Origin: an uncultured delta proteobacterium
GTDB lineage: Bacteria; Desulfobacterota; Binatia; UBA9968
Assembly: GCA_963816145.1 (NCBI GenBank)
Contig: CAWFJP010000011.1
Coordinates: forward strand, 256,001 to 320,000
DNA length: 64,000 bases
Reading direction: 5' to 3'
Part shown: piece after piece, positions 1 through 64,000 of the stretch
Position numbering within the stretch: the stretch's first letter is position 1
How the letters are laid out: every line of letters starts with the position of its first letter
Made by a program: the position numbers and the translations under genes
The notes under the pieces: generated by a model
What the model was told of the DNA's origin: nothing
Seen by the model: only the letters and a program-made list of their open reading frames with translations
The model's database searches: none

Positions 1-1
1 C

Positions 2-1123
2 GAAGTACAAAAACTGGCCCGCGACTTTAGCGAAAAGGAAATCGCCCCCAATGCCGCCAAGGACGATCGGGAACATATCTTTCGCCGAGATCTCGTCAGC
101 AAAATGGGCGAGCTCGGCTTTTATGGCTGTCTGATTCCAGAGGAATATGGCGGCAATGGCCTGGGCTTTCTCGCCCACGCGCTGATCTCCGAAGAAATCG
201 GCCGGGTCCATAGCGCCATCCGGGTTTACTTGAACATGCAAGCCGGGCCGGCGGTCACACTCTACGAGTTCGGCAATGAAACCCAGAAGAAAACTCATCT
301 GCCCAAGCTATTGAGCGGCGCAACCAATGGCTTATTCGCCATCACCGAACCCGATGCCGGTTCGGATGTCGCGGCGATGAAAACCACCGCCAAGCGCGAT
401 GGCAGCAGTTATATCCTCAACGGCACGAAGATCTGGATCACCAATGCAACCGTGGCCGACTTCGGCGTGATCTTCGCTTACACCGATCGCGCCCAGAAAC
501 ATCGCGGCATGTCGGCTTTCTACGCCGACTTGAATCAACCGGGGGTGAGCCGGCGCGAACTCGACAAGCTGGGTGCCCACGCCTCACCGACCGGTGAATT
601 GACCTTCGAGAATTTCCGGATTCCGGTGGAAAATTTAATCGGCCAGGAAGGCGACGGCTTCAAGATCTGTATGCGCCACTTGAATCACACGCGCCTGGGC
701 TGTGCCGCCGGCGCCGTCGGTCTCGCCACGGCGGCGCGCGAGGCCGCGGTGAGCTACGCCAACCAGCGCGAGCAGTTCGGCCAGAAAATCGGCCAGTTTC
801 AAATGAATCAGGATCTGATTGCGCAAATGGTCGTGCAGGAAGAAGCGGCGCGCTTGTTGGTTTATCGCGCGGCATGCCTCGCCGATCGCGGCCGACCCTA
901 CAACTTGGAAGCCTCCATGGCGAAATACGCTGCCGCCGAAGCGGCGGCGTTCTGCGCGGACAACGCGCTCAAGATACTCGGCGCCTATGGCTACTCGACA
1001 GAATTTCCCGTTGAGCGTTACTATCGCGACGCCAAGTCCTATCAGATCGTCGAAGGCTCAGTGAACATTCAAAAGCTCATCATTGGCCAGGACGCCTTGG
1101 GTTATCGCAAGGCGAACCGATGA
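2..1123 (+). CDS. acd: Acyl-CoA dehydrogenase, most like non-decarboxylating glutaryl-CoA dehydrogenase; 5' end lies outside the window
   Basis: Frame is open from base 2 (EVQKLARDF...). ACAD motifs ITEPDAGSDV, QFGQKIGQFQMNQD, LGAYGYSTEFP, IVEGS. RVYLNM, LNHTRL and the C-terminal RKANR match my recollection of Desulfococcus Acd. Confidence 0.8.
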   Translation, partial: EVQKLARDFSEKEIAPNAAKDDREHIFRRDLVSKMGELGFYGCLIPEEYGGNGLGFLAHALISEEIGRVHSAIRVYLNMQAGPAVTLYEFGNETQKKTHLPKLLSGATNGLFAITEPDAGSDVAAMKTTAKRDGSSYILNGTKIWITNATVADFGVIFAYTDRAQKHRGMSAFYADLNQPGVSRRELDKLGAHASPTGELTFENFRIPVENLIGQEGDGFKICMRHLNHTRLGCAAGAVGLATAAREAAVSYANQREQFGQKIGQFQMNQDLIAQMVVQEEAARLLVYRAACLADRGRPYNLEASMAKYAAAEAAAFCADNALKILGAYGYSTEFPVERYYRDAKSYQIVEGSVNIQKLIIGQDALGYRKANR

Positions 1124-1164
1124 ACCTGTCGGCTGGTCTGCCTTTGCAGGGACAATGATCTTAT

Positions 1165-1408
1165 TCATTTTGCGGGATGTGCTTTCAATTCCTTAGAGAA
1201 GAAAGCGTCGGTTGATTGCGCCGCTGTTCAATCAGTTGCCAGAAAGCTGGTGCGGTTTCAAAAACGATATCCTGCCAAACTTTTCCTTCAACCCCACCAA
1301 AACCGCGGCTGGTTTACCATGCCGAGTTACTATCACCCTTTCGGATTGCCAGAGATCTACACGCTCTTTGACGTTTTTCTGAAGGTCACCCGCGATTACG
1401 CTTTTCAT
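1165..1408 (-). pseudogene. Phd/YefM-family antitoxin, frameshifted
   Basis: MKSVIAGDLQKNVKERVDLWQSERVIVTRHGKPAAVLVG is a Phd N-terminus. After the G-run near 1292 another frame continues VEGKVWQDIVFETAPAFWQLIEQRRNQPTLS, and a second shift gives KELKAHPAK*. Confidence 0.7.
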
Positions 1409-1552
1409 AGTACGTCCTCTGTCTTCTTTGCCGATGGTTTTCGCCGCGTTCGGAGATAGAACGACCAGTATCTTCCGCCGCATAATGCGGGTCATTTAAT
1501 CGTTAGGCGTCGCTCGCGCACACTGAGAAATGAAGCCGAGTAACCAAGCTGA

Positions 1553-1646
1553 ATGGCCACACTCAGCCGCCAACTCAAAGAAGCCTGTAACATCACCGGC
1601 ACCCCCCGTCTTTCCGCATGAGCTGCGCCGCCCTTCGCGGTCGCTG
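1553..1646 (+). pseudogene. Tyrosine recombinase/integrase fragment (H-x-L-R box region)
   Basis: TLSRQLKEACNITGTPRLS / HELRR / FAV read across two single-base shifts; lies about 320 bp from the tRNA 3' end. Confidence 0.5.
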
Positions 1647-1965
1647 AGCTTGGGGTCTTTAGACCGACAAACCAGCGGTCGGCGGCAATTGTTGAACGAA
1701 AGGGAGCGATGACCGAAGGGATTCCCACCGCTTTCCGTGATCTACGATGGGAGCCTACGAACGAGCAGGAAGTTGTCATGCTTTTCAGGCGGTTACTTGG
1801 CTGACTGAAAAGACTACCGCTACATACTCCGACCTGGCGTGGGCGTCCGTGCTTGCTACATGGCCTCAGCGCTTTTGCCGTGGACAGGTTTTGGGCACTT
1901 TTTCGGATTTTCCGCAAAATGGCCGGAAACGCGCATTCAAAGTTGCTAAATTTGCAGGGAAAGTT

Positions 1966-2040
<75 letters not shown>

Positions 2041-2066
2041 TCAGGTCAGGGTAGTTGAGCGTTCAA

Positions 2067-2095
2067 ACTGTATGGAATTGCTACTGGGTTGTCAA
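2067..2095 (-). promoter_or_regulatory. Sigma70-type promoter for tRNA-Gly
   Basis: TTGACA-17 nt-TACAGT on the minus strand, ending 26 nt before the tRNA. Confidence 0.7.
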
Positions 2096-2178
2096 CGCGG
2101 AGCGAAAGTTAAATCACCATGCCATTTTACGCGTGCGCTAAGCCAAGATTACGACAGCCGTCGCGTCTCAAGAAAACT

Positions 2179-2991
2179 CTAGGCATGCGCCGATTTGCCA
2201 CGCAGCAGTGCGAGGAGGTCGGCGGGCGCCATTTTTGAAACTAATATACAAACAACGTTGCCTTCTTGGTGCAGCACCGCGTTGATCCCGTCCTGCGAAA
2301 ACGAGAAGAAATTGAGTTTCATGTCGGCATCGAAAAAGCGCTCGGCGCTCTTGGGAGCGTCGGCTTCAGTGCCGAGAAAAGTAAAGCAGGTGATCGCCGG
2401 CCCACCGCCTTGATAAACGGTCACGAGCACTTCGCGATCGCCGACCTTCTGGACGAAACCCGAAACCGGATAGAGTTTCATCATCGACAAATCTAATACG
2501 ATCGGCGCGAACCGGTTGCCTACCGCCCGTGAAAGCCCCTGGCGCAGGCGATTGGCGTCATCGTAACGCACCAGCGTCGTCTTGCCGCGGAGCAGATTGC
2601 GATGGCTCTCGAGGGCAGCCATGCCGAGATTCTGCTGCGGCGCTCTGACATAGAAAATAGTCGCGATGCCGATGACTAATAGCGCCACGGCAACCGCCGG
2701 CCGCCAACTGCGCAAGTTAAGCCATACGGCAAAGCCGCCGTCGGCTTTCCCAGCCGTGGCAGCCCGGCGCGACGCTATGGCGTTTTCAATCTCCCGGCGC
2801 AACGCCGCCGGTGCGACGACTTCTCGCTGCACCGCCTTGATCTGTTGTTTAAGGCGGTATTCCGCCGCCATGGCCCGCCGGCAAGGCTCGCAACTCTTAA
2901 GATGCGCTTCGAGGGTGCTTTGCTCCGCGGCGTTCAGTTCATTATCCAGTCGAGCCGTGATCAGTTCTTGGGCCTGCTCGCAACGCATCAT
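2179..2991 (-). CDS. Zinc-binding (zf-HC2/ZAS) membrane-anchored anti-sigma factor
   Basis: C...HLKSCEPC (HxxxCxxC), one TM helix, directly downstream of the ECF sigma. Confidence 0.85.
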   Translation of the reverse strand: MMRCEQAQELITARLDNELNAAEQSTLEAHLKSCEPCRRAMAAEYRLKQQIKAVQREVVAPAALRREIENAIASRRAATAGKADGGFAVWLNLRSWRPAVAVALLVIGIATIFYVRAPQQNLGMAALESHRNLLRGKTTLVRYDDANRLRQGLSRAVGNRFAPIVLDLSMMKLYPVSGFVQKVGDREVLVTVYQGGGPAITCFTFLGTEADAPKSAERFFDADMKLNFFSFSQDGINAVLHQEGNVVCILVSKMAPADLLALLRGKSAHA

Positions 2992-3601
2992 CTATCGATC
3001 CGATCCGGTTCTGCCTAAATAACCGCTCAATTGTTTTTGCAAAAGCCGGCGCCCGCGCGACAATCGCGACCGTACCGTGCCGATGGGGCAGGAAAGAATC
3101 TCCGCCGCTTCCGCATAAGTCAAAGTCGCCCATGTCGACGAGCAGGATCGGCGCGCGAAACTCCTCGGGGATTCCCTTGAGAGCGATGCCGATCTTGGCC
3201 CCGAGCTCGCGATCGAGTATCTGCACCTCGGGACCCGGACCGTCGCCGCCATAAGCCTCCCAAAAGTCAGCGCTGTCCGTACCGTCGACGAGATCTTCAG
3301 TGGCGACCGTGCGCTTGTTGCGGGCGTAGGAGTCATAAAAAAAATTGTAGAGAATTCTTGTCAGCCAGGCCTTCATGTTGCTGCCGGGCAGGAACTGCCC
3401 CTGCGAGCTCAGTGCTCGCGTGCAGGTCTCTTGGACGCAATCCTTAGCCTCATCTACGTTGCGCACCAGATGGATGGCGACGCGGTACAGATGATCGAGG
3501 TGCGTTAGGATCTCCGTAGCGAAAGGGTCGCGCGCGGGATTACGGCTGTCGGCGGCGCTCACGGCCCAGCCAGTGTAACCAAGAGTATAGATGCTGTCCA
3601 A
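2992..3601 (-). CDS. ECF sigma factor (SigH/SigR/RpoE-like), one apparent +1 indel near 3122
   Basis: Region 2 ([19 protein letters not shown]) is in ORF 2942-3622 and region 4 ([25 protein letters not shown]) in ORF 2992-3336; removing one T of GGCGACTTTGACT joins them. TTG start at 3601 follows GGAGG. Confidence 0.85.
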
Positions 3602-3620
3602 TCGATTGCCTCCCTTCGTC

Positions 3621-3646
3621 AACGAATCAAGCGAATCAAAAGTTCC
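3621..3646 (-). promoter_or_regulatory. Putative ECF-dependent autoregulatory promoter
   Basis: GGAAC-N17-CGTT just upstream of the sigma RBS. Confidence 0.6.
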
Positions 3647-3702
3647 CTAAAGAGAGGGCTAACGCTTGCGGTCGCTGCCACAGCTGTCTTATGTTGGCGG
3701 CC

Positions 3703-4647
3703 ATGAAGTACCGGACTCTCGGCAAAACCGGCTTGCGCGTCAGCACCATCGGTCTCGGCACCATGGTGCACGCCGGCCATTTCGGCCCCATGAAAGACTC
3801 AGAATCTTTGAGCGCCATCGAAACCGCCATCGAACTCGGCGTCAATTTTATCGATACCTCGGATGCTTACGGCGCCGGTTATTCGGAATCACTGTTGGGC
3901 AAGGCGCTCAAGGGCAGGCGCGATCAAGTGATTATCGCCACCAAAGGCGGCAACGTCATGGTGGGCCCCAACCGCGGCAAGAGAAACTTCGATCCCGAGT
4001 ATATCAGCCGGGTGATGGACGAAAGCTTGCAACGGCTGCAAATCGACACCATCGATCTTTACCAGCTGCATAATCCGACTGTCGACGTCATCGAGCGCGG
4101 CGCAGTCTGGGAAGTCTTGGAGCGCGCCAAACAAGCCGGCAAGATCCGCCACTACGGCGTGTCGATCAACACCATGGAAGAAGGCATCGCCGCGGTCAAA
4201 GACGGCCGCGCCGAAACAATCCAGGTCGAATACAACCTGCTCGCCCAGGAGCCGGCCGAGAAAATCTTCCCCCTGGCGCATCAGGCCAATATCGGCATCA
4301 TCGCCCGCGTGCCGCTGCGCCGGGGCATTCTGACCGGTAAAATGACCGTCGCCGATGAACAAAGATTTCAAGGTGAGGATTTACGCGCGCGCAGTTTCAA
4401 AGGCGAGGCGTTCGTCAAAGAGCTGGCCAAGGCCGATGAATTGCGCTTTCTCGTCCATGGCGGGGCGAAGACTTTAGGCCAGGCCGCGATCGCTTTCTGT
4501 ATCGCGCACCCGGCCGTCAGCGTCGTTATCCCCGGCGCGCGCAATGCCGAGCAGATGCGCGAAAACGGTGCTGCTGCGGACATAGAAATCCCCACCGCCG
4601 ACCTGGCGCGCATCGCCGAGCTATGGCGCCACGGCTTCGCGGACTAA
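3703..4647 (+). CDS. Aldo/keto reductase
   Basis: YRTLGKTGLRVSTIGLGT, DTSDAYG, IATKGG, IDLYQLH, VIPGARN. Confidence 0.92.
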   Translation: MKYRTLGKTGLRVSTIGLGTMVHAGHFGPMKDSESLSAIETAIELGVNFIDTSDAYGAGYSESLLGKALKGRRDQVIIATKGGNVMVGPNRGKRNFDPEYISRVMDESLQRLQIDTIDLYQLHNPTVDVIERGAVWEVLERAKQAGKIRHYGVSINTMEEGIAAVKDGRAETIQVEYNLLAQEPAEKIFPLAHQANIGIIARVPLRRGILTGKMTVADEQRFQGEDLRARSFKGEAFVKELAKADELRFLVHGGAKTLGQAAIAFCIAHPAVSVVIPGARNAEQMRENGAAADIEIPTADLARIAELWRHGFAD

Positions 4648-4710
4648 TTTTTTAGCTTTGATGCTTCAGAGCTTTGTGTGAATCAATCGTGTCGCTCAGT
4701 TTAGTTGCGT

Positions 4711-4781
4711 CACCACGAAGGACACGAAGGGTTCGGACAATTTAAACTCCGAACTTCGTGCTCTTCGTGTCCTTCGTGGTG
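4711..4781. repeat. Long extragenic palindrome (REP/MITE-like hairpin)
   Basis: Perfect 19-bp arms CACCACGAAGGACACGAAG / CTTCGTGTCCTTCGTGGTG plus inner 7-bp stem GTTCGGA/TCCGAAC. Confidence 0.8.
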
Positions 4782-4836
4782 CAGACTTTTGTCACAGTAA
4801 ACCCGGGAAAACCACTTTTTGAATGGGAGTAATATC

Positions 4837-5658
4837 ATGGAACGGACCCTCGCCGCCTGGCCCAATAACCAGAAACTAGTCGTCATGGTGACGATCATGT
4901 TCGAGGTCTGGTCCGACGGCAAGGCGCCGCCCTACTCGCCAATGACGACGTCCCTCAAATCCGGCACGCCCGACCTGTTGGGCATTTCCTGGTCGCAGTA
5001 TGGCGGCAAAACCGGCATCTGGCGCTTCCTGCGCATCCTCGACGAAACGCAAATTAAAGCGACGGTCTGCTTGAATGCCAAAGGCGCCGAACTGTTTCCC
5101 GACGCGGTCAAAGAAGCTCACCGGCGCGGCCATGAAATCGCCGGCCACTCATACACCCAGGATCTGGTTTTGCCCTATCTATCGGCGGCGGAAGAACGGG
5201 AAGTGATTCAGCGCTGCAAGCGCATCATTACCGATACGGTCGGGGTCACTCCCGTCGGATGGTTCAGCCCGGTGGCGGCGCCGACGGTAAACACCGCGCG
5301 CTTTCTCGCCGAAGAAGGCTTTATCTGGCATGGCGACTACAACGACAGCGACCTGCCCTATGTCCTGGAAACCGGCAACGGCCGGCTAGTCGCCCTGGCC
5401 CATAGCGACTTCACCGACAACCGCACACTGCGCTCCAGCCCGCGCGACTTCTACAACGTTTATAAAGACACCTTCGACTATCTCTACAAACACGAAGCGC
5501 CGTCGCTGCTCAATTTGACCATGCACTGTCACTTCGGCGGCCGGCCGATGATGTCGGCGATGCTGCACGAACTGCTCCATTACATGAAAGGCTTCCCCGA
5601 CGTCTGGTTCGCGCGCCACGATGAAGTCGCGCGCTGGGTGCTCAGTCAGTCAAAGTGA
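4837..5658 (+). CDS. Polysaccharide deacetylase family (CE4, PuuE-like) hydrolase
   Basis: YGGKTGIWRFL, GHEIAGHSY, GWFSP, DLPY, LTMHCHFGGRP, DVWFARHDEVARW. Confidence 0.85.
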   Translation: MERTLAAWPNNQKLVVMVTIMFEVWSDGKAPPYSPMTTSLKSGTPDLLGISWSQYGGKTGIWRFLRILDETQIKATVCLNAKGAELFPDAVKEAHRRGHEIAGHSYTQDLVLPYLSAAEEREVIQRCKRIITDTVGVTPVGWFSPVAAPTVNTARFLAEEGFIWHGDYNDSDLPYVLETGNGRLVALAHSDFTDNRTLRSSPRDFYNVYKDTFDYLYKHEAPSLLNLTMHCHFGGRPMMSAMLHELLHYMKGFPDVWFARHDEVARWVLSQSK

Positions 5659-5660
5659 AT

Positions 5661-6704
5661 TCAGAACTCGATGCCGAGTCCCTGAGACCGCGCCAAAGTG
5701 AATACTTTGCTGGCGATGGCGACATCGGCGATTCCCTGGCCGGCGTTGTTTTTGAACAGCGTGATCTGTTTCGCACCGACGCGACCCGGAATGGTACCGT
5801 TAAGCAGCGCACCGAGTTCCCCGACTCGCTCCCAAGTCAAGAAACCCGCCTGCACTGGATCGTAAAGATCTCCCTGCTCGTCTTGAATCGCTTGCTCTAA
5901 TGAGTTGACGACGATCACATCGGAACGTCGAATCGTCGCATCGTCCAATTCACGCCGCTTTGCCGCTGCGATACCCGCTTTGACCAAACCGACATTGCCG
6001 CCCATGATCGAGGTCACGTGGGTTCCCGGCTGTAACCACTCGCCGTCAAATACCGCCACGTTGGAGTTGGTTGCAGTCAACACAACATCGGAATCCACCA
6101 CCGCATGCTTCGCGCTGGTTACGGGTCGCAACTCGCAGGGAACGATCTTTTCCATCATGCGGCAGAAATCGCTGCGGGTCGAATCTGTGCGGCAGAAAAC
6201 CTTAACCCGCTTAAACTGTCGGACCTTGGAAAATGCCAACAAATGATATTTGGCCTCGCCGCCGGCGCCGAGAATGCCGAGAGTCGACGAATCAGCGCGC
6301 GCCAGTGCGCGCGTGCCCACCGCGCTCGTCGCAGCCGTACGCATGGGCGTCGGCCGCTCCGCCTCAATCTCGGCGACACCGATTCTGCCGACGATCATGC
6401 CCATGAGCGAAGCGTCTTTGGCGTCGAACAAGACCGTTACCGGTCCGCCCATGTTGTGGTAGGTCTGCACTTCCCTGGTGACCGCGACATGTTCAGCATG
6501 GGCGAGCACGCCAATCCCGCCGAGGCTGGGCACGCCGCCGGGATGAACGCTGACGCGGACACCTCCCGGCGTAGTAATGCGACGGCGCGGCGCGTTCAGC
6601 TCCGGACTCTTGCCGAACTCACGGAACCCGGACTCTACAGCGTTGATCGCCGCATCCATGGTCAAGAGACCGATTGCATCTTCTGCACGAATCAGGAAAG
6701 CCAT
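5661..6704 (-). CDS. Ornithine cyclodeaminase/mu-crystallin family imine reductase
   Basis: RTAATSAVG, GILGAGGEA, LTATNS, PGTHVTSI, RRELD, ITLFKN. Confidence 0.88.
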   Translation of the reverse strand: MAFLIRAEDAIGLLTMDAAINAVESGFREFGKSPELNAPRRRITTPGGVRVSVHPGGVPSLGGIGVLAHAEHVAVTREVQTYHNMGGPVTVLFDAKDASLMGMIVGRIGVAEIEAERPTPMRTAATSAVGTRALARADSSTLGILGAGGEAKYHLLAFSKVRQFKRVKVFCRTDSTRSDFCRMMEKIVPCELRPVTSAKHAVVDSDVVLTATNSNVAVFDGEWLQPGTHVTSIMGGNVGLVKAGIAAAKRRELDDATIRRSDVIVVNSLEQAIQDEQGDLYDPVQAGFLTWERVGELGALLNGTIPGRVGAKQITLFKNNAGQGIADVAIASKVFTLARSQGLGIEF

Positions 6705-6759
6705 CGAACTACCTCCAAACACAAGAAACTCAGCTGTTACTACATCATCAATCCGTCCA

Positions 6760-6788
6760 TTGACAAGAAACCTAGCCGTGCCTATCGT
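6760..6788 (+). promoter_or_regulatory. Sigma70-type promoter
   Basis: TTGACA-17-TATCGT upstream of the ORF at 6821. Confidence 0.55.
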
Positions 6789-6820
6789 CTGTCAGGTTCT
6801 GAGCTAGCGGAGATTCACCA

Positions 6821-7846
6821 ATGCCAATTTCATCCCATTTATATCGCTCACTCACTGCGCCACTACTCGTCGTGTTTCTGCTAGCTTTGCGCCTGCCCGC
6901 CGCGGCGCAATCGGTCGATACCGAGGCGGCAAAAAAAGAAGGCAAAGTTGTTGTTTACGCTGCCGTGCCGCCGCAAACAATGAAAGTGATCAATGAGCCG
7001 TTTGAAAAAAAATATGGCATCAAGGTCGAGTACTGGCGTGCGTCGACGACCGGCATCTTGGAACGGGCCCTCAATGAATGGCGCGTCGGCACAGCGCCCT
7101 TCGATGTCGTCGAGGGTAACAAAGGGCCCCAATACATTCTCAAGACCGAAGGAGTTTTCGCCAAGTTTCAGCCGCCTTCGGCGGCCAAATATCCCAAGCA
7201 GTTTCTCGAGAACGACCAGCTTCTCACCCCTTGGCGCTTCAACCCGATCAGCATTCTATTTAATACCACCATGGTCCGCAAAGAGGACGCTCCTAAAAGT
7301 ATTCAAGAGCTGCTGTTGGCGAAATGGAAAGGTAAGATCACCATTCCCGACCCGGCGCGCCACACGACAACGGCGCAGTTTCTCGCCGATCTCGATAAGT
7401 ATGACGGCATCAAATGGCGCGAGTTCGCCAAGAGTTTGGCGCTACAAGAGCCGTTCTTGGTCGAATCCTTTGCGCCCATCGTCAACACCGTCATTAAAGG
7501 CGAGGCAGCGCTGGGCTTGACCTACTTGAAATATGTCGGCCAATATAAAGGCCCCATCGATTACGCCCGTTTGAACAAGTATCTCGCCGACGTAAATTAC
7601 CTGGGTCTTAGCCGCAAGGCTCCCCACGCCAACGCCGGACGGCTGTATATCGAGTACATCTGTTCGCTGGAGGGGCAAAAAGCGATGGCGGAAACCGCTG
7701 AATTTGTCCTTTACCCGCAAGTAGCGCCGAGCTTTAGCGGCGCCGACCAAGTGCCGCAGCGAACCGTTTTCATGGAAGAACCGACCGCGGAAGAGTTCAA
7801 AAAGCTGCGCGATGAAATGCGCCAGATCTTTCTCGACAACAAATAA
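6821..7846 (+). CDS. ABC-type extracellular solute-binding protein (Fe3+/thiamine-like SBP family)
   Basis: Signal peptide, AKKEGKVVVY, FEKKYGIKV, KWKGKI, APHANAGRLYIEY. Confidence 0.85.
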   Translation: MPISSHLYRSLTAPLLVVFLLALRLPAAAQSVDTEAAKKEGKVVVYAAVPPQTMKVINEPFEKKYGIKVEYWRASTTGILERALNEWRVGTAPFDVVEGNKGPQYILKTEGVFAKFQPPSAAKYPKQFLENDQLLTPWRFNPISILFNTTMVRKEDAPKSIQELLLAKWKGKITIPDPARHTTTAQFLADLDKYDGIKWREFAKSLALQEPFLVESFAPIVNTVIKGEAALGLTYLKYVGQYKGPIDYARLNKYLADVNYLGLSRKAPHANAGRLYIEYICSLEGQKAMAETAEFVLYPQVAPSFSGADQVPQRTVFMEEPTAEEFKKLRDEMRQIFLDNK

Positions 7847-7869
7847 TCACGGAGATCGCTAGCGGATCG

Positions 7870-8361
7870 CTAAAACTCACCGTGGAAAATGCCGCGTTGG
7901 CCGCGCGCCTCCTCGACCCCGACTTCCATGGCGCGAATCTTGGCGCCGTGAAATTGCGCTTTCACCTGCTGGCGAATCAGTTTCGCGACATGCTCGGCGA
8001 GCAATTCAGTGCTGGTGTTGGCTAGCGGCAAAAGAATCACATCGCTTTTCGGCAGAATAATTTTCTGCGCCTTGTAGCGGACTTCGATTTCCTTGGCGCG
8101 CCGATGCACGGCAAGATTCGGGCTGTTGTTTTGAATCATGGTGCGATGATCGAGAGAATCGCAGATGCGCTTAACCAGCGGCTTGAAGGCAATGAAGTCC
8201 AACACCACGCCGGCGCGGTCGAGTTCGCCTTCCAGCTTTACCGACACTTGATAGTTGTGCCCGTGCAGCGGTTCGCGCTTGCCGTTGGCAAAGATAAGAA
8301 AATGCGCCGAGGCGAAATTAAAATAATCTTTGGCGACTTCGATGGTGAAGGTGCGTGACAT
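7870..8361 (-). CDS. 6-pyruvoyl-tetrahydropterin synthase/QueD-fold protein with a PTPS-III-type motif
   Basis: FASAHF, REPLHGHNY, LDH, STELLA; ExxHGH without the QueD Cys. Confidence 0.85.
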   Translation of the reverse strand: MSRTFTIEVAKDYFNFASAHFLIFANGKREPLHGHNYQVSVKLEGELDRAGVVLDFIAFKPLVKRICDSLDHRTMIQNNSPNLAVHRRAKEIEVRYKAQKIILPKSDVILLPLANTSTELLAEHVAKLIRQQVKAQFHGAKIRAMEVGVEEARGQRGIFHGEF

Positions 8362-8741
8362 GGCCGCGAAGTTAACCAAAAGCCGCGATCCTTTCAAGCC
8401 GCGGCTCCGGGACCGCAACGATCGCGGAATTGGCAGTGGAGAAACGCCGGGTCGGTGAGCCGAGGGTTAAGCCCGATGCAACAAATCCACTCGGGGTGTG
8501 ATCGCAAAGTCTCATGCCATGGGCCGCTCAATGCTACTCCTCCTGCGCCGAACTTGCCGGACCTACCGTAGCGGGCTCAGTGCCCACAGATAGAGACCCA
8601 CTGGCAACACCATGAAGGGCTTGCCCTCCGTGCAATCATCAAATTCCAACTGAACCTTCTGGGATTTTCGCAGCAAAAGATTGTTCAAAATGGCCAAATT
8701 TTCCTTGCAAGTCAGCAACGGAAGAGTTAGGTGAGAAGGCC

Positions 8742-9527
8742 ATGTTGCTCCGGGATGCGCTTGGATTGACGCGCGGCGAGATGGTTTCGCTGATCGGCGC
8801 CGGCGACAAGACGACCACGATGTTTCGCCTCGCCAAAGAACTGCGCGACCAGGCTTGGAAAGTGCTAGTCACGTCAACCACCAAGATTGTCAAGCCAACC
8901 AAGCCGCACATCGACCGGTTATTTCTCGTCGACGAACTCCAAGCTCTGATCGATGTCTGCGGCGAGATTTTAGCGCCGGTGATTATCGGCGCCGGCTGTG
9001 GCGTGAACCTGGAAGGCGAATTGATCGGTATGCCGGTAGCCTGGCTCGATCGCCTAAACCAAGTTGCAACATTTGATGCGATCTTGGTGCAAGCCGATGG
9101 CGCGGCATCGCGCTTACTGGAAATCCCGACGAACGGCGAAACGCTGATACCGCAGAGTTGCCAGACCACCCTATGGATCGTTGCGGTCAAAGTCCTCGGC
9201 AAACCGCTCTCCGAAGCTTGGGTGTATGGCTCAGCGCGGGCGCGCGATCTGCTCGGGTTGCCGGCCGATGCCAGCGTCAGCGAAGACATCCTGATTCAGT
9301 TACTCCAACATCGAGACGGCTGTCTCAAAGGTATTCCGTCCGGCAGCCGAAAAATCGCCATCATTAATCAAGTTGATAGTCCGGCAGAAATGGCGGCGGC
9401 CCAAGCGCTCGGCGACAAACTGCAAACTCAAGGATTCGACAGGGTCGTCATTGCCAGTTACGCCAGCGCCGAACCGGTTATCCACGGTATTGGCCCATTA
9501 GAACTTAACGTTGACGAGACTCGATGA
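8742..9527 (+). CDS. yqeC: YqeC-like (selenium-dependent molybdenum hydroxylase accessory) protein, divergent
   Basis: SLIGAGDKTTTMFRLA, VLVTSTTKI, LVQADGA, LKGIP, IINQVD; overlaps mocA. Confidence 0.75.
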   Translation: MLLRDALGLTRGEMVSLIGAGDKTTTMFRLAKELRDQAWKVLVTSTTKIVKPTKPHIDRLFLVDELQALIDVCGEILAPVIIGAGCGVNLEGELIGMPVAWLDRLNQVATFDAILVQADGAASRLLEIPTNGETLIPQSCQTTLWIVAVKVLGKPLSEAWVYGSARARDLLGLPADASVSEDILIQLLQHRDGCLKGIPSGSRKIAIINQVDSPAEMAAAQALGDKLQTQGFDRVVIASYASAEPVIHGIGPLELNVDETR

Positions 9528-10111
9528 TTTCCGCCGTCATACTTGCCGCCGGCCGGGCTGAGAGAATGGGTGAGCCAAAACTTTTCTTGCCTCTCGGCGG
9601 CAAACCGGTGCTCCAATGGGTTTTGGAAAGCGCTCTCGCATCCGATCTCGACGAGGTGATCTGCGTCACCCGAGAACTCAACTCGGCGCGGCGCCAAATC
9701 AATGTCGCCGACGAACGCTTGTTCTGGCTGCTCAACTACGCCGCGGACCGCGGCCAGAGCACCTCCGTGATCGCCGGATTGTGGGCAGCCAGCGCCACCA
9801 CCGATGGCGTGATGTTTTTATGCGGCGACCAACCGCTGGTGCGCCCGGAGCTTATCAATGCGCTGATCGAAAAATTCGACGACACGTCAGCATGGATCGT
9901 CGCGCCGAGATTCAATGGCGAAGTGCGCAACCCGATCTTGTTCCACCGCAAACTATTTCCCGAATTGCTCCGACTCACCGGCGACCGCGGTGGCCGGCCG
10001 CTGCTCGACAAACACAAGCGCAAAACCGCATTGTTGGACTGGCCGGAGGAACTCTCATTTCTCGATATCGACGTGCGCGCAGATTACGAACGGCTCAAAC
10101 AACTGGCTTAG
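9524..10111 (+). CDS. mocA: Molybdenum cofactor cytidylyltransferase MocA/YgfJ
   Basis: ILAAGRAERMGEPKL, GQSTS, GDQP, NPILF, LTGDRGGR, DIDV..DY. Confidence 0.88.
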   Translation: MISAVILAAGRAERMGEPKLFLPLGGKPVLQWVLESALASDLDEVICVTRELNSARRQINVADERLFWLLNYAADRGQSTSVIAGLWAASATTDGVMFLCGDQPLVRPELINALIEKFDDTSAWIVAPRFNGEVRNPILFHRKLFPELLRLTGDRGGRPLLDKHKRKTALLDWPEELSFLDIDVRADYERLKQLA

Positions 10112-11217
10112 TCACGTACATCTCGGCCCACCGCTTCGGAGATATGTTTGAGGCCGTCCCGTTCGAGCAAACGCAGTAAGCCTTTGTTGATCCGCTTGAC
10201 CGCACCCGGTCCTTCGTAGATCCAGCCAGTGTAAATCTGCACCGCGTTGGCGCCAGCCTTGATCTTCTCGTAAGCATCGTAGGCGTCAAAAATACCGCCG
10301 ACACCGATGATCGGTAGTCTGCCGCGGGTGTTTCGATAGATATGGGAAATGAACCGCGTCACCATCGCCGTGATTGGCCGGCCGCTCAATCCTCCGGGCT
10401 CGGGACCATTGGGAGATTTCAGCCCCTCGCGTTTGAACGCCGTCGCGTTGGTGGCGACGATGCCGGTGAGCTTCACCTGATCGACGACATCGATGATCTC
10501 GTCGACTTGGCCAAACTCCATATCCGGAGCGATTTTCACGAACACCGCCTTCGGATCGATCTGTGCCCGCGCCGCCAGTTGCAGATTTCTTTGCTGCACC
10601 GCCGTGAGCAGCTCGCGCAATAGATTTTTTTCCTGCAGGTCGCGCAGATTCGGTGTGTTCGGCGAACTCACGTTAAGCGTGAAGAAATCGCCGTGCGGAA
10701 ACAGCTTCTCGAAACAGGAAAGAAAATCCGCCACCGCGTCCTTGGTCTCGACGATCTTGGTACGGCCGATGTTCATGCCGAGGGGAATCTTCGGTCGCCC
10801 ACCGCGCGCGCGCAGGCGGTCGAGCTTGATCGCGATCGCTTCGGCGCCTTCGTTGTTGAATCCCAAACGGTTGATCAAGGCATCGTCTTCCGGCAACCGG
10901 TAGAGGCGCGGTTTGGGATTGCCGGGCTGCGCCTGCGCGGTAATCGCGCCCACTTCCATAAAGCCGAATCCGAAAGCGGAAATCATCTTCGGCGCCAGAG
11001 CATTCTTGTCGAAACCGCCGGCGAGCCCCACCGGGTTGGCAAACGTCAGCGGGCCAATCTTGACGACGAGTCGCTCATCTTCGGCCTTGTAGAAATCCTC
11101 GAGGGTAGCGTAGAGCCACTCGTTTCTGGCAAGCATGTGCAAAACCGCCTCGTGGCTTCGCTCCGGATCTTTGCGAAATAATATTGGCCGAATCAGCGAT
11201 TTGTAAATCAAAGACAT
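10108..11217 (-). CDS. pyrD: Quinone-dependent dihydroorotate dehydrogenase (class 2)
   Basis: NPVGLAGGFDKN, GNPKPRLYRL, INRLGFNN, NVSSPNTPNLR, KIAPD, GGLSG. Confidence 0.96.
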   Translation of the reverse strand: MSLIYKSLIRPILFRKDPERSHEAVLHMLARNEWLYATLEDFYKAEDERLVVKIGPLTFANPVGLAGGFDKNALAPKMISAFGFGFMEVGAITAQAQPGNPKPRLYRLPEDDALINRLGFNNEGAEAIAIKLDRLRARGGRPKIPLGMNIGRTKIVETKDAVADFLSCFEKLFPHGDFFTLNVSSPNTPNLRDLQEKNLLRELLTAVQQRNLQLAARAQIDPKAVFVKIAPDMEFGQVDEIIDVVDQVKLTGIVATNATAFKREGLKSPNGPEPGGLSGRPITAMVTRFISHIYRNTRGRLPIIGVGGIFDAYDAYEKIKAGANAVQIYTGWIYEGPGAVKRINKGLLRLLERDGLKHISEAVGRDVRD

Positions 11218-11285
11218 GGCAAGGATGTATCGGAAAACAAAAATGACTTCCAGCAAACCAGCGGGTCGACTTTCTCTGGCGCACC

Positions 11286-11320
11286 AAAAAAACAGGGAGA
11301 ACGCGAACGCTCCCCCTGTT
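11286..11320 (-). terminator. Intrinsic terminator after the NIPSNAP gene
   Basis: Minus strand AACAGGGGGAGCG-TTCG-CGTTCTCCCTGTT followed by a T-run. Confidence 0.7.
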
Positions 11321-11381
11321 ATTAGATGACCGTGCCCGTCCTAGCGTGGCACTTACCGCAATTTACGAATTGTTTCTCAGT

Positions 11382-11999
11382 TTATTTGAACGGCGCACAG
11401 GGTGCCGGAGTCATAATAGTATTTTCCTGCATCACGAGCAGCTCCCTAGTAGGCGGTGGCCAACCCTCGACCGTCTTTGACGCTTCGGCGCGCAAACGCT
11501 CGCGCTCGCCGGCGTCTTTGTAGGCCCAAACATGAATATATTGGTTAAGTGGCCCGATGATCGTCTGCCCGGCAAAAACCAGCGGCGAGACCTTGGTGCG
11601 TGCGCCGATTACTTTGCTCCACCGCTCCAAAACCGTCGGCATGGTCCCTGGCTGATAGGTATAGGTGCGGAACTCATAAAGCTCGCCCATCTTTTTTTCC
11701 GGTAAGGGCGGGGAAAACGGCGCCAGCTGAATGATCTTGTTTTCCTGGGTGACGATAAACTCTTGGGTCTTGGGCGGCCATTTGCCGGTCTTACGCGCTT
11801 CGCCACCGATCCGCTCTCGGTCTTCGAAGCTTTCGTAGGGCCAGACATGTGTCACGCGATTCAGCCCGCCCACTTCCGAGCAGAAAAGTCCGAGCAGCTT
11901 GGAAAATTGCAACCGAGCCGTCAGCCCTTCGGCAAAGCGTTCGACAAAGTTGTTGGTCATCCCTGGTTTCAACACATAGGTTCTCATCTCAAGAAACAT
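11382..11999 (-). CDS. NIPSNAP family protein (two domains)
   Basis: Duplicated E.RTY..PG ... G.LN...HVW.Y....R domain; G-rich RBS before ATG 11999. Confidence 0.88.
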   Translation of the reverse strand: MFLEMRTYVLKPGMTNNFVERFAEGLTARLQFSKLLGLFCSEVGGLNRVTHVWPYESFEDRERIGGEARKTGKWPPKTQEFIVTQENKIIQLAPFSPPLPEKKMGELYEFRTYTYQPGTMPTVLERWSKVIGARTKVSPLVFAGQTIIGPLNQYIHVWAYKDAGERERLRAEASKTVEGWPPPTRELLVMQENTIMTPAPCAPFK

Positions 12000-12211
12000 A
12001 GCGACCCCCCTTTTAGAAGTTTTCCTATCCTTTCCACAATCCCATGCGGTAATGCAACCGCAAATTTCCGCTCGCGCCGCAATGGTCATGAATCGAATCC
12101 GCCGGTTCAGCGGGAAAAAGTTGCCGGGCCCGGTCCTCAGAGTAACCGGCACCGACAGAAATTAGCGCGCCCGCGGAAAATACCACCAGATTTCCAACCG
12201 GTCAGCTGTGC

Positions 12212-12791
12212 GTCAATGCGAGATTATTGGATGGCAGCGTCGTCGTCACCCTGACCCGAGAAGTCCTTAGCGACACCGCCAAGCTGGTGCAACACCGCAT
12301 TCGCATTACGACCGCCGGCATCGACCTCAAGCAAAATCTGACCGAACGGGTTTCTGTCGAAGGCCGCTACACCTACAAGAGTTTTTCCGATGGTAATCAC
12401 GCAAACGAGTTGCAATGGTCGACATAGTACGCGTTGTATTTGACGCCGCGCATCGTCATCGGCCATCGTTTTCGCCTGCTCGACTTTCAAAAGCAGAGCG
12501 GCAGCGGCTACTTCGACCCCAACAACTACATAGCCAATCGCGCATTCGGTCACTGTATTTCGAAAATCGCATCTATTGGTCCTACGTCGAAGCGTATCTC
12601 GGCTATGATAGCTATCGGGGCTACGGCGTCGTTTCGGCCAACTTCCTTCATGGCGGCGCCGGCAGCGTCGGCATCAAACCGCTGCAAAATCTTTCCCTTG
12701 AGATCAATATAGAAGGCGGCAAGTTCGCGGCTGGGCAACCTCGGGATTCAACTACAGCACCGTCGCGCCGAGAATCCTATTGCGGTTCTGA
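12212..12791 (+). pseudogene. C-terminal outer-membrane beta-barrel fragment (PgaA/PelB-like exporter), 5'-truncated
   Basis: Stitched reading ..YKSFSDGN..*..GSGYFDP..(fs)..YVEAYLG..(fs)..FNYSTVAPRILLRF*: amphipathic strands and a terminal Phe; one in-frame TAG and two frameshifts. Confidence 0.55.
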
Positions 12792-12929
12792 GGCGCTTAC
12801 AGTGCCCTTAGCGCGCTTCCTTAACCGAGACCATCGTCAAAGCGCCGCGCTCAAGGATGGCTAGCGAAGGGGTTCCCGACAGAAGTTCTGTCTTATGGGC
12901 TGTTATTTGCAATACAACAACCTGGCGAC

Positions 12930-13706
12930 TCACATAAATCTCTTGCCACCCATGTCGGCAAGCAGGGACACTAGGCGCGGCGACTTTCTCTTTCTCTTAG
13001 CATCGAGGGCTTTCTCCAGATCATCTCCGCCGCTCATGGTTTGTTTGGTGCTCTCAATCTCGACAGATTTTGCCGACAGGGTGAAGTCCTTTTCTCGACT
13101 ATCGCTCTTCAGCCTTTCTATGTCGAATGACGTGCGATCTTCAAATTCCTTTATCATGTCCGTGGTATCCTCTGTCGGATTATCTTGCGACTCGTCCAGT
13201 AATAGCATGGGCGTTGCGCCGCTAGATGACAGACCACTGACAAGACGGTTCAAAGACTCCGCGGCGGCTTTGAGATCCGTCAACGCAATTTCGCGAATCT
13301 GCAGCAGCCGGTCTTTTTCTCTAATCTGTCCTTTAAGATCTTCCATCCCGGCGATAAATTCTTCCTGTAGCTCTGTGACTGCGGTTTCTTTGCTCTGGAG
13401 CGTTTGCTCCATTTCCATGATTTGAATCGTTAGCGCGCTCTTCTCGCTTTCAAGGCTTTGCTGACGCTCGCGCTCCCACTCGGCATCCTGTAACGCTGAG
13501 GTGGCGGCTTGCGTGATGATGGCTTCAAACCGGTTCGCCTGCTCGCTCAAAATCTCCTTTTCCAGAGCCAATTCGTCCAGCGCGGCTCTGAGTCGGGACT
13601 CGTGAGAGTCGATGGTGCGAAGACTTTTTTGGATCTGCTTCACCTCATTGGAGAGAAGCATGAGATTACGGAACAACTCTTTGTCGCTTGCTACGTCTGA
13701 GATCAT
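12930..13706 (-). CDS. Hypothetical coiled-coil protein
   Basis: 258-aa E/K/L-rich heptad pattern; AAGGAG RBS before ATG 13706. Confidence 0.65.
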   Translation of the reverse strand: MISDVASDKELFRNLMLLSNEVKQIQKSLRTIDSHESRLRAALDELALEKEILSEQANRFEAIITQAATSALQDAEWERERQQSLESEKSALTIQIMEMEQTLQSKETAVTELQEEFIAGMEDLKGQIREKDRLLQIREIALTDLKAAAESLNRLVSGLSSSGATPMLLLDESQDNPTEDTTDMIKEFEDRTSFDIERLKSDSREKDFTLSAKSVEIESTKQTMSGGDDLEKALDAKRKRKSPRLVSLLADMGGKRFM

Positions 13707-14192
13707 GGTTCACTCCTTATGGTTCATGAGGCGAGCCCCTCGCTCAGCCTTGCCCTTGCTAAGTATAGCCGCATCTTCACGAGTCACAGGCCCGGCAAAG
13801 GGCAATAAATATACCAGGAACGCCCTCAAGGACCTTGAACGCTCAGAAAATCTTTGACGGTCAAGCGGTTAGATTTGACGAAGACATCAAATAGGTTAGC
13901 TCGTGCGAAGAGCGCAGATTTTGCCGAATTTGACACTTTAATGACAAATTGACAGACAATTTGACAAATAATACATAGAGTTCCTTAGTGTTGCTAGATA
14001 ACTCCAATAACTGCCAGGTCCGAGCTGAAATCGATCTCAGCCGTTAAAAAGTGGTCTAAAAGTTAAAAGTATTTGCCGCTGGCGGCATCAACAAAAAAAA
14101 TAAGACTATACGGCATGCCCGACGATACACACCCGATCCTAACCCCATTTGCGGACAAGGGTGCCCCCTTTTCTAATCGTCGCTGCCTCCCC

Positions 14193-14228
14193 AAAAGCAA
14201 AGGGCCCCGATTTCCCGAGGCCCTTTGC
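14193..14228 (-). terminator. Intrinsic terminator after the M4 peptidase
   Basis: GCAAAGGGCCTCG-GGAAAT-CGGGGCCCTTTGC followed by TTTT on the minus strand. Confidence 0.75.
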
Positions 14229-14270
14229 CAATTATTGCGGCGTGAACGGATCACCGCCCCCGCATAAGTG

Positions 14271-15892
14271 CTATGGCCGGTTGACCGCGGTCCACGCCGC
14301 AGCCACGGCATTGTACTCAGGGCTGCCGTTACCGTAGAGGTCGCTCGCGGCCTTCAACGTCACCGTGCGGGCGGCCGCGTAGTTGGTACTTGAAGTCATG
14401 TACAGCGTGAGCGCGCGGAACCAGATCTTTTCGGCCTTGGCGCGGCCGATGCCGGTGAGCGTGCCGGCGCCCGACGCGACCCGCGTGTTGCCCGCGACAC
14501 AGGTCGGGCTGGGGCTGCCGTTGGTCGTGCCTTGGGCCAGTAACTAGAAGAAGTGGTTGGCGACGCCGGAACTGTAGTGTACGTCGAGCGAGCCCATCCC
14601 AGAGTACCAGCAATCGGCCGACCGGCCGTCAGCACTCGGCTTGATCATTGAGCGAAGCCACGACGTACCATTCTTGTAGAGTTCCTCGCCGATCAGGTAG
14701 TCGGGCGTGTCGTTTTGGTTGTTGGCGTAAAACTCAACCATGGTGCCGAAGATGTCGCTGGTGGCCTCGTTGAGTCCGCCCGACTCACCAGAGTAGGTCA
14801 GGTTCGCGGTGCGGCTGGTCACCCCGTGGGTCATCTCGTGTCCGGCCACGTCAAGCGAGTCGAACGGGTTAAATGTGACACCGTCGCCATCACCGTAGGT
14901 CATACAGAAGCAGGAGTTCGACCAGTAGGCGTTGTTATAATTACGGCCGAAATGCACGCGGCTGTAGGCGCTTTTTTTGTCGTTGGCGATGCCTTCGCGC
15001 TGGTGCACATTTTTATAGTAGTCCCAAGTCATCGCGGCGCCGTATTGCGCGTCGACGCCAACGGTCTGACGGTTCGACAGCAGTCCGGAGCCCCAGCTAT
15101 TGTCAGTATCGGTGAAGACCGTCCCGCTGCCGCCCTGCTTGTTCTTCATGTCCACCGTGTGCTGGTTGCCACGGCTCGGGTCACGCAGGTAATAGGTGCT
15201 GCCGACCAGGTCGGTGGTGCGGGCGACAGTGCCGTTGAAGAAGCCTTGCCAGTCCCAGGTGTAGCGCCGGTATGAATGTCATCCCATGCGTCGAGCACAT
15301 TACCGCTCACCGCATCGATAATGACATGCAGTTCACTCGGTGTTCCGTCGTTTTGCGCACCGGTAACGAGGACATCGTAGGCGAGCACCGGAGTCGCGCC
15401 GCGGGCGAAGACAATCAACTCGGGCTGGGATCCAGACGGCCTGTGGCTGGTAAACCGCGCGATGGCCGCACGGACTGCGCCCTGCGGCGAAAGCGACGGC
15501 TGCGTCGATAGCGTGAGGTCACTAGAGAGCGTCTGGGACACACCTGTGAACTGACCGTTCGCAGCGGTGTGCATGACCAAATCTCCCCCGACAACACGAA
15601 GTCCCCTGTAGGTGCGGTCGAACCGGACATGCTCCGTGCCATCGGCGTCGATGATAGCATCGCGCACGACGAGATCCTGGTCGGGGCCGAAGTGTGTGAC
15701 CGCCGCGTTGGCCGCCGCATGGCTGCGTGCAAGCGCGATCGCCTGCGCTCGATCCGCGGCAGCGTTCTGGGCGCGAGCAGGTACTACTCCGCAAATGAAC
15801 GCCAGCACGATGAGGGCCGTCGCCCAAGCTTTGGTTCGCCCTCCGTGCGAACAAGCCGCGCCGGTTGTCGGTTTAGTGGTGCAATCGATCAT
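14271..15892 (-). pseudogene. Secreted M4 (thermolysin/griselysin-like) zinc metalloprotease with FTP/PepSY propeptide; one frameshift and one amber stop
   Basis: Signal peptide; HVRFDRTYRGLRVVGG; NNAYW; HEMTH; GGLNEATSD; VHYSSG. Shift near 15245; TAG at 14544-14546 in place of the Tyr of NHFFYLL; frame continues to AAAWTAVNRP* at 14271. Confidence 0.85.
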
Positions 15893-17086
15893 ACGACCTC
15901 CTCGAAGGTTTACTTTTATAACCATTAATTCATTTACCTCATCGATCGCCCAGCGCAATGAAACATCCAACTCTCCCTAGGCGGCCGCTCAAAGGTGAAT
16001 TAATGCTATCCAGTCGCGTATCAAACTCCCTACGGTACTCTCGTACTCACGCTGTCATCTGCTACCATGGCTAAACGCGTTGTTACTTTTAAAGTTACGT
16101 TCCACGCCAGTTCCGATGTGAAAAAACCAATGCTTGGCACCACCTATACTTCTGATCGTATGAAGCAGTGCAGCGTACACCGATAGAGATCAATTAGTTC
16201 GACAGTGTCACCCTAAAAACTGTCGATGGATTCTGCCAACCCCTGGACAATATCGCGCATTTTCTACCCGAGAAATTTCCCCGACCAACTCAAGCAGGCA
16301 TTTATGCCGGACGTCAAATCACCCCCGCTTAGAATCTCTAATCTCTTTTTTGCGCATTTTGGAGCAATCTCCACTTTCCTTCGATCGCAACATCTACGAT
16401 GACATCGGACCGTAATCGTTGCATCAACAGTCGTGCCGGTGATTCGATTAATCGCTCGGTGTTGTGCAAGACTAAAATTTCCCCGAGACAATAAATTGCA
16501 GTTAAAATTTCTTAAATCGAAAAGAAATTGAGCAAGGCCTACGTGCCGCCAAAAGTTCACCAATCGCATCGTGTCCAGATTCCCCCAAGTTCATCTGGGC
16601 AGTCATGCGACTGACAGAAACACCGATACACTCAGCCGTTCCAGTTAATAACGGTAATCGCCATACCCATTCGTCGACACCGGATAAGTTTGACGCCGCT
16701 AACACTTCCGTCGCAAATTCCTAATAAATTCGGGCCCATCGGCTCTAGCTTTGAATGCGAAGAGCCTTGGCGCAAATGTCGCCGCGGATCGAAGAGATTC
16801 ACAATCGGTTCGCCACTGTGGAGGAGGGCTGGTTTAAAATCGTTTTTTGGGCTATGAGGTTTTTGTCAATAAACTTTGTCGTTGCGAGATTGCGTAGCCG
16901 ACGCCATGGGACAATTTCACGCAGAGTCGCAAAGATAAATCGGGTTTCCGATTGTTGGCGATTTAGCAATCACCAATCGCCATTGCAAAGCACGAAAGGC
17001 AGCGGGATATATCTTGGCAAACGATGAAACCTCGCACCAATCGCAATTCAAATGATGCGCGATACAAACTGCCTTCCATCGCCTAG

Positions 17087-18256
<1,170 letters not shown>

Positions 18257-18381
18257 TTCCTTTAGCGCTTTCTACAGCACAAAACATTGTGGTCGGCGCA
18301 AGGTGCCGATAGCAAATCTAGCGGCATTATTTCTTGCCGCGTCATCGATCATTTCACCGGAGAATTTGCCGGGAAAACGGC

Positions 18382-18410
18382 TTGCAGTTTCACCAATTTC
18401 TCACTATAAG
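18382..18410 (+). promoter_or_regulatory. Sigma70-type promoter candidate for the cox-like genes
   Basis: TTGCAG-17-TATAAG. Confidence 0.45.
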
Positions 18411-18479
18411 AAGGCCCTAGTGGTTTTTTCCGGCCTGGGCTGAAAATTCCGCGCAATAGTTTCTGAGAAAGGAACAGCG

Positions 18480-18947
18480 ATGAATAAGAAGATCAAATTC
18501 CGCGTTAACGGCAAACGACATGAGGTCGAGGTCCCGACCAATCGCCTGTTGATCGACTGTTTGCGTTACGATCTCGGACTGACCGGCACCAAGGAAGGTT
18601 GCAGCGTCGGCGTCTGCGGTGCCTGCACAGTGCTGATGGACGGTGACATGATCAGCTCTTGCCTGACACTAGCGGTGATGGCGGACGGTCATGATCTAAC
18701 CACGGTGGAGGGGCTGGCGAAGAACGGCGAACTCAATCCGGTGCAAAAGAGCTTTATCCAATATGGCGGTTTTCAATGCGGTATCTGCACCCCCGGCCAG
18801 GTGGTTGCCGCCACCGCGCTGTTGAAAGAAAACCCCAAACCCAACGAAGACGAAATCAAGGACTGGATGATGGGCAACCTGTGCCGCTGCACCGGCTACT
18901 ACAAGATCATCGAATCGATCCAGAAAGCGCATCAATTCGCGAAATAA
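18480..18947 (+). CDS. CoxS/CutS-family 2x[2Fe-2S] subunit of a xanthine-oxidase-family enzyme
   Basis: GTKEGCSVGVCGACTV..C, QCGICTPG, GNLCRCTGY. Confidence 0.93.
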   Translation: MNKKIKFRVNGKRHEVEVPTNRLLIDCLRYDLGLTGTKEGCSVGVCGACTVLMDGDMISSCLTLAVMADGHDLTTVEGLAKNGELNPVQKSFIQYGGFQCGICTPGQVVAATALLKENPKPNEDEIKDWMMGNLCRCTGYYKIIESIQKAHQFAK

Positions 18948-18960
18948 TAAGGACACAGCC

Positions 18961-19896
18961 ATGATACCTTTTGAATATCGCACCCCGAAAAATCTCAAAG
19001 AAGTCCACGCGACACTGAAAGAATTTGGCAGCGACGCCAAGCTGATCGCCGGCGGCACAGCATTGGTGATCATGATGAAACAACGCTTGGTCCGGCCCAC
19101 CTGTTTGGTCAGCCTGCGCTCGGTGCGCGGCTTGAACGGCATTGAGGTCAAAGACGGCGGCCTGTCGATTGGTGGTCTGGCCACCCACAGAGCAGTGGAA
19201 AGCTCCTCCTTAGTGCGCCGGCGCTTGCCGATGCTGGCCGAAACCTATCACCATGTCGCCACCCTGCGCGTGCGGAATATGGCAACCGTCGGCGGCGGCT
19301 TAGCTCACGCCGATCCCAACCAGGATCCGCCGCCGAGCCTGATCGCGCTCGGCGCTACTGTGAAAGCCACCTCGTCGACTGGCAGCCGGGTGATTCCCCT
19401 CGATGAGTTTTTTAAAGACTACTATGAGACCGTGCTCAATCCCGACGAGGTCGTCACCGAAGTGATGGTGCCGAAGCAGGCAGCCAACACCGGCGCGGCA
19501 TATATCAAATTTCTTCCGCGTACCGCCGATGACTATGCCACCGTTTCCGCGGCAGCGGTGCTGACTCTCGATAAATCGATGAAGACCATCGCCGATGTGC
19601 GCATCGCGCTAGGCAGCGTTGGCGTGACACCGATCCGCGCCACCGCAGCCGAAGCAGTGCTACGCGGCCAACCGCTGAAAGCCGAAGCCTTCGCTGAGGC
19701 GGGGGAAAAGGCTAAACAAGCCGTCGACCCGGTCAGCGATTTCCGCGGCTCGGCAGCTTACAAGACCGATATGGCCGCGGTGTTCGTCCGGCGCGCCTTA
19801 GAAAAAGCGCTGGCCGATATTCGCCAGCAGGCGAAAGCCAAGGCGGCACCCAAACCGGCTAAAAAGAAGACCGTCAAGAAAGGCAAAAAACGTTGA
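18961..19896 (+). CDS. CoxM/CutM-family FAD-binding subunit with Lys-rich C-terminal tail
   Basis: IAGGTAL, VRNMATVGG, HADP..D, DFRGSAAYK. Confidence 0.92.
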   Translation: MIPFEYRTPKNLKEVHATLKEFGSDAKLIAGGTALVIMMKQRLVRPTCLVSLRSVRGLNGIEVKDGGLSIGGLATHRAVESSSLVRRRLPMLAETYHHVATLRVRNMATVGGGLAHADPNQDPPPSLIALGATVKATSSTGSRVIPLDEFFKDYYETVLNPDEVVTEVMVPKQAANTGAAYIKFLPRTADDYATVSAAAVLTLDKSMKTIADVRIALGSVGVTPIRATAAEAVLRGQPLKAEAFAEAGEKAKQAVDPVSDFRGSAAYKTDMAAVFVRRALEKALADIRQQAKAKAAPKPAKKKTVKKGKKR

Positions 19897-20345
19897 AATT
19901 CTCCCAGACAGCCCAGATTCCCGTCGCCCGCGAACCGCTTTGGAATTTTTTGATGGATGTACCCAAGGTCGCCAAGTCGCTGCCCGGGGTGGAGTCGGTC
20001 AGTCAAATCGACGACACGACTTATGAAGGCGCCTTGACTGTGCGCGTCGGTCCGATCAAGCTCAACTTGCAAGGTAAAATCATTCTCGAAGAGCGAAACA
20101 AAACTGATTGGCGTGCGGCGCTGCGTGCCGAGGCAAAAGACCGCATGGCGGCAGGCGCCGTGAACGGCAAGACCATCATGAACCTGAAAGAGATCGGCGC
20201 CGGTATGACCGAGCTGCTTGTCGAGACCGATGTCAATATTCTCGGTAAAATCGGCGAGTTCGGCCAACCGATCATCCGCAAGAAAGCCGACGCGATGCTC
20301 AAAGAGTTCGTCGAGAACATCAAGAAACAGTTAAGTGGGCAGTAA
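19893..20345 (+). CDS. coxG: CoxG-like SRPBCC protein
   Basis: LWNFLMD...VAKSLPG, VRVGPI, GKIGEFG; follows the coxS/coxM-like genes. Confidence 0.82.
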   Translation: MKFSQTAQIPVAREPLWNFLMDVPKVAKSLPGVESVSQIDDTTYEGALTVRVGPIKLNLQGKIILEERNKTDWRAALRAEAKDRMAAGAVNGKTIMNLKEIGAGMTELLVETDVNILGKIGEFGQPIIRKKADAMLKEFVENIKKQLSGQ

Positions 20346-20940
20346 CGGTTCGCCGTCCTCTTGTATCTCGTCATCCTGATCCAAACTGATTTCCGTCATC
20401 CGGCCGAGGACGCGATCGTAGCAGTCCTCGGCCAGTTTTTTTCGTCCCGCGGAATTATCCTGATAGCGGAAGCATTCAACTTTGGGCGGGATCGTCACCA
20501 GAACCTCGATACTGCGCAGTGCTAACAGCTGCCAAAAATGCGACACGAAATCCATGTCGCCGTACCAATAAATCGAATCGCGATTGGCCGGGCTAACCGG
20601 CACGCCATCGATGGATTTGTATGCGAGAGTCGTCGGCACGATCACCGACCGGCTGCGCAGCGGCGCCGCGAGCGGCACGGTTTGAAACGGCAACAGCCGT
20701 TCACCGTCGGTCGATGTGCCCTCGGGAAATAGCAAAATATTGGCTTCCTGCGTCAACTTGCTCGTCATCTCTTGCAGCAGCAGACCCACCTGATCCTTAC
20801 GCTGCCGATCGATGAAAACCGTCCCGCACAGAACGTTCCACTGGCCGACAATCGGCCAACTGCGCACTTCCTTTTTCGACACGAAGACGATGGGGAAAAT
20901 ACTGCCGAGCATATGGCCACCCGTTTGATAATCGAAACTG
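20331..20940 (-). pseudogene. Lysophospholipid acyltransferase (PlsC-like), N-terminally truncated
   Basis: FVSKKEV..WP..G, GTVFIDR and FPEGTSTDG are present; the HxxxxD motif and N-terminus are absent, with the crotonase gene immediately upstream. Confidence 0.65.
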
Positions 20941-20954
20941 CCGAGCGCCGCGCC

Positions 20955-21716
20955 TCATCGATGGCTCCATTGTGGCGGCCGCTTCTGTAAAAAAGCCTGG
21001 ACACCTTCTTCGACATCCGCGGTGCGGAGAAGCTCATCGCAGTAAATTTGTTCGGCGCGCTTGAGCGACGCGTCGAAATCGCGCAGAGACAATTCACGCA
21101 ACCCTTTGACGGTTAGACGCATGACGGCGCCGCTCTTACTCAGGAGTTCCCCGACCAGACTCTCGACACCACATTCTAGTTCGCCATCGGCAAACACGCG
21201 ATTAATCAATCCCATCGCATGGGCCTCGCGGGCACTGAAGCGGCGGCCGGTGAGAATCATTTCCGCCGCCCGGTGGTAACCGATCAAGGCGGTGAAGCGG
21301 GCCAGCGCCACTGGCGGGTAGCAGCCGACAAGAATTTCCGGCGTGGCGAACCAGCTTTCTTCTGCGGCGACAATGAAATCGCAAACACTGGCGACTTCGC
21401 AGCCGCCGCCGAGACAGGCACCGCGCACCGCAGCAACGGTGACTTGGGGCAGGCCCATAAGCTTGCGAATCACGCCGTGAACCACGCCGAGCATTTCCGG
21501 AACCTTTTCTTTGGTGTGGTCCTTAATGTCCACACCCGCCGAGAATGCTTTCCGCCCTTGACCACGCAGCACCACTACATCGACGGCTGGTTCCGCTGCG
21601 CAGTATCGAAGAATTTCGTCGAGCTCGCGTAATAAGACGATGTCGAGCACGTTTAGAGGCGGCTGATCCCAAGTGATTGTCAACCGCCGATCTTTTTTGT
21701 CTACATTCACGCGCAT
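20955..21716 (-). CDS. Enoyl-CoA hydratase/crotonase, similar to cyclohexa-1,5-diene-1-carbonyl-CoA hydratase (Dch)
   Basis: PPLNVLD, AFSAGVDIKDH, CLGGGCEV, PEILVGCYPPVA, EGVQAFLQKRPP. Confidence 0.85.
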   Translation of the reverse strand: MRVNVDKKDRRLTITWDQPPLNVLDIVLLRELDEILRYCAAEPAVDVVVLRGQGRKAFSAGVDIKDHTKEKVPEMLGVVHGVIRKLMGLPQVTVAAVRGACLGGGCEVASVCDFIVAAEESWFATPEILVGCYPPVALARFTALIGYHRAAEMILTGRRFSAREAHAMGLINRVFADGELECGVESLVGELLSKSGAVMRLTVKGLRELSLRDFDASLKRAEQIYCDELLRTADVEEGVQAFLQKRPPQWSHR

Positions 21717-21810
21717 GTCAAATTCCTCGCCTGCTGTGAAACTTCTAACTACGTCGATTAGTCTTAAACCGAGGATCGCTACGCTTGCAAGGCGATCGAC
21801 AAACATAAGT

Positions 21811-21839
21811 TTGACAAACCCCCTCGCAGCTCTTAAACT
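21811..21839 (+). promoter_or_regulatory. Sigma70-type promoter
   Basis: TTGACA-17-TAAACT upstream of the AAGGAGG RBS of ORF 21873. Confidence 0.65.
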
Positions 21840-21872
21840 GTTGTTTTATCAGACTCTTAAGGAGGGCTTAAC

Positions 21873-22628
21873 ATGAAAAAACGAACCGCCCAAGCAGTGA
21901 CATTGGCGCTGTCAATTGGATTAGCGGCGCAGACGAGTTTTGCTGCCCCCGACGCATATGACGATAGCCAATCGAACCCGTTGAGAGTCCTTGCATACCT
22001 CACCTATCCCGTCGGCTGGCTCGCCGAGTGGACGATCTTTCGACCGTTTCATTTTCTGGTCAGCGGTACTCAAGCGCAGGAGGCTTTTTTTGGCCATACG
22101 CCCCATCCGCCCGTCCTAGCTGAACCGCAAACCGTGAACAGCTACGGAGTAGCCAAAAGAGTTCCGCTGCAGACGGTGCGAGTAGCACCGCCCGCGCCGC
22201 CACCGGTGCCAGTGCCGGAGCATGTTAAGGTCGTCGAAGTGCCTGTCGAAAAAACCGTGATTCAAGAAAAAATCGTCGAGGTCGATCGCCTGGTCTTTAC
22301 ACCCGTGGCGTTCGAATTCGACTCTGCTCGCTTGACAGACCTGGGCAAAGGTCAGGTCTATCTTGCCGCCCAACGGCTGAAAGAACGCGGCAACATGACC
22401 ATTGCCGTCGAAGGCCACACCGATAATCGCGGCGACGATAGCTATAATCAAAAGCTTGGCTTACAGCGCGCTCAAACAGTCATGAGTGAATTGGTTTCAT
22501 TGGGCATCGAGCCGAGCCGCATGTCGACCACTAGTATCGGCGAAAGCAAACCGCTGATCGAACAAGATACGGCTTGGGCGCGTGCGATCAATCGCCGAGT
22601 CGAGTTTCAAGTGCGGGCAGCGAAATAA
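21873..22628 (+). CDS. OmpA-like peptidoglycan-binding protein with small N-terminal domain and Pro-rich linker
   Basis: Signal peptide; FEFDS, VEGHTDNRG...YNQKLG.QRA, NRRVE. Confidence 0.88.
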   Translation: MKKRTAQAVTLALSIGLAAQTSFAAPDAYDDSQSNPLRVLAYLTYPVGWLAEWTIFRPFHFLVSGTQAQEAFFGHTPHPPVLAEPQTVNSYGVAKRVPLQTVRVAPPAPPPVPVPEHVKVVEVPVEKTVIQEKIVEVDRLVFTPVAFEFDSARLTDLGKGQVYLAAQRLKERGNMTIAVEGHTDNRGDDSYNQKLGLQRAQTVMSELVSLGIEPSRMSTTSIGESKPLIEQDTAWARAINRRVEFQVRAAK

Positions 22629-22650
22629 CCTTAGAATCTCCGCGACAGCG

Positions 22651-22682
22651 AGCCCAGCCGAACCATTCGGCTGGGCTTTTTT
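22651..22682 (+). terminator. Intrinsic terminator
   Basis: AGCCCAGCCGAA-CCA-TTCGGCTGGGCT followed by TTTTT. Confidence 0.85.
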
Positions 22683-22721
22683 ATGGCCGCCGTTCGGGTA
22701 GAGTAAGAGCGATATCAGCCC

Positions 22722-23336
22722 ATGGCCTACATACCTCAAGACCGCTTTTTCAAGAAAGCTAAACAGGACGGCTATCGCTCCCGCGCCGCGTATAAACTAG
22801 TCGAACTGCAACAGCGCTTACGCTTGATAAATACCGGCGACAAGGTTGTCGATCTCGGCGCGGCGCCAGGGGGGTGGTTGCAGGTAGCAGCCAAGCTGGT
22901 CGGCCCGACCGGCAGAGTCATCGGCGTCGATCTACAACCGATTCAGCCGTTTCAAGAGCGCAACATCGTGTTGATTCAAGGCGATGTCTTGACCGGTGAA
23001 ATCCAAGGCAAGATTAAAGAGCTATTGGACGGCATGGCGCACTGCGTGCTCTCGGATATGGCACCGAAACTCAGCGGTATTCGTGACGCCGACATGGCGC
23101 GCTGCCAAGAACTCAATCGCCTGGCGCTCAACGTCGCCAAAGAGTTACTGCGCCCCGGTGGTGTTTTGTTGGTCAAGAGTTTTGTCAGTGAAGACCTACA
23201 GTTTTACAGCGCTGAGCTGAAAAATTATTTCGCCACAGTCCAACGCACCAAACCGGAAGCAAGTCGCCAGGGTTCGTCTGAGTTTTATTTCTTCGCCAAG
23301 GGCTACCAGCCACAGATTATCGCTGTTGCGCCGTGA
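22722..23336 (+). CDS. rlmE: 23S rRNA Um2552 methyltransferase RlmE/FtsJ
   Basis: GYRSRAAYKL, DLGAAPGGW, SDMAP, ASR..SSEFY. Confidence 0.95.
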   Translation: MAYIPQDRFFKKAKQDGYRSRAAYKLVELQQRLRLINTGDKVVDLGAAPGGWLQVAAKLVGPTGRVIGVDLQPIQPFQERNIVLIQGDVLTGEIQGKIKELLDGMAHCVLSDMAPKLSGIRDADMARCQELNRLALNVAKELLRPGGVLLVKSFVSEDLQFYSAELKNYFATVQRTKPEASRQGSSEFYFFAKGYQPQIIAVAP

Positions 23337-23339
23337 GTC

Positions 23340-24332
23340 ATGTCGGAAATTAGAAAAGACCCGCTCACCGGTCGCGCGGTGATTATCGCCCCCGAACGGG
23401 CGGCGCGCCCCAACCAGCTCGGCTCTCCCGACAAGGCAGACCCACCCCAAGCCTGCCCATTTTGTCCTGGTAATGAAAACTCAACACCGCCGGAGTCATG
23501 GGCAGATAGGCCAGGCGATTCGCAACCCAATCAGCCCGGCTGGTCAGTCCGCGTCGTGCCGAACAAGTACCCAGCCGTCGCCATGGATGAAGCCTATGGC
23601 GAAAGCTACGCAACAGAGCCGTCAACCGGCACTGGCATCCATGAGGTCATCATCGAAAGCCCGGCTCATAGCGCCAACCTGGCTGCGCTGGACGAAGATC
23701 AATTCACCAGGATTTTTTATGCCTACCGCGAGCGATTGCGCGCCTGGCGCAGGAACCCTCGCTGGCGCTACCGGTTGATCTTCAAAAACCAGGGCGCGCG
23801 CGCCGGCGCCACCTTCGAACATGCGCATGCGCAGTTGATCGCATTACCGTTCGTGCCCGCCGATGTTGAAAATGAACTCGCCAGCGCCTGTGCATACCAC
23901 CGGCGCAGCGCCCGCTGTTATTATTGCGCGCTGATCGGACATGAGCTGCAAGCACAAACACGCGTGGTCAGGAGCAGCGCAGAATTCATCGCGCTTTGTC
24001 CCTTGGCGCCGCGCTTCGCCTTTGAGACCTGGATACTACCGCGGATTCACGGCGCAGCCTTCGAGGAGTCCGAGGAGGCAACTGTTGCTGCGCTGGCTAG
24101 GATTTCACGGCAAGTGATTGCCGCGTTGGACCGTCTTCGGGCCAATCCACCGTTCAATTACTTTATTCAGTCGCTGTCTTTGGATGAAAGTGAGCTGGCG
24201 CACTACCATTGGCAGCTGCGCTTGCTGCCGCAGTTTTCTCGGGCCGCCGGTTTCGAATGGGGCTCGGGTATGCACATCAACCCGGTAGCGCCGGAAGACG
24301 CGGCGCGGATGTTACGCGACGCGGCGATCTAA
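23340..24332 (+). CDS. galT: Galactose-1-phosphate uridylyltransferase
   Basis: CPFCPGNE, NKYPA, HEVIIESPAH, FKNQG..AGA, HAHAQ, AGFEWG. Confidence 0.9.
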   Translation: MSEIRKDPLTGRAVIIAPERAARPNQLGSPDKADPPQACPFCPGNENSTPPESWADRPGDSQPNQPGWSVRVVPNKYPAVAMDEAYGESYATEPSTGTGIHEVIIESPAHSANLAALDEDQFTRIFYAYRERLRAWRRNPRWRYRLIFKNQGARAGATFEHAHAQLIALPFVPADVENELASACAYHRRSARCYYCALIGHELQAQTRVVRSSAEFIALCPLAPRFAFETWILPRIHGAAFEESEEATVAALARISRQVIAALDRLRANPPFNYFIQSLSLDESELAHYHWQLRLLPQFSRAAGFEWGSGMHINPVAPEDAARMLRDAAI

Positions 24333-25580
24333 GCCTTCAGCGGGCGCGCCGCCGCGGGCCTGCCGTTGCTGGTAAAGTAGCACCGAAGCCGCAATCGCGC
24401 AAAAAGCGCCGGAGATGGTAATTGCCCGTGGCGTACCGATCAGATGGGCGACGCTGCCGATAAACAGCGTGCCAAACGACCACAATCCCTTGTCCATGAA
24501 AAACAGGCTGAGCATGCGGCCGAGATACTGCGGCGGAGTTTCCATTTGCACGATAGAGTTCGCCACGGCGCGAAAAGCGATGTTGCTGGCGCCGACGAAG
24601 ATAAGAAACAACATCGAAAGATAGACCGAGCGGGAAAATGAAAACAGCATCAGCGAGATCGAGAACGCTAACACCGCCGTGGCGACGAAATGAAGACGTC
24701 TTCGCAATCGGCCAAGCGAGGCGATCCCCAACCCGGCAAAAACAGCGCCCATCCCCGGCGCCGCGAGCAACAAACCGAACGTCGTTGGCCCGGCATGGAG
24801 CACGTCGGTGGCGAACACGGGCAAGAAACGCGAATACGGCGTACCGACCAGCGCGATGCCATAGGTAAGCAGAATGACCGATAGCAGCCGCCGCTCGCCG
24901 CGCAGAAAGCGATACCCTTCGCAGACCTCCTGCCAGAAGCGTGTTTCCTCAGCGACCTTGGCTTTCCCCGGAGGAATTTCCATGACCACCAATGTGACGA
25001 TAATCGCAAAAAAACTCACGGCGTTGACCAGCAGGCAGCCGGCGATGCCGATCACACCGATCAGCACGCCGCCCAAGGAAGGGCCGATGATCTTGGCCAA
25101 ATTGGCCAGCGAAGAGTTGAGCGCGATGGCATTCATCAAATCCTCGCGCGGCACGATGTTGTTGATCAGGGAATGGCGCGCTGTTTGATTGAGCGAATTC
25201 ACCGTGCCGAGGAAAAGCACTAGAACCAGTACATGCCAGAACTCGACCCCGCCGAATTGAACCAGAGCCCAGAAAGTAAACGCCTGAGCCATGGCTAAAA
25301 ATTGCGTGCATAACAGCAGTCGGCGCCGTTCGACACGGTCGACGATGGCGCCGCCGATGGCACCCAAGAGCAAGCGCGGCAAAGCCTGGGCAAAACCGAC
25401 GATACCGAGAAGAAACGGCGATTTGGTCATCTGCCAGACGAGCCAGCTCTGTGCCATCGCCTGAATGAAATCGCCGACATGGGACAGGCTGGTGCCGCAG
25501 AAGAGCAGACGAAAATTGCGATGCTTGAGCGAGCTAAGCGTGATTGCGAGTTGCGTCGACCCTCGTAGCCAGAGGGCCAT
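24312..25580 (-). CDS. MFS transporter
   Basis: About 12 hydrophobic segments; GAIVDRVERRR motif A. Confidence 0.9.
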   Translation of the reverse strand: MALWLRGSTQLAITLSSLKHRNFRLLFCGTSLSHVGDFIQAMAQSWLVWQMTKSPFLLGIVGFAQALPRLLLGAIGGAIVDRVERRRLLLCTQFLAMAQAFTFWALVQFGGVEFWHVLVLVLFLGTVNSLNQTARHSLINNIVPREDLMNAIALNSSLANLAKIIGPSLGGVLIGVIGIAGCLLVNAVSFFAIIVTLVVMEIPPGKAKVAEETRFWQEVCEGYRFLRGERRLLSVILLTYGIALVGTPYSRFLPVFATDVLHAGPTTFGLLLAAPGMGAVFAGLGIASLGRLRRRLHFVATAVLAFSISLMLFSFSRSVYLSMLFLIFVGASNIAFRAVANSIVQMETPPQYLGRMLSLFFMDKGLWSFGTLFIGSVAHLIGTPRAITISGAFCAIAASVLLYQQRQARGGAPAEGLDRRVA

Positions 25581-27410
25581 TATTCGACCGTAACGCTCTT
25601 GGCGAGATTGCGTGGTTGATCGACATCCTTACCGCCTAGCACGGCGATATAGTAGGCCAGCAATTGCAGCGGGATGGTCATCACGATTGGCGTAAGATAA
25701 TGCGAAGCTTTGGGCAGCGTCAAGACCCGAAACGCCGGAATCTCCGCGGCGGTTTTCGCGTCGTCGGTTAAAACAACGACTTTGCCGCCGCGCGACTCGA
25801 CTTCTTTCAGGTTGCTCACGGTTTTCTCGAAAAGGCGGTCGCGCGGCGCAAGGACCACGACCGGCATCTTGTCATCGATCAAGGCGATCGGCCCATGCTT
25901 CATCTCGCCGGCTGGGTAACCCTCGGCATGGATGTAGGAAATCTCCTTCAATTTAAGCGCCCCCTCGAGAGCGATAGGATAATTGATGCCACGGCCGAGA
26001 TAGAGAAAATCACGGCTGTGCAACAGATCGCGCGCCAATACTTTGACTTCACCTTCGAGCTTCAAGGCTTCTTCGATCCAAGTCGGCAGATGCATCAGAT
26101 CGCGCAGTAACTTACGCGCGTCCGCCTGTTTGAGCTTGCCGTTCATCCGGCCGAGCGCGACGGCAAGCAGGTAGAGGGCGGTTAATTGAGTAGTAAAGGC
26201 TTTGGTGCTGGCGACGCTGATCTCAGGTCCGGCATGGGTGTAAAGCACGCCATCGGATTTGCGCGGGATCGAAGCATCGATCACATTGCAGATGGAAAGA
26301 ATCTTCGCCTTCTTCGCCCGCGCGATATCGGTTGCGGCCAAAGTATCGGCGGTTTCTCCAGATTGGCTGACCATCAACAATACCGACTTCGGGTCCATCA
26401 AAGGCGAGCGGTAGCGGAACTCCGAACCGTAGTCGACCTCGGCGGGAATCCCGGCGATCTCCTCGAGCAAGAATTTACCGATCAAACAAGCATGCCAAGC
26501 CGTACCACAGGCAACCAGGTGAATGCGCTTGATCTGTTTGACAGCGCTGGGTTTGAGCCTAATGTCTTCCAGCGACACCTGGCCCTGCTTAAGCACGATG
26601 CGGCCGCGAAAGGTATCGGCCAGGGCACGCGGTTGGTCGTGGATTTCCTTGAGCATGAAATGCGGATAACCGCCCTTTTGCGCCGCGACGGCATCCCAGG
26701 TGATCTCTTTGACGGGTCGCTTGATCGGCTTACCCTTGCCGTCGAATAAACGATAGGAGCCGAGAGATACGTCACCGATCTCTCCGTCTTCGAGAAACGC
26801 CACCTTACGCGTGTAATCGAGCAGTGCAGGAATATCGGAAGCGATAAAGGTTTCGCCTTCACCGCAGCCGATGACAATGGGCGTGGAATTCTTAGCGACG
26901 ATCAGCCGCTTTGGATCGCGCCGGTTGAGAAACAACAGCGCATAAGAACCGTGAATCTCACGCAGCGTACGCTGCACCGCGGCGAGAAAGTCGACGCCAC
27001 GCTCGACCTTCTCGGCGACTAAATGAGCGACGATCTCGGAATCTGTTTCGGAGCTAAAATGCGTGCCGCGCTTTAACAGCTGCTGCTTCAACTCAAGATA
27101 ATTTTCAATGATACCGTTGTGCACGACGACGATGTCGCCGGCGCGGTGCGGGTGGGCATTGTTCTCCGACGGCCGGCCATGGGTCGCCCAGCGGGTGTGG
27201 CCGATGCCGATGCTACCGGTCATCGGCTGCCGCGTCAGCATGCTCGCGAGGTTGCTGAGCTTGCCCTCGGCCCGGCGCACGGTCAGCTGGTTGTCATGCA
27301 GCACGGCGATGCCCGCGGAATCATAACCGCGATATTCGAGCTTGCGCAAACTATTCGAGGATCAGCGGGGCTGCGTCTCGATGACCGATGTAGCCGACGA
27401 TTCCGCACAT
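25580..27410 (-). CDS. glmS: Glutamine-fructose-6-phosphate transaminase; apparent +1 indel near 27352
   Basis: MCGIVGY start at 27410; LEYRGYDSAG, GHTRWATHG, SQSGETADT, PRNLAKSVTVE. CTCGAATAGTTTG reads L-E-S-L if one T is removed. Confidence 0.95.
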
Positions 27411-28805
27411 TATTGTTTTTTTCCTTTCATCTGCTTGCGCTTCTGCTGCGGTCCAGCCCTCGCGGATTTTTTCTTCGCGCTGATTGAAGACGAGAGCCCC
27501 GGCGGGAACATCATGGCGCACCGTGCTGGCGGTGGCGACATAGACATCGTCGCCGAGCGCGATCGGCGCCACTAACGTGGTGTCGCTCCCCACCTGAACG
27601 CGATCGCCAATCTGGGTCTGGTACTTTTGAAAGCCGTCGTAGTTACAAGTGATCGTGCCCGCGCCAATATTGCTGTCACGGCCAATGGTCACGTCGCCCA
27701 GATAGCTTAGGTGATTCGCTTTTGTGCCGTCGCCAATATGCGCCGCCTTGGCTTCGACGAAGTTGCCGATATGAACGTTGCGGCCCAGGTCGGTTCCGGG
27801 ACGCAGTTGAGCGAACGGACCGATGATCGCGCCGGCGCCGACACGGCTGCCGGTGAGCATGACGGAAAATTTCAGTTCGACATCGTCGCCGATCTCAACA
27901 TCGGTAAGAAACGCCGTGCCGTCAATCCGGCAGCGCTCGCCGATGATCGTCTTGCCACGCAATTGGGTATTGGGACCGATCACGGTGTCTTTGCCGATGA
28001 TCACGCCTTCATCGATATAAGTCGTGTCGGGATCCTTCAACGTCACCCCGGCGAGCATCCATTTTCGGTTAATGCTCTCACGCAAGCTTTTCTCCATAAA
28101 AGCCAGCTCCTCTCGCGTATTCACGCCTAACATCTCGCGAGCATCCGCGACATGCACGGTTTCGATGATTTCCCCCTGGGCTAATCCGATAGCGACAATA
28201 TCCGGCAAATAGTACTCGCCCTGCCGGTTGTCGTTTTTAACCGCGCTCAGTGCAGCGAATAAATACGACGACGAGGCGACATAAACACCAGCGTTCACTT
28301 CGCGGATTTGCCGTTGGATGTCGCTGGCATCGTTCTCTTCCACAATTCCCGTGACGCGGCCGGCGCCATCGCGCAGCACCCGGCCGTAACCTTGGGGCTC
28401 ACTCAGAGATGCCGTAAGTAAGGTCACGACGGCTGTTTGTCGGCGATGCTTCTCAACCATGCTGCGCAAAGTCTCTTCTTTGATCAGCGGCACATCGCCG
28501 CTAAGAATCAGCAGTTCGCCGGAGAAGCTTTCAAAAATCTCCTTGGCGCATAATACGGCATGGCCGGTTCCCAGCTGTTGATCTTGGATCACCCACGCAA
28601 CACCGCCACCGCCATAAGCTCGGCGCACCGCGTCAGCGCCATGGCCGATAACGACCGCGATTCGCACCGGTGCCAGCCGTTCCGCCGTGGTCAAGGCATG
28701 GAGAAAGAGCGGCTGCCCGGCGAGCGGGTGGAGCACCTTGGGCAGCGCGGATTTCATCCGGGTACCCTGTCCAGCAGCCAAGAGAATGACTCCAAGTTCC
28801 TGCAT
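27410..28805 (-). CDS. glmU: Bifunctional UDP-GlcNAc pyrophosphorylase/acetyltransferase; apparent +1 indel near 27447
   Basis: LAAGQGTRMKS..PKVLH, QLGTGHAV, hexapeptide repeats, TCNYDG. Removing one base gives ..QKRKQMKGKKQ* with a TAATG overlap onto glmS. Confidence 0.95.
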
Positions 28806-28857
28806 GTTCCTCAAATCACAGCCACAAGCTTGAATTATAGAGTAACGACCGATTCAA

Positions 28858-29289
28858 TCAAAGCGGTGATTTGGGTTTGTTGGCCGCTTTCGGCAGGATC
28901 CCAGACACCAGGCCGCAGGCCACGGCGCTAACGGCAACGGCCAATGGCACCGGCATGATCGTCGCCACGCTGCCAATACCGATGGCACCGAGCGAACCGA
29001 AACCCCGGTCAAAAAAAAAGCTCATAGCGCGGCCGAGCATATGATCGGGACATTCCTCCTGAATGATCGCGCGCGCCAGCACACGGTAGCTGATCTGCAT
29101 CGAGCCGACGATGGCGAGCAGTGCGATGGAAAAAAAGTAAATCGGTGACAGCGCGAACAGAAAAATACTTACGGCGTAAATCAGACTGGAGCCAACCAGT
29201 AGGCGGCGGCTAGCGCGCAAGCGCGAGTGGGCAGAGAGAAAAAAAGTTGAGCCCGCAAGTTCCCAAGCGAGGCCATTTTCGACGACCAA
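28858..29289 (-). pseudogene. C-terminal fragment of an MFS transporter
   Basis: Last four TM helices (LGRAMSFFFDRGFGSLG) resemble those of 24312-25580 (LGRMLSLFFMDKGLWSFG); no N-terminal part. Confidence 0.7.
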
Positions 29290-29550
29290 GTGAATATATA
29301 CGTCGATCTCTGCCGTCAGGTCACCGATGGCAATCAGACAAAATCTTGATAACGCAGTGCTGGAGGTAGTTTCACACCGGAAAGCAATTCTCAGTGCAAA
29401 TAGGCAGGGAGACTATTCTTTCAGGCAGCGGCAAAGTCCAATTCCATTCGGGCAAGAATTTCGCCAAAAATCCTTGTCAGTGCGACAGAATTCCATTACA
29501 AAATAACTGCAGCCTGAGAACTTGTCGCAGACTTTGCAGTCGGAGGTCTA

Positions 29551-29715
29551 TTGAAAGATCGATCCGCGGCGCCGTCGGCCCAACAGAATTCACAGGACAA
29601 CTGGTGGGACTACTGTCCCATTTGCAGCTCGAAGCTCAACAATCAGAAATGCAAATATGTTTGTCCCAATCCGAAATGCAATTTCTTCATGAGCTGCAGC
29701 GAATTCGATCTCTAG
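29551..29715 (+). CDS. Small Cys-rich zinc-finger protein (54 aa, HVO_2523-like); absent from the ORF track
   Basis: GGAGG then TTG; MKDRSAAPSAQQNSQDNWWDYCPICSSKLNNQKCKYVCPNPKCNFFMSCSEFDL*; stop 35 bp before the next gene. Confidence 0.8.
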   Translation: MKDRSAAPSAQQNSQDNWWDYCPICSSKLNNQKCKYVCPNPKCNFFMSCSEFDL

Positions 29716-29750
29716 CGATGCGCGCCGCATTGCGGTAAAAGACCAAAATC

Positions 29751-30479
29751 ATGGCGAAAACAGCCGGCATCGTCATCATCGGCAACGAGGTCCTGTCGGG
29801 CAAGACCCAGGACATCAACTCACACTTTTTCTGCACCGAGCTGCGGCAACTGGGCGTCGAGGTACAAAAGATCTCCACCATCCAGGACGAGATCCCGCTA
29901 ATCGGCAAGGAAGTCGCCGAGTTTTCCCATCGCTTTGACTTCGTTTTCACCTCAGGCGGCGTCGGCCCGACCCATGACGATGTCACCATCGAAGGCATCG
30001 CCCATGGTTTCGGTGTCAAAGTCGTGCGCCATCCGGACATCGAAGCGCGCATGCGGCGGCGCCTGGGCGTGGATTTGAACGAAGCGCGCCTGCGCATGGC
30101 CAACGTCCCAGAAGGCGCTACGCTCTTGTGCGCCGACGCGCCGTTCGCGCCGATCGTGCAGATGCGCAATGTCTATGTTTTCCCCGGCATCCCGAAGATA
30201 CTCCAGGAGCGCTTTCTTAGCATCAAAGAACAGTTTCGCGACGCGCCCTACTATCTCAAAAATGTTTACGTGCGCCACGGCGAAGGCATCATCGCCACCA
30301 TGCTTAACGACCTGTTGGTGAAATATCCCGATCTCATGTTGGGCTCCTATCCGGTGCTCGACCTCCCAGACTACAAGGTCAAGGTCACCTTGGAGTCGAA
30401 AGACCAGAAATATTTGACTCGGGCGCTGGAAGCCTTCGTCTCCTCCCTGCCAAAGGACAGCGTCCACCGCATCGACTAG
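29751..30479 (+). CDS. CinA-N/molybdopterin-binding-domain protein (COG1058; putative ADP-ribose/FAD pyrophosphatase)
   Basis: IIGNEVLSGKTQDIN, TSGGVGPTHDDVT, FPGIP, GSYP. Confidence 0.88.
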   Translation: MAKTAGIVIIGNEVLSGKTQDINSHFFCTELRQLGVEVQKISTIQDEIPLIGKEVAEFSHRFDFVFTSGGVGPTHDDVTIEGIAHGFGVKVVRHPDIEARMRRRLGVDLNEARLRMANVPEGATLLCADAPFAPIVQMRNVYVFPGIPKILQERFLSIKEQFRDAPYYLKNVYVRHGEGIIATMLNDLLVKYPDLMLGSYPVLDLPDYKVKVTLESKDQKYLTRALEAFVSSLPKDSVHRID

Positions 30480-30488
30480 CTCGCGCGA

Positions 30489-31928
30489 ATGGCCGAACCT
30501 TCTTCCTGGGGCCGACTGCCGCCGTTCAAAAAGGCGCCGCTGCCGCCCATGCCGGGAATGCTCCGGGCGCTTGGCCCCGGCGTGGTATTCATGGCGCTGG
30601 CCCAGGGTAGCGGCGAACTGATTTTTTGGCCCTATACGATTGCTAAATACGGCTTGACGTTTTTGTTTTTGCTGATTCCCGCCTGCCTTTTGCAATTTCC
30701 CATCATCTACGAGATCGGCCGCTACACGTTGCTCACGGGGGAAAGCATCTTTCAGGGTTTTATCCGGCTGAATCGGAAGTTTGCTTTTTTTCTCTGGATA
30801 CTGATGACGCTGTCGTTTCTCTGGTTCGGCGCTTTTGCCGCCGCCGGTGGCACCTCGATCGCCGCGCTGACAGAATTCCCGGGTGGCTGGAGCCGTAAAG
30901 AGCAGACATTATTCTGGGCCTACGCCACCATGGCGCTGTTTCTAATTGCCATCCTGCTCAGCAAAGTGATTTACAAACTGATCGAGACCTTTATGTGGGG
31001 CGTGGCGATCTTTACGTTAGTCGGACTCATTTGGGCTAGCGCCAACGCTGAAGTGCTGAGCGCGCTGCCGGCGTTCATAAAAGGTCTCATCATCCCCGAG
31101 TGGCCGATGCCGCGCCCTTGGGATCCGGCCGATGCGACGAAGTTGCTGACAGCAATCACCTTTGCCGGCCTCGGCGGTTTCTGGACGCTCTTTTATTCTT
31201 ATTGGCTGCGCGACAAAGGGTCCGGCATGGCCCACTATGCCGGACGTCTCACCGGGCCGATCACCGGCAAACCGGAAGCGATACCCGATTCGGGCGCGCT
31301 ACCAGGCAACGATGAAGGACTGGCCCATGTAAAACACTGGCACCGCTTCATGTTCTGGGATATCGGCATCGGCGTGGTCGGCAACCTGATCACCACGCTA
31401 TTGACCTGCCTGCTCGCCTACGCCCTGCTGTTCCCCAAGGGGCTGTTGCCCCAGGGATATGAGATCGCCGTGGTGCAAAGCCGCTTCTTCGAAGTCAGCT
31501 GGGGCGGCTGGGGCCGAATTTTGTTCTTGATTGTCGCCGCGGCATTTCTCTCTGACACTTGGCTGGCGACCGTCGACGCCGTCAGCCGCACGCATGCGGA
31601 CTGCGTCTACGGCTTTTTTCCCGGCAGTCATCGCATCCCCTATCGCAAATGGTATCTGATCTTTTTGCTGCTGCTCACGTTAGTCACCGGCGTTACCGTG
31701 CAGATGAACGAGCCGGGCACGCTGATTTTGATCTCAGCCGTAATCGGATTCGTCGGCACAGTAATCTATTCCGTCGCGCTCATTTTGTTGAATCACGTTT
31801 ACCTGCCGCGCCATCTGCCCAGCGCAGCCAAACCAGGAAGATTGAGTTTATTTCTCATAGTCGTCTCGTGCCTTGCCTACCTCATCCTGGCCACGCTTTA
31901 TGTACTAACACTGCTCCAGGTCACGTAA
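30489..31928 (+). CDS. Nramp-like (APC superfamily) transporter
   Basis: LGPGVVFMALAQGSGE, EIGRYTLLTGE, YSYWLRDKG; about 11 TM segments. Confidence 0.8.
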   Translation: MAEPSSWGRLPPFKKAPLPPMPGMLRALGPGVVFMALAQGSGELIFWPYTIAKYGLTFLFLLIPACLLQFPIIYEIGRYTLLTGESIFQGFIRLNRKFAFFLWILMTLSFLWFGAFAAAGGTSIAALTEFPGGWSRKEQTLFWAYATMALFLIAILLSKVIYKLIETFMWGVAIFTLVGLIWASANAEVLSALPAFIKGLIIPEWPMPRPWDPADATKLLTAITFAGLGGFWTLFYSYWLRDKGSGMAHYAGRLTGPITGKPEAIPDSGALPGNDEGLAHVKHWHRFMFWDIGIGVVGNLITTLLTCLLAYALLFPKGLLPQGYEIAVVQSRFFEVSWGGWGRILFLIVAAAFLSDTWLATVDAVSRTHADCVYGFFPGSHRIPYRKWYLIFLLLLTLVTGVTVQMNEPGTLILISAVIGFVGTVIYSVALILLNHVYLPRHLPSAAKPGRLSLFLIVVSCLAYLILATLYVLTLLQVT

Positions 31929-32011
31929 GCCGGGACCTCTCCACTCTCGGCTTGATAGCTTTGCCGCCGCCGCGCTGGTATCATAGGTGAAATTTACTTG
32001 GAGAAATCGTT

Positions 32012-32662
32012 GTGACTGAGATCATGAATTGGATCATGGACTCCATCCGCGCCTACGGGCCTTGGAGTGTCTTTGCCGGCGTCATTATCGAATCGGTGAT
32101 CGTGCCGATCCCGTCGCCGCTGATCATCATGGGCGCGGGCTTTATCTTGATCGGCGCCGATTTGACGTTTTTCCAAGCTCTGATGCCGATTTTGCTGCAG
32201 ATCGTCCTGCCCGGCGCCGTCGCTTCAACCTTGGGCGCCTACATCGGTTACGCCATCGGTTACTGCGGCGGCAAACCGATGGTCGACCGCTGGGAGAGGT
32301 TTCTCGGATTTAGTTGGAAAGATGTCGAAGCGTTGGAGCAACGCTTTCGCGACGGCCAGGTTCATACGACGGTCTTTTTTCTGCGCGCCCTGCCGATTTT
32401 CCCGTTGTCGGTGATCTCCGCGGCGGCGGGTTTGCTGCGTTTGCCGTTAAAGCAATTCAGCCTCTGGACGTTCTACGGCGCTATTCCCCGCTGCTTGCTG
32501 CTTGGTTATCTCGGCTGGGGTCTGGGCGAAACCTACCAAGGCATCGCCAAAGGCATCGACAAAGCGGAAGGAATTGTCTCGGGGATTCTCGTCGTCGCGA
32601 TCATGGGGGTCATCATTTGGCTGCGCTCCCGCGTGCGCGGCAAGATACTCGATAACGGCTAA
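32012..32662 (+). CDS. DedA/VTT family membrane protein
   Basis: ESVIVPIPS, GYAIGYCGG, FLRALP, SAAAG. Confidence 0.88.
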   Translation: MTEIMNWIMDSIRAYGPWSVFAGVIIESVIVPIPSPLIIMGAGFILIGADLTFFQALMPILLQIVLPGAVASTLGAYIGYAIGYCGGKPMVDRWERFLGFSWKDVEALEQRFRDGQVHTTVFFLRALPIFPLSVISAAAGLLRLPLKQFSLWTFYGAIPRCLLLGYLGWGLGETYQGIAKGIDKAEGIVSGILVVAIMGVIIWLRSRVRGKILDNG

Positions 32663-32686
32663 GCCCGGATCACCCGACAGCACTGG

Positions 32687-33397
32687 CTAGAACCAGTGCT
32701 GCTCGGAGCCGATTTTCCAGCCAAGAATGAGTCCGAATCCGATGCTGGCAAATCCCGCGATCACCCGTATCCAACGGTTCATCACTGAAAAGCGCTGCGC
32801 CGTCAGGATGAATGGCAAGCCGATGATGCCGCTCAAAAGCAACATTCCGCCCACTGAGCCCAGACCGAATATGACAATGTAAGCCAGCCCCGCGAGCGGC
32901 GATGGAATCGTGCCGAGGACAAGCAACATCAACGCCGCGCTGCCGGCCAGACCATGCACCATGCCGACGAAAAACGGCCGGCGCATGGCTTTGAACGGAT
33001 GGCTGTGGCGATGATCCTGCTGCGGTTTTTCATGCACGTGAAAATGGCTGTGGGTTTCCGGATTATGTGTATGGGTATGCAAATGAACTTGCGCGGGGCC
33101 GAAGGTGCGCCACAAGACGTTCAGTCCGAGCACCACCAACATGATCGCGACCAGAAACTCGAGACCGGCCGCTACCGAGTCGGAAATCGTCACGCGCAAA
33201 CCGATAACCAGCAGGCCGACGAGAAACAACGTCGTCGTGTGGCCTAGACCCCAAAAGGCGCCGATCAACGACGCCCACTTGAAGTTTTTATGCTCGCTGA
33301 CGATGGTCGACACTGCGATCAAGTGATCGGGATCGAGCGCATGTTGAATGCCCAGTAGCAGGCCTAAACCGAAGGCGGCGTAAAGCGAAGCTTCCAT
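32687..33397 (-). CDS. UreH/NiCoT-like nickel/cobalt transporter
   Basis: HALDPDH, WGLGH, His-rich loop, GMVHGLAGS. Confidence 0.85.
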   Translation of the reverse strand: MEASLYAAFGLGLLLGIQHALDPDHLIAVSTIVSEHKNFKWASLIGAFWGLGHTTTLFLVGLLVIGLRVTISDSVAAGLEFLVAIMLVVLGLNVLWRTFGPAQVHLHTHTHNPETHSHFHVHEKPQQDHRHSHPFKAMRRPFFVGMVHGLAGSAALMLLVLGTIPSPLAGLAYIVIFGLGSVGGMLLLSGIIGLPFILTAQRFSVMNRWIRVIAGFASIGFGLILGWKIGSEQHWF

Positions 33398-33482
33398 GGT
33401 GTCAAGCGAGACAGAGTGACGAAACAGAGATCGCGATCCTCGAAGCCCTTCGAGTTGCAAGCGTTATCTCTGTCTCAATTCT

Positions 33483-33911
33483 CTATCTCCGTAGTGGTTG
33501 GCCGGTCTGGGTGCCGATCCATACTTCGCCGCCCTCATAAACCTCTTTCTTCCAGATCGGCACGGTCTTCTTGATCTCTTCGATGGCGAAGCGGCTGGCG
33601 TCAAACGCGGCCTCGCGGTGGGCCGAGGAGACAGCGATAATCACGCTCGCCTCGCCGATCTGCACCGGGCCTAAGCGATGGACGATCGCCAGGCGGCGGA
33701 TCTGCCATTTTTGCGCCGCCTCGGCGCCGATGCGCGCCAGTTCCTTCTCCGCCATCTCAGGATAGGCCTCGTATTCCAGCGCGATCACTTTGCGCCCTTC
33801 GTTGTTGTTGCGCGTAGTGCCGATGAAGGTAGCGATGGCGCCGGCTTCAGCATCGGTGACGTAACGCACCAGTTCAGCGAGATCGATCGGCTTACTTTGC
33901 ACGCGAAACAT
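33483..33911 (-). CDS. moaE: Molybdopterin synthase catalytic subunit
   Basis: GAIATFIGTTR, LEYEAY, HRLG, SAHR, PIWKKE. Confidence 0.95.
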   Translation of the reverse strand: MFRVQSKPIDLAELVRYVTDAEAGAIATFIGTTRNNNEGRKVIALEYEAYPEMAEKELARIGAEAAQKWQIRRLAIVHRLGPVQIGEASVIIAVSSAHREAAFDASRFAIEEIKKTVPIWKKEVYEGGEVWIGTQTGQPLRR

Positions 33912-33917
33912 ATTTTA

Positions 33918-34163
33918 TCAGCCTCCACTCACCGGAGGGATGAACACCACTTCGTCGCCATCACGCAACGTATCGTTAGATCCGACATAGTTCTGGTTGA
34001 CGGCGTAGAGCAGCCGAATGCCTGGGACATCGAGCTGGGGAAATTGTTTCTGCAAACCGCGCCACAGATCGGCCACTGTGGCGCCTTCGCTGAGTTCCTG
34101 AATCACTTCGGCAGTCCCGGCGCGCTCGCGCAGGATCGCGAAGAACTTCACGCGAACTTTCAT
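33918..34163 (-). CDS. moaD: Molybdopterin synthase sulfur carrier
   Basis: FFAILRE, AVN, C-terminal PPVSGG. Confidence 0.95.
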   Translation of the reverse strand: MKVRVKFFAILRERAGTAEVIQELSEGATVADLWRGLQKQFPQLDVPGIRLLYAVNQNYVGSNDTLRDGDEVVFIPPVSGG

Positions 34164-34666
34164 TTTCCTTGGAGCTGCGAAACCATATGGCGAATTTCCG
34201 GCAGAATCAGCTTCTCCATTGCCAAGCTCACTGCGCCGTTCGATCCCGGTAGCGAGATCAACACTTTGCCGCGCGCCGTTCCGGCGGCGGCCCGGCTCAT
34301 AATCGCCGCCGAACCAATGTCGAGATAACTCAAATAGCGAAAGATCTCACCGAAGCCGTCAAGCTTTTTATCGAGATAGCGGCTGACCACTTCGTAAGTG
34401 CCGTCCCGCGGCGCGATGCCGGTACCGCCATTGACGATCACCGCTTCGACGTCGCTGGTTCCGAGCGCTTGGTTGAGCAACGCCTCGATCTCTACCGGCT
34501 CGTCTTTGACGATCCGGTAGCCCGCGGTCTGATGCCCTTCGCCGGTGAGAAACCGCGTGATCGTTTGGCCGCTCGTGTCGGTGCTTTCGTCGCGCGTATC
34601 GCTCACCGTGATGACAAAACAGCGCACGCTTTTCTTGGCTTTCTCTTTATGCTCGTGGACCGACAT
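34160..34666 (-). CDS. moaB: MoaB/Mog molybdopterin adenylyltransferase
   Basis: ITVSDTR..D.SG, NGGTGIAPRD, GFGEIFR, SRA, LPGS. Confidence 0.92.
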   Translation of the reverse strand: MSVHEHKEKAKKSVRCFVITVSDTRDESTDTSGQTITRFLTGEGHQTAGYRIVKDEPVEIEALLNQALGTSDVEAVIVNGGTGIAPRDGTYEVVSRYLDKKLDGFGEIFRYLSYLDIGSAAIMSRAAAGTARGKVLISLPGSNGAVSLAMEKLILPEIRHMVSQLQGK

Positions 34667-34996
34667 AGATGCCTCGCAATGGTTTTTCACCGGCGACTAT
34701 AACAACCGACCCTGGTGAATTCAAACCAGTGAATTTTCAACTCATTTGTCATCTTCACCTTGGCGTACCGCTGCGAAAAAAGCGATCATGCCGGCCGAAG
34801 CGAATGGTCCAGCCAAGATCATCCGCATCCGAAGATTTTGGTCCATGGTTCGCGGAGTCAGGCCGATTCATAAATCTTCCCCCCTTAGAACACGCAACCA
34901 ACCGGCTCTCTCGTTGCGCGGCGAGTCTCTGCTCCAGTCAATCACGGCAATTAACGGATTGAACTCCTCCGTGCCGAGCTCTAGGATAGGAGTAGC

Positions 34997-36157
34997 ATGA
35001 AGAGCGAGCCCTTTTCACTCTACATTCACATACCCTACTGCGTCAGCAAGTGTCCGTACTGCGACTTCAATTCCCATGTGGTGGCGCAGATCCCGGAAGA
35101 CGGCTATACCGACGCACTGTTGCGCGAGCTGGAGTATTTCGGAGACCAGGCGGGCTGGCGCGGCCGCACACTGCAAAGCATCTTCTTCGGCGGCGGCACG
35201 CCGTCGACCTTCAAACCCACCAGCATCGGCAAACTGCTGGCGTGGGCGGCCGCGACCTTCCCCATCGCCAACGACTGCGAGATCACCATGGAGGCCAATC
35301 CCGGCACGGTCGACGCCGCCAACTTCGCCGGCTACCGCGACGCCGGCGTCAATCGCATCAGCATCGGCGTGCAGTCGTTCCAGCCGAAACTACTGAGATT
35401 TTTGGGCCGAATCCATTCGGCCGACGAAGCCAAGAAAGCGTTGAACGTCGTCAAACAGTCCGGCTTTGAAAACTTTAGCTTCGACTTGATGTATGCTAAC
35501 CCAGGGCAAACTCTGGCCGATCTCGAAGCCGATCTCGACACCGCTCTGACATTTCAGCCACCTCACTTATCGGCTTACAATCTCACGTTCGAGGAGGGCA
35601 CGCCCTTCCATCATGAGTACAGTGCCGGCCGAATGGCGAATCTAAACGAGGACGAAGAGATCGCGATGGCGGAGCTGATCGATACCAAACTCGGCGCCGC
35701 CGGCTTGAAACGATACGAGATCTCCAACTATGCCCGCCCCTGGTTTCACTCGCGCCACAATGTGAACTATTGGCATTGCGGCGATTATTTAGGCCTCGGT
35801 GCCGGGGCGCATAGTTACCAGCGCAACGACGATGGCATCACCGGACAACGCTGGAACAATGAAAAAAATCCGGCCAAGTACATCGCCCAGATCGACGAAA
35901 GCCGTCATGCCATGATTGAACGTGAAACTATCGACTCTCACAAAGCCGCAGCCGAGTTCATGTTCCTCGGCCTGCGCATGACCGAGGGCATCCGTCTCGA
36001 TATTTTTCGTCAACGCTTCGGCCAAACACCGCTGGAATTATATCCCCAGATCGACACCTGGATCGGCAGCGATCTGTTGGTGGAGAACGGGGGATTTTTG
36101 CGCTTCACAGCCAAAGGACTTATGCTTGCCAACTCGATCTTCGTGCATTTCATGTAA
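34997..36157 (+). CDS. hemW: Radical SAM heme chaperone HemW (HemN-like)
   Basis: YIHIPYCVSKCPYCDF, GGGTPS, EANP, YEISNYA, HNVNYW. Confidence 0.9.
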   Translation: MKSEPFSLYIHIPYCVSKCPYCDFNSHVVAQIPEDGYTDALLRELEYFGDQAGWRGRTLQSIFFGGGTPSTFKPTSIGKLLAWAAATFPIANDCEITMEANPGTVDAANFAGYRDAGVNRISIGVQSFQPKLLRFLGRIHSADEAKKALNVVKQSGFENFSFDLMYANPGQTLADLEADLDTALTFQPPHLSAYNLTFEEGTPFHHEYSAGRMANLNEDEEIAMAELIDTKLGAAGLKRYEISNYARPWFHSRHNVNYWHCGDYLGLGAGAHSYQRNDDGITGQRWNNEKNPAKYIAQIDESRHAMIERETIDSHKAAAEFMFLGLRMTEGIRLDIFRQRFGQTPLELYPQIDTWIGSDLLVENGGFLRFTAKGLMLANSIFVHFM

Positions 36158-36181
36158 GGGCGACTGGCTGGTTGCCCGTAG
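36154..36181. repeat. Degenerate GTAG-type REP-like hairpin
   Basis: GTAAGGGCGACTGGCTGGTTGCCCGTAG at the hemW stop; GGGCGAC/GTTGCCC stem. Confidence 0.4.
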
Positions 36182-36208
36182 CAAAAAACTCATTCTCTGG
36201 AGGACGCT

Positions 36209-37385
36209 ATGACCACCGTGGACTTGAACAAAATCCGCATCGATCATATCGGTAGCTTAGTGCGCCCGGCAAAGCTTAAAGAGGTCTTTGTCCGCTTCGA
36301 CCGCGGCCAAGCCGACAAAGAAGAATTGGTCCAAGCGCAAGACCGGGCGATTGACGACGTCATCGCGCAGCAGGAAAACCACGGCTATCCCGTCGTCACC
36401 GACGGCGAATTTCGCCGCCACAGTTTTCAAGAGAGTTTTTCCGAATGCGTCAGCGGCTTCGACGTGCCGAAAAATATCAATCTTTACTACGAAAAGCGCG
36501 AGTTGAACGAAAGCCCGCTTGAGCGGGCCGAGCAGAATTTTGAAGAAGCCGGACCGGCAATCATCACCCGGCGCGGCGCGGTCGAGCGCTTGAAGGCGGT
36601 GCGCAACCTGCCTATGGAGGAATTTCGCTACGCCCAGAGCGTTGCCAAAGTACCCGCAAAAGTGACGATCCTGGGCCCCGACCGCATCGCCCAACGTTTC
36701 AAATGGGAAGGATCGCTAAACGTCTACAAAGGGCTCGACGACTTTGTCGAGCATATCGTCGAGATCGAGCGTCAGATGATCGCCCAATTGGTCAACGCCG
36801 GCTGCAAATACATTCAGATCGATGCCCCTGGCTACACCGCCTACGTCGACAAAGTATCGCTGGAGCGAATGCGCTCGCGCGGCGAAGATCCGGCGAGAAA
36901 CTTCCAACGCTCCATCGACGCCGACAACGCGCTCATCGAAGGCTTTCCCGGTGTCACCTTCGGCATCCACATCTGCCGCGGCAACGCCCGCACCATCGAT
37001 CCCAAGACCGGCAAGTTGGTCCCCCAATGGCACCGCGAAGGCTCCTACGACGCCATCGCCGAAAAACTATTCAACACGCTCAAACACCAAAGGATTACTG
37101 TTGGAATACGACAGCGACCGCGCCGGCGGCTTCGAACCGTTGCGCCTGGTGCCGAGAGACAAAATCGTCGTGCTCGGCTTGGTCTCGACGAAAAACTCCG
37201 ACATGGAAAGCGTCGACGATTTGAAACGGCGCATCGACCAAGCGAGCAAACACCTGCCGCTCGATCAACTGGCGTTGAGCCCGCAGTGCGGCTTCGGCGG
37301 TATCGACTCGAAGGTGCTGAGCGAATCGGCAATGTGGACCAAATTGGATACGATCGTGAAGACGGCGCGACAGGTGTGGAATTAG
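36209..37385 (+). CDS. Cobalamin-independent methionine synthase II family (core domain only); apparent indel near 37091
   Basis: DHIGSLVRP, TDGEFRR, YIQID.P, HICRGN in the first frame; LLLEYDSDRAGGFEPL, LGLVSTK, LSPQCGF in the second. Confidence 0.85.
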
Positions 37386-37769
37386 TGTCGTGGGTGCGGT
37401 TTTTATTATCGTTCCACCATTCTTCCGTGGACGCCAACGCCGTCAATGTTCGGGTCGATATCGACGGAGAAAAAGATAGCTCCTATAGCCCGCGCCGCCA
37501 CCATCGCTGGTGCTTTTTGTGACGCGTCTGGTTCACGGCCCGACGGTGATTGAGCCGGTTTCCTTTCTTGCAGAATCCAATCGGACCTGACAGTTTAGCG
37601 TCAAAAACACTTTCACTTAAAGGCACTCAATTCATTTCATGGCTCTAAACCCAAACAAAAGAATCTGCTTGATGGCCAGCGCCGGCTTTCAGTGCAAACC
37701 TGCAGTCCTCACCCAAAGCAAATGACGAGCCGATCCATTAACAATAATTAATCTTGCAACCAGCGCTCG

Positions 37770-38950
37770 CTGTTGCGCGATTCTTGGTCTTTTTTGCGCA
37801 CTTGATCGGACTCATAGCTATTACCCGATTCGCACGTCCCCTCAAGTACAGGCGTCACTCACAGATTTCGTTGATTTTTGGGCGTCATCGCGCTTACTGA
37901 TCAATGGTGGAAATCCATTTTCACCTGTCGGAAGTTTTAGAGTTGCAGCAATCGGTAGGCTTTGCGCGAACCCAAACCACTTTTGATCTGGAATCCGCCG
38001 TGGACACTTTCGTTCCTTCTGCCCATTCGGCGCTATGCCCTTCCAGATTCAGCCAATTTGTGCTGGCTTATCTAATGAACGTTTTCTTCGTTCTGTTATC
38101 GGCGCAAAGCTATGGGCGATTTATTGTCACACCGTACCGACAACGCCTATTTGCCATGGATTGCCGCTTTCACGTTCGTTCCAACCTGAATGGTCTTGAT
38201 AATCGGCCAGATGTACACCGCTCGTCCTCCTAGGGATTGTCGGTTTTCTGCTACTTTGAAAGGAAAAACCAGCTTTACTGGGCGGGCGTATCAACAGTGA
38301 TCATGTCGGTCAAACCGCATTTGGTCTATCTGTTTTGGATCGGATTGATCCTTTGGATTTGGAAACAACGTCGACTGGCGGATTGCAGTCGGTGCGATCT
38401 TGGCTGGCATAATTATCGCCATCATACCGGCAATCATCGATCCAGCGATATATTTTCAGTTTCTCGAAATGTACCGATTCCCTGGACGATCGACTCCGTT
38501 TAATTTGCCGGCACCAAGCATCGGCAGTTTTCTGACGCTTTACGTTCCCCATGGGAATTTTCCGATTCAATTCCTGCCGCCGCTCCTCGGAAGTTTATGG
38601 TTTTTGTGGCATTGGGATAAACATAAGGAGCATTGGAATTGGTCGGAACAAACTCCGCTGATGATCTTGGTATCTCTCGCTTTCAGTCCTTACGCTTGGA
38701 CCTACGATCAGGTCATTCTACTTCCCGCGGTGATCCATGGTTTGTGATGGTAAAGCGGCAAAGCGGTTCGTGGTACAAATCCGGCCCGGGCCTCTTCGTA
38801 TATCGCGGCTAACGGATGCTATTTCGCAGGCAAGTTGTTTGTGACTACAGACTGCTTATTACTTCTGGCTCGCTCCGGCGTTTTTGCTGATATACCTGGG
38901 AGCCGGCACAGTTTCCCGCAGCAGCAGTTCGCTCAACGCGCTCTTAAAAT
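37770..38950 (+). pseudogene. GT87/DUF2029-like membrane glycosyltransferase, heavily frameshifted; ends approximate
   Basis: Fragments DFVDFWASSRLLINGGNPFSP, IWNPPWTL, VKPHL and SPYAWTYDQVILL in different frames; lower GC than flanks. Confidence 0.7.
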
Positions 38951-39110
38951 TGCATAGATACCCTTATCGATCGCTGCGAGAGATTTCACTGTCGGTACTG
39001 ATGGATATAGAATTTTAAACGACAACGAGCGGCGGCAAAAGCTCAATCCCGGCGAAGAGAACGACCAAATAAGCCGGACCGGTCAGGCAGCTATCGAAGA
39101 ACAGCCTCAA

Positions 39111-39389
39111 CTATCCGGTGTCACAACGACTCAGCCACTCCTCATGCACATCGACCCAGATGGTGTCGGTATCGTGGCAGGGCGACAGTTCGCTCAAATC
39201 GAATTTGACCGTGTAGAGCGGCTTGTGAATGCCGCGGTGATCGCGGACGTTTTCCAAAATGCCGTGAACTAGGCCGATGACACCGCGCTTGCCGCGGATG
39301 TAGCGTGGCGTGCGCGGATTGCCGGCTGGGTTGTCGTTGGCGACCATCACGGCGTCGCCGATTTTGTATTTGTTATTGGTCTCGCTCAT
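39111..39389 (-). CDS. Nitrile hydratase beta C-terminal SH3-like domain as a stand-alone subunit (ScnA-like)
   Basis: YKIGDAV, GNPRTPRYIRGKRG, LYTVKF..SEL, VDVHEEWL. Confidence 0.85.
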   Translation of the reverse strand: MSETNNKYKIGDAVMVANDNPAGNPRTPRYIRGKRGVIGLVHGILENVRDHRGIHKPLYTVKFDLSELSPCHDTDTIWVDVHEEWLSRCDTG

Positions 39390-39397
39390 AACCTTTC

Positions 39398-40471
39398 TCA
39401 ATCGGGCCGCACCCGCGGCATCTCCGGTTCGACATGGGCAGCTTCTCGCTCGCGTAGCTGCGACGGTTCGAGCGCGTAGCCGGCACCGATCAAACTATCG
39501 ACGGTGACGAGCTTGGCCAATTCCTGTTCCGACATTCCATCCGTGCCGGGAGGACGCTGCGGCAGGACGAAGTAGCGCACGTCGGAGGTGCTGTCCCAGA
39601 CCCGCATCTCCTTTTCGCGGGGAATTTCCAGCTGGAACATATCTTTGACGCAGGCGCGAGGGTTTTGCACGATGTTGGTGCGGTAGCTCTCATGCTTGTA
39701 CCACCAGGGGGTGTCGCCGAGGATGTCGTAGGGATAGCAAGAACATAATGTGCAGACGACGACGTTGTGCGTCTGCTCGGTGTTTTCGACGACAACCAAT
39801 TTGCCGACCTTCCCCTGATGTACGCCCATTTCTCTGAGCGCCTCGCGGCCGGTATCGAGCAACGCCCGTTTGAATTCCGGATCGGTCCACGCCTTCGCCA
39901 CGATCGCGCCGCCGGCCCAGGGCCGCTCTTCATGTAACTGCTTCCAACGCTGTGCCAAGTCCTCGCGCGTCGCCCAACCGCGCTGGATCAAGGCTTGGAC
40001 AAAGACCTCGAGCAATCCGTTATAATCGGTCAAATCCTGCTGCAAGTTCACCATGCGCTCTTCGAGCGTGCCGTGATGCTCTTTCTTTTTAATTTTGAAA
40101 AAATCGTCGTAGTCGCCCCGCTCCTTGCGATTGTCCTCGGTGACCATGTCCATGCCTTCGACGGTGCGCGCCGAGACCAGGGCGATGCCCTTGACGTATT
40201 CATCGAGCCACTCTTCGAGATGACGCACGCGAGCTTCGATATTCTTTCCCTGAGGCTTGGCGATCTTGAAGAAATGATCCCTCTTCTTAAGCGTCGAGCG
40301 CACTTTGAGCAAATCGTAAAACGTCACGACGTTGCGCCGCAGTAAATAAAAAAGCCGTGGCTCGAAGCGCTTGGCGCGGTAATACTCTAAGTCTTCCTCG
40401 ACGGCCTTAACATGCGCCACGTAATCATGCATGTGGCCTTCGAACGGCTTGTGGCCATGTTTTCCTGACAT
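39398..40471 (-). CDS. Co-type nitrile hydratase alpha / thiocyanate hydrolase gamma-like subunit with long N-terminal extension
   Basis: IVAKAWTDPEFK, VVENT, HNVVVCTLCSCYP, WYK..YR, VWDSTSDVRYFVLPQRP.GT; GGAGG RBS. Confidence 0.9.
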   Translation of the reverse strand: MSGKHGHKPFEGHMHDYVAHVKAVEEDLEYYRAKRFEPRLFYLLRRNVVTFYDLLKVRSTLKKRDHFFKIAKPQGKNIEARVRHLEEWLDEYVKGIALVSARTVEGMDMVTEDNRKERGDYDDFFKIKKKEHHGTLEERMVNLQQDLTDYNGLLEVFVQALIQRGWATREDLAQRWKQLHEERPWAGGAIVAKAWTDPEFKRALLDTGREALREMGVHQGKVGKLVVVENTEQTHNVVVCTLCSCYPYDILGDTPWWYKHESYRTNIVQNPRACVKDMFQLEIPREKEMRVWDSTSDVRYFVLPQRPPGTDGMSEQELAKLVTVDSLIGAGYALEPSQLREREAAHVEPEMPRVRPD

Positions 40472-40496
40472 CTGGCTTCCTCCGCGTAACTTCGCT

Positions 40497-42212
40497 TCAG
40501 TGGGTATCGAATATTTCTTGGTACTGTTTCATCTTCGTTTCGGTCGCAGCGGTTTCTGCCTGAGTCGGTTTTGCCGGGTCAAGCGCTGGCGGCACGCAGC
40601 CAAACTTTAACAAACACGCCATTAGCAGCAGCCTCGCCTTGGTCGCGGTCAGATTGCTGCCGGCGATCGCCAGCGGATCGCGCGTGGCATCGACAAAGCC
40701 GCCGGCATTGCCGCGGCCAACTTTAACCACCGGCATGCCGCTGAAAGTGGCGCGCTTGAGGGCCGCATCGACCGAGTTGCTCATGGCGCCGAACGGCGCC
40801 GAACCCTCGGCCACGAAGCCGGCGAGCGGTGCCACCCGCAAGTTATTTTCAATGCGCGCGAGAATATCGACTTCGCTACTGGCGTCGCCGGAAGCATCCG
40901 CCGGCAGGTATCGCGCATGCTTGACGATGGTCACCTTGGGAATCGCCGCGGCAAGCAGCGCCCCCGTGGTATCTTTGACCGGCAGGTTGATCGTTCCAAT
41001 CGTTGCACCTTGAACCCTTGAACCTTGAACGCTTGCCGGCAACCCGCTTATATTCACTAGCGAATTGTGCGTATGCCGTTTGATTGGCTTGAATGAAAAC
41101 TGCGGCGCGCCGGGATGACCCATTCTGCCGATGATCCCGCCATGCCCGCCCGTGGGAATGTAACCGCCGGGGCGAGCGTCGGCTTTTTGCACATCGCGCG
41201 CAGTAAAAATCTGCTCGTCGAGAATCGCGACCGCGCCGATGCAGTCCCGGCCCTGCTCATCGGCCCATATCTTCGAAGTGATGTAATCCACTGAATCGAC
41301 GATGTTACGGTCGCCGTCGTTGCCGATGGCGCCGTGTGGACGTTGCGACGAATTACCGACAATCGGTACCGTCGTGTCGATCAACAAATTGAGCCAATAG
41401 GTGGTTTCTTCGACGAATGGACTGCCCTCGAGCCAGATTCCGCCGGAATATTTGCCGCCACCCAAAGCTTGCTGAACCACATTGGTCAAACGCGCCAAAG
41501 CAGCCATGGGCGGCTCTTTGCGCAGATAGCCGGGGCGATAGGGAAAGAAATCGCTGCCACGAGTCTCAGGCGGAACATCGCCTGCGCCAATATCGGTACG
41601 TTCGCTCTCGCGCCGTCCTTTCGCGTAACCGCCCGACGGCAAGGCGCGGTAAAAGTCGAAGTCTGCCTTGGCCGTCAGCAGACAACCGACGCCTTCATCG
41701 GAAATGCCTAAACGATCGATCTCTTCGAATAATCGTGAGCCGTCTGGGAAAAATGGCACGCGGACCCGATCCGCAGAAACATTTTTGTCCGTGCCGTCCA
41801 TCTCCCAAGGCTGGCCGTTGTTTTGGCGCGCCATATAGGGCAACGGATAGAGGCCGTCTTCCGGTTTTAGAATGATCTCGTAAACCGGCTTGTCAGCAGC
41901 ACTGCTGCGATCCTTGTGAAATACTCCAGTCACGTCGAGATAGCCGTCTGGCGGCGCGTATAGTTCAGCGTGGTCCCGTTCCAAAGGGTGAGCGGTGAAC
42001 TGTTCGACATAGACCGTCACGGGTGCCGCCAAGCGCTGCGCCCGCAACACGTCGAAACGCATCGGCGAGCCATCTTTATTGGTGCGAACCGGCAAGCCGT
42101 ACTTCACCCGCGCCTTGTTGCTGGTCACCAACGGCTCGCTGTTTTGGATCGTCGCCGTCGGTCCGGAAAATACCGCGATGCGCGGTTTGGCGTCGCTGCC
42201 TGTGTCAGCCAT
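40497..42212 (-). CDS. Divergent asparaginase/glutaminase-fold protein with a large insertion
   Basis: IAVFSGPTATI (cf. TGGTI), WLEGSPFVEET (cf. HGTDTxEET), SQRP..DG.RN, DVQK, KARLLL. Confidence 0.75.
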   Translation of the reverse strand: MADTGSDAKPRIAVFSGPTATIQNSEPLVTSNKARVKYGLPVRTNKDGSPMRFDVLRAQRLAAPVTVYVEQFTAHPLERDHAELYAPPDGYLDVTGVFHKDRSSAADKPVYEIILKPEDGLYPLPYMARQNNGQPWEMDGTDKNVSADRVRVPFFPDGSRLFEEIDRLGISDEGVGCLLTAKADFDFYRALPSGGYAKGRRESERTDIGAGDVPPETRGSDFFPYRPGYLRKEPPMAALARLTNVVQQALGGGKYSGGIWLEGSPFVEETTYWLNLLIDTTVPIVGNSSQRPHGAIGNDGDRNIVDSVDYITSKIWADEQGRDCIGAVAILDEQIFTARDVQKADARPGGYIPTGGHGGIIGRMGHPGAPQFSFKPIKRHTHNSLVNISGLPASVQGSRVQGATIGTINLPVKDTTGALLAAAIPKVTIVKHARYLPADASGDASSEVDILARIENNLRVAPLAGFVAEGSAPFGAMSNSVDAALKRATFSGMPVVKVGRGNAGGFVDATRDPLAIAGSNLTATKARLLLMACLLKFGCVPPALDPAKPTQAETAATETKMKQYQEIFDTH

Positions 42213-42252
42213 CGTGAACTCGCTGGACTAGATTGAACTCAATCGACGAATT

Positions 42253-42849
42253 TTATTTGAGTTCAAACGGCAGCTGCTTGGGCCCATAACCCTGCCAATA
42301 TTTGTTGGTCGCGGGGTCGTAGCGCCCTTGGAGAAAACCGCCGGCCTTTTCTGCACGTACGATGATCGCTACCGTCCGTTGATCGCCGCTTTCCTCCGCG
42401 TGAATCGCATAGGGCGGAACCAAGTCGATCTTGCCGGCGCTGACTTTGACGTTCACCGACTTGCGCACCTCGGCGTAGTTCGGCTTCGAGCCGTCGTCGA
42501 GTCGCTCGTAACGCTCGATCGATTCGGAACCGTCGAGCACGCCGTAAAGCGTCCAGTTATGCGCGTGATCGTGGATTGCTGTGCGAGTATGTGGCGCCTT
42601 GATCAAACCATTGATGACGAACTTGTAATCGGGATCCTCGTAGAATAGAAGATTCTCAGCACGCTCGCCGCCCTGGGAGCAATCGGGCCAGTATTTTGAC
42701 TGTTCTTTCACTGCCGGATCGGCGATCAACTCCTGGAGGAGCGGCGTCATTTTCTCCCAGCGTTTTGCCGGGTCGGCTTCCTCGGCGTGAAGCATGCGTG
42801 CGGACGCGATAAATTTCTTTACAGCGGACATAAGATCCTCCTTTGGCAT
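42253..42849 (-). CDS. Cysteine-dioxygenase-like cupin (3-His metal site)
   Basis: TAIHDHAHNWTLYGVLDG.E...Y and PYAIHAE. Confidence 0.75.
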   Translation of the reverse strand: MPKEDLMSAVKKFIASARMLHAEEADPAKRWEKMTPLLQELIADPAVKEQSKYWPDCSQGGERAENLLFYEDPDYKFVINGLIKAPHTRTAIHDHAHNWTLYGVLDGSESIERYERLDDGSKPNYAEVRKSVNVKVSAGKIDLVPPYAIHAEESGDQRTVAIIVRAEKAGGFLQGRYDPATNKYWQGYGPKQLPFELK

Positions 42850-42949
42850 AATGCCAATTATGACTAGTTATCGAATTATTAGTCCGATGAGACGCTAGTC
42901 GTCAAGCTGGACTAGAGGATTTCAATTTACCGATTCCAAATTCCAAAAT

Positions 42950-42988
42950 AAAAAAGTCTCCGACAGCGATCAAGCCAGCGGAGCCTTT
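42950..42988 (-). terminator. Probable terminator after ahcY
   Basis: Minus-strand AAAGGCTCCG...CGGAGACTTT stem followed by a T-run. Confidence 0.5.
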
Positions 42989-43010
42989 CGGACCGGTTAG
43001 TAAATCGAAC

Positions 43011-44342
<1,332 letters not shown>

Positions 44343-44350
44343 CTACATTC

Positions 44351-44375
44351 GCAGGGTGCGCCCAGCGCACCCTGC
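44351..44375. repeat. Perfect 11-bp hairpin (REP-like) between metK and ahcY
   Basis: GCAGGGTGCGC-CCA-GCGCACCCTGC. Confidence 0.55.
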
Positions 44376-44437
44376 TCATCTTTTATTGTCGTTGGTGATG
44401 AAAAATGACCGGCTAGCGCCGGTGGTGGAAGCGATCG

Positions 44438-45616
44438 CTAAACCCGCCCAGCAGCTTTCTTGAGATCGGCTGCGCGATCAGTCTTTTCCCAAGTGAACAT
44501 GCCCTCTTCCGGTGCGCGGCCAAAGTGGCCGTAGGCCGCCGTGGCGCGATAAATCGGCCGCTTTAGATCGAGGGTGTGAATGATACCCTTGGGGCTCAAA
44601 TCGAAACTGTCTTGGACGATTTTGGCAATCTTATCTTCGGGAATCTTCGCGGTACCGAAGGTGTCGACCAGAACCGAAACCGGCTGCGCCACGCCGATCA
44701 CATAGGCGAGTTGCACTTCGCATCGTTGAGCCAGTTCCGCGGCGACGATATTCTTAGCGACATAGCGCGCCATGTAGGCCGCGCTACGGTCGACCTTCGA
44801 CGGGTCTTTGCCCGAGAAAGCACCGCCGCCATGCCGGCCCATGCCGCCGTAGGTGTCGACGATAATTTTTCGGCCGGTCAAACCGCAATCGCCTTGCGGG
44901 CCGCCAACAACGAACCGGCCGGTCGGGTTCACATGAAAGACCGTGTCTTCGTCCAGAAATTCGCCAGGTATCACAGCTCTAATGACACCGTCGATTATCG
45001 TCTCGCGTAATTTCGCATACTCGACATCGGCGCTATGTTGTGTCGAAATCACGACGTTTTTGACTTTGACCGGTTTGCCATCGCGATACTCGACGGTGAC
45101 CTGGGATTTACTGTCGGGGCGGAGAAAATAAGCCTCGCCGCCTTTGCGGACTTTGGCTAAATAGTGGACCAAACTATGCGCCATCTGGATCGGGAAAGGC
45201 ATCAATTCCGGAGTCTCATCGCAAGCGTAACCGAACATCATGCCTTGATCGCCGGCGCCCTGCTCCTTGTGCAAGCCTTCGCCCTCGGTGACGCCTTGCG
45301 AGATGTCGGGCGACTGCTGTTCCACCGCCGTGAGAATCGCGCAGGTATTGCCGTCAAAACCCATCGACGAATCCGTGTAACCGATGTCGCGCACGACCTC
45401 GCGCACGATATCGACATAAGGAACCTTGATCTTGCTGGTGATTTCGCCAGCGACGACGACCATGCCAGTCTTGGCTAAACTCTCGCAGGCAACGCGGCTG
45501 TCAGGATCACCGGCAAGGTGGGCATCGAGAATGGCGTCGGACACTTGATCGCAAAGCTTATCCGGATGCCCTTCCGAAACGGACTCCGAGGTAAATAAGA
45601 AATTTTTGCCGGCCAT
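44438..45616 (-). CDS. metK: S-adenosylmethionine synthase
   Basis: [28 protein letters not shown]. Confidence 0.98.
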
Positions 45617-45694
45617 CAGTAAAGACCTCCAAGGTTCGAGAAATGCGGGAATTTAATCTGCGCATACTATCGGATCAGGGGTGGGTAATCAACC

Positions 45695-45970
45695 TTATTC
45701 ACTCTCGTTGAAGCGCGCGTCAATGAGCATTTCGAGCGCTTTCACCGCCTTCTCGGCGTCGTCGCCGGTGGCTTCGATTTGAATTTTGCTTCCCCGTGGC
45801 ACTCCCAACGACATCACGCCCAAAATGCTTCGGCCATCGGTGCTTTGACCGTCCGCAGAAAAAATAATCTGAGCGGAGAATTTATTGACGGTTTGCACGA
45901 GCAGCGCCGCTGCGCGCGCATGGACGCCCAGCTTGTTTTTGATTTCAATCTTCTTGACGACTTTACTCAT
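45695..45970 (-). CDS. ptsH: HPr/NPr phosphocarrier
   Basis: NKLGVHARAA (His15) and DGRSILGVM (Ser46). Confidence 0.9.
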   Translation of the reverse strand: MSKVVKKIEIKNKLGVHARAAALLVQTVNKFSAQIIFSADGQSTDGRSILGVMSLGVPRGSKIQIEATGDDAEKAVKALEMLIDARFNESE

Positions 45971-45974
45971 AACC

Positions 45975-46841
45975 TCACTTGTCGATGTCCCGATGCTTGA
46001 TATGGACGCGCAAGCTGCCGCCGCCGAAACGCTTTCGCAGTTCTTCAACCAAGGCCACGGATCGGTGTTGCCCCCCCGTGCAACCGAGCCCTAACGTCAA
46101 ACTGCTTTTGCCCTCGCGTTCGTAGAGCGGTAAAGTGAATTCCAAAAGCGCGTACAGGCGATCGAGAAAAGCGCGAGTTTCCGAATTGCCAAGCACGTAT
46201 TTCTCAACCTCCTGATCAAGTCCGCTCTTGCCGCGCAACTCGCTGACGAAATACGGATTGGGAAGAAAACGCACATCGAAAACGATATCGGTGTCGTGCG
46301 GAATACCGAACTTGTAACCGAATGAGGTTAGAAACAGAGTCATGCGGCGCGCCGAAGGGGCATCGCAAAACTGTTGTTCCATCTCGCGCTTGAGCTGATG
46401 CACATTGAAGTCGCTGGTATCGATCACCTTGTCGGCCAAAGCGCGGATCGACTCCAAGGCTTTGCGTTCCCGCGAGATGCCATCCAAGATAGACCCGCCG
46501 ACAGCGGAGGGGTGAGGCCGCCGAGTTTCACTGAAGCGCCGCAACAGCACATCATCCGACGCGTCAAAGAACAGCACTTGAACATGATGCCCGGCGTCGC
46601 GCATCGCGGTTAGGACCTCGGGCAATGCGCGCAGAAACTGACTGCCACGTAGATCGACGCCCAAAGCGATGCGTATTATGTCTTCCTGGTAGCCTTGGCA
46701 AAGCTCGACGAACTTCGGAATCAACGGCGCCGGCAAATTGTCGATACAAAAAAAACCGTTGTCTTCCAGGGCGCGTATCGCAAAACTCTTACCCGAACCC
46801 GAAAGGCCAGTGATGATAAATATATCTAGGGCGCTGGCCAT
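45975..46841 (-). CDS. rapZ: RNase adapter RapZ (YvcJ)
   Basis: TGLSGSGKS, CIDNLP, ETRRPHP, SFGYKFG, FDVRFLPNP, GCTGGQHRSV. Confidence 0.95.
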   Translation of the reverse strand: MASALDIFIITGLSGSGKSFAIRALEDNGFFCIDNLPAPLIPKFVELCQGYQEDIIRIALGVDLRGSQFLRALPEVLTAMRDAGHHVQVLFFDASDDVLLRRFSETRRPHPSAVGGSILDGISRERKALESIRALADKVIDTSDFNVHQLKREMEQQFCDAPSARRMTLFLTSFGYKFGIPHDTDIVFDVRFLPNPYFVSELRGKSGLDQEVEKYVLGNSETRAFLDRLYALLEFTLPLYEREGKSSLTLGLGCTGGQHRSVALVEELRKRFGGGSLRVHIKHRDIDK

Positions 46842-46851
46842 AGTCGGACGA

Positions 46852-47313
46852 TTAGAACTTGTCGTCCTCGTCGCTAATTAGCGCAAACAACTCCTGTTGG
46901 TTTTTCCCCGTCATTAAGCGCTGGCGAAAAGCTGCGTCCTTTAGCAGCCGCGAAATTCGCGCCAGCGCTTTTAGGTGATCGGCGGCGGCGTTCTCCGGCG
47001 CGATCAATACAAAAAAAAGATGTGTCGGCTCTCCGTCAAGGGAGTTAAAATCTACCCCCGCCTGGCTGCGCGCAAACACGCCGTAGATCTTATCTAAGCC
47101 AGGTAATTTGCCATGGGGAATCGCCACACCGTCACCGATCGCCGTCGAACTGATCCGTTCCCGTTCCTGGAGAACGCCGAGAACTCTTTGTCGGTCCAAG
47201 TGATCGTACTTGGCGGCCAACCCAGCCGCAAGCTCGACCAGCGCTGTGTCCTTTTCGCGGCTGGCGAGATCGGGGATGACGCTGTGAACGCTAACAAAAT
47301 CGATAATCTTCAC
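46852..47313 (-). CDS. ptsN: PTS EIIA(Ntr)
   Basis: RE..STAIGDGVAIPH, DF.SLDG, HLKALARISR; downstream of rpoN. Confidence 0.92.
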   Translation of the reverse strand: MKIIDFVSVHSVIPDLASREKDTALVELAAGLAAKYDHLDRQRVLGVLQERERISSTAIGDGVAIPHGKLPGLDKIYGVFARSQAGVDFNSLDGEPTHLFFVLIAPENAAADHLKALARISRLLKDAAFRQRLMTGKNQQELFALISDEDDKF

Positions 47314-47465
47314 GCGTTTTTCCTTATGCGGTTGAGTTGGGTCTGTTCATCGGGCAGTCGCTCTGACGCACGCTCTTGGCCACTTGTCTGGCATAAAGTC
47401 GGCGCAGTCATGGCGAAACCAAATAGAAATTGGCTGTCCGTCATCGCCCGCGGATCTCCGTTCGA

Positions 47466-48941
47466 CTACTTGCGCACGAAATGGCGCCGCTTGGACGACG
47501 GCAACACACCCATGGCTTCGCGGTATTTGGCCACGGTTCGGCGGGCGATCTCGATGGAGTCGTCGGACAGCATCGCGGCGATATGCTGATCGCTATACGG
47601 CTTGCGGGGATCTTCGGCCGCAACGATCGCACGAATCTTTTCCTTGACGCTTTCGCTGGCGACATCGTCGCCGCCGCGACTCATCAATCCGCTCTGGAAG
47701 AAAAACTTGAGCTCAAATAACCCTTGAGGGGTATGCACGTATTTGTTAGCCGTCGCCCGGCTCACCGTCGACTCATGCATCGAAATGTCTTCAGCGACCT
47801 GGCGCAACACCATGGGTTTTAAATGACTCACGCCATGATCGAGAAACTCTTCCTGAAACTTGAAAATGCTCTGGGTAACCTTCATCAGCGTTGCTTGGCG
47901 CTGTTGAATACTCTTGATCAGCCAAGTGGCAGCCCGGACTTTTTCCTGGAGGTACTGGCGGGCTTGGTCTTCTTCCGCCCCTTCTTGCCCGGCCATACGG
48001 CGATATAACGAACTCACCCGTAGCCGCGGCACGCCATCATCGTTCAGGTAGATCACCCATTCGCCGCTGATTTTCTCGACGAAAACATCAGGCAATACGG
48101 TGCGCACATCGTCTTGCTCGAAGCCGCGAGACGGTTTCGGCTCCAGGGATGCGATCAAGTGCGCGGCATCGACGATCTCATCGACAGTGACACCGAGATC
48201 CTTGGCAAGCTTTTCATAGCGCTTCGATTCGAGATAACTCAAGTGGCCGTCGACGACCCGCGCCGCCAGGCTGTCGATCAGCTTGAGATTTTCCAGCTGT
48301 ACCAGCAAACACTCGCGCAGATCCCGCGCCGCGACCCCCACGGGATCGAAAAACTGGATGCGCTTTAGCACCGTTGCGGCTTCATCAGGAGTGCATTCCA
48401 CCGCATTGCAGATCTCGTCGAGACTCAGGGCCAGATAGCCGTTCTCATTGATGTTCTGGATGATGTAGAAACCGATGTTCGATTCTCGTTCGCTGATCTT
48501 CGACAAGCGCAACTGCCAAATTAGGTGATCTTCGAGGGAAGTTTTTTTCGTTAAACTATTCTCCCACGATGGCGGCGAGTCGCCATCGTCTGACATCGCT
48601 TCGGCCGTCAGCGAGCTATGCACACCGTTGGAATGGCTATCGAGATACTCTTGCCAATCCAGAGTGCCGATCTTGTCCACCGTATTGGGCTCGCGCGGCG
48701 CCACCAATTCGGCGAACTCTTCGGTCGGCTCACTCTTGGTTTCGACGCGCGGTTGCTCGGCGACTTCGGGCTCGTCGCTGGCGCCCTCTTCCAGAACTGG
48801 GTTTTCTAGCAGTTCTTTGAGAACCATTTCTTCAAGCTCGACGCGGGACAGTTGCAATAACTTGATTGCCTGCTGCAGCTGCGGCGTCATAACCAACGTC
48901 TGAGTCAGCTTTTGAACTTGGTGTAGATTTAGACCTGCCAT
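47466..48941 (-). CDS. rpoN: RNA polymerase sigma-54
   Basis: MTPQLQQAIKLLQ, HESTVSR, RpoN box ARRTVAKYR. Confidence 0.98.
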   Translation of the reverse strand: MAGLNLHQVQKLTQTLVMTPQLQQAIKLLQLSRVELEEMVLKELLENPVLEEGASDEPEVAEQPRVETKSEPTEEFAELVAPREPNTVDKIGTLDWQEYLDSHSNGVHSSLTAEAMSDDGDSPPSWENSLTKKTSLEDHLIWQLRLSKISERESNIGFYIIQNINENGYLALSLDEICNAVECTPDEAATVLKRIQFFDPVGVAARDLRECLLVQLENLKLIDSLAARVVDGHLSYLESKRYEKLAKDLGVTVDEIVDAAHLIASLEPKPSRGFEQDDVRTVLPDVFVEKISGEWVIYLNDDGVPRLRVSSLYRRMAGQEGAEEDQARQYLQEKVRAATWLIKSIQQRQATLMKVTQSIFKFQEEFLDHGVSHLKPMVLRQVAEDISMHESTVSRATANKYVHTPQGLFELKFFFQSGLMSRGGDDVASESVKEKIRAIVAAEDPRKPYSDQHIAAMLSDDSIEIARRTVAKYREAMGVLPSSKRRHFVRK

Positions 48942-48943
48942 GG

Positions 48944-49666
48944 TTAGAACTTGAATCCTTCCCCCAAATAAAACTTTCGCGCCCTAGGGCTGGCGGCAAT
49001 CGATTGCGGTGTGCCCTCTTCCAAGATCGTACCCTCGTTGACGATATAGGCCCGGTCACAGATACCCAGTGTCTCTCTAACGTTATGATCGGTAATCAAG
49101 ATGCCGATACCGCTGGTGATGAGATTGCGAATGATTTTTTGAATCTCCGCGACCGCGATCGGGTCGATACCGGTGAAGGGCTCGTCGAGCAAGAGAAAAA
49201 ACGGCGAGAGCACCAATGCTCGGGCAATCTCGACACGCCGCCGTTCGCCGCCGGATAAGGTAAACGCCTTATGGGTCGCAAGATGGCTCACGCCGAGCAT
49301 TTTCATAAGCCCGGCCCCTCGTTCTTTTTGATCAGCACTGCTCAAATCGAGGGTTTGCAGGATCGCCAGTAAGTTTTGCTCTACCGTCAAGCGGCGAAAC
49401 ACCGAGGATTCCTGCGGCAGGTAACTAATTCCGGCCCGGGCGCGCTGATAAATCGGCGCTTGAGTTAGATCGTCTTCGTTCAATAACACATGACCTTCAT
49501 CGGGCTGAACCAGACCAACCATCATATGAAACGTGGTGGTCTTACCAGCGCCATTGGGACCTAATAAACCAACCACTTCACCGCTTTCGACCACCAAGTT
49601 CACTCCATTGACGACACGGCGTCCGCCGTAAGACTTGGCAACCGACAATGCCTTGAGCACACTCAT
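48944..49666 (-). CDS. lptB: LPS export ABC ATPase
   Basis: [41 protein letters not shown]. Confidence 0.96.
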
Positions 49667-50223
49667 TTCGACTTGGCATCCCCTTGCTCCCGGACCTTTA
49701 ACTCCTCTGGGAATATCGTCGCCGAAACCCTAACCTTACCATCGCTTTCGACCATGGCGCGATCCTGTTCAATAAAATAAACCACCTTCGCACCGCTGAC
49801 TTGATTGTTGCCTTGGCGCATCACCGGGTTACCGGTCAGAGTAACCGTTTTGGCCTTATCATCGAAAACGGCACGATCACCGGTGGCAACACGCGCCCCT
49901 TGGGTTGCATTGACCTTGCCATCTAAGACGATTTGTTTCATTTGCTTCATTTCAGGATCGTAATATGCGGTTAGAACGTCACTACGCATGGTCATATCGG
50001 ACTGCACCGCAACCACCCGGCCTTTGTAAATGATAGTACTCTTCACTTGATCGACTTCCATCCAGTCAGCAGTGATGTAGATCGGATCTTTTTTATTAAA
50101 CTCGAAGGCATTGACGGTCTTTTTGCCTTCCACCGCCGCTGCAGCCGCTACGGCGTGCGCTGATGGAAAAGAAATGGACCAACATACGCCCAAGACGATT
50201 GCCAAGAGGGCTTTCTCTATCAT
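49663..50223 (-). CDS. lptA: LPS transport periplasmic protein (OstA-like)
   Basis: Signal peptide, PIYITAD, LTGNP..QG; lies between lptC and lptB. Confidence 0.88.
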
Positions 50224-50224
50224 G

Positions 50225-50857
50225 TTATCCCCCTACCCTTGGATTGTTCGATGTCTTGGTTTTCTTGATGGCCAGTTTTTCCGGTTCGATCTTTGTTTTG
50301 ACGTCACGCACCATGCGAATTATTTTTCCTTCTAGCTCGACTTCCATACTCGCTCCCTCGATCGAAATACCCTCACCAACGACCTGAGTTCGGCTCGGCA
50401 ACGAGATCTGGTCCTTGGCAGGGAGATAATTGGCCGACTCCGAAGTCAACACGTACCCCTTCATCTCGACCCGGACCCCGCCTTTGAGTTCCAACCGTTC
50501 GAGCTCCTTCTCATTCAAGAAAATGTGCGCGGTCTCAGCCGAAGTTTCCGCCGCCTCATCTTTTTTATCGTAGTAAAAAAATCGCGGCCGCTTGATCAAC
50601 GCTTCGCGCTTGTCCTTCAGATAATTGGCTTCGTCGCCAAACAGCTCCCAGACCTTGCGGCCGTTTTCGATCTTGGCACGATGAAAATCTTTGATATGCA
50701 ACGTGGATTCAGGTAACGCATCGAGGACAGCAACGGGACTTTTTACGACAACCTTCTTCATCTGCCGCACGACATCGGCAACTTTATATGCCACTCCACC
50801 CAGTGAAAGGAGGATGACAGTGAGGAGGAGGGCTCGTCTGGTCTTACGCATGGTCAA
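50225..50857 (-). CDS. lptC: LPS export protein LptC
   Basis: N-terminal TM anchor, beta-rich body (G.K.WEL...A), conserved position. Confidence 0.8.
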   Translation of the reverse strand: MTMRKTRRALLLTVILLSLGGVAYKVADVVRQMKKVVVKSPVAVLDALPESTLHIKDFHRAKIENGRKVWELFGDEANYLKDKREALIKRPRFFYYDKKDEAAETSAETAHIFLNEKELERLELKGGVRVEMKGYVLTSESANYLPAKDQISLPSRTQVVGEGISIEGASMEVELEGKIIRMVRDVKTKIEPEKLAIKKTKTSNNPRVGG

Positions 50858-50908
50858 ATCAGCAATGTAAACGCAAAAATACCACTCTTAAGAATTTCTG
50901 TAAAGGAT

Positions 50909-50925
50909 TAGGCACGAAATTTGCT
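50909..50925 (+). promoter_or_regulatory. Sigma54 -24/-12 site, antisense to the operon
   Basis: TAGGCACGAAATTTGCT: GG(50911-12)-N10-GC(50923-24) with GGCACG and TTGCT cores. Confidence 0.65.
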
Positions 50926-50965
50926 TTGAAGATTGGTAAGCTTCTGGTGCGATTGAGGATTTCGT

Positions 50966-51493
50966 CTAACGGAGGAGCAAGTTTGCCCACTTATTCTGGG
51001 CTTTGATTATCAGCTCGGCGACTTCACGGACCGCGCCGACTCCGCCCTGCGCGAGGGTAACGTAGTCGGCATACGGCTTGAGCTCTGCCGAACCGTCGCC
51101 AACCATAACCGCCAATCCGACACTGCGCAGCACGGGTAGATCTATGATGTCGTCGCCAACATAGGCAATCTGCTCGTCGGTCAGGCGCGTCTTCTCCTTA
51201 ATTTGCTCATAGATCATCAGCTTGTCCTGAACGCCCTGGAAAACTAGCGAGACCTTCAGATCCTTAGCTCGATGGCGGACAACTTTGGACGAGCGTCCTG
51301 TGATGAACCCCACTTCTATCCCGCTGCGCTTTAAAAATGAAATTCCTTGGCCGTCGCGGACATGAAAGTGCTTGGTTTCGACCCCGCGGTCGTCGATGAT
51401 AATGCGCCCGTCTGTGAGCACACCGTCAACGTCCAATAAAAGCAGTCGAATGTTCGCGGCCTTTTTGCGCACCGAAGCAGGAAGGGTCTTCAC
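50966..51493 (-). CDS. kdsC: KDO-8-phosphate phosphatase
   Basis: LDVDGVLTDG, RDG, ITGR, GDDIID, GAVRE. Confidence 0.95.
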   Translation of the reverse strand: MKTLPASVRKKAANIRLLLLDVDGVLTDGRIIIDDRGVETKHFHVRDGQGISFLKRSGIEVGFITGRSSKVVRHRAKDLKVSLVFQGVQDKLMIYEQIKEKTRLTDEQIAYVGDDIIDLPVLRSVGLAVMVGDGSAELKPYADYVTLAQGGVGAVREVAELIIKAQNKWANLLLR

Positions 51494-51503
51494 GGCGCGC
51501 GTA

Positions 51504-52475
51504 CTAAAGACCGGCTTTGATCAGATCGTGCAAATGAACGATGCCGACCGGTTTCTTGGTCTCGTGCTCAAGCACGAACAACGACGTGATCGGAAACTTT
51601 TCCATGACCGCGACGGCTTCACTCGCCAAGGTTTCAGCGGGGATGGTTTTGGGATTGCGTGTCATTAATTCTCGGGCCGGCAAGGAGAGAATCTGTCCCT
51701 TACTCTCCAACCCGCGGCGCAGATCGCCATCGGTGAGAACCCCGACGAGCTGTTGTTTGTCGTTAATCACACCAGTGACGCCCAGGCGCTTTGCGGTAAT
51801 CTCGAACAGCGCATCCTTTACAGTGGTCGTCTCCCGAACCAATGGCAAACGCTCGCCGCGATACATCAAGTCTTCGACTCGCAACAACAGCTTGCGGCCC
51901 AACATGCCGCCTGGATGGCGCATGGCGAAGTCCGCCTCATTGAAGCCCTTCTGCTCAAGCAGAACCACCGCGAGGGCATCGCCCATGGCCAAAGTAACCG
52001 TCGTGCTGGTGGTCGGCGCCAAACCGAGCGGACAGGCCTCTTCTTTGACGCCAACATCCAGAACAACTTCTCCCGCTTTAGCGAGTGTCGATTCCGGATT
52101 GCCGGTGATTACAATTAGCTTGAGGCCATAATGTTTGAAATGGGGCAGCAGTTTCAATATTTCATCGGTCTCACCGCTGTTGGAAACCGCCACCACGACA
52201 TCGTCCGGCATCACCATGCCGAGATCGCCATGCAAAGCATCGGCGGAATGCAGGAATAACGCCGGGGTGCCCGTGCTTGACAAAGTTGAGGCGATTTTCG
52301 CACAGATCAGACCCGACTTGCCGACGCCGGCGACGACCACCTTGCCTTTGCAGTGCTTCATAATCTCGACGGCGCGGACGAAGTTTTCGTCCAAGCGGTC
52401 AATCACGGACAGGAGCCCCTCGGCCTCCGTCCGCAAAACCTTGGCGGCACGGCTAAGAATGGTTTGCTTATTCAC
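51504..52475 (-). CDS. kdsD: Arabinose-5-phosphate isomerase (SIS + CBS)
   Basis: GVGKSG, HGDLG, SNSGET, EACPLGLAPTTST, HPGG.LG. Confidence 0.95.
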   Translation of the reverse strand: MNKQTILSRAAKVLRTEAEGLLSVIDRLDENFVRAVEIMKHCKGKVVVAGVGKSGLICAKIASTLSSTGTPALFLHSADALHGDLGMVMPDDVVVAVSNSGETDEILKLLPHFKHYGLKLIVITGNPESTLAKAGEVVLDVGVKEEACPLGLAPTTSTTVTLAMGDALAVVLLEQKGFNEADFAMRHPGGMLGRKLLLRVEDLMYRGERLPLVRETTTVKDALFEITAKRLGVTGVINDKQQLVGVLTDGDLRRGLESKGQILSLPARELMTRNPKTIPAETLASEAVAVMEKFPITSLFVLEHETKKPVGIVHLHDLIKAGL

Positions 52476-52479
52476 AATA

Positions 52480-53307
52480 TCAAAGGCCTTTGATCAGCGC
52501 GTCGATCTCTTTGACCTTGCGAATCAACGCTTCGAAGTTTTCCAGCGCCAAGGAATTAGGCCCATCGCTCAACGCCTGATCGGGGTTTTCATGCACTTCC
52601 ATGAACAGCGCATCAACCCCGGTGGCGACCCCGGCACGCGACAGGGCAGGAATATACTTGCGTTCGCCGCCGGAAGCGTTGCCCAAGCCGCCGGGCAACT
52701 GCAAGCTATGCGTGGCGTCGAAAACCACCGGGTAGCCCATTTCGCGCATGACCACGAGTGAGCGCATGTCGGAAACGAGATTATTGTAACCGAATGACGC
52801 GCCGCGCTCGGTGACGAGAATCTGCTCGTTGCCAGCGGCAAGAATTTTGTCGATGACGTTGCGCATATCCCAGGGCGCGAGAAACTGGCCCTTCTTGACG
52901 TTAACGACCCTGCCGGATCGGGCGACCGCGACGACGAAATCCGTCTGGCGGCAGAGAAACGCCGGGATTTGCAGAATATCGACAACCTCTTTGACCGCCG
53001 CCACTTGATCGGTTTCGTGGACATCGGTGAGCACCGGCACGCCGATCTTTTGTTTGATCTCGGCCAGAATCGCCAACCCCTTGTCGAGACCGAGTCCGCG
53101 GAAGGAGTTGAGCGAGCTGCGGTTGGCCTTGTCGTAAGATGATTTGAAAATATACGGCACGCCGACGCGGTCGGCACGATCTTTGAGCGCCGCGGCGTGG
53201 CGCAACGCCGACTCCCTGCTTTCGATTACACAAGGTCCGGCGATGACCGCCAGCGGGCCGTCGCCGCCGATGGCCACGTTATTAATTTTTATCAGCTTGG
53301 TAGGCAT
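52480..53307 (-). CDS. kdsA: KDO-8-phosphate synthase
   Basis: [36 protein letters not shown]. Confidence 0.97.
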
Positions 53308-53325
53308 CGATGCAGACGGACTAGA

Positions 53326-54981
<1,656 letters not shown>

Positions 54982-55755
54982 TCAGTTTGACCGCCGCTTC
55001 AAGTAATTCTCCGCCCGCAGCAGATCCGCGGGAGTATCCACTTCCACCGACCGCTCGTCCACCTGGGCCACGTAAATCCGATGACCGTTTTCTAACGCGC
55101 GCAACTGCTCCAAGCTTTCGATCTGTTCCAACGCTGTCGGCCGGAGCCGCGAGAATTTCAACAAGAATTCCCGCCGATAAACATACAAGCCGAGATGCCG
55201 ATAGCCCCAAAGCCGGCGCCTACTACTTCCAGCGATTTTCTTGCCGCTTGGATCGAAGGCATCGTTGCGTCGAAACGGAATCGGCGCACGGGTAAAAAAC
55301 AACGCCAGCCGGGCCTTGTCGGTAAGCACTTTGACAACATTCGGATTGCGCCATTCGCTTTCATCGTAAATCGCCGTGCAGACCGTGCCCATCGGGATGT
55401 TGCGGTCACGCCGTAAAGGTTGCACCGCCTGAGTAATCGTTTTATCGCTAATAAACGGCAAATCGCCCTGAACATTCACCAGCAGATCAGCCTTGATCCT
55501 GCGCGCCACCTCCGCCAAACGATCGGTGCCGCTGGCATGATCGGGCGAGGTCATCATGACCTCGCCGCCAAATTTCTTTACCGCAGCTTCAATGCGCCGG
55601 TCGTCGGTAGCCACGATCACCCGGTCCAACACTCTGGCTTTGGCCGCGCTCTGGTAAACATGCTGGATCATCGGCCGGCCGCCGATCCGGGCTAACGGTT
55701 TACCCGGTAAACGGGTCGATCCAAAGCGCGCCGGGATAATCGCCACAACGCGCAT
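54982..55755 (-). CDS. kdsB: CMP-KDO synthetase
   Basis: IPARFGSTRLPGKPL, SGTDR, NVQGD, ESLEQLRALE. Confidence 0.96.
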   Translation of the reverse strand: MRVVAIIPARFGSTRLPGKPLARIGGRPMIQHVYQSAAKARVLDRVIVATDDRRIEAAVKKFGGEVMMTSPDHASGTDRLAEVARRIKADLLVNVQGDLPFISDKTITQAVQPLRRDRNIPMGTVCTAIYDESEWRNPNVVKVLTDKARLALFFTRAPIPFRRNDAFDPSGKKIAGSSRRRLWGYRHLGLYVYRREFLLKFSRLRPTALEQIESLEQLRALENGHRIYVAQVDERSVEVDTPADLLRAENYLKRRSN

Positions 55756-56035
55756 GGAATCACGATTTCACGGATGCAATGACGATCGAATAAATGGTTA
55801 ATGTTGGCATGGCGTTGCCAAAAACAAAAAACCGCAATGGCTTTCCCCGAAAGCGCATCACGGAATTCGATAATACGCCCGAGCCTAAAAGCTGTCAACG
55901 CGAAATGGCCATTCCGACATGTCGACAGCAAAAAAGTTCTCCATCGATGCAAGACTGTGGATAATTCGGCGCTTGACGGATCGAGGCAAAGTCGTGATAG
56001 AAGTGGAGGGAGATTTGCGGATTAGGAATTTACCC

Positions 56036-56962
56036 ATGGCAGAGTTAATCAAAATCAAAGCGGGCTTCGCCACGGTCGGCCAGGGGGCCGGGCCGATGAT
56101 GGTAACTTGGAAAGCCGGATTGTTCCGCAAGCATGGCCTCGATGTCGACCGCCCGCCGGTCATGGGCGGCGCCAAGGGCGTGGTGCGCGGCTTAATGTCG
56201 GGCGAAATTCAGTTTGGTAACCTGGCGGCGCCGGCGCCGCTGCGTGCCAATCTCAAGGGCGAGGCCGATGTGGTTTTCCTGACCGGCGGTATCAATCAAC
56301 AATTTCTAGTCGGGCGCCCCGGCATCAACGGCCGAGAAGAATTGGCTGGTAAGAAAATCGGCACGGTTAACGACGGCGGCATCGGCGACGCGCTGGTGAA
56401 GTTCGTGATCGCCAAACTCGCCGCCGCCGGCATCAAGGGCCTGCAAGAAGTGACCATCGATCATGGCGCCGCGGCGGAGATGGACGCGCTGCTCAGCGGA
56501 AAAGTCGATGTCGTCGTCGGCACGCCGCCCGAATGCATCGACGCCATCCGCCGTGGCTGCAAGTATTTGATCGATTTCGCCGATTACGGGCTTAACTACG
56601 CCTTGGGGGGCATCGCCGGACGCCGCGATTACATCGAGAAGAATCCCGACATCACCCGGCGATTCGTCAAAGCCTACATCGAAGGCATGCACCGTTACCG
56701 CACCGACCGGGAATTTACCGTCGATGTCCAGGCCGACTACAGCGGCATCGCCGACCGCACCATCGCCGAGGAAACCTACGACCTCACCCAACCTGGCATG
56801 CCGCGGGCGCCCTACCCGGTAGTCGCCTCGCTGCAAACCCTGCTCGATTTCATGGCCAGGGATCTACCCGAGGCCAGAGGTGCCGACGCCAGGAAATTTG
56901 TCGACGACCGGTTTATCCGTGAGCTGGAGAATAACGGTTTTATCAATTCATTGGGTCAGTAG
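56036..56962 (+). CDS. NMT1/THI5/SsuA-like substrate-binding-fold protein without evident signal peptide
   Basis: AGLFRKHGLDV, LAGKKIG, ALLSGKVD, FVDDRFIREL..GF; likely start ATG 56036. Confidence 0.8.
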   Translation: MAELIKIKAGFATVGQGAGPMMVTWKAGLFRKHGLDVDRPPVMGGAKGVVRGLMSGEIQFGNLAAPAPLRANLKGEADVVFLTGGINQQFLVGRPGINGREELAGKKIGTVNDGGIGDALVKFVIAKLAAAGIKGLQEVTIDHGAAAEMDALLSGKVDVVVGTPPECIDAIRRGCKYLIDFADYGLNYALGGIAGRRDYIEKNPDITRRFVKAYIEGMHRYRTDREFTVDVQADYSGIADRTIAEETYDLTQPGMPRAPYPVVASLQTLLDFMARDLPEARGADARKFVDDRFIRELENNGFINSLGQ

Positions 56963-57973
56963 ATGAAAATGTGCAAGTTTAGGACTGGAGTCCTCGTTTT
57001 GTTGTGGGTCTCGCTACTGCCCGCAGTTGTCAACGCAGCTGCCACTGAGAGTTTGATCGATGCCGCCAAGCGGGAGGGCGAGCTTGTCTATTACGCGTCG
57101 ATGAATCTGGGCGAAGCCAATGCCATTATCAACGAGTTCGAGAAGCGCTATCCGTACATCAAAGTCAGACTGCAGCGCACCGGCAGTGAAAAGTTGCTGA
57201 CCCGAGTCTTGACTGAATTCCGCGCCAAGAAAACTTTTGCCGACATCATTCAGACTGTGGAATTCAGCATGCATATATTCAATCGCAGCGGCGTGCTGGC
57301 GCGTTACATGCCGCAATCGAATGGTTTGTACGCCAAAGATTTTAAGGAAGAAGGATTTTGGACCACGGTCTATTACAACGCCTACGTGAGTGCTTACAAC
57401 ACCCGCTTGGTACCAGCGGGGCAACTAGCGAAATCCTATGCCGATCTGCTCGATAGCAAATGGAAGGGCAAGCTGTTGATGGAAGGAACCAAGGCCGATT
57501 GGTTCGCCGGCATGTTACAAATCCTTGGGCCAGAGCGCGGCCTCAAATACATGCGGGAGTTGGCCAGGCAACAGCCGAGCCCGCGCGAAGGCCATGAGCT
57601 GTTGGCACAATTAGTCGTTGCCGGTGAAGGCGTTTACGATATCAATATTCCAGCGTCGTCGGTGGAGCGCATGAAAGAACGCGGCGCGCCGATTGATTGG
57701 ACCGCGCTTGGCCCGGTGCCGGCGATCATGGTCGGCGCGGGGATCGCCACCGGCGCGCCGCATCCGAACGCCGCGAAATTGTTTTTGGAATTTGTGTTAT
57801 CGCGCGAAGGACAGAAGCTTATGCAGACCCCCGGCCGCCATATCGCCCGCAGCGACCTTGCCAACGAGCAGGCGGCGATGCTCAAAGCGTTGAAGATCGT
57901 CCCGGTCGAGCCGGCGCTGGCGGAAAGACTCGACGAGTACGCCAAACAAATGCGCGGGATTTTTGGCGGCTAA
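56963..57973 (+). CDS. ABC-type extracellular solute-binding protein (paralog of 6821-7846)
   Basis: Signal peptide, AAKREGELVYY, FEKRYP, KWKGK, APHPNAAKLF. Confidence 0.85.
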   Translation: MKMCKFRTGVLVLLWVSLLPAVVNAAATESLIDAAKREGELVYYASMNLGEANAIINEFEKRYPYIKVRLQRTGSEKLLTRVLTEFRAKKTFADIIQTVEFSMHIFNRSGVLARYMPQSNGLYAKDFKEEGFWTTVYYNAYVSAYNTRLVPAGQLAKSYADLLDSKWKGKLLMEGTKADWFAGMLQILGPERGLKYMRELARQQPSPREGHELLAQLVVAGEGVYDINIPASSVERMKERGAPIDWTALGPVPAIMVGAGIATGAPHPNAAKLFLEFVLSREGQKLMQTPGRHIARSDLANEQAAMLKALKIVPVEPALAERLDEYAKQMRGIFGG

Positions 57974-58013
57974 CCTAATAACGAGCCATTCTTAATCAGC
58001 AAAGGAGAAAACC

Positions 58014-58787
58014 ATGCGTTTCATGTTTTTAAACCATTCTGCTCAACGGCATTCCGCCGAGCTCGAAGTCCATATCGCTAAGCTGCTCAAGAGTTATGCT
58101 TCACCGGATACCACCTTCGAGCTCGCCTATCCGGAAGATCTTGGCGGCGGCGCCGTGTTGAGCTTGCTCGAAGAGCGCAAAGCTCTCTCCGGCCTGCATC
58201 ATATTTTGGAAACTCCGGCGCTGGTGAAAAAAGCCATCGAAGCCGAGCATCAAGGCTTCGACGCGGTGATCCAGAGCAACACCTTCGATCCCGGCGTCGA
58301 AGCGAGCCGCTTGGCGGTGCGCATCCCGGTGATCGGCCTGTTGCGCGCGTCATTACACTTCGCCGCCAGCATCTGCGACCGTTTCGGCCTGATCGTGCCG
58401 TTGGAAACCCATATGCCGCACACCATGCGCATGGTGCAAACCTATGGCATGACCCAGTTCGTCAGCGGTATCCGCACCGTCGGCCTCTATGACACCGGCG
58501 ATCTGTCGGGCTATCATGATGTCGTCATCGAGCGCACTCTGGCGGTCGGCAAAGAGCTGGTCGCCCAAGGCGCCCAGGCGATTATTCCCCTGGGCGGCAA
58601 GATTTATCCCTACGTGGTCACCCCGGAAGAGTTGGAACCCCATCTCGGCGTGCCGGTGATCAATACTAAAGCGGTCGGCGTGAGCTACGCGGAACTAATG
58701 GCGCGCAACCATATTAAACACAGCATCAAAGCCTATCCCTGCCCCACGGGTCTTGATCCCGACGCGGTATCCAAACGGTCCAAGTAG
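58014..58787 (+). CDS. Asp/Glu/hydantoin racemase-fold protein lacking the usual catalytic cysteines
   Basis: AEHQGFDAVIQSNTFDPGVEASR..VRIPVIG, GAQAIIPLGG, LGVPVIN. Confidence 0.8.
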   Translation: MRFMFLNHSAQRHSAELEVHIAKLLKSYASPDTTFELAYPEDLGGGAVLSLLEERKALSGLHHILETPALVKKAIEAEHQGFDAVIQSNTFDPGVEASRLAVRIPVIGLLRASLHFAASICDRFGLIVPLETHMPHTMRMVQTYGMTQFVSGIRTVGLYDTGDLSGYHDVVIERTLAVGKELVAQGAQAIIPLGGKIYPYVVTPEELEPHLGVPVINTKAVGVSYAELMARNHIKHSIKAYPCPTGLDPDAVSKRSK

Positions 58788-58868
58788 TCAGTACAGCAGC
58801 CAGTTGCAAAGGGCTTGTGCAGTCACTATGAGTTAGATTTGAATTTTACGTGAGGAGACGCCGAGGTC

Positions 58869-59963
58869 ATGATTATCGATAGCGACGGACATTTTTTCGA
58901 GACCGAAGAAATCTTCGACAAATACATGGAACCGGCTCTGCGCAATTACCGGCCGCGCCTGCTGGGCGACGAGCAAGGCCATAACTTCTGGGTGGTCGAC
59001 GGCCAGACCTCTTACAAACGACCGACCATCAAAGGCGCCGGTGCACCGGGAACCGCCGCCCCTCCAGGAAAAGCGCTGCAATCGGCGCGGCGCGCTTCGC
59101 CGGGAAGCCAGACCCTGACCAATTTGAAAGAACGATTGGTCGATCTCGACCGTGAAAAGATCGACTTGCAGTTCATCTACCCGAGTTTTCTGCTCCATGC
59201 CAACTCCTGGCCCGACGGTGTTTTGGGCAACGGCATCTGCCGCGCTTACAACACCTGGCTCAACGAAGCATGCAACCAAGCGCCGGATCGCTTGAAGGCG
59301 GTCGGCGTCGTGACCTTGCTCGATCCGGAGGGGGCGGCCAAAGAGATCACCCGGCTCAACGACATGGGTGTCAAAGCGGTTATGATCAACGGCACCGCCG
59401 GCGCCAGACGCTTGGATCATCCCGAGCATGACGTCTTCTTCGCCGAATGCGACCGGGTGAGAATGCCGATCGCAGTGCACTTTAGTTTGCAGTTCCCATT
59501 CGTCGACAAACTGTTCGAGCACCACTTCCCCAACCGCGTGCTTGCCGGCATCTTTCCGATCATGGCGGGCCTCACCAGTGTGCTCTGCTCCGGCCTGTTG
59601 GATCGTTTCCAGAACCTCAAGTTCGCCTTCTTAGAGGGCGGTATCAGCTGGGTGCCGGCCCATGTCGAGCGCATGGACGACCACTTTGAAAATCCGCGCT
59701 ACGGCGCCAAGGATCTGCTCAGCCATCCGCCCAGCGACTATCTCAAGAGCGGCAGGATTTTCTTCGGCTGCGAAGGCAACGAGGCGACCCTGCCGAAGAT
59801 CGTGAGCGAAGTCGGCGAGGATCTCTTCATGTTTTCTTCCGACTATCCCCACGCCGACCGCAGCGAAGGCACGGCGACGGTGCTCAAGGATCGCGGCGAT
59901 ATCGCCGTCTCGGTGCGCAAGAAACTTTTAGAGGACAACGCGCGCCATTTTTACAGTCTGTAG
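58869..59963 (+). CDS. Amidohydrolase_2 family (ACMSD/LigJ-like decarboxylase/hydratase)
   Basis: IDSDGH, RAYNTWL, AVH, FLEGG..W, SSDYPH. Confidence 0.88.
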   Translation: MIIDSDGHFFETEEIFDKYMEPALRNYRPRLLGDEQGHNFWVVDGQTSYKRPTIKGAGAPGTAAPPGKALQSARRASPGSQTLTNLKERLVDLDREKIDLQFIYPSFLLHANSWPDGVLGNGICRAYNTWLNEACNQAPDRLKAVGVVTLLDPEGAAKEITRLNDMGVKAVMINGTAGARRLDHPEHDVFFAECDRVRMPIAVHFSLQFPFVDKLFEHHFPNRVLAGIFPIMAGLTSVLCSGLLDRFQNLKFAFLEGGISWVPAHVERMDDHFENPRYGAKDLLSHPPSDYLKSGRIFFGCEGNEATLPKIVSEVGEDLFMFSSDYPHADRSEGTATVLKDRGDIAVSVRKKLLEDNARHFYSL

Positions 59964-60027
59964 CTGTTCCAGCAGGACCTGCGATGGAGAAGAAAGCCAA
60001 CGAATCGCGCTCTCTTTCGATTCGCTA

Positions 60028-60062
60028 GGGGGAATCGACGATGTCGATTGCCCCTTTTTTTT
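60028..60062 (+). terminator. Intrinsic terminator
   Basis: GGGGGAATCGAC-GAT-GTCGATTGCCCC followed by T8. Confidence 0.8.
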
Positions 60063-60203
60063 ATGTCCTACGCGAACAAAGCTCGAATTCCTGTGTTTTT
60101 GCCCGCTCAAGAACCTAGCTTGATTTACCCTCTTCCAATACTATAAAATTTTCTCACTTGATCGAGCTGAAACCCTGTCGAGGTGATGCAAGGAGGAGTG
60201 GTG

Positions 60204-60386
60204 ATGGATTTTCCGAAATGTCAGAAATGCAATAACGGCGTGCTCATCCCGCTCTCAGACTATGGCCAAGACGGCGCCTCGGTGATGTACAAAGCCTGGG
60301 CTTGCACCAACCCCGACTGCGGCTTTTCTCTACGGGTCGATAAAGGCGAGGTTACGTATGGTAAGAAGATCGAGCACAAACACTGA
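60204..60386 (+). CDS. Small zinc-ribbon protein (60 aa)
   Basis: CQKC ... CTNPDC; AGGAG RBS; TTGATT..TAAAAT promoter-like sequence at 60120-60149. Confidence 0.8.
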   Translation: MDFPKCQKCNNGVLIPLSDYGQDGASVMYKAWACTNPDCGFSLRVDKGEVTYGKKIEHKH

Positions 60387-60475
60387 GGATGCTTGTCTAA
60401 TCTGCTGTTTCTAAGCGATCTGGAGATTCCCTTGGCGTTCTTTAACCCTCACTCTGCGTCCAAATAACCCCATTC

Positions 60476-61132
60476 TCATGCTGGCATGGTCCGATTGAAG
60501 CTCTGAATCGCCCGGCCAAACAGTTCACATCCGGTGTTCAAAGCCGCCAAGCATTTCTGCTGTGTCTCGGCTTCGGTGGCGTAACGTTTTAGAATTTCCG
60601 GGGCGATCCATTCATGGCCTTCTTCTTCGGCGAGCAACACGTCGCGGTAGATTGCCGCGGTGGTCGGATCGATGGCGCCGACCCGCTCGATAAACGACTT
60701 TGAGGTTCGCGGGAAAAACTCTTCGTGGCCGAACTGCACGCTGGCGATCAGCTCGCACAAGGAACCCAAGCCGGCATGAAAATCCCACAGCTCTTTTAAC
60801 TCGGCCAGAGGACTGTTCCACAACCCGTCAGGGTCGCCGTTGAGATCGCTAATGCGCTTGCGCAGGATCGAGGTATGTTTCAACTCGTTGACGACATATT
60901 CGGACATCGGCTGTTGGAGGTCGAGGTCGGGGATCTTGCTCACCCATGGCGCGGTCACTTCGGCGGCTTTGCGCTCCATGACAACACCAAATTGCAAACG
61001 GCGCAGCACGATCGCCGGCGTCAACGGCTTCTCTGCGCCGTAGCTCTTGCGTTCAGCATTCATCTTCTCCCAAAAAGCTTCGCGCGTGGCGACTAGTTGC
61101 TGCAAAAATTCATCGGGCTTCAGTGCTTCCAT
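60476..61132 (-). CDS. Ferritin-like di-iron carboxylate protein
   Basis: E...ExxH twice (VMER..NELKH; HEE..EEGH); predicted all-helical; GGAGG RBS. Confidence 0.72.
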   Translation of the reverse strand: MEALKPDEFLQQLVATREAFWEKMNAERKSYGAEKPLTPAIVLRRLQFGVVMERKAAEVTAPWVSKIPDLDLQQPMSEYVVNELKHTSILRKRISDLNGDPDGLWNSPLAELKELWDFHAGLGSLCELIASVQFGHEEFFPRTSKSFIERVGAIDPTTAAIYRDVLLAEEEGHEWIAPEILKRYATEAETQQKCLAALNTGCELFGRAIQSFNRTMPA

Positions 61133-61257
61133 GATTCCTCCGCCGGATCTCGTCCCAACGATTGACTCCGCCAATCATTTAGGTTTTAACAATACAGGAA
61201 ATTAGACCTCGGTGAAAGCTGGTTAACCGGCCTAAGCGCTCATAATCAAAGACTTTA

Positions 61258-62001
61258 ATGGACTCCGGCCAAGCAAAAATCTTCGTTGATGATCTTTACG
61301 AGCAAGTCTACCGCCACTGGCAAAAGCGCATTCACCACGGCGAGTTCATGACCCGCCTGCGTGACGGCACGTTGCCGTTACCCTGCCTGCGGCGCTTTTT
61401 CAAAGACTGGGGGTTATTCTCCATCGAGGTGGTCGCTCTCAATGCGGTATCCTATTATGTCCATTTGCCTTTCTTCGTGGAGAATTTCGATTTGCTGGCG
61501 CCGCTCTGCGACAAAGTCGCCGAAGAACTGATTTCGCCGAAACCGCCAGGCCATATTTTGATCTTGCTGGAAACGGCCAACGCTTTGGGGTTAAGCAAAG
61601 AAGAACTCTTCGAACAACCGGCCTCGGCGCCGGGACGCGCCATCAGCGACTACTGTCGACGAGTGTTTCAAGACGGTTCGATCATCGAACTCTGGGGCGC
61701 CCATGTTTACGAAGAGACCCTCGGCCATTGGTCGCAGCAATGGAGCCAGGCGCTGGTCGGCCATTACGGCTTGAGCCAACGCCAAGCGATTTATTTCAAT
61801 GCCCACGCCGAAGCCGACCTGGTCCAGCATGAAGACCATATGGGCCATGGGCCACTCAATCGCATGATCCTTCAGCGCATTCTTGAGCAGGGTAAGACGG
61901 CTAAGAAATTAGGCTATGATCCAAAGTACTGCGCCTTCACCATGGTCGACCTTCAGGCGCTCATGGAACAGCACGCCCTGGACAATCCCTACCCCGCATA
62001 A
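61258..62001 (+). CDS. TenA/PqqC/CADD heme-oxygenase-like (HDO) protein
   Basis: FMTRLRDGTL, EEL....GH, ALGL, YEE, YFNAHAEAD...H.GH. Confidence 0.78.
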   Translation: MDSGQAKIFVDDLYEQVYRHWQKRIHHGEFMTRLRDGTLPLPCLRRFFKDWGLFSIEVVALNAVSYYVHLPFFVENFDLLAPLCDKVAEELISPKPPGHILILLETANALGLSKEELFEQPASAPGRAISDYCRRVFQDGSIIELWGAHVYEETLGHWSQQWSQALVGHYGLSQRQAIYFNAHAEADLVQHEDHMGHGPLNRMILQRILEQGKTAKKLGYDPKYCAFTMVDLQALMEQHALDNPYPA

Positions 62002-62060
62002 CCCTACGCGAACCGACCACGCTGCGATCTCAAACTCTTAACGGCGCTTCGGAATTACCC

Positions 62061-63059
62061 TTGAAGACTTATTCACCACACAGACGCAGAGAACGCAGAG
62101 AATTCGTAATTTTAATTCTCCTCCGCGCCTCTGCGGTGATATTTCCGTGCCTCTTAGCCGTATTCACCCCCCCCCACGACGCATTCGCGCAACTACCTGG
62201 TAAGTGGACAACGCGCGCGCCCATGCCGTCGGCTCGCAGCGAAGTCGGCGCAGCGGAGATCGGCGGCAGGATATACGTCATGGGCGGTTACGTGAAAAAC
62301 GGCAATCTGGTCGAGGAGTACGACCCGGCAACCGATAGTTGGCGCAGCCGTGCGCCATTGCCAAAACCGCTGCATCATATTGGCGCCGCCGCCCTCAACG
62401 GCAAGATCTATGTCATCGGCGGCTATATTTCCGGCGTCGGTCCGGTGGATACCGTTTACGAATACGATCCCGTCAAGGATCAGTGGACGACGAAGAAAGC
62501 AATGCCGACCCCGCGTGGAGCGCTCGCTGTCGGCGTCATCTCCGGCAAGATCTATGCGGTCGGTGGAGTAACGACGAATGGCCGCAATACACCAGCCAAC
62601 GAGTCCTACGATCCGGTTCAAGACTTCTGGAGCAGCAAGCACGCGCGCATGATCACGCCGCGCGATCATCACGCCATTGGCGTCGTCGAAGGCAAACTGT
62701 ACGCCATCGCCGGCCGCGTCAACGGCAATCATGATCGCAGCGTCGGTGATAACGAAGAATATGACCCAGCCAACAACCGCTGGCGCACACGGCCATCGAT
62801 CCCAACCGTGCGCAGCGGTATCGTTGGCGCTGTGCTCGGCGGGCGGATCTTCGTCTTCGGCGGCGAATACGGCCGCCAGACCCACGCCAATGTCGAATCC
62901 TACGATCCCGCCAAAAATAAATGGCAAGCTTGGGCCCCCATGCCCACCGCCCGCCACGGGTTAGGCGCCGCCGTCATCGGCAACTCCATCTACGTCATCT
63001 CCGGCGGCCCCCAGCCCGGCGCGACATTTTCGTCGGTGAATGAAGTGCTGACGCCGTGA
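62061..63059 (+). CDS. Secreted Kelch-repeat beta-propeller
   Basis: Six repeats of W...P.P..R......G.IY..GG......E.YDP; AFA-Q cleavage site; start codon uncertain. Confidence 0.9.
   Translation: MKTYSPHRRRERREFVILILLRASAVIFPCLLAVFTPPHDAFAQLPGKWTTRAPMPSARSEVGAAEIGGRIYVMGGYVKNGNLVEEYDPATDSWRSRAPLPKPLHHIGAAALNGKIYVIGGYISGVGPVDTVYEYDPVKDQWTTKKAMPTPRGALAVGVISGKIYAVGGVTTNGRNTPANESYDPVQDFWSSKHARMITPRDHHAIGVVEGKLYAIAGRVNGNHDRSVGDNEEYDPANNRWRTRPSIPTVRSGIVGAVLGGRIFVFGGEYGRQTHANVESYDPAKNKWQAWAPMPTARHGLGAAVIGNSIYVISGGPQPGATFSSVNEVLTP
62073..62139. repeat. Imperfect long palindrome with the same architecture as 4711-4781, inside the Kelch ORF 5' end
   Basis: TCACCACACAGACGCAGAG / CTCCGCGCCTCTGCGGTGA (15/19 complementary) plus inner GAGAATT/AATTCTC. 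Confidence 0.65.
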
Positions 63060-63071
63060 GACAACTTAACC

Positions 63072-64000
63072 CTAACCCGAAGCGGCGAAAAACTCGGCGA
63101 TTCGCTGCGGCAGCCAACTGAGCGATCCCGGAAATGCTCCTCGAACGAAACCGACATGACCGCCAGAATTTGGGAACTCCAAAGTCACGGAATCGGAAAC
63201 TTCTTCCCGTGTCGGGAGCGCGCCGGCTGGCAGGAACGGATCGTTTTGCGCGTTGAGTAGCAGTGTCGGCACACGAATATGCTTTAGCAACGGTTTGCTG
63301 CTCGCGCGTGTCCAGTAATCGTCGGCGTCTTTGAAGCCATGGATCGGCGCGGTGTAAAGGTCGTCGATCTGACGAAACGTCGAACAGCTACGCACGGCAG
63401 CGCTGTCGATATTCAGCCCATGTGTTGAAATCTTGGCCAGCACTTTTTCCCGTAGCGAGCGCAGGAAACGGTTCGTGTAAATCGCTCTCCGGTAGCCGAA
63501 GTCCAACACCGCCGCGGCAGCGTGCAAATCCACCGGCGCCGACACCGCCATCGCTCGGTTCACCACCGGTACCGCCGCGGCGCCCTGCTCGCCGAGCCAT
63601 TTAAGCAGCATGTTGCCGCCCAACGATGCGCCGGCGACATTGATTTCGCAGTCGGGATTGTCACTCTTTAGCCGGCGCAGGATCCAGTCGATCTCGGCGG
63701 CATCACCGGAATGATAGGCGCGCGCCAGCCGATTAATCTCGCCGCTGCAACCGCGAAAGTGCGGTACCACGCCGCGCCAACCGATTTGCTGCGCCACTGT
63801 CATCAAGCTCAGCGCATAGTGACTACGCGAGCAACCTTCGAGGCCGTGAAACATCACAAGCAGCTTCGCCGCGCCTCCCTGGCGATTCACCCAGTCGAGA
63901 TCGATGAAATCGCCGTCGGGCGTCTCCCAGCGCTGGCGCTCATACCCCACCTTGTAGTTCCGCGCCAGTGAGCGCGCATAAATTGTCTGCAAATTGCCGC
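63072..64000 (-). CDS. YheT-family alpha/beta hydrolase; 5' end lies outside the window
   Basis: GNLQT, PDGDFIDLDW, HGLEG, FRGCSG, YHSG, GASLGG, DPF, GGHVGF. Confidence 0.9.
   Translation of the reverse strand, partial: GNLQTIYARSLARNYKVGYERQRWETPDGDFIDLDWVNRQGGAAKLLVMFHGLEGCSRSHYALSLMTVAQQIGWRGVVPHFRGCSGEINRLARAYHSGDAAEIDWILRRLKSDNPDCEINVAGASLGGNMLLKWLGEQGAAAVPVVNRAMAVSAPVDLHAAAAVLDFGYRRAIYTNRFLRSLREKVLAKISTHGLNIDSAAVRSCSTFRQIDDLYTAPIHGFKDADDYWTRASSKPLLKHIRVPTLLLNAQNDPFLPAGALPTREEVSDSVTLEFPNSGGHVGFVRGAFPGSLSWLPQRIAEFFAASG

Follow-up and report, generated by a model that had tools for sequence, protein, structure and literature searches.

Co-type nitrile hydratases (NHases), such as those of Pseudonocardia thermophila (1IRE) and Bacillus RAPc8 (2DPP), are the described enzymes closest to the gene pair reported here. 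Their alpha chains are 45–50% identical to the alpha domain of our protein, share its VCTLCSCY motif, and give Foldseek TM-scores to it of 0.75–0.78 (normalised to the target), and an RxPxYxRGK stretch is common to their beta chains and our beta piece. However, our beta lacks the N-terminal domain, our alpha has an extra helical domain of 150 residues, no accessory gene lies nearby, and the pair forms a separate clade that scores under the TIGR01323 and TIGR03888 cut-offs. The thiocyanate hydrolase (SCNase) of Thiobacillus thioparus (ScnB-ScnA-ScnC, 2DD4) belongs to the same superfamily and has a cobalt Cys-Ser-Cys site and a split beta. Its gamma subunit aligns to residues 138–331 of our alpha (E 2.4e-36), yet this match is weaker than that to NHase alphas, and no ScnB-type beta-N gene is present in the window, by which we mean the whole 64,000-nucleotide stretch of DNA analysed. 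In eukaryotic NHases with fused chains, the linker is reported to carry a His-rich segment. Such beta-alpha fusions, described for Monosiga brevicollis in the available parts of PMC2603476 and PMC3323583, resemble our pair in their unusual subunit architecture, with additional sequence on one chain, but they join a complete beta to alpha, whereas the domain added to our alpha is not beta-like.

The three-subunit NHases (AnhD-AnhE-AnhA of Streptomyces canus and the toyocamycin NHase of S. rimosus) have, according to the available portion of PMC7329996, a small separate beta-C and no activator gene, and both traits are shared with our pair. The same portion presents the S. canus beta-N protein, AnhD, as a third subunit that is required for activity and acts as a chaperone, and reports very low activity for alpha with the beta-C piece alone (PMC7329996); by analogy, this low activity would count against a self-contained pair. 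A similar three-subunit locus is found in the window's own genome, on contig C30. Three-subunit NHases keep beta-N, whereas the window locus is without it and its alpha carries an unrelated extension instead.

The alpha and beta-C pair

The locus consists of four genes on the minus strand (39111–42849), in the order cupin, asparaginase-fold protein, NHase alpha, beta-C, with intergenic gaps of 40, 25, and 8 bp. The host is described as a soil bacterium. The features are:

42253..42849, minus strand: cupin of the CDO/thiol-dioxygenase family (198-aa ORF)
40497..42212, minus strand: long asparaginase-fold protein (571-aa ORF; PF00710)
39398..40471, minus strand: NHase alpha (357-aa ORF; PF02979)
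39992..40471, minus strand: coding region of the alpha N-terminal extension (residues 1–160), from AF2 models and family alignments
39111..39389, minus strand: NHase beta, C-terminal (SH3-like) domain only (92 aa; PF02211)

A sequence-only reading of this DNA had described the same four co-oriented genes, gaps, and families (CDO-like cupin, asparaginase fold, NHase alpha with CTLCSCY, short beta-C), and the ORF list, the ATG at 39389, and the profile and PDB matches bear it out. Read from TTG, the beta-C ORF (39111–39401) has 96 aa; the most likely start is the ATG at 39389, which gives 92 aa, has GAAAGG 5–10 nt upstream, and leaves 8 nt behind the alpha stop.

The 357-aa alpha matches PF02979 (NHase_alpha, E 1e-63) over residues 157–330 and contains the metal motif VVVCTLCSCYPY, and residues 156–340 make up the Co-type alpha domain with VCTLCSCY. 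It scores below the cut-offs of both the NHase alpha equivalog model (208.1 vs. 249.85) and the SCNase gamma model TIGR03887 (148.5 bits vs. 291.45). The metal motif and its flanking residues are invariant throughout the long-form clade, with the exception of one member, P0178, which has CFFCSCY instead of CTLCSCY. Residues 1–155 are a clade-specific helical extension of about 150 residues with a His-rich start, for which AF2 models predict helices at 17–45, 51–60, and 78–100 and a loop (102–126, pLDDT <50) that holds the invariant R115, G119, and Y121. These three residues, together with D27, Y30, K34, R35, R45, L85, and E86, are invariant in alignment A1 and the 16-row A6, with D27, R35, and R45 falling to at least 90% in A2; E117, D122, and F125 are invariant throughout A1–A3 only, with E117 still conserved at 90% or more in A6. 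The conserved loop might conceivably sit at the active site. The extension is rare: 103 cluster representatives among 1.84 billion match it at E<=1e-3, and none of them is a canonical beta. No similarity to beta-N was detected by hhalign (probabilities 1.4% and 2.3%), the Foldseek and VIA fold-search lists contain no NHase beta, and the best fold-search match (Z 5.7) is to generic helical bundles.

The beta-C protein (92/96 aa) matches PF02211 (NHase_beta_C, E 1.4e-15) and aligns solely to positions 133–225 of the 226-position TIGR03888 beta model. Its invariant residues in alignment A4 (96-aa numbering) include R30, P32, Y34, and G37, and the stretch reads RTPRYIRGK. The alpha domain is predicted to bind beta-C; the modelled complex has an ipSAE of 0.80 (best control 0.00), a mark that 116 of 157 solved complexes attain but only 2 of 215 mismatched pairs, and this pass may stem from likeness to solved NHase complexes. 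In the model, partner pLDDT is 79 or higher, at least 77% of contacts recur between runs, and beta-C residues 30–34 touch alpha residues 241–242 of the metal motif. A short beta-C gene lies behind the long alpha in all 68 testable loci (41/41 and 18/18 close loci, 9/9 distant metagenome loci), and also in L185–L187. The same pair, with no beta-N or accessory gene nearby, is found on one archaeal-looking contig.

That the pair is non-canonical, with neither beta-N nor activator, had been claimed from the sequence alone, and it holds, the scores failing to reach the NCBIfam equivalog cut-offs. When 63 more ORFs of the window (at least 100 aa) were scanned against Pfam at E<=1e-8, no NHase beta-N, accessory, amidase-signature, or nitrilase-superfamily match was returned, and the window's contig (C11) has no match to beta-N (PF21006). 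The genome has three PF21006 matches, on contigs C3 and C30, where the loci are a complete NHase (alpha, beta, accessory) and a complete three-part NHase (beta-N, beta-C, alpha), respectively. A stray beta-N elsewhere that would complete the window pair as an ordinary enzyme was considered and rejected, since all three matches belong to these self-contained loci. At distant long-form loci, the neighbours are unrelated, and neither beta-N nor an accessory gene was found nearby. In the tree, all 24 long-form alphas, together with 4 long-form rows cut by a contig end or broken ORF, split with an SH-aLRT of 100 from 51 canonical alphas, among them that of P. thermophila and the two remaining copies of this genome. 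The long alpha and short beta-C pair is its own clade, apart from all sampled canonical alphas, and the window alpha does not nest among them, as expected for the distinct enzyme proposed earlier.

The neighbouring genes and the history of the cluster

The 571-aa protein matches PF00710 (Asparaginase, E 3.4e-10), with PF17763 below its cut-off, and both asparaginase domains known from type II L-asparaginases and glutaminase-asparaginases (2WLT, 1AGX, 3ECA) are recognisable. The equivalents of the nucleophile Thr (T21) and the catalytic Lys (K343) are kept and are invariant in the family alignment A5. It differs in its length, in an insertion of ~200 residues after the first strand, in a score far under the TIGR00520 cut-off (54.7 bits vs. 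314.3), and in the replacement of the canonical Thr-Asp by an invariant Ser264-Pro265 (HGTDT vs. EGSPF; alignments with solved asparaginases, and A5). In canonical asparaginases, this Asp binds the alpha-amino group of the substrate. The protein, which has no canonical active site, falls within a group of 558–571-aa proteins also present in Actinomycetota and Pseudomonadota. In a sister family without the long-form NHase, 18 of 21 genomes have an asparaginase-like gene, there unlinked to the cupin.

For the 198-aa cupin, neither Pfam (PF05995 included) nor NCBIfam gave a match. Its best PDB match by phmmer is mercaptosuccinate dioxygenase (MSDO; 8VNI, E 9.2e-10), followed by cysteine dioxygenase (CDO) and 3-mercaptopropionate dioxygenase (E 1e-5 to 4e-5), and its neighbours in the ESM Atlas bear the name "cysteine dioxygenase family". 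With these small-molecule thiol dioxygenases it shares the cupin fold family and the three aligned iron-binding His (H93, H95, H150). In pairwise alignments, it lacks both the Ser-His-Tyr motif and the substrate-carboxylate Arg, and Gln64, Arg66, and Asn82 of MSDO (roles from the available part of the MSDO preprint) face Ala64, Asn66, and Leu82. The cupin, too, has no canonical active site. It belongs to a five-copy family in this genome, and its paralogues elsewhere repeatedly adjoin a gene of the hydrolase superfamily Amidohydro_2; therefore, the pairing of cupin and hydrolase is recurrent.

Both neighbours accompany the pair in 49 of 51 testable close Binatia loci (>=70% identity; 37/38 and 12/13 by set), and the four-gene order is kept. 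At the distant long-form loci, a cupin or asparaginase-like gene was found in 0 of 6 testable cases. The sequence-only reading of a distinct four-gene system stands for close Binatia relatives but not for distant clade members, which keep only alpha and beta-C: the conserved, robust unit of the cluster is the long alpha and short beta-C only, and the coupling of the four genes outside one clade is weak. Among close relatives, the asparaginase-like gene is absent in L103 and G396, and both neighbours are absent in L042/G510, G528, and G412; each of the two genes also occurs alone in many related genomes of the same order. In L191 and L192, metK-ahcY-cupin has neither an NHase nor an asparaginase-like gene, and this looks like the older arrangement. 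The same chromosomal site holds ahcY, a 295-aa ORF, and an asparaginase-like gene in G560, cupin and NHase in G396, and the cupin alone in genus g202. Close relatives have in common the flanking rapZ-hpr-metK-ahcY (upstream) and metE-like gene and hemW (downstream), and block conservation is therefore partly inheritance. The block also stays together at loci that have no metK-ahcY ahead of it (ahcY precedes it in 24/32 and 8/9). Every one of the four genes is hit by short contigs, which come from four metatranscriptome runs, with none of these RNA contigs bridging a gene junction, and a weak scan of the coding strand found no terminator-like site between the genes; the tightly spaced unit is probably co-transcribed.

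Proposed function and competing readings

We hold with moderate confidence that the locus combines a two-gene NHase core with a four-gene unit of Binatia, leading from nitrile to amide to acid, with thiol oxidation. In this reading, the core is a self-contained enzyme, with an intact cobalt-type metal site in alpha and a beta cut to its SH3-like domain. The alpha extension has a His-rich start and invariant Arg, Tyr, and acidic residues, and may stand in for the absent beta N-domain by closing off the active site and contributing second-shell residues; perhaps it also serves as a cobalt chaperone. The pair would turn a nitrile, which is probably polar, into an amide by hydration. As the likeliest joint function, the asparaginase-fold amidohydrolase would convert this amide into acid and ammonia, and the cupin would carry out thiol oxidation on the same sulfur metabolite or on one related to it. 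In one Binatia lineage, the NHase pair and the asparaginase-fold gene sit directly behind metK-ahcY-cupin, which looks older. Such a route would be plausible but lineage-specific, since it is only in close relatives within Binatia that the pair has these neighbours, and each of them also occurs alone.

The fullest form of the sequence-only reading, one dedicated pathway whose steps successively convert one sulfur-bearing nitrile or one organic thiocyanate, is possible, if rather improbable. Examples would be R-SCN to S-carbamoyl thiol to free thiol, CO2, and NH3, and then to sulfinate, or mercapto-nitrile to mercapto-amide to mercapto-acid to sulfinate. It would account for the tight spacing and shared orientation, the high co-occurrence in close loci, and the block unbroken by a change of upstream genes; the three reactions can be linked up on paper, the lost alpha-amino-binding Asp fits an amide that is not an amino acid, and the cupin's best solved relative acts on mercaptosuccinate. 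However, the modules separate freely inside the same order, distant members of the NHase clade do without the other two genes, metK-ahcY-cupin exists by itself, and the residues by which MSDO and CDO hold substrate carboxylates are missing from the cupin. We know of no candidate natural substrate.

We find it doubtful that the genes are neighbours by descent only, that is, that an autonomous NHase pair and an asparaginase-like gene came to occupy a variable site downstream of metK-ahcY-cupin and belong to separate pathways. NHase genes are classically partnered by an amide hydrolase, gaps of 8–40 bp leave little space for separate promoters, the weak scan saw no terminator-like site, and the block stays whole beside different upstream neighbours. 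Each module does stand alone in related genomes, combinations differ at the same site, and long flanking synteny is common to close relatives, as this reading would predict.

It is very unlikely that the pair is not an NHase, with a Cys-Ser-Cys site used for thiocyanate, another heterocumulene, or amide chemistry, or catalytically dead. The scores under both equivalog cut-offs, the absence of the beta N-domain (half of the canonical pocket), and the motif of P0178 would suit it, but the identity to characterised Co-type NHases, the metal motif and flanks invariant in the clade, an alpha scoring closer to NHase than to SCNase, and the invariant Arg-Pro-x-Tyr of beta-C modelled against the metal motif argue otherwise. 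Hardly credible is a cupin that serves as maturation factor, oxidising the NHase active-site cysteine to sulfinate in place of the missing activator: it adjoins an NHase without an accessory gene, lacks the small-molecule-binding Arg and Ser-His-Tyr motif, and has a precedent in ADO/PCO-type thiol dioxygenases acting on protein cysteines (available part of PMC8503633), but no cupin is adjacent at distant long-form NHases or in G528, G412, and G510, the cupin is multi-copy and looks older than the NHase at this site, and ADO/PCO target an N-terminal Cys, which none of the cluster proteins has.

The preferred reading, a two-gene NHase core joined in Binatia by two further genes, points to an undescribed form of Co-type NHase, in which beta has lost its front half and alpha has gained a new helical head.

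The four-gene locus and its nitrile hydratase-type pair

The locus consists of four genes on the minus strand (window coordinates):

42253–42849, minus strand, CDO-like cupin, ORF of 198 aa
40497–42212, minus strand, asparaginase-fold protein, ORF of 571 aa
39398–40471, minus strand, nitrile hydratase (NHase) alpha, ORF of 357 aa
39111–39401, minus strand, beta-C (SH3-like C-terminal beta piece), ORF listed from a TTG in overlap with the stop codon of alpha; the ATG at 39389 is preferred

Inspection of the sequence places GAAAGG a few bases 5′ of the ATG at 39389, so that beta-C is most likely 92 aa long and the intergenic gaps are 40, 25, and 8 bp. The ORFs and this start bear out the four co-oriented genes and gaps described in the sequence-only reading. 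Besides the cluster, the window carries housekeeping genes (rpoN, lpt, kds, pyrG, rapZ, hpr, metK, ahcY, glmS, and glmU), and a Pfam scan of it at E ≤ 1e-8 identified no beta-N, NHase accessory protein, amidase-signature or nitrilase-superfamily gene, in agreement with the earlier statement that it lacks ScnB/beta-N, an activator, and a standard amidase. Scanning 38700–43200 gave four promoter-like sites against 2.0 expected and five terminator-like sites against 5.7 expected, with nothing informative between the genes on the coding strand.

A NicO-family Ni/Co transporter-like gene (window 32687–33460, minus strand; PF03824, E 4.2e-9) lies ~5.6 kb from the NHase pair, and clusters of cobalt NHases often include such a transporter. 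A metE-like gene (cobalamin-independent methionine synthase, PF01717; window 36209–37385, plus strand) is split over two reading frames, through either a pseudogenizing frameshift or an error in assembly; its counterpart at locus L007 is a single open frame of 385 aa. The ~1.6 kb between beta-C and the metE-like gene (window 37500–39100) has a G+C content of 0.48–0.49 versus 0.55–0.58, and holds only short overlapping ORFs that resemble pieces of membrane proteins and match no Pfam family. In most relatives the metE-like gene directly follows beta-C, and locus L018 has part of this insert.

Residues 157–330 of the 357-aa protein match PF02979 (NHase_alpha) at E 1e-63 and 214.5 bits, the cut-off being 27.2. 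The metal motif of NHases is C-(T/S)-L-C-S-C, with VCTLCSCY as the Co-type signature; the translated alpha contains VVVCTLCSCYPY, and its C240, C243, S244, C245, and Y246 are invariant in an eight-row alignment of long-form alphas (A1). On the NCBIfam equivalog TIGR01323, alpha scores 208.1 bits, below the cut-off of 249.85, and the other two NHase alphas of the genome score 288.8 and 264.1 bits. The locus also differs from thiocyanate hydrolase (ScnABC), as alpha reaches 148.5 bits on the gamma-subunit model TIGR03887, whose cut-off is 291.45, and no ScnB-type beta-N gene is present at the locus. Beta-C matches PF02211 (NHase_beta_C) only, at E 1.4e-15, and covers just positions 133–225 of the 226-position beta model, whereas a canonical two-subunit NHase has a full beta with the N-terminal domain PF21006. 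The accessory protein of canonical Co-type NHases (TIGR03889) is likewise missing from the window, in contrast to a second NHase locus of the same genome, on contig C3, which has one. The earlier description of the enzyme as non-canonical therefore stands, given no beta-N, no activator, and a TIGR01323 score below the cut-off.

A fold search with the whole alpha protein matched only NHase alpha and thiocyanate hydrolase gamma chains. When alpha and beta-C were predicted as a complex, the ipSAE was 0.80 against 0.00 for the best control. Of 157 solved complexes, 116 attain this mark, as do 2 of 215 mismatches. The partner had a pLDDT of 79 or higher, and the predicted contacts were in agreement for 77% of pairs or more. 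In the model, beta-C residues 30–34 lie against residues 241–242 of the alpha metal motif. As NHase complexes have already been solved, this prediction is a likeness and no independent proof of binding. Together, we infer that alpha and beta-C form an NHase-type pair with putative nitrile-to-amide activity.

Could a beta-N encoded elsewhere complete the pair? The assembly (7.8 Mb, 31 contigs, with the window on contig C11) has three NHase alphas and three PF21006 matches, and the latter are found only on contigs C3 and C30, where each locus includes an alpha of its own. The C3 locus (C3:326437–329985) encodes a canonical alpha (288.8 bits), a full beta (255.7 bits), and the accessory protein TIGR03889 (103.3 bits), and the C30 locus (C30:3870–7412) encodes beta-N, beta-C, and alpha, the three-subunit (split-beta) type. 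Both loci are self-contained and leave no orphan beta-N for the window pair, which upholds the earlier claim that the genome does not complete it. Three architecturally different NHases are present in one organism. Estimated contamination of the genome is 6.7%, and given that six genomes of the same genus span 3.9–5.7 Mb, the 7.8-Mb bin may hold extra material. Several close homologues lie on contigs binned into unrelated phyla.

The long-alpha clade and its N-terminal extension

The clade of long-alpha/short-beta-C NHases to which the pair belongs is the best-founded finding at the locus and also the most novel. In a genome collection, 45 loci encode a long-form alpha that spans the extension with ≥70% identity; almost all are labelled as Binatia or "delta proteobacterium" MAGs, and a few lie on contigs binned elsewhere. 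Scanning metagenomes with distant members as seeds brought in a further 20 close and 11 distant long-form loci. A short beta-C directly follows the long alpha wherever at least 320 nt of downstream sequence are available (41 of 41 close genome loci, 18 of 18 close metagenome loci, and 9 of 9 distant loci), and does so also in loci L185–L187. No PF21006 beta-N was seen at the annotated distant long-form loci.

In a maximum-likelihood tree of 79 alpha domains (quick LG+G4, de-replicated at 88% identity, unrooted), a branch with SH-aLRT 100 separates all 24 long forms from 51 canonical alphas, including those of P. thermophila and the C3 and C30 copies. Four further rows on the long-form side come from L092, L119, and L120, which are cut by contig ends, and from L093, which is full-length by tblastn with a shorter ORF. 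The tree left out, by hand, 19 close Binatia long-form rows, and Fe-type and thiocyanate hydrolase sequences are absent from it; within this sampling, the expectation that the window alpha does not nest among canonical enzymes is confirmed.

Across the 301 sampled genomes of the window's class, NHase-alpha-like matches of any form occur in 199. Full-length long forms are fewer, in 22 genomes only, all in families f1 and f100, and their identities are at least 73% in 12 genomes (one partial), 52–54% in 8, and 45–46% in 2; one genome (G510) has two copies. At locus L087, a TFIIB gene (1698–2372) adjoins a long-alpha/short-beta-C pair, suggesting an archaeal contig and the presence of the clade in archaea. 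A study of floodplain nitrifiers (PMC12625717) reports "nthA" in ammonia-oxidizing archaea, which may be of either form. No description of the clade was found in the openly accessible literature searched, nor any paper linking nitrile hydratase with Binatia or with an asparaginase and a cupin. Searches on nitrile hydratase and thiol dioxygenase found nothing on a gene cluster, and those on an N-terminal extension together with the beta subunit of nitrile hydratase returned, by title, general reviews only.

The long form is set apart by its N-terminal extension. Residues 1–155 of alpha have no match in Pfam, NCBIfam or PDB sequences, and PF27793, seen in precomputed annotations of some homologues, may already cover the extension. 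A phmmer search with residues 1–160 against 1.84 billion cluster representatives gave 103 matches at E ≤ 1e-3 (72 at 1e-10 and 17 at 1e-30), many of them fragments and none a canonical beta. Among them are full-length distant long forms (P0134, P0151, P0164, P0168, and P0178; 332–352 aa, 39–51% overall identity), the first four of which keep the metal motif. P0178 has CFFCSCY for CTLCSCY and a very long branch in the tree; either altered chemistry or decay may explain this. Ten extension residues (D27, Y30, K34, R35, R45, L85, E86, R115, G119, and Y121) are invariant in both A1 and a 16-row long-form alignment (A6), with D27, R35, and R45 at 90% or more in a 20-row alignment (A2). E117 shows no variation in A1, A2, and a further alignment, A3, and its conservation in A6 is 90% or more; D122 and F125, likewise fixed in A1–A3, vary in A6. 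The protein starts with a His-rich stretch, HMHDxxAH, that hardly varies. In the AlphaFold2 prediction, long helices span residues 17–45, 51–60, and 78–100, and then comes a low-confidence loop (102–126) with the Arg115-to-Phe125 cluster, after which the normal first alpha helix follows.

Is the extension a diverged beta-N fused to alpha? A weak local resemblance between EYYRAKR in the extension and YYEHW in beta is non-significant, and we did not use it as beta-N homology. For a long-form extension alignment against canonical betas from the collected loci, hhalign gave a probability of 1.4% with a contaminated beta set and 2.3% with a cleaned one. The extension modelled alone (mean pLDDT 77.0) had no Foldseek match in the PDB at E ≤ 0.001, and among 48,161 chains compared by VIA-align the highest Z was 5.7, with generic helical bundles and no NHase beta among the best 50. 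Origin as a diverged beta-N is therefore unsupported, and the low fold-search scores are not evidence of a new fold. Rather, judged by these comparisons, the extension behaves as a separate clade-specific domain. It may replace the function of beta-N, given that beta-N is absent, that charged and aromatic residues of the extension are strictly conserved, and that alpha and beta-C alone are reported to be nearly inactive in a characterized three-subunit NHase (PMC7329996).

The asparaginase-fold and cupin neighbours

The 571-aa protein matches the asparaginase N-terminal domain PF00710 (E 3.4e-10, 40.2 bits against a cut-off of 22.5), and scores 29.1 bits on the C-terminal domain PF17763, below the cut-off of 34.6; relatives carry both domains in precomputed Pfam annotations. 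On the asparaginase model TIGR00520 it reaches 54.7 bits, where the cut-off is 314.3. An insertion of about 200 residues separates the first strand from the remainder of the fold, and in the ESM Atlas the protein groups with asparaginase-domain clusters of 558–571 aa in Actinomycetota and Pseudomonadota. Type II asparaginases use Thr12, Thr89-Asp90, and Lys162 (E. coli numbering) for catalysis, with a canonical HGTDT motif. In the family alignment (A5), T21 (in SGPTATI) and K343 are invariant, and the HGTDT stretch reads EGSP(F/N/H), so that the catalytic set of a type II L-asparaginase is kept only in part, the Thr-Asp pair being replaced by invariant Ser264-Pro265. The protein is best called simply a member of the asparaginase-fold family.

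The 198-aa cupin matches no Pfam family at E ≤ 0.1, including CDO_I (PF05995), and no NCBIfam model. Against solved structures, it is closest to mercaptosuccinate dioxygenase (MSDO; 8VNI, E 9.2e-10), with cysteine dioxygenase (CDO) and 3-mercaptopropionate dioxygenase at E 1e-5 to 4e-5. The MSDO preprint identifies three His iron ligands, describes the outer-sphere Ser/His-His-Tyr motif, and gives the substrate-carboxylate Arg as Arg60 in CDO and Arg66 in MSDO. In pairwise alignments, in which a one-residue shift is possible, H93, H95, and H150 of the cupin align with H93, H95, and H149 of MSDO; Ala, Asn, and Leu stand where MSDO has Gln64, Arg66, and Asn82 (N66 for Arg66), and Ile and Arg replace the His and Tyr of the motif. 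It, too, is best called simply a member of its family, the thiol dioxygenases.

Among loci with ≥2.5 kb of sequence upstream, the NHase pair is preceded by both neighbours, cupin and asparaginase-like gene, in 37 of 38 close genome loci and 12 of 13 close metagenome loci; the exceptions are L042, with neither neighbour, and L103, with the cupin only. Further upstream, ahcY is present in 24 of 32 genome and 8 of 9 metagenome loci, and the four-gene block thus also exists with other upstream neighbours. Since close relatives share metE-like and hemW genes downstream, part of this conservation is simple inheritance. Among distant long forms, either neighbour was found in 0 of 3 loci, and in 0 of 3 for L185–L187, and the genes around them are unrelated to one another. 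The four-gene order thus holds for close relatives (49 of 51 testable loci) and fails in the distant members (0 of 6), which keep only alpha and beta-C. To treat the four genes as one conserved system, as the sequence-only reading did, was an overreach, as the modules are separable.

The 301-genome tallies point the same way; they include three unpublished genomes (G504, G499, and G474), on which no specific claim rests. The asparaginase-like protein occurs in 32 genomes of a single order (the window's own, 10 of 25 in family f1, 18 of 21 in f99, and 3 of 3 in f100), and in f99 and f100 its gene has 45–64% identity and stands well away from any NHase or cupin, among differing neighbours. Three genomes with a long NHase (G396, G528, and G412, each 98% complete) had no asparaginase-like gene at E ≤ 1e-25. 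In G560, rapZ-hpr-metK-ahcY, a 295-aa ORF, and the asparaginase-like gene occur with neither cupin nor NHase. No recurring neighbour was seen in the inspected contexts of stand-alone asparaginase-like genes. NHase-free copies (G560 and G588; L177 5776–6663, L178 58–765 and 2559–3386) are flanked by ORFs of 235–295 aa with no significant Pfam family.

The cupin is found in 49 genomes, often in several copies, with five matches in the window's genome. In genus g202, metK-ahcY-cupin occurs without an NHase or asparaginase-like gene (L191 and L192). We take metK-ahcY-cupin to have come first in this family, and the NHase pair and the asparaginase-like gene, two separable modules, to have joined it downstream in one sub-lineage. 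The f99/f100 cupin (56–70% identical) adjoins an Amidohydro_2 gene, as do two cupin paralogues of the window's genome (C5:349621–350196 and C13:224017–224577; PF04909). Cupins lie repeatedly beside Amidohydro_2 (these paralogues; L188, L189, and L194), often with NMT1/THI5-like binding-protein genes near, in what looks like a recurring cupin-plus-hydrolase pair. For the Binatia operon, a nitrile-to-amide-to-acid route coupled to thiol oxidation would be a reasonable working model, the coupling being supported only within a narrow lineage.

Occurrence in the environment and meaning of the clade

In 14 DNA runs from wetland and soil metagenomes, 74–79% of the stretch's sampled words were present. 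At ≥90% identity, four metatranscriptome runs together supply short contigs for each of the four genes and for ahcY, with DNA carry-over possible; from one source (X15), a 100-nt piece on beta-C has 0 differences and a 325-nt piece on the 3′ end of alpha has 2. In none of the four runs does an RNA contig cross a gene junction by 31 nt to either side.

Taken as a whole, a joint reading can be offered tentatively, although we think it rather unlikely to hold in full. The long-alpha/short-beta pair would be a new structural class of NHase, in which an unrelated helical domain fused to alpha replaces both beta-N and the cobalt chaperone: the His-rich N-terminus would let the enzyme mature itself without a chaperone, and the loop with invariant Arg115 and Tyr121 would close the active site. 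In Binatia, the enzyme would supply an as yet undescribed pathway from a sulfur-bearing nitrile or an organic thiocyanate to ammonia and a sulfinate. If true, the class would be found in Binatia, other bacteria, and archaea, including genomes annotated as "nthA only".

Nitrile hydratases are industrial catalysts and, to our knowledge, their need for a full beta and a dedicated activator has been treated as a rule. A natural clade with neither would offer a new scaffold and fresh insight into the building and closure of the cobalt site. In the Binatia cluster, long asparaginase-fold proteins and CDO-like cupins that lack the usual motifs, both of them orphan enzyme groups, come together, and their position beside a defined chemistry makes their functions testable. 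Soil and wetland metagenomes commonly contain the clade, which also seems to explain "alpha-only" NHase annotations of environmental genomes and would thereby influence what is concluded from metagenomes on the turnover of nitriles and organic nitrogen.
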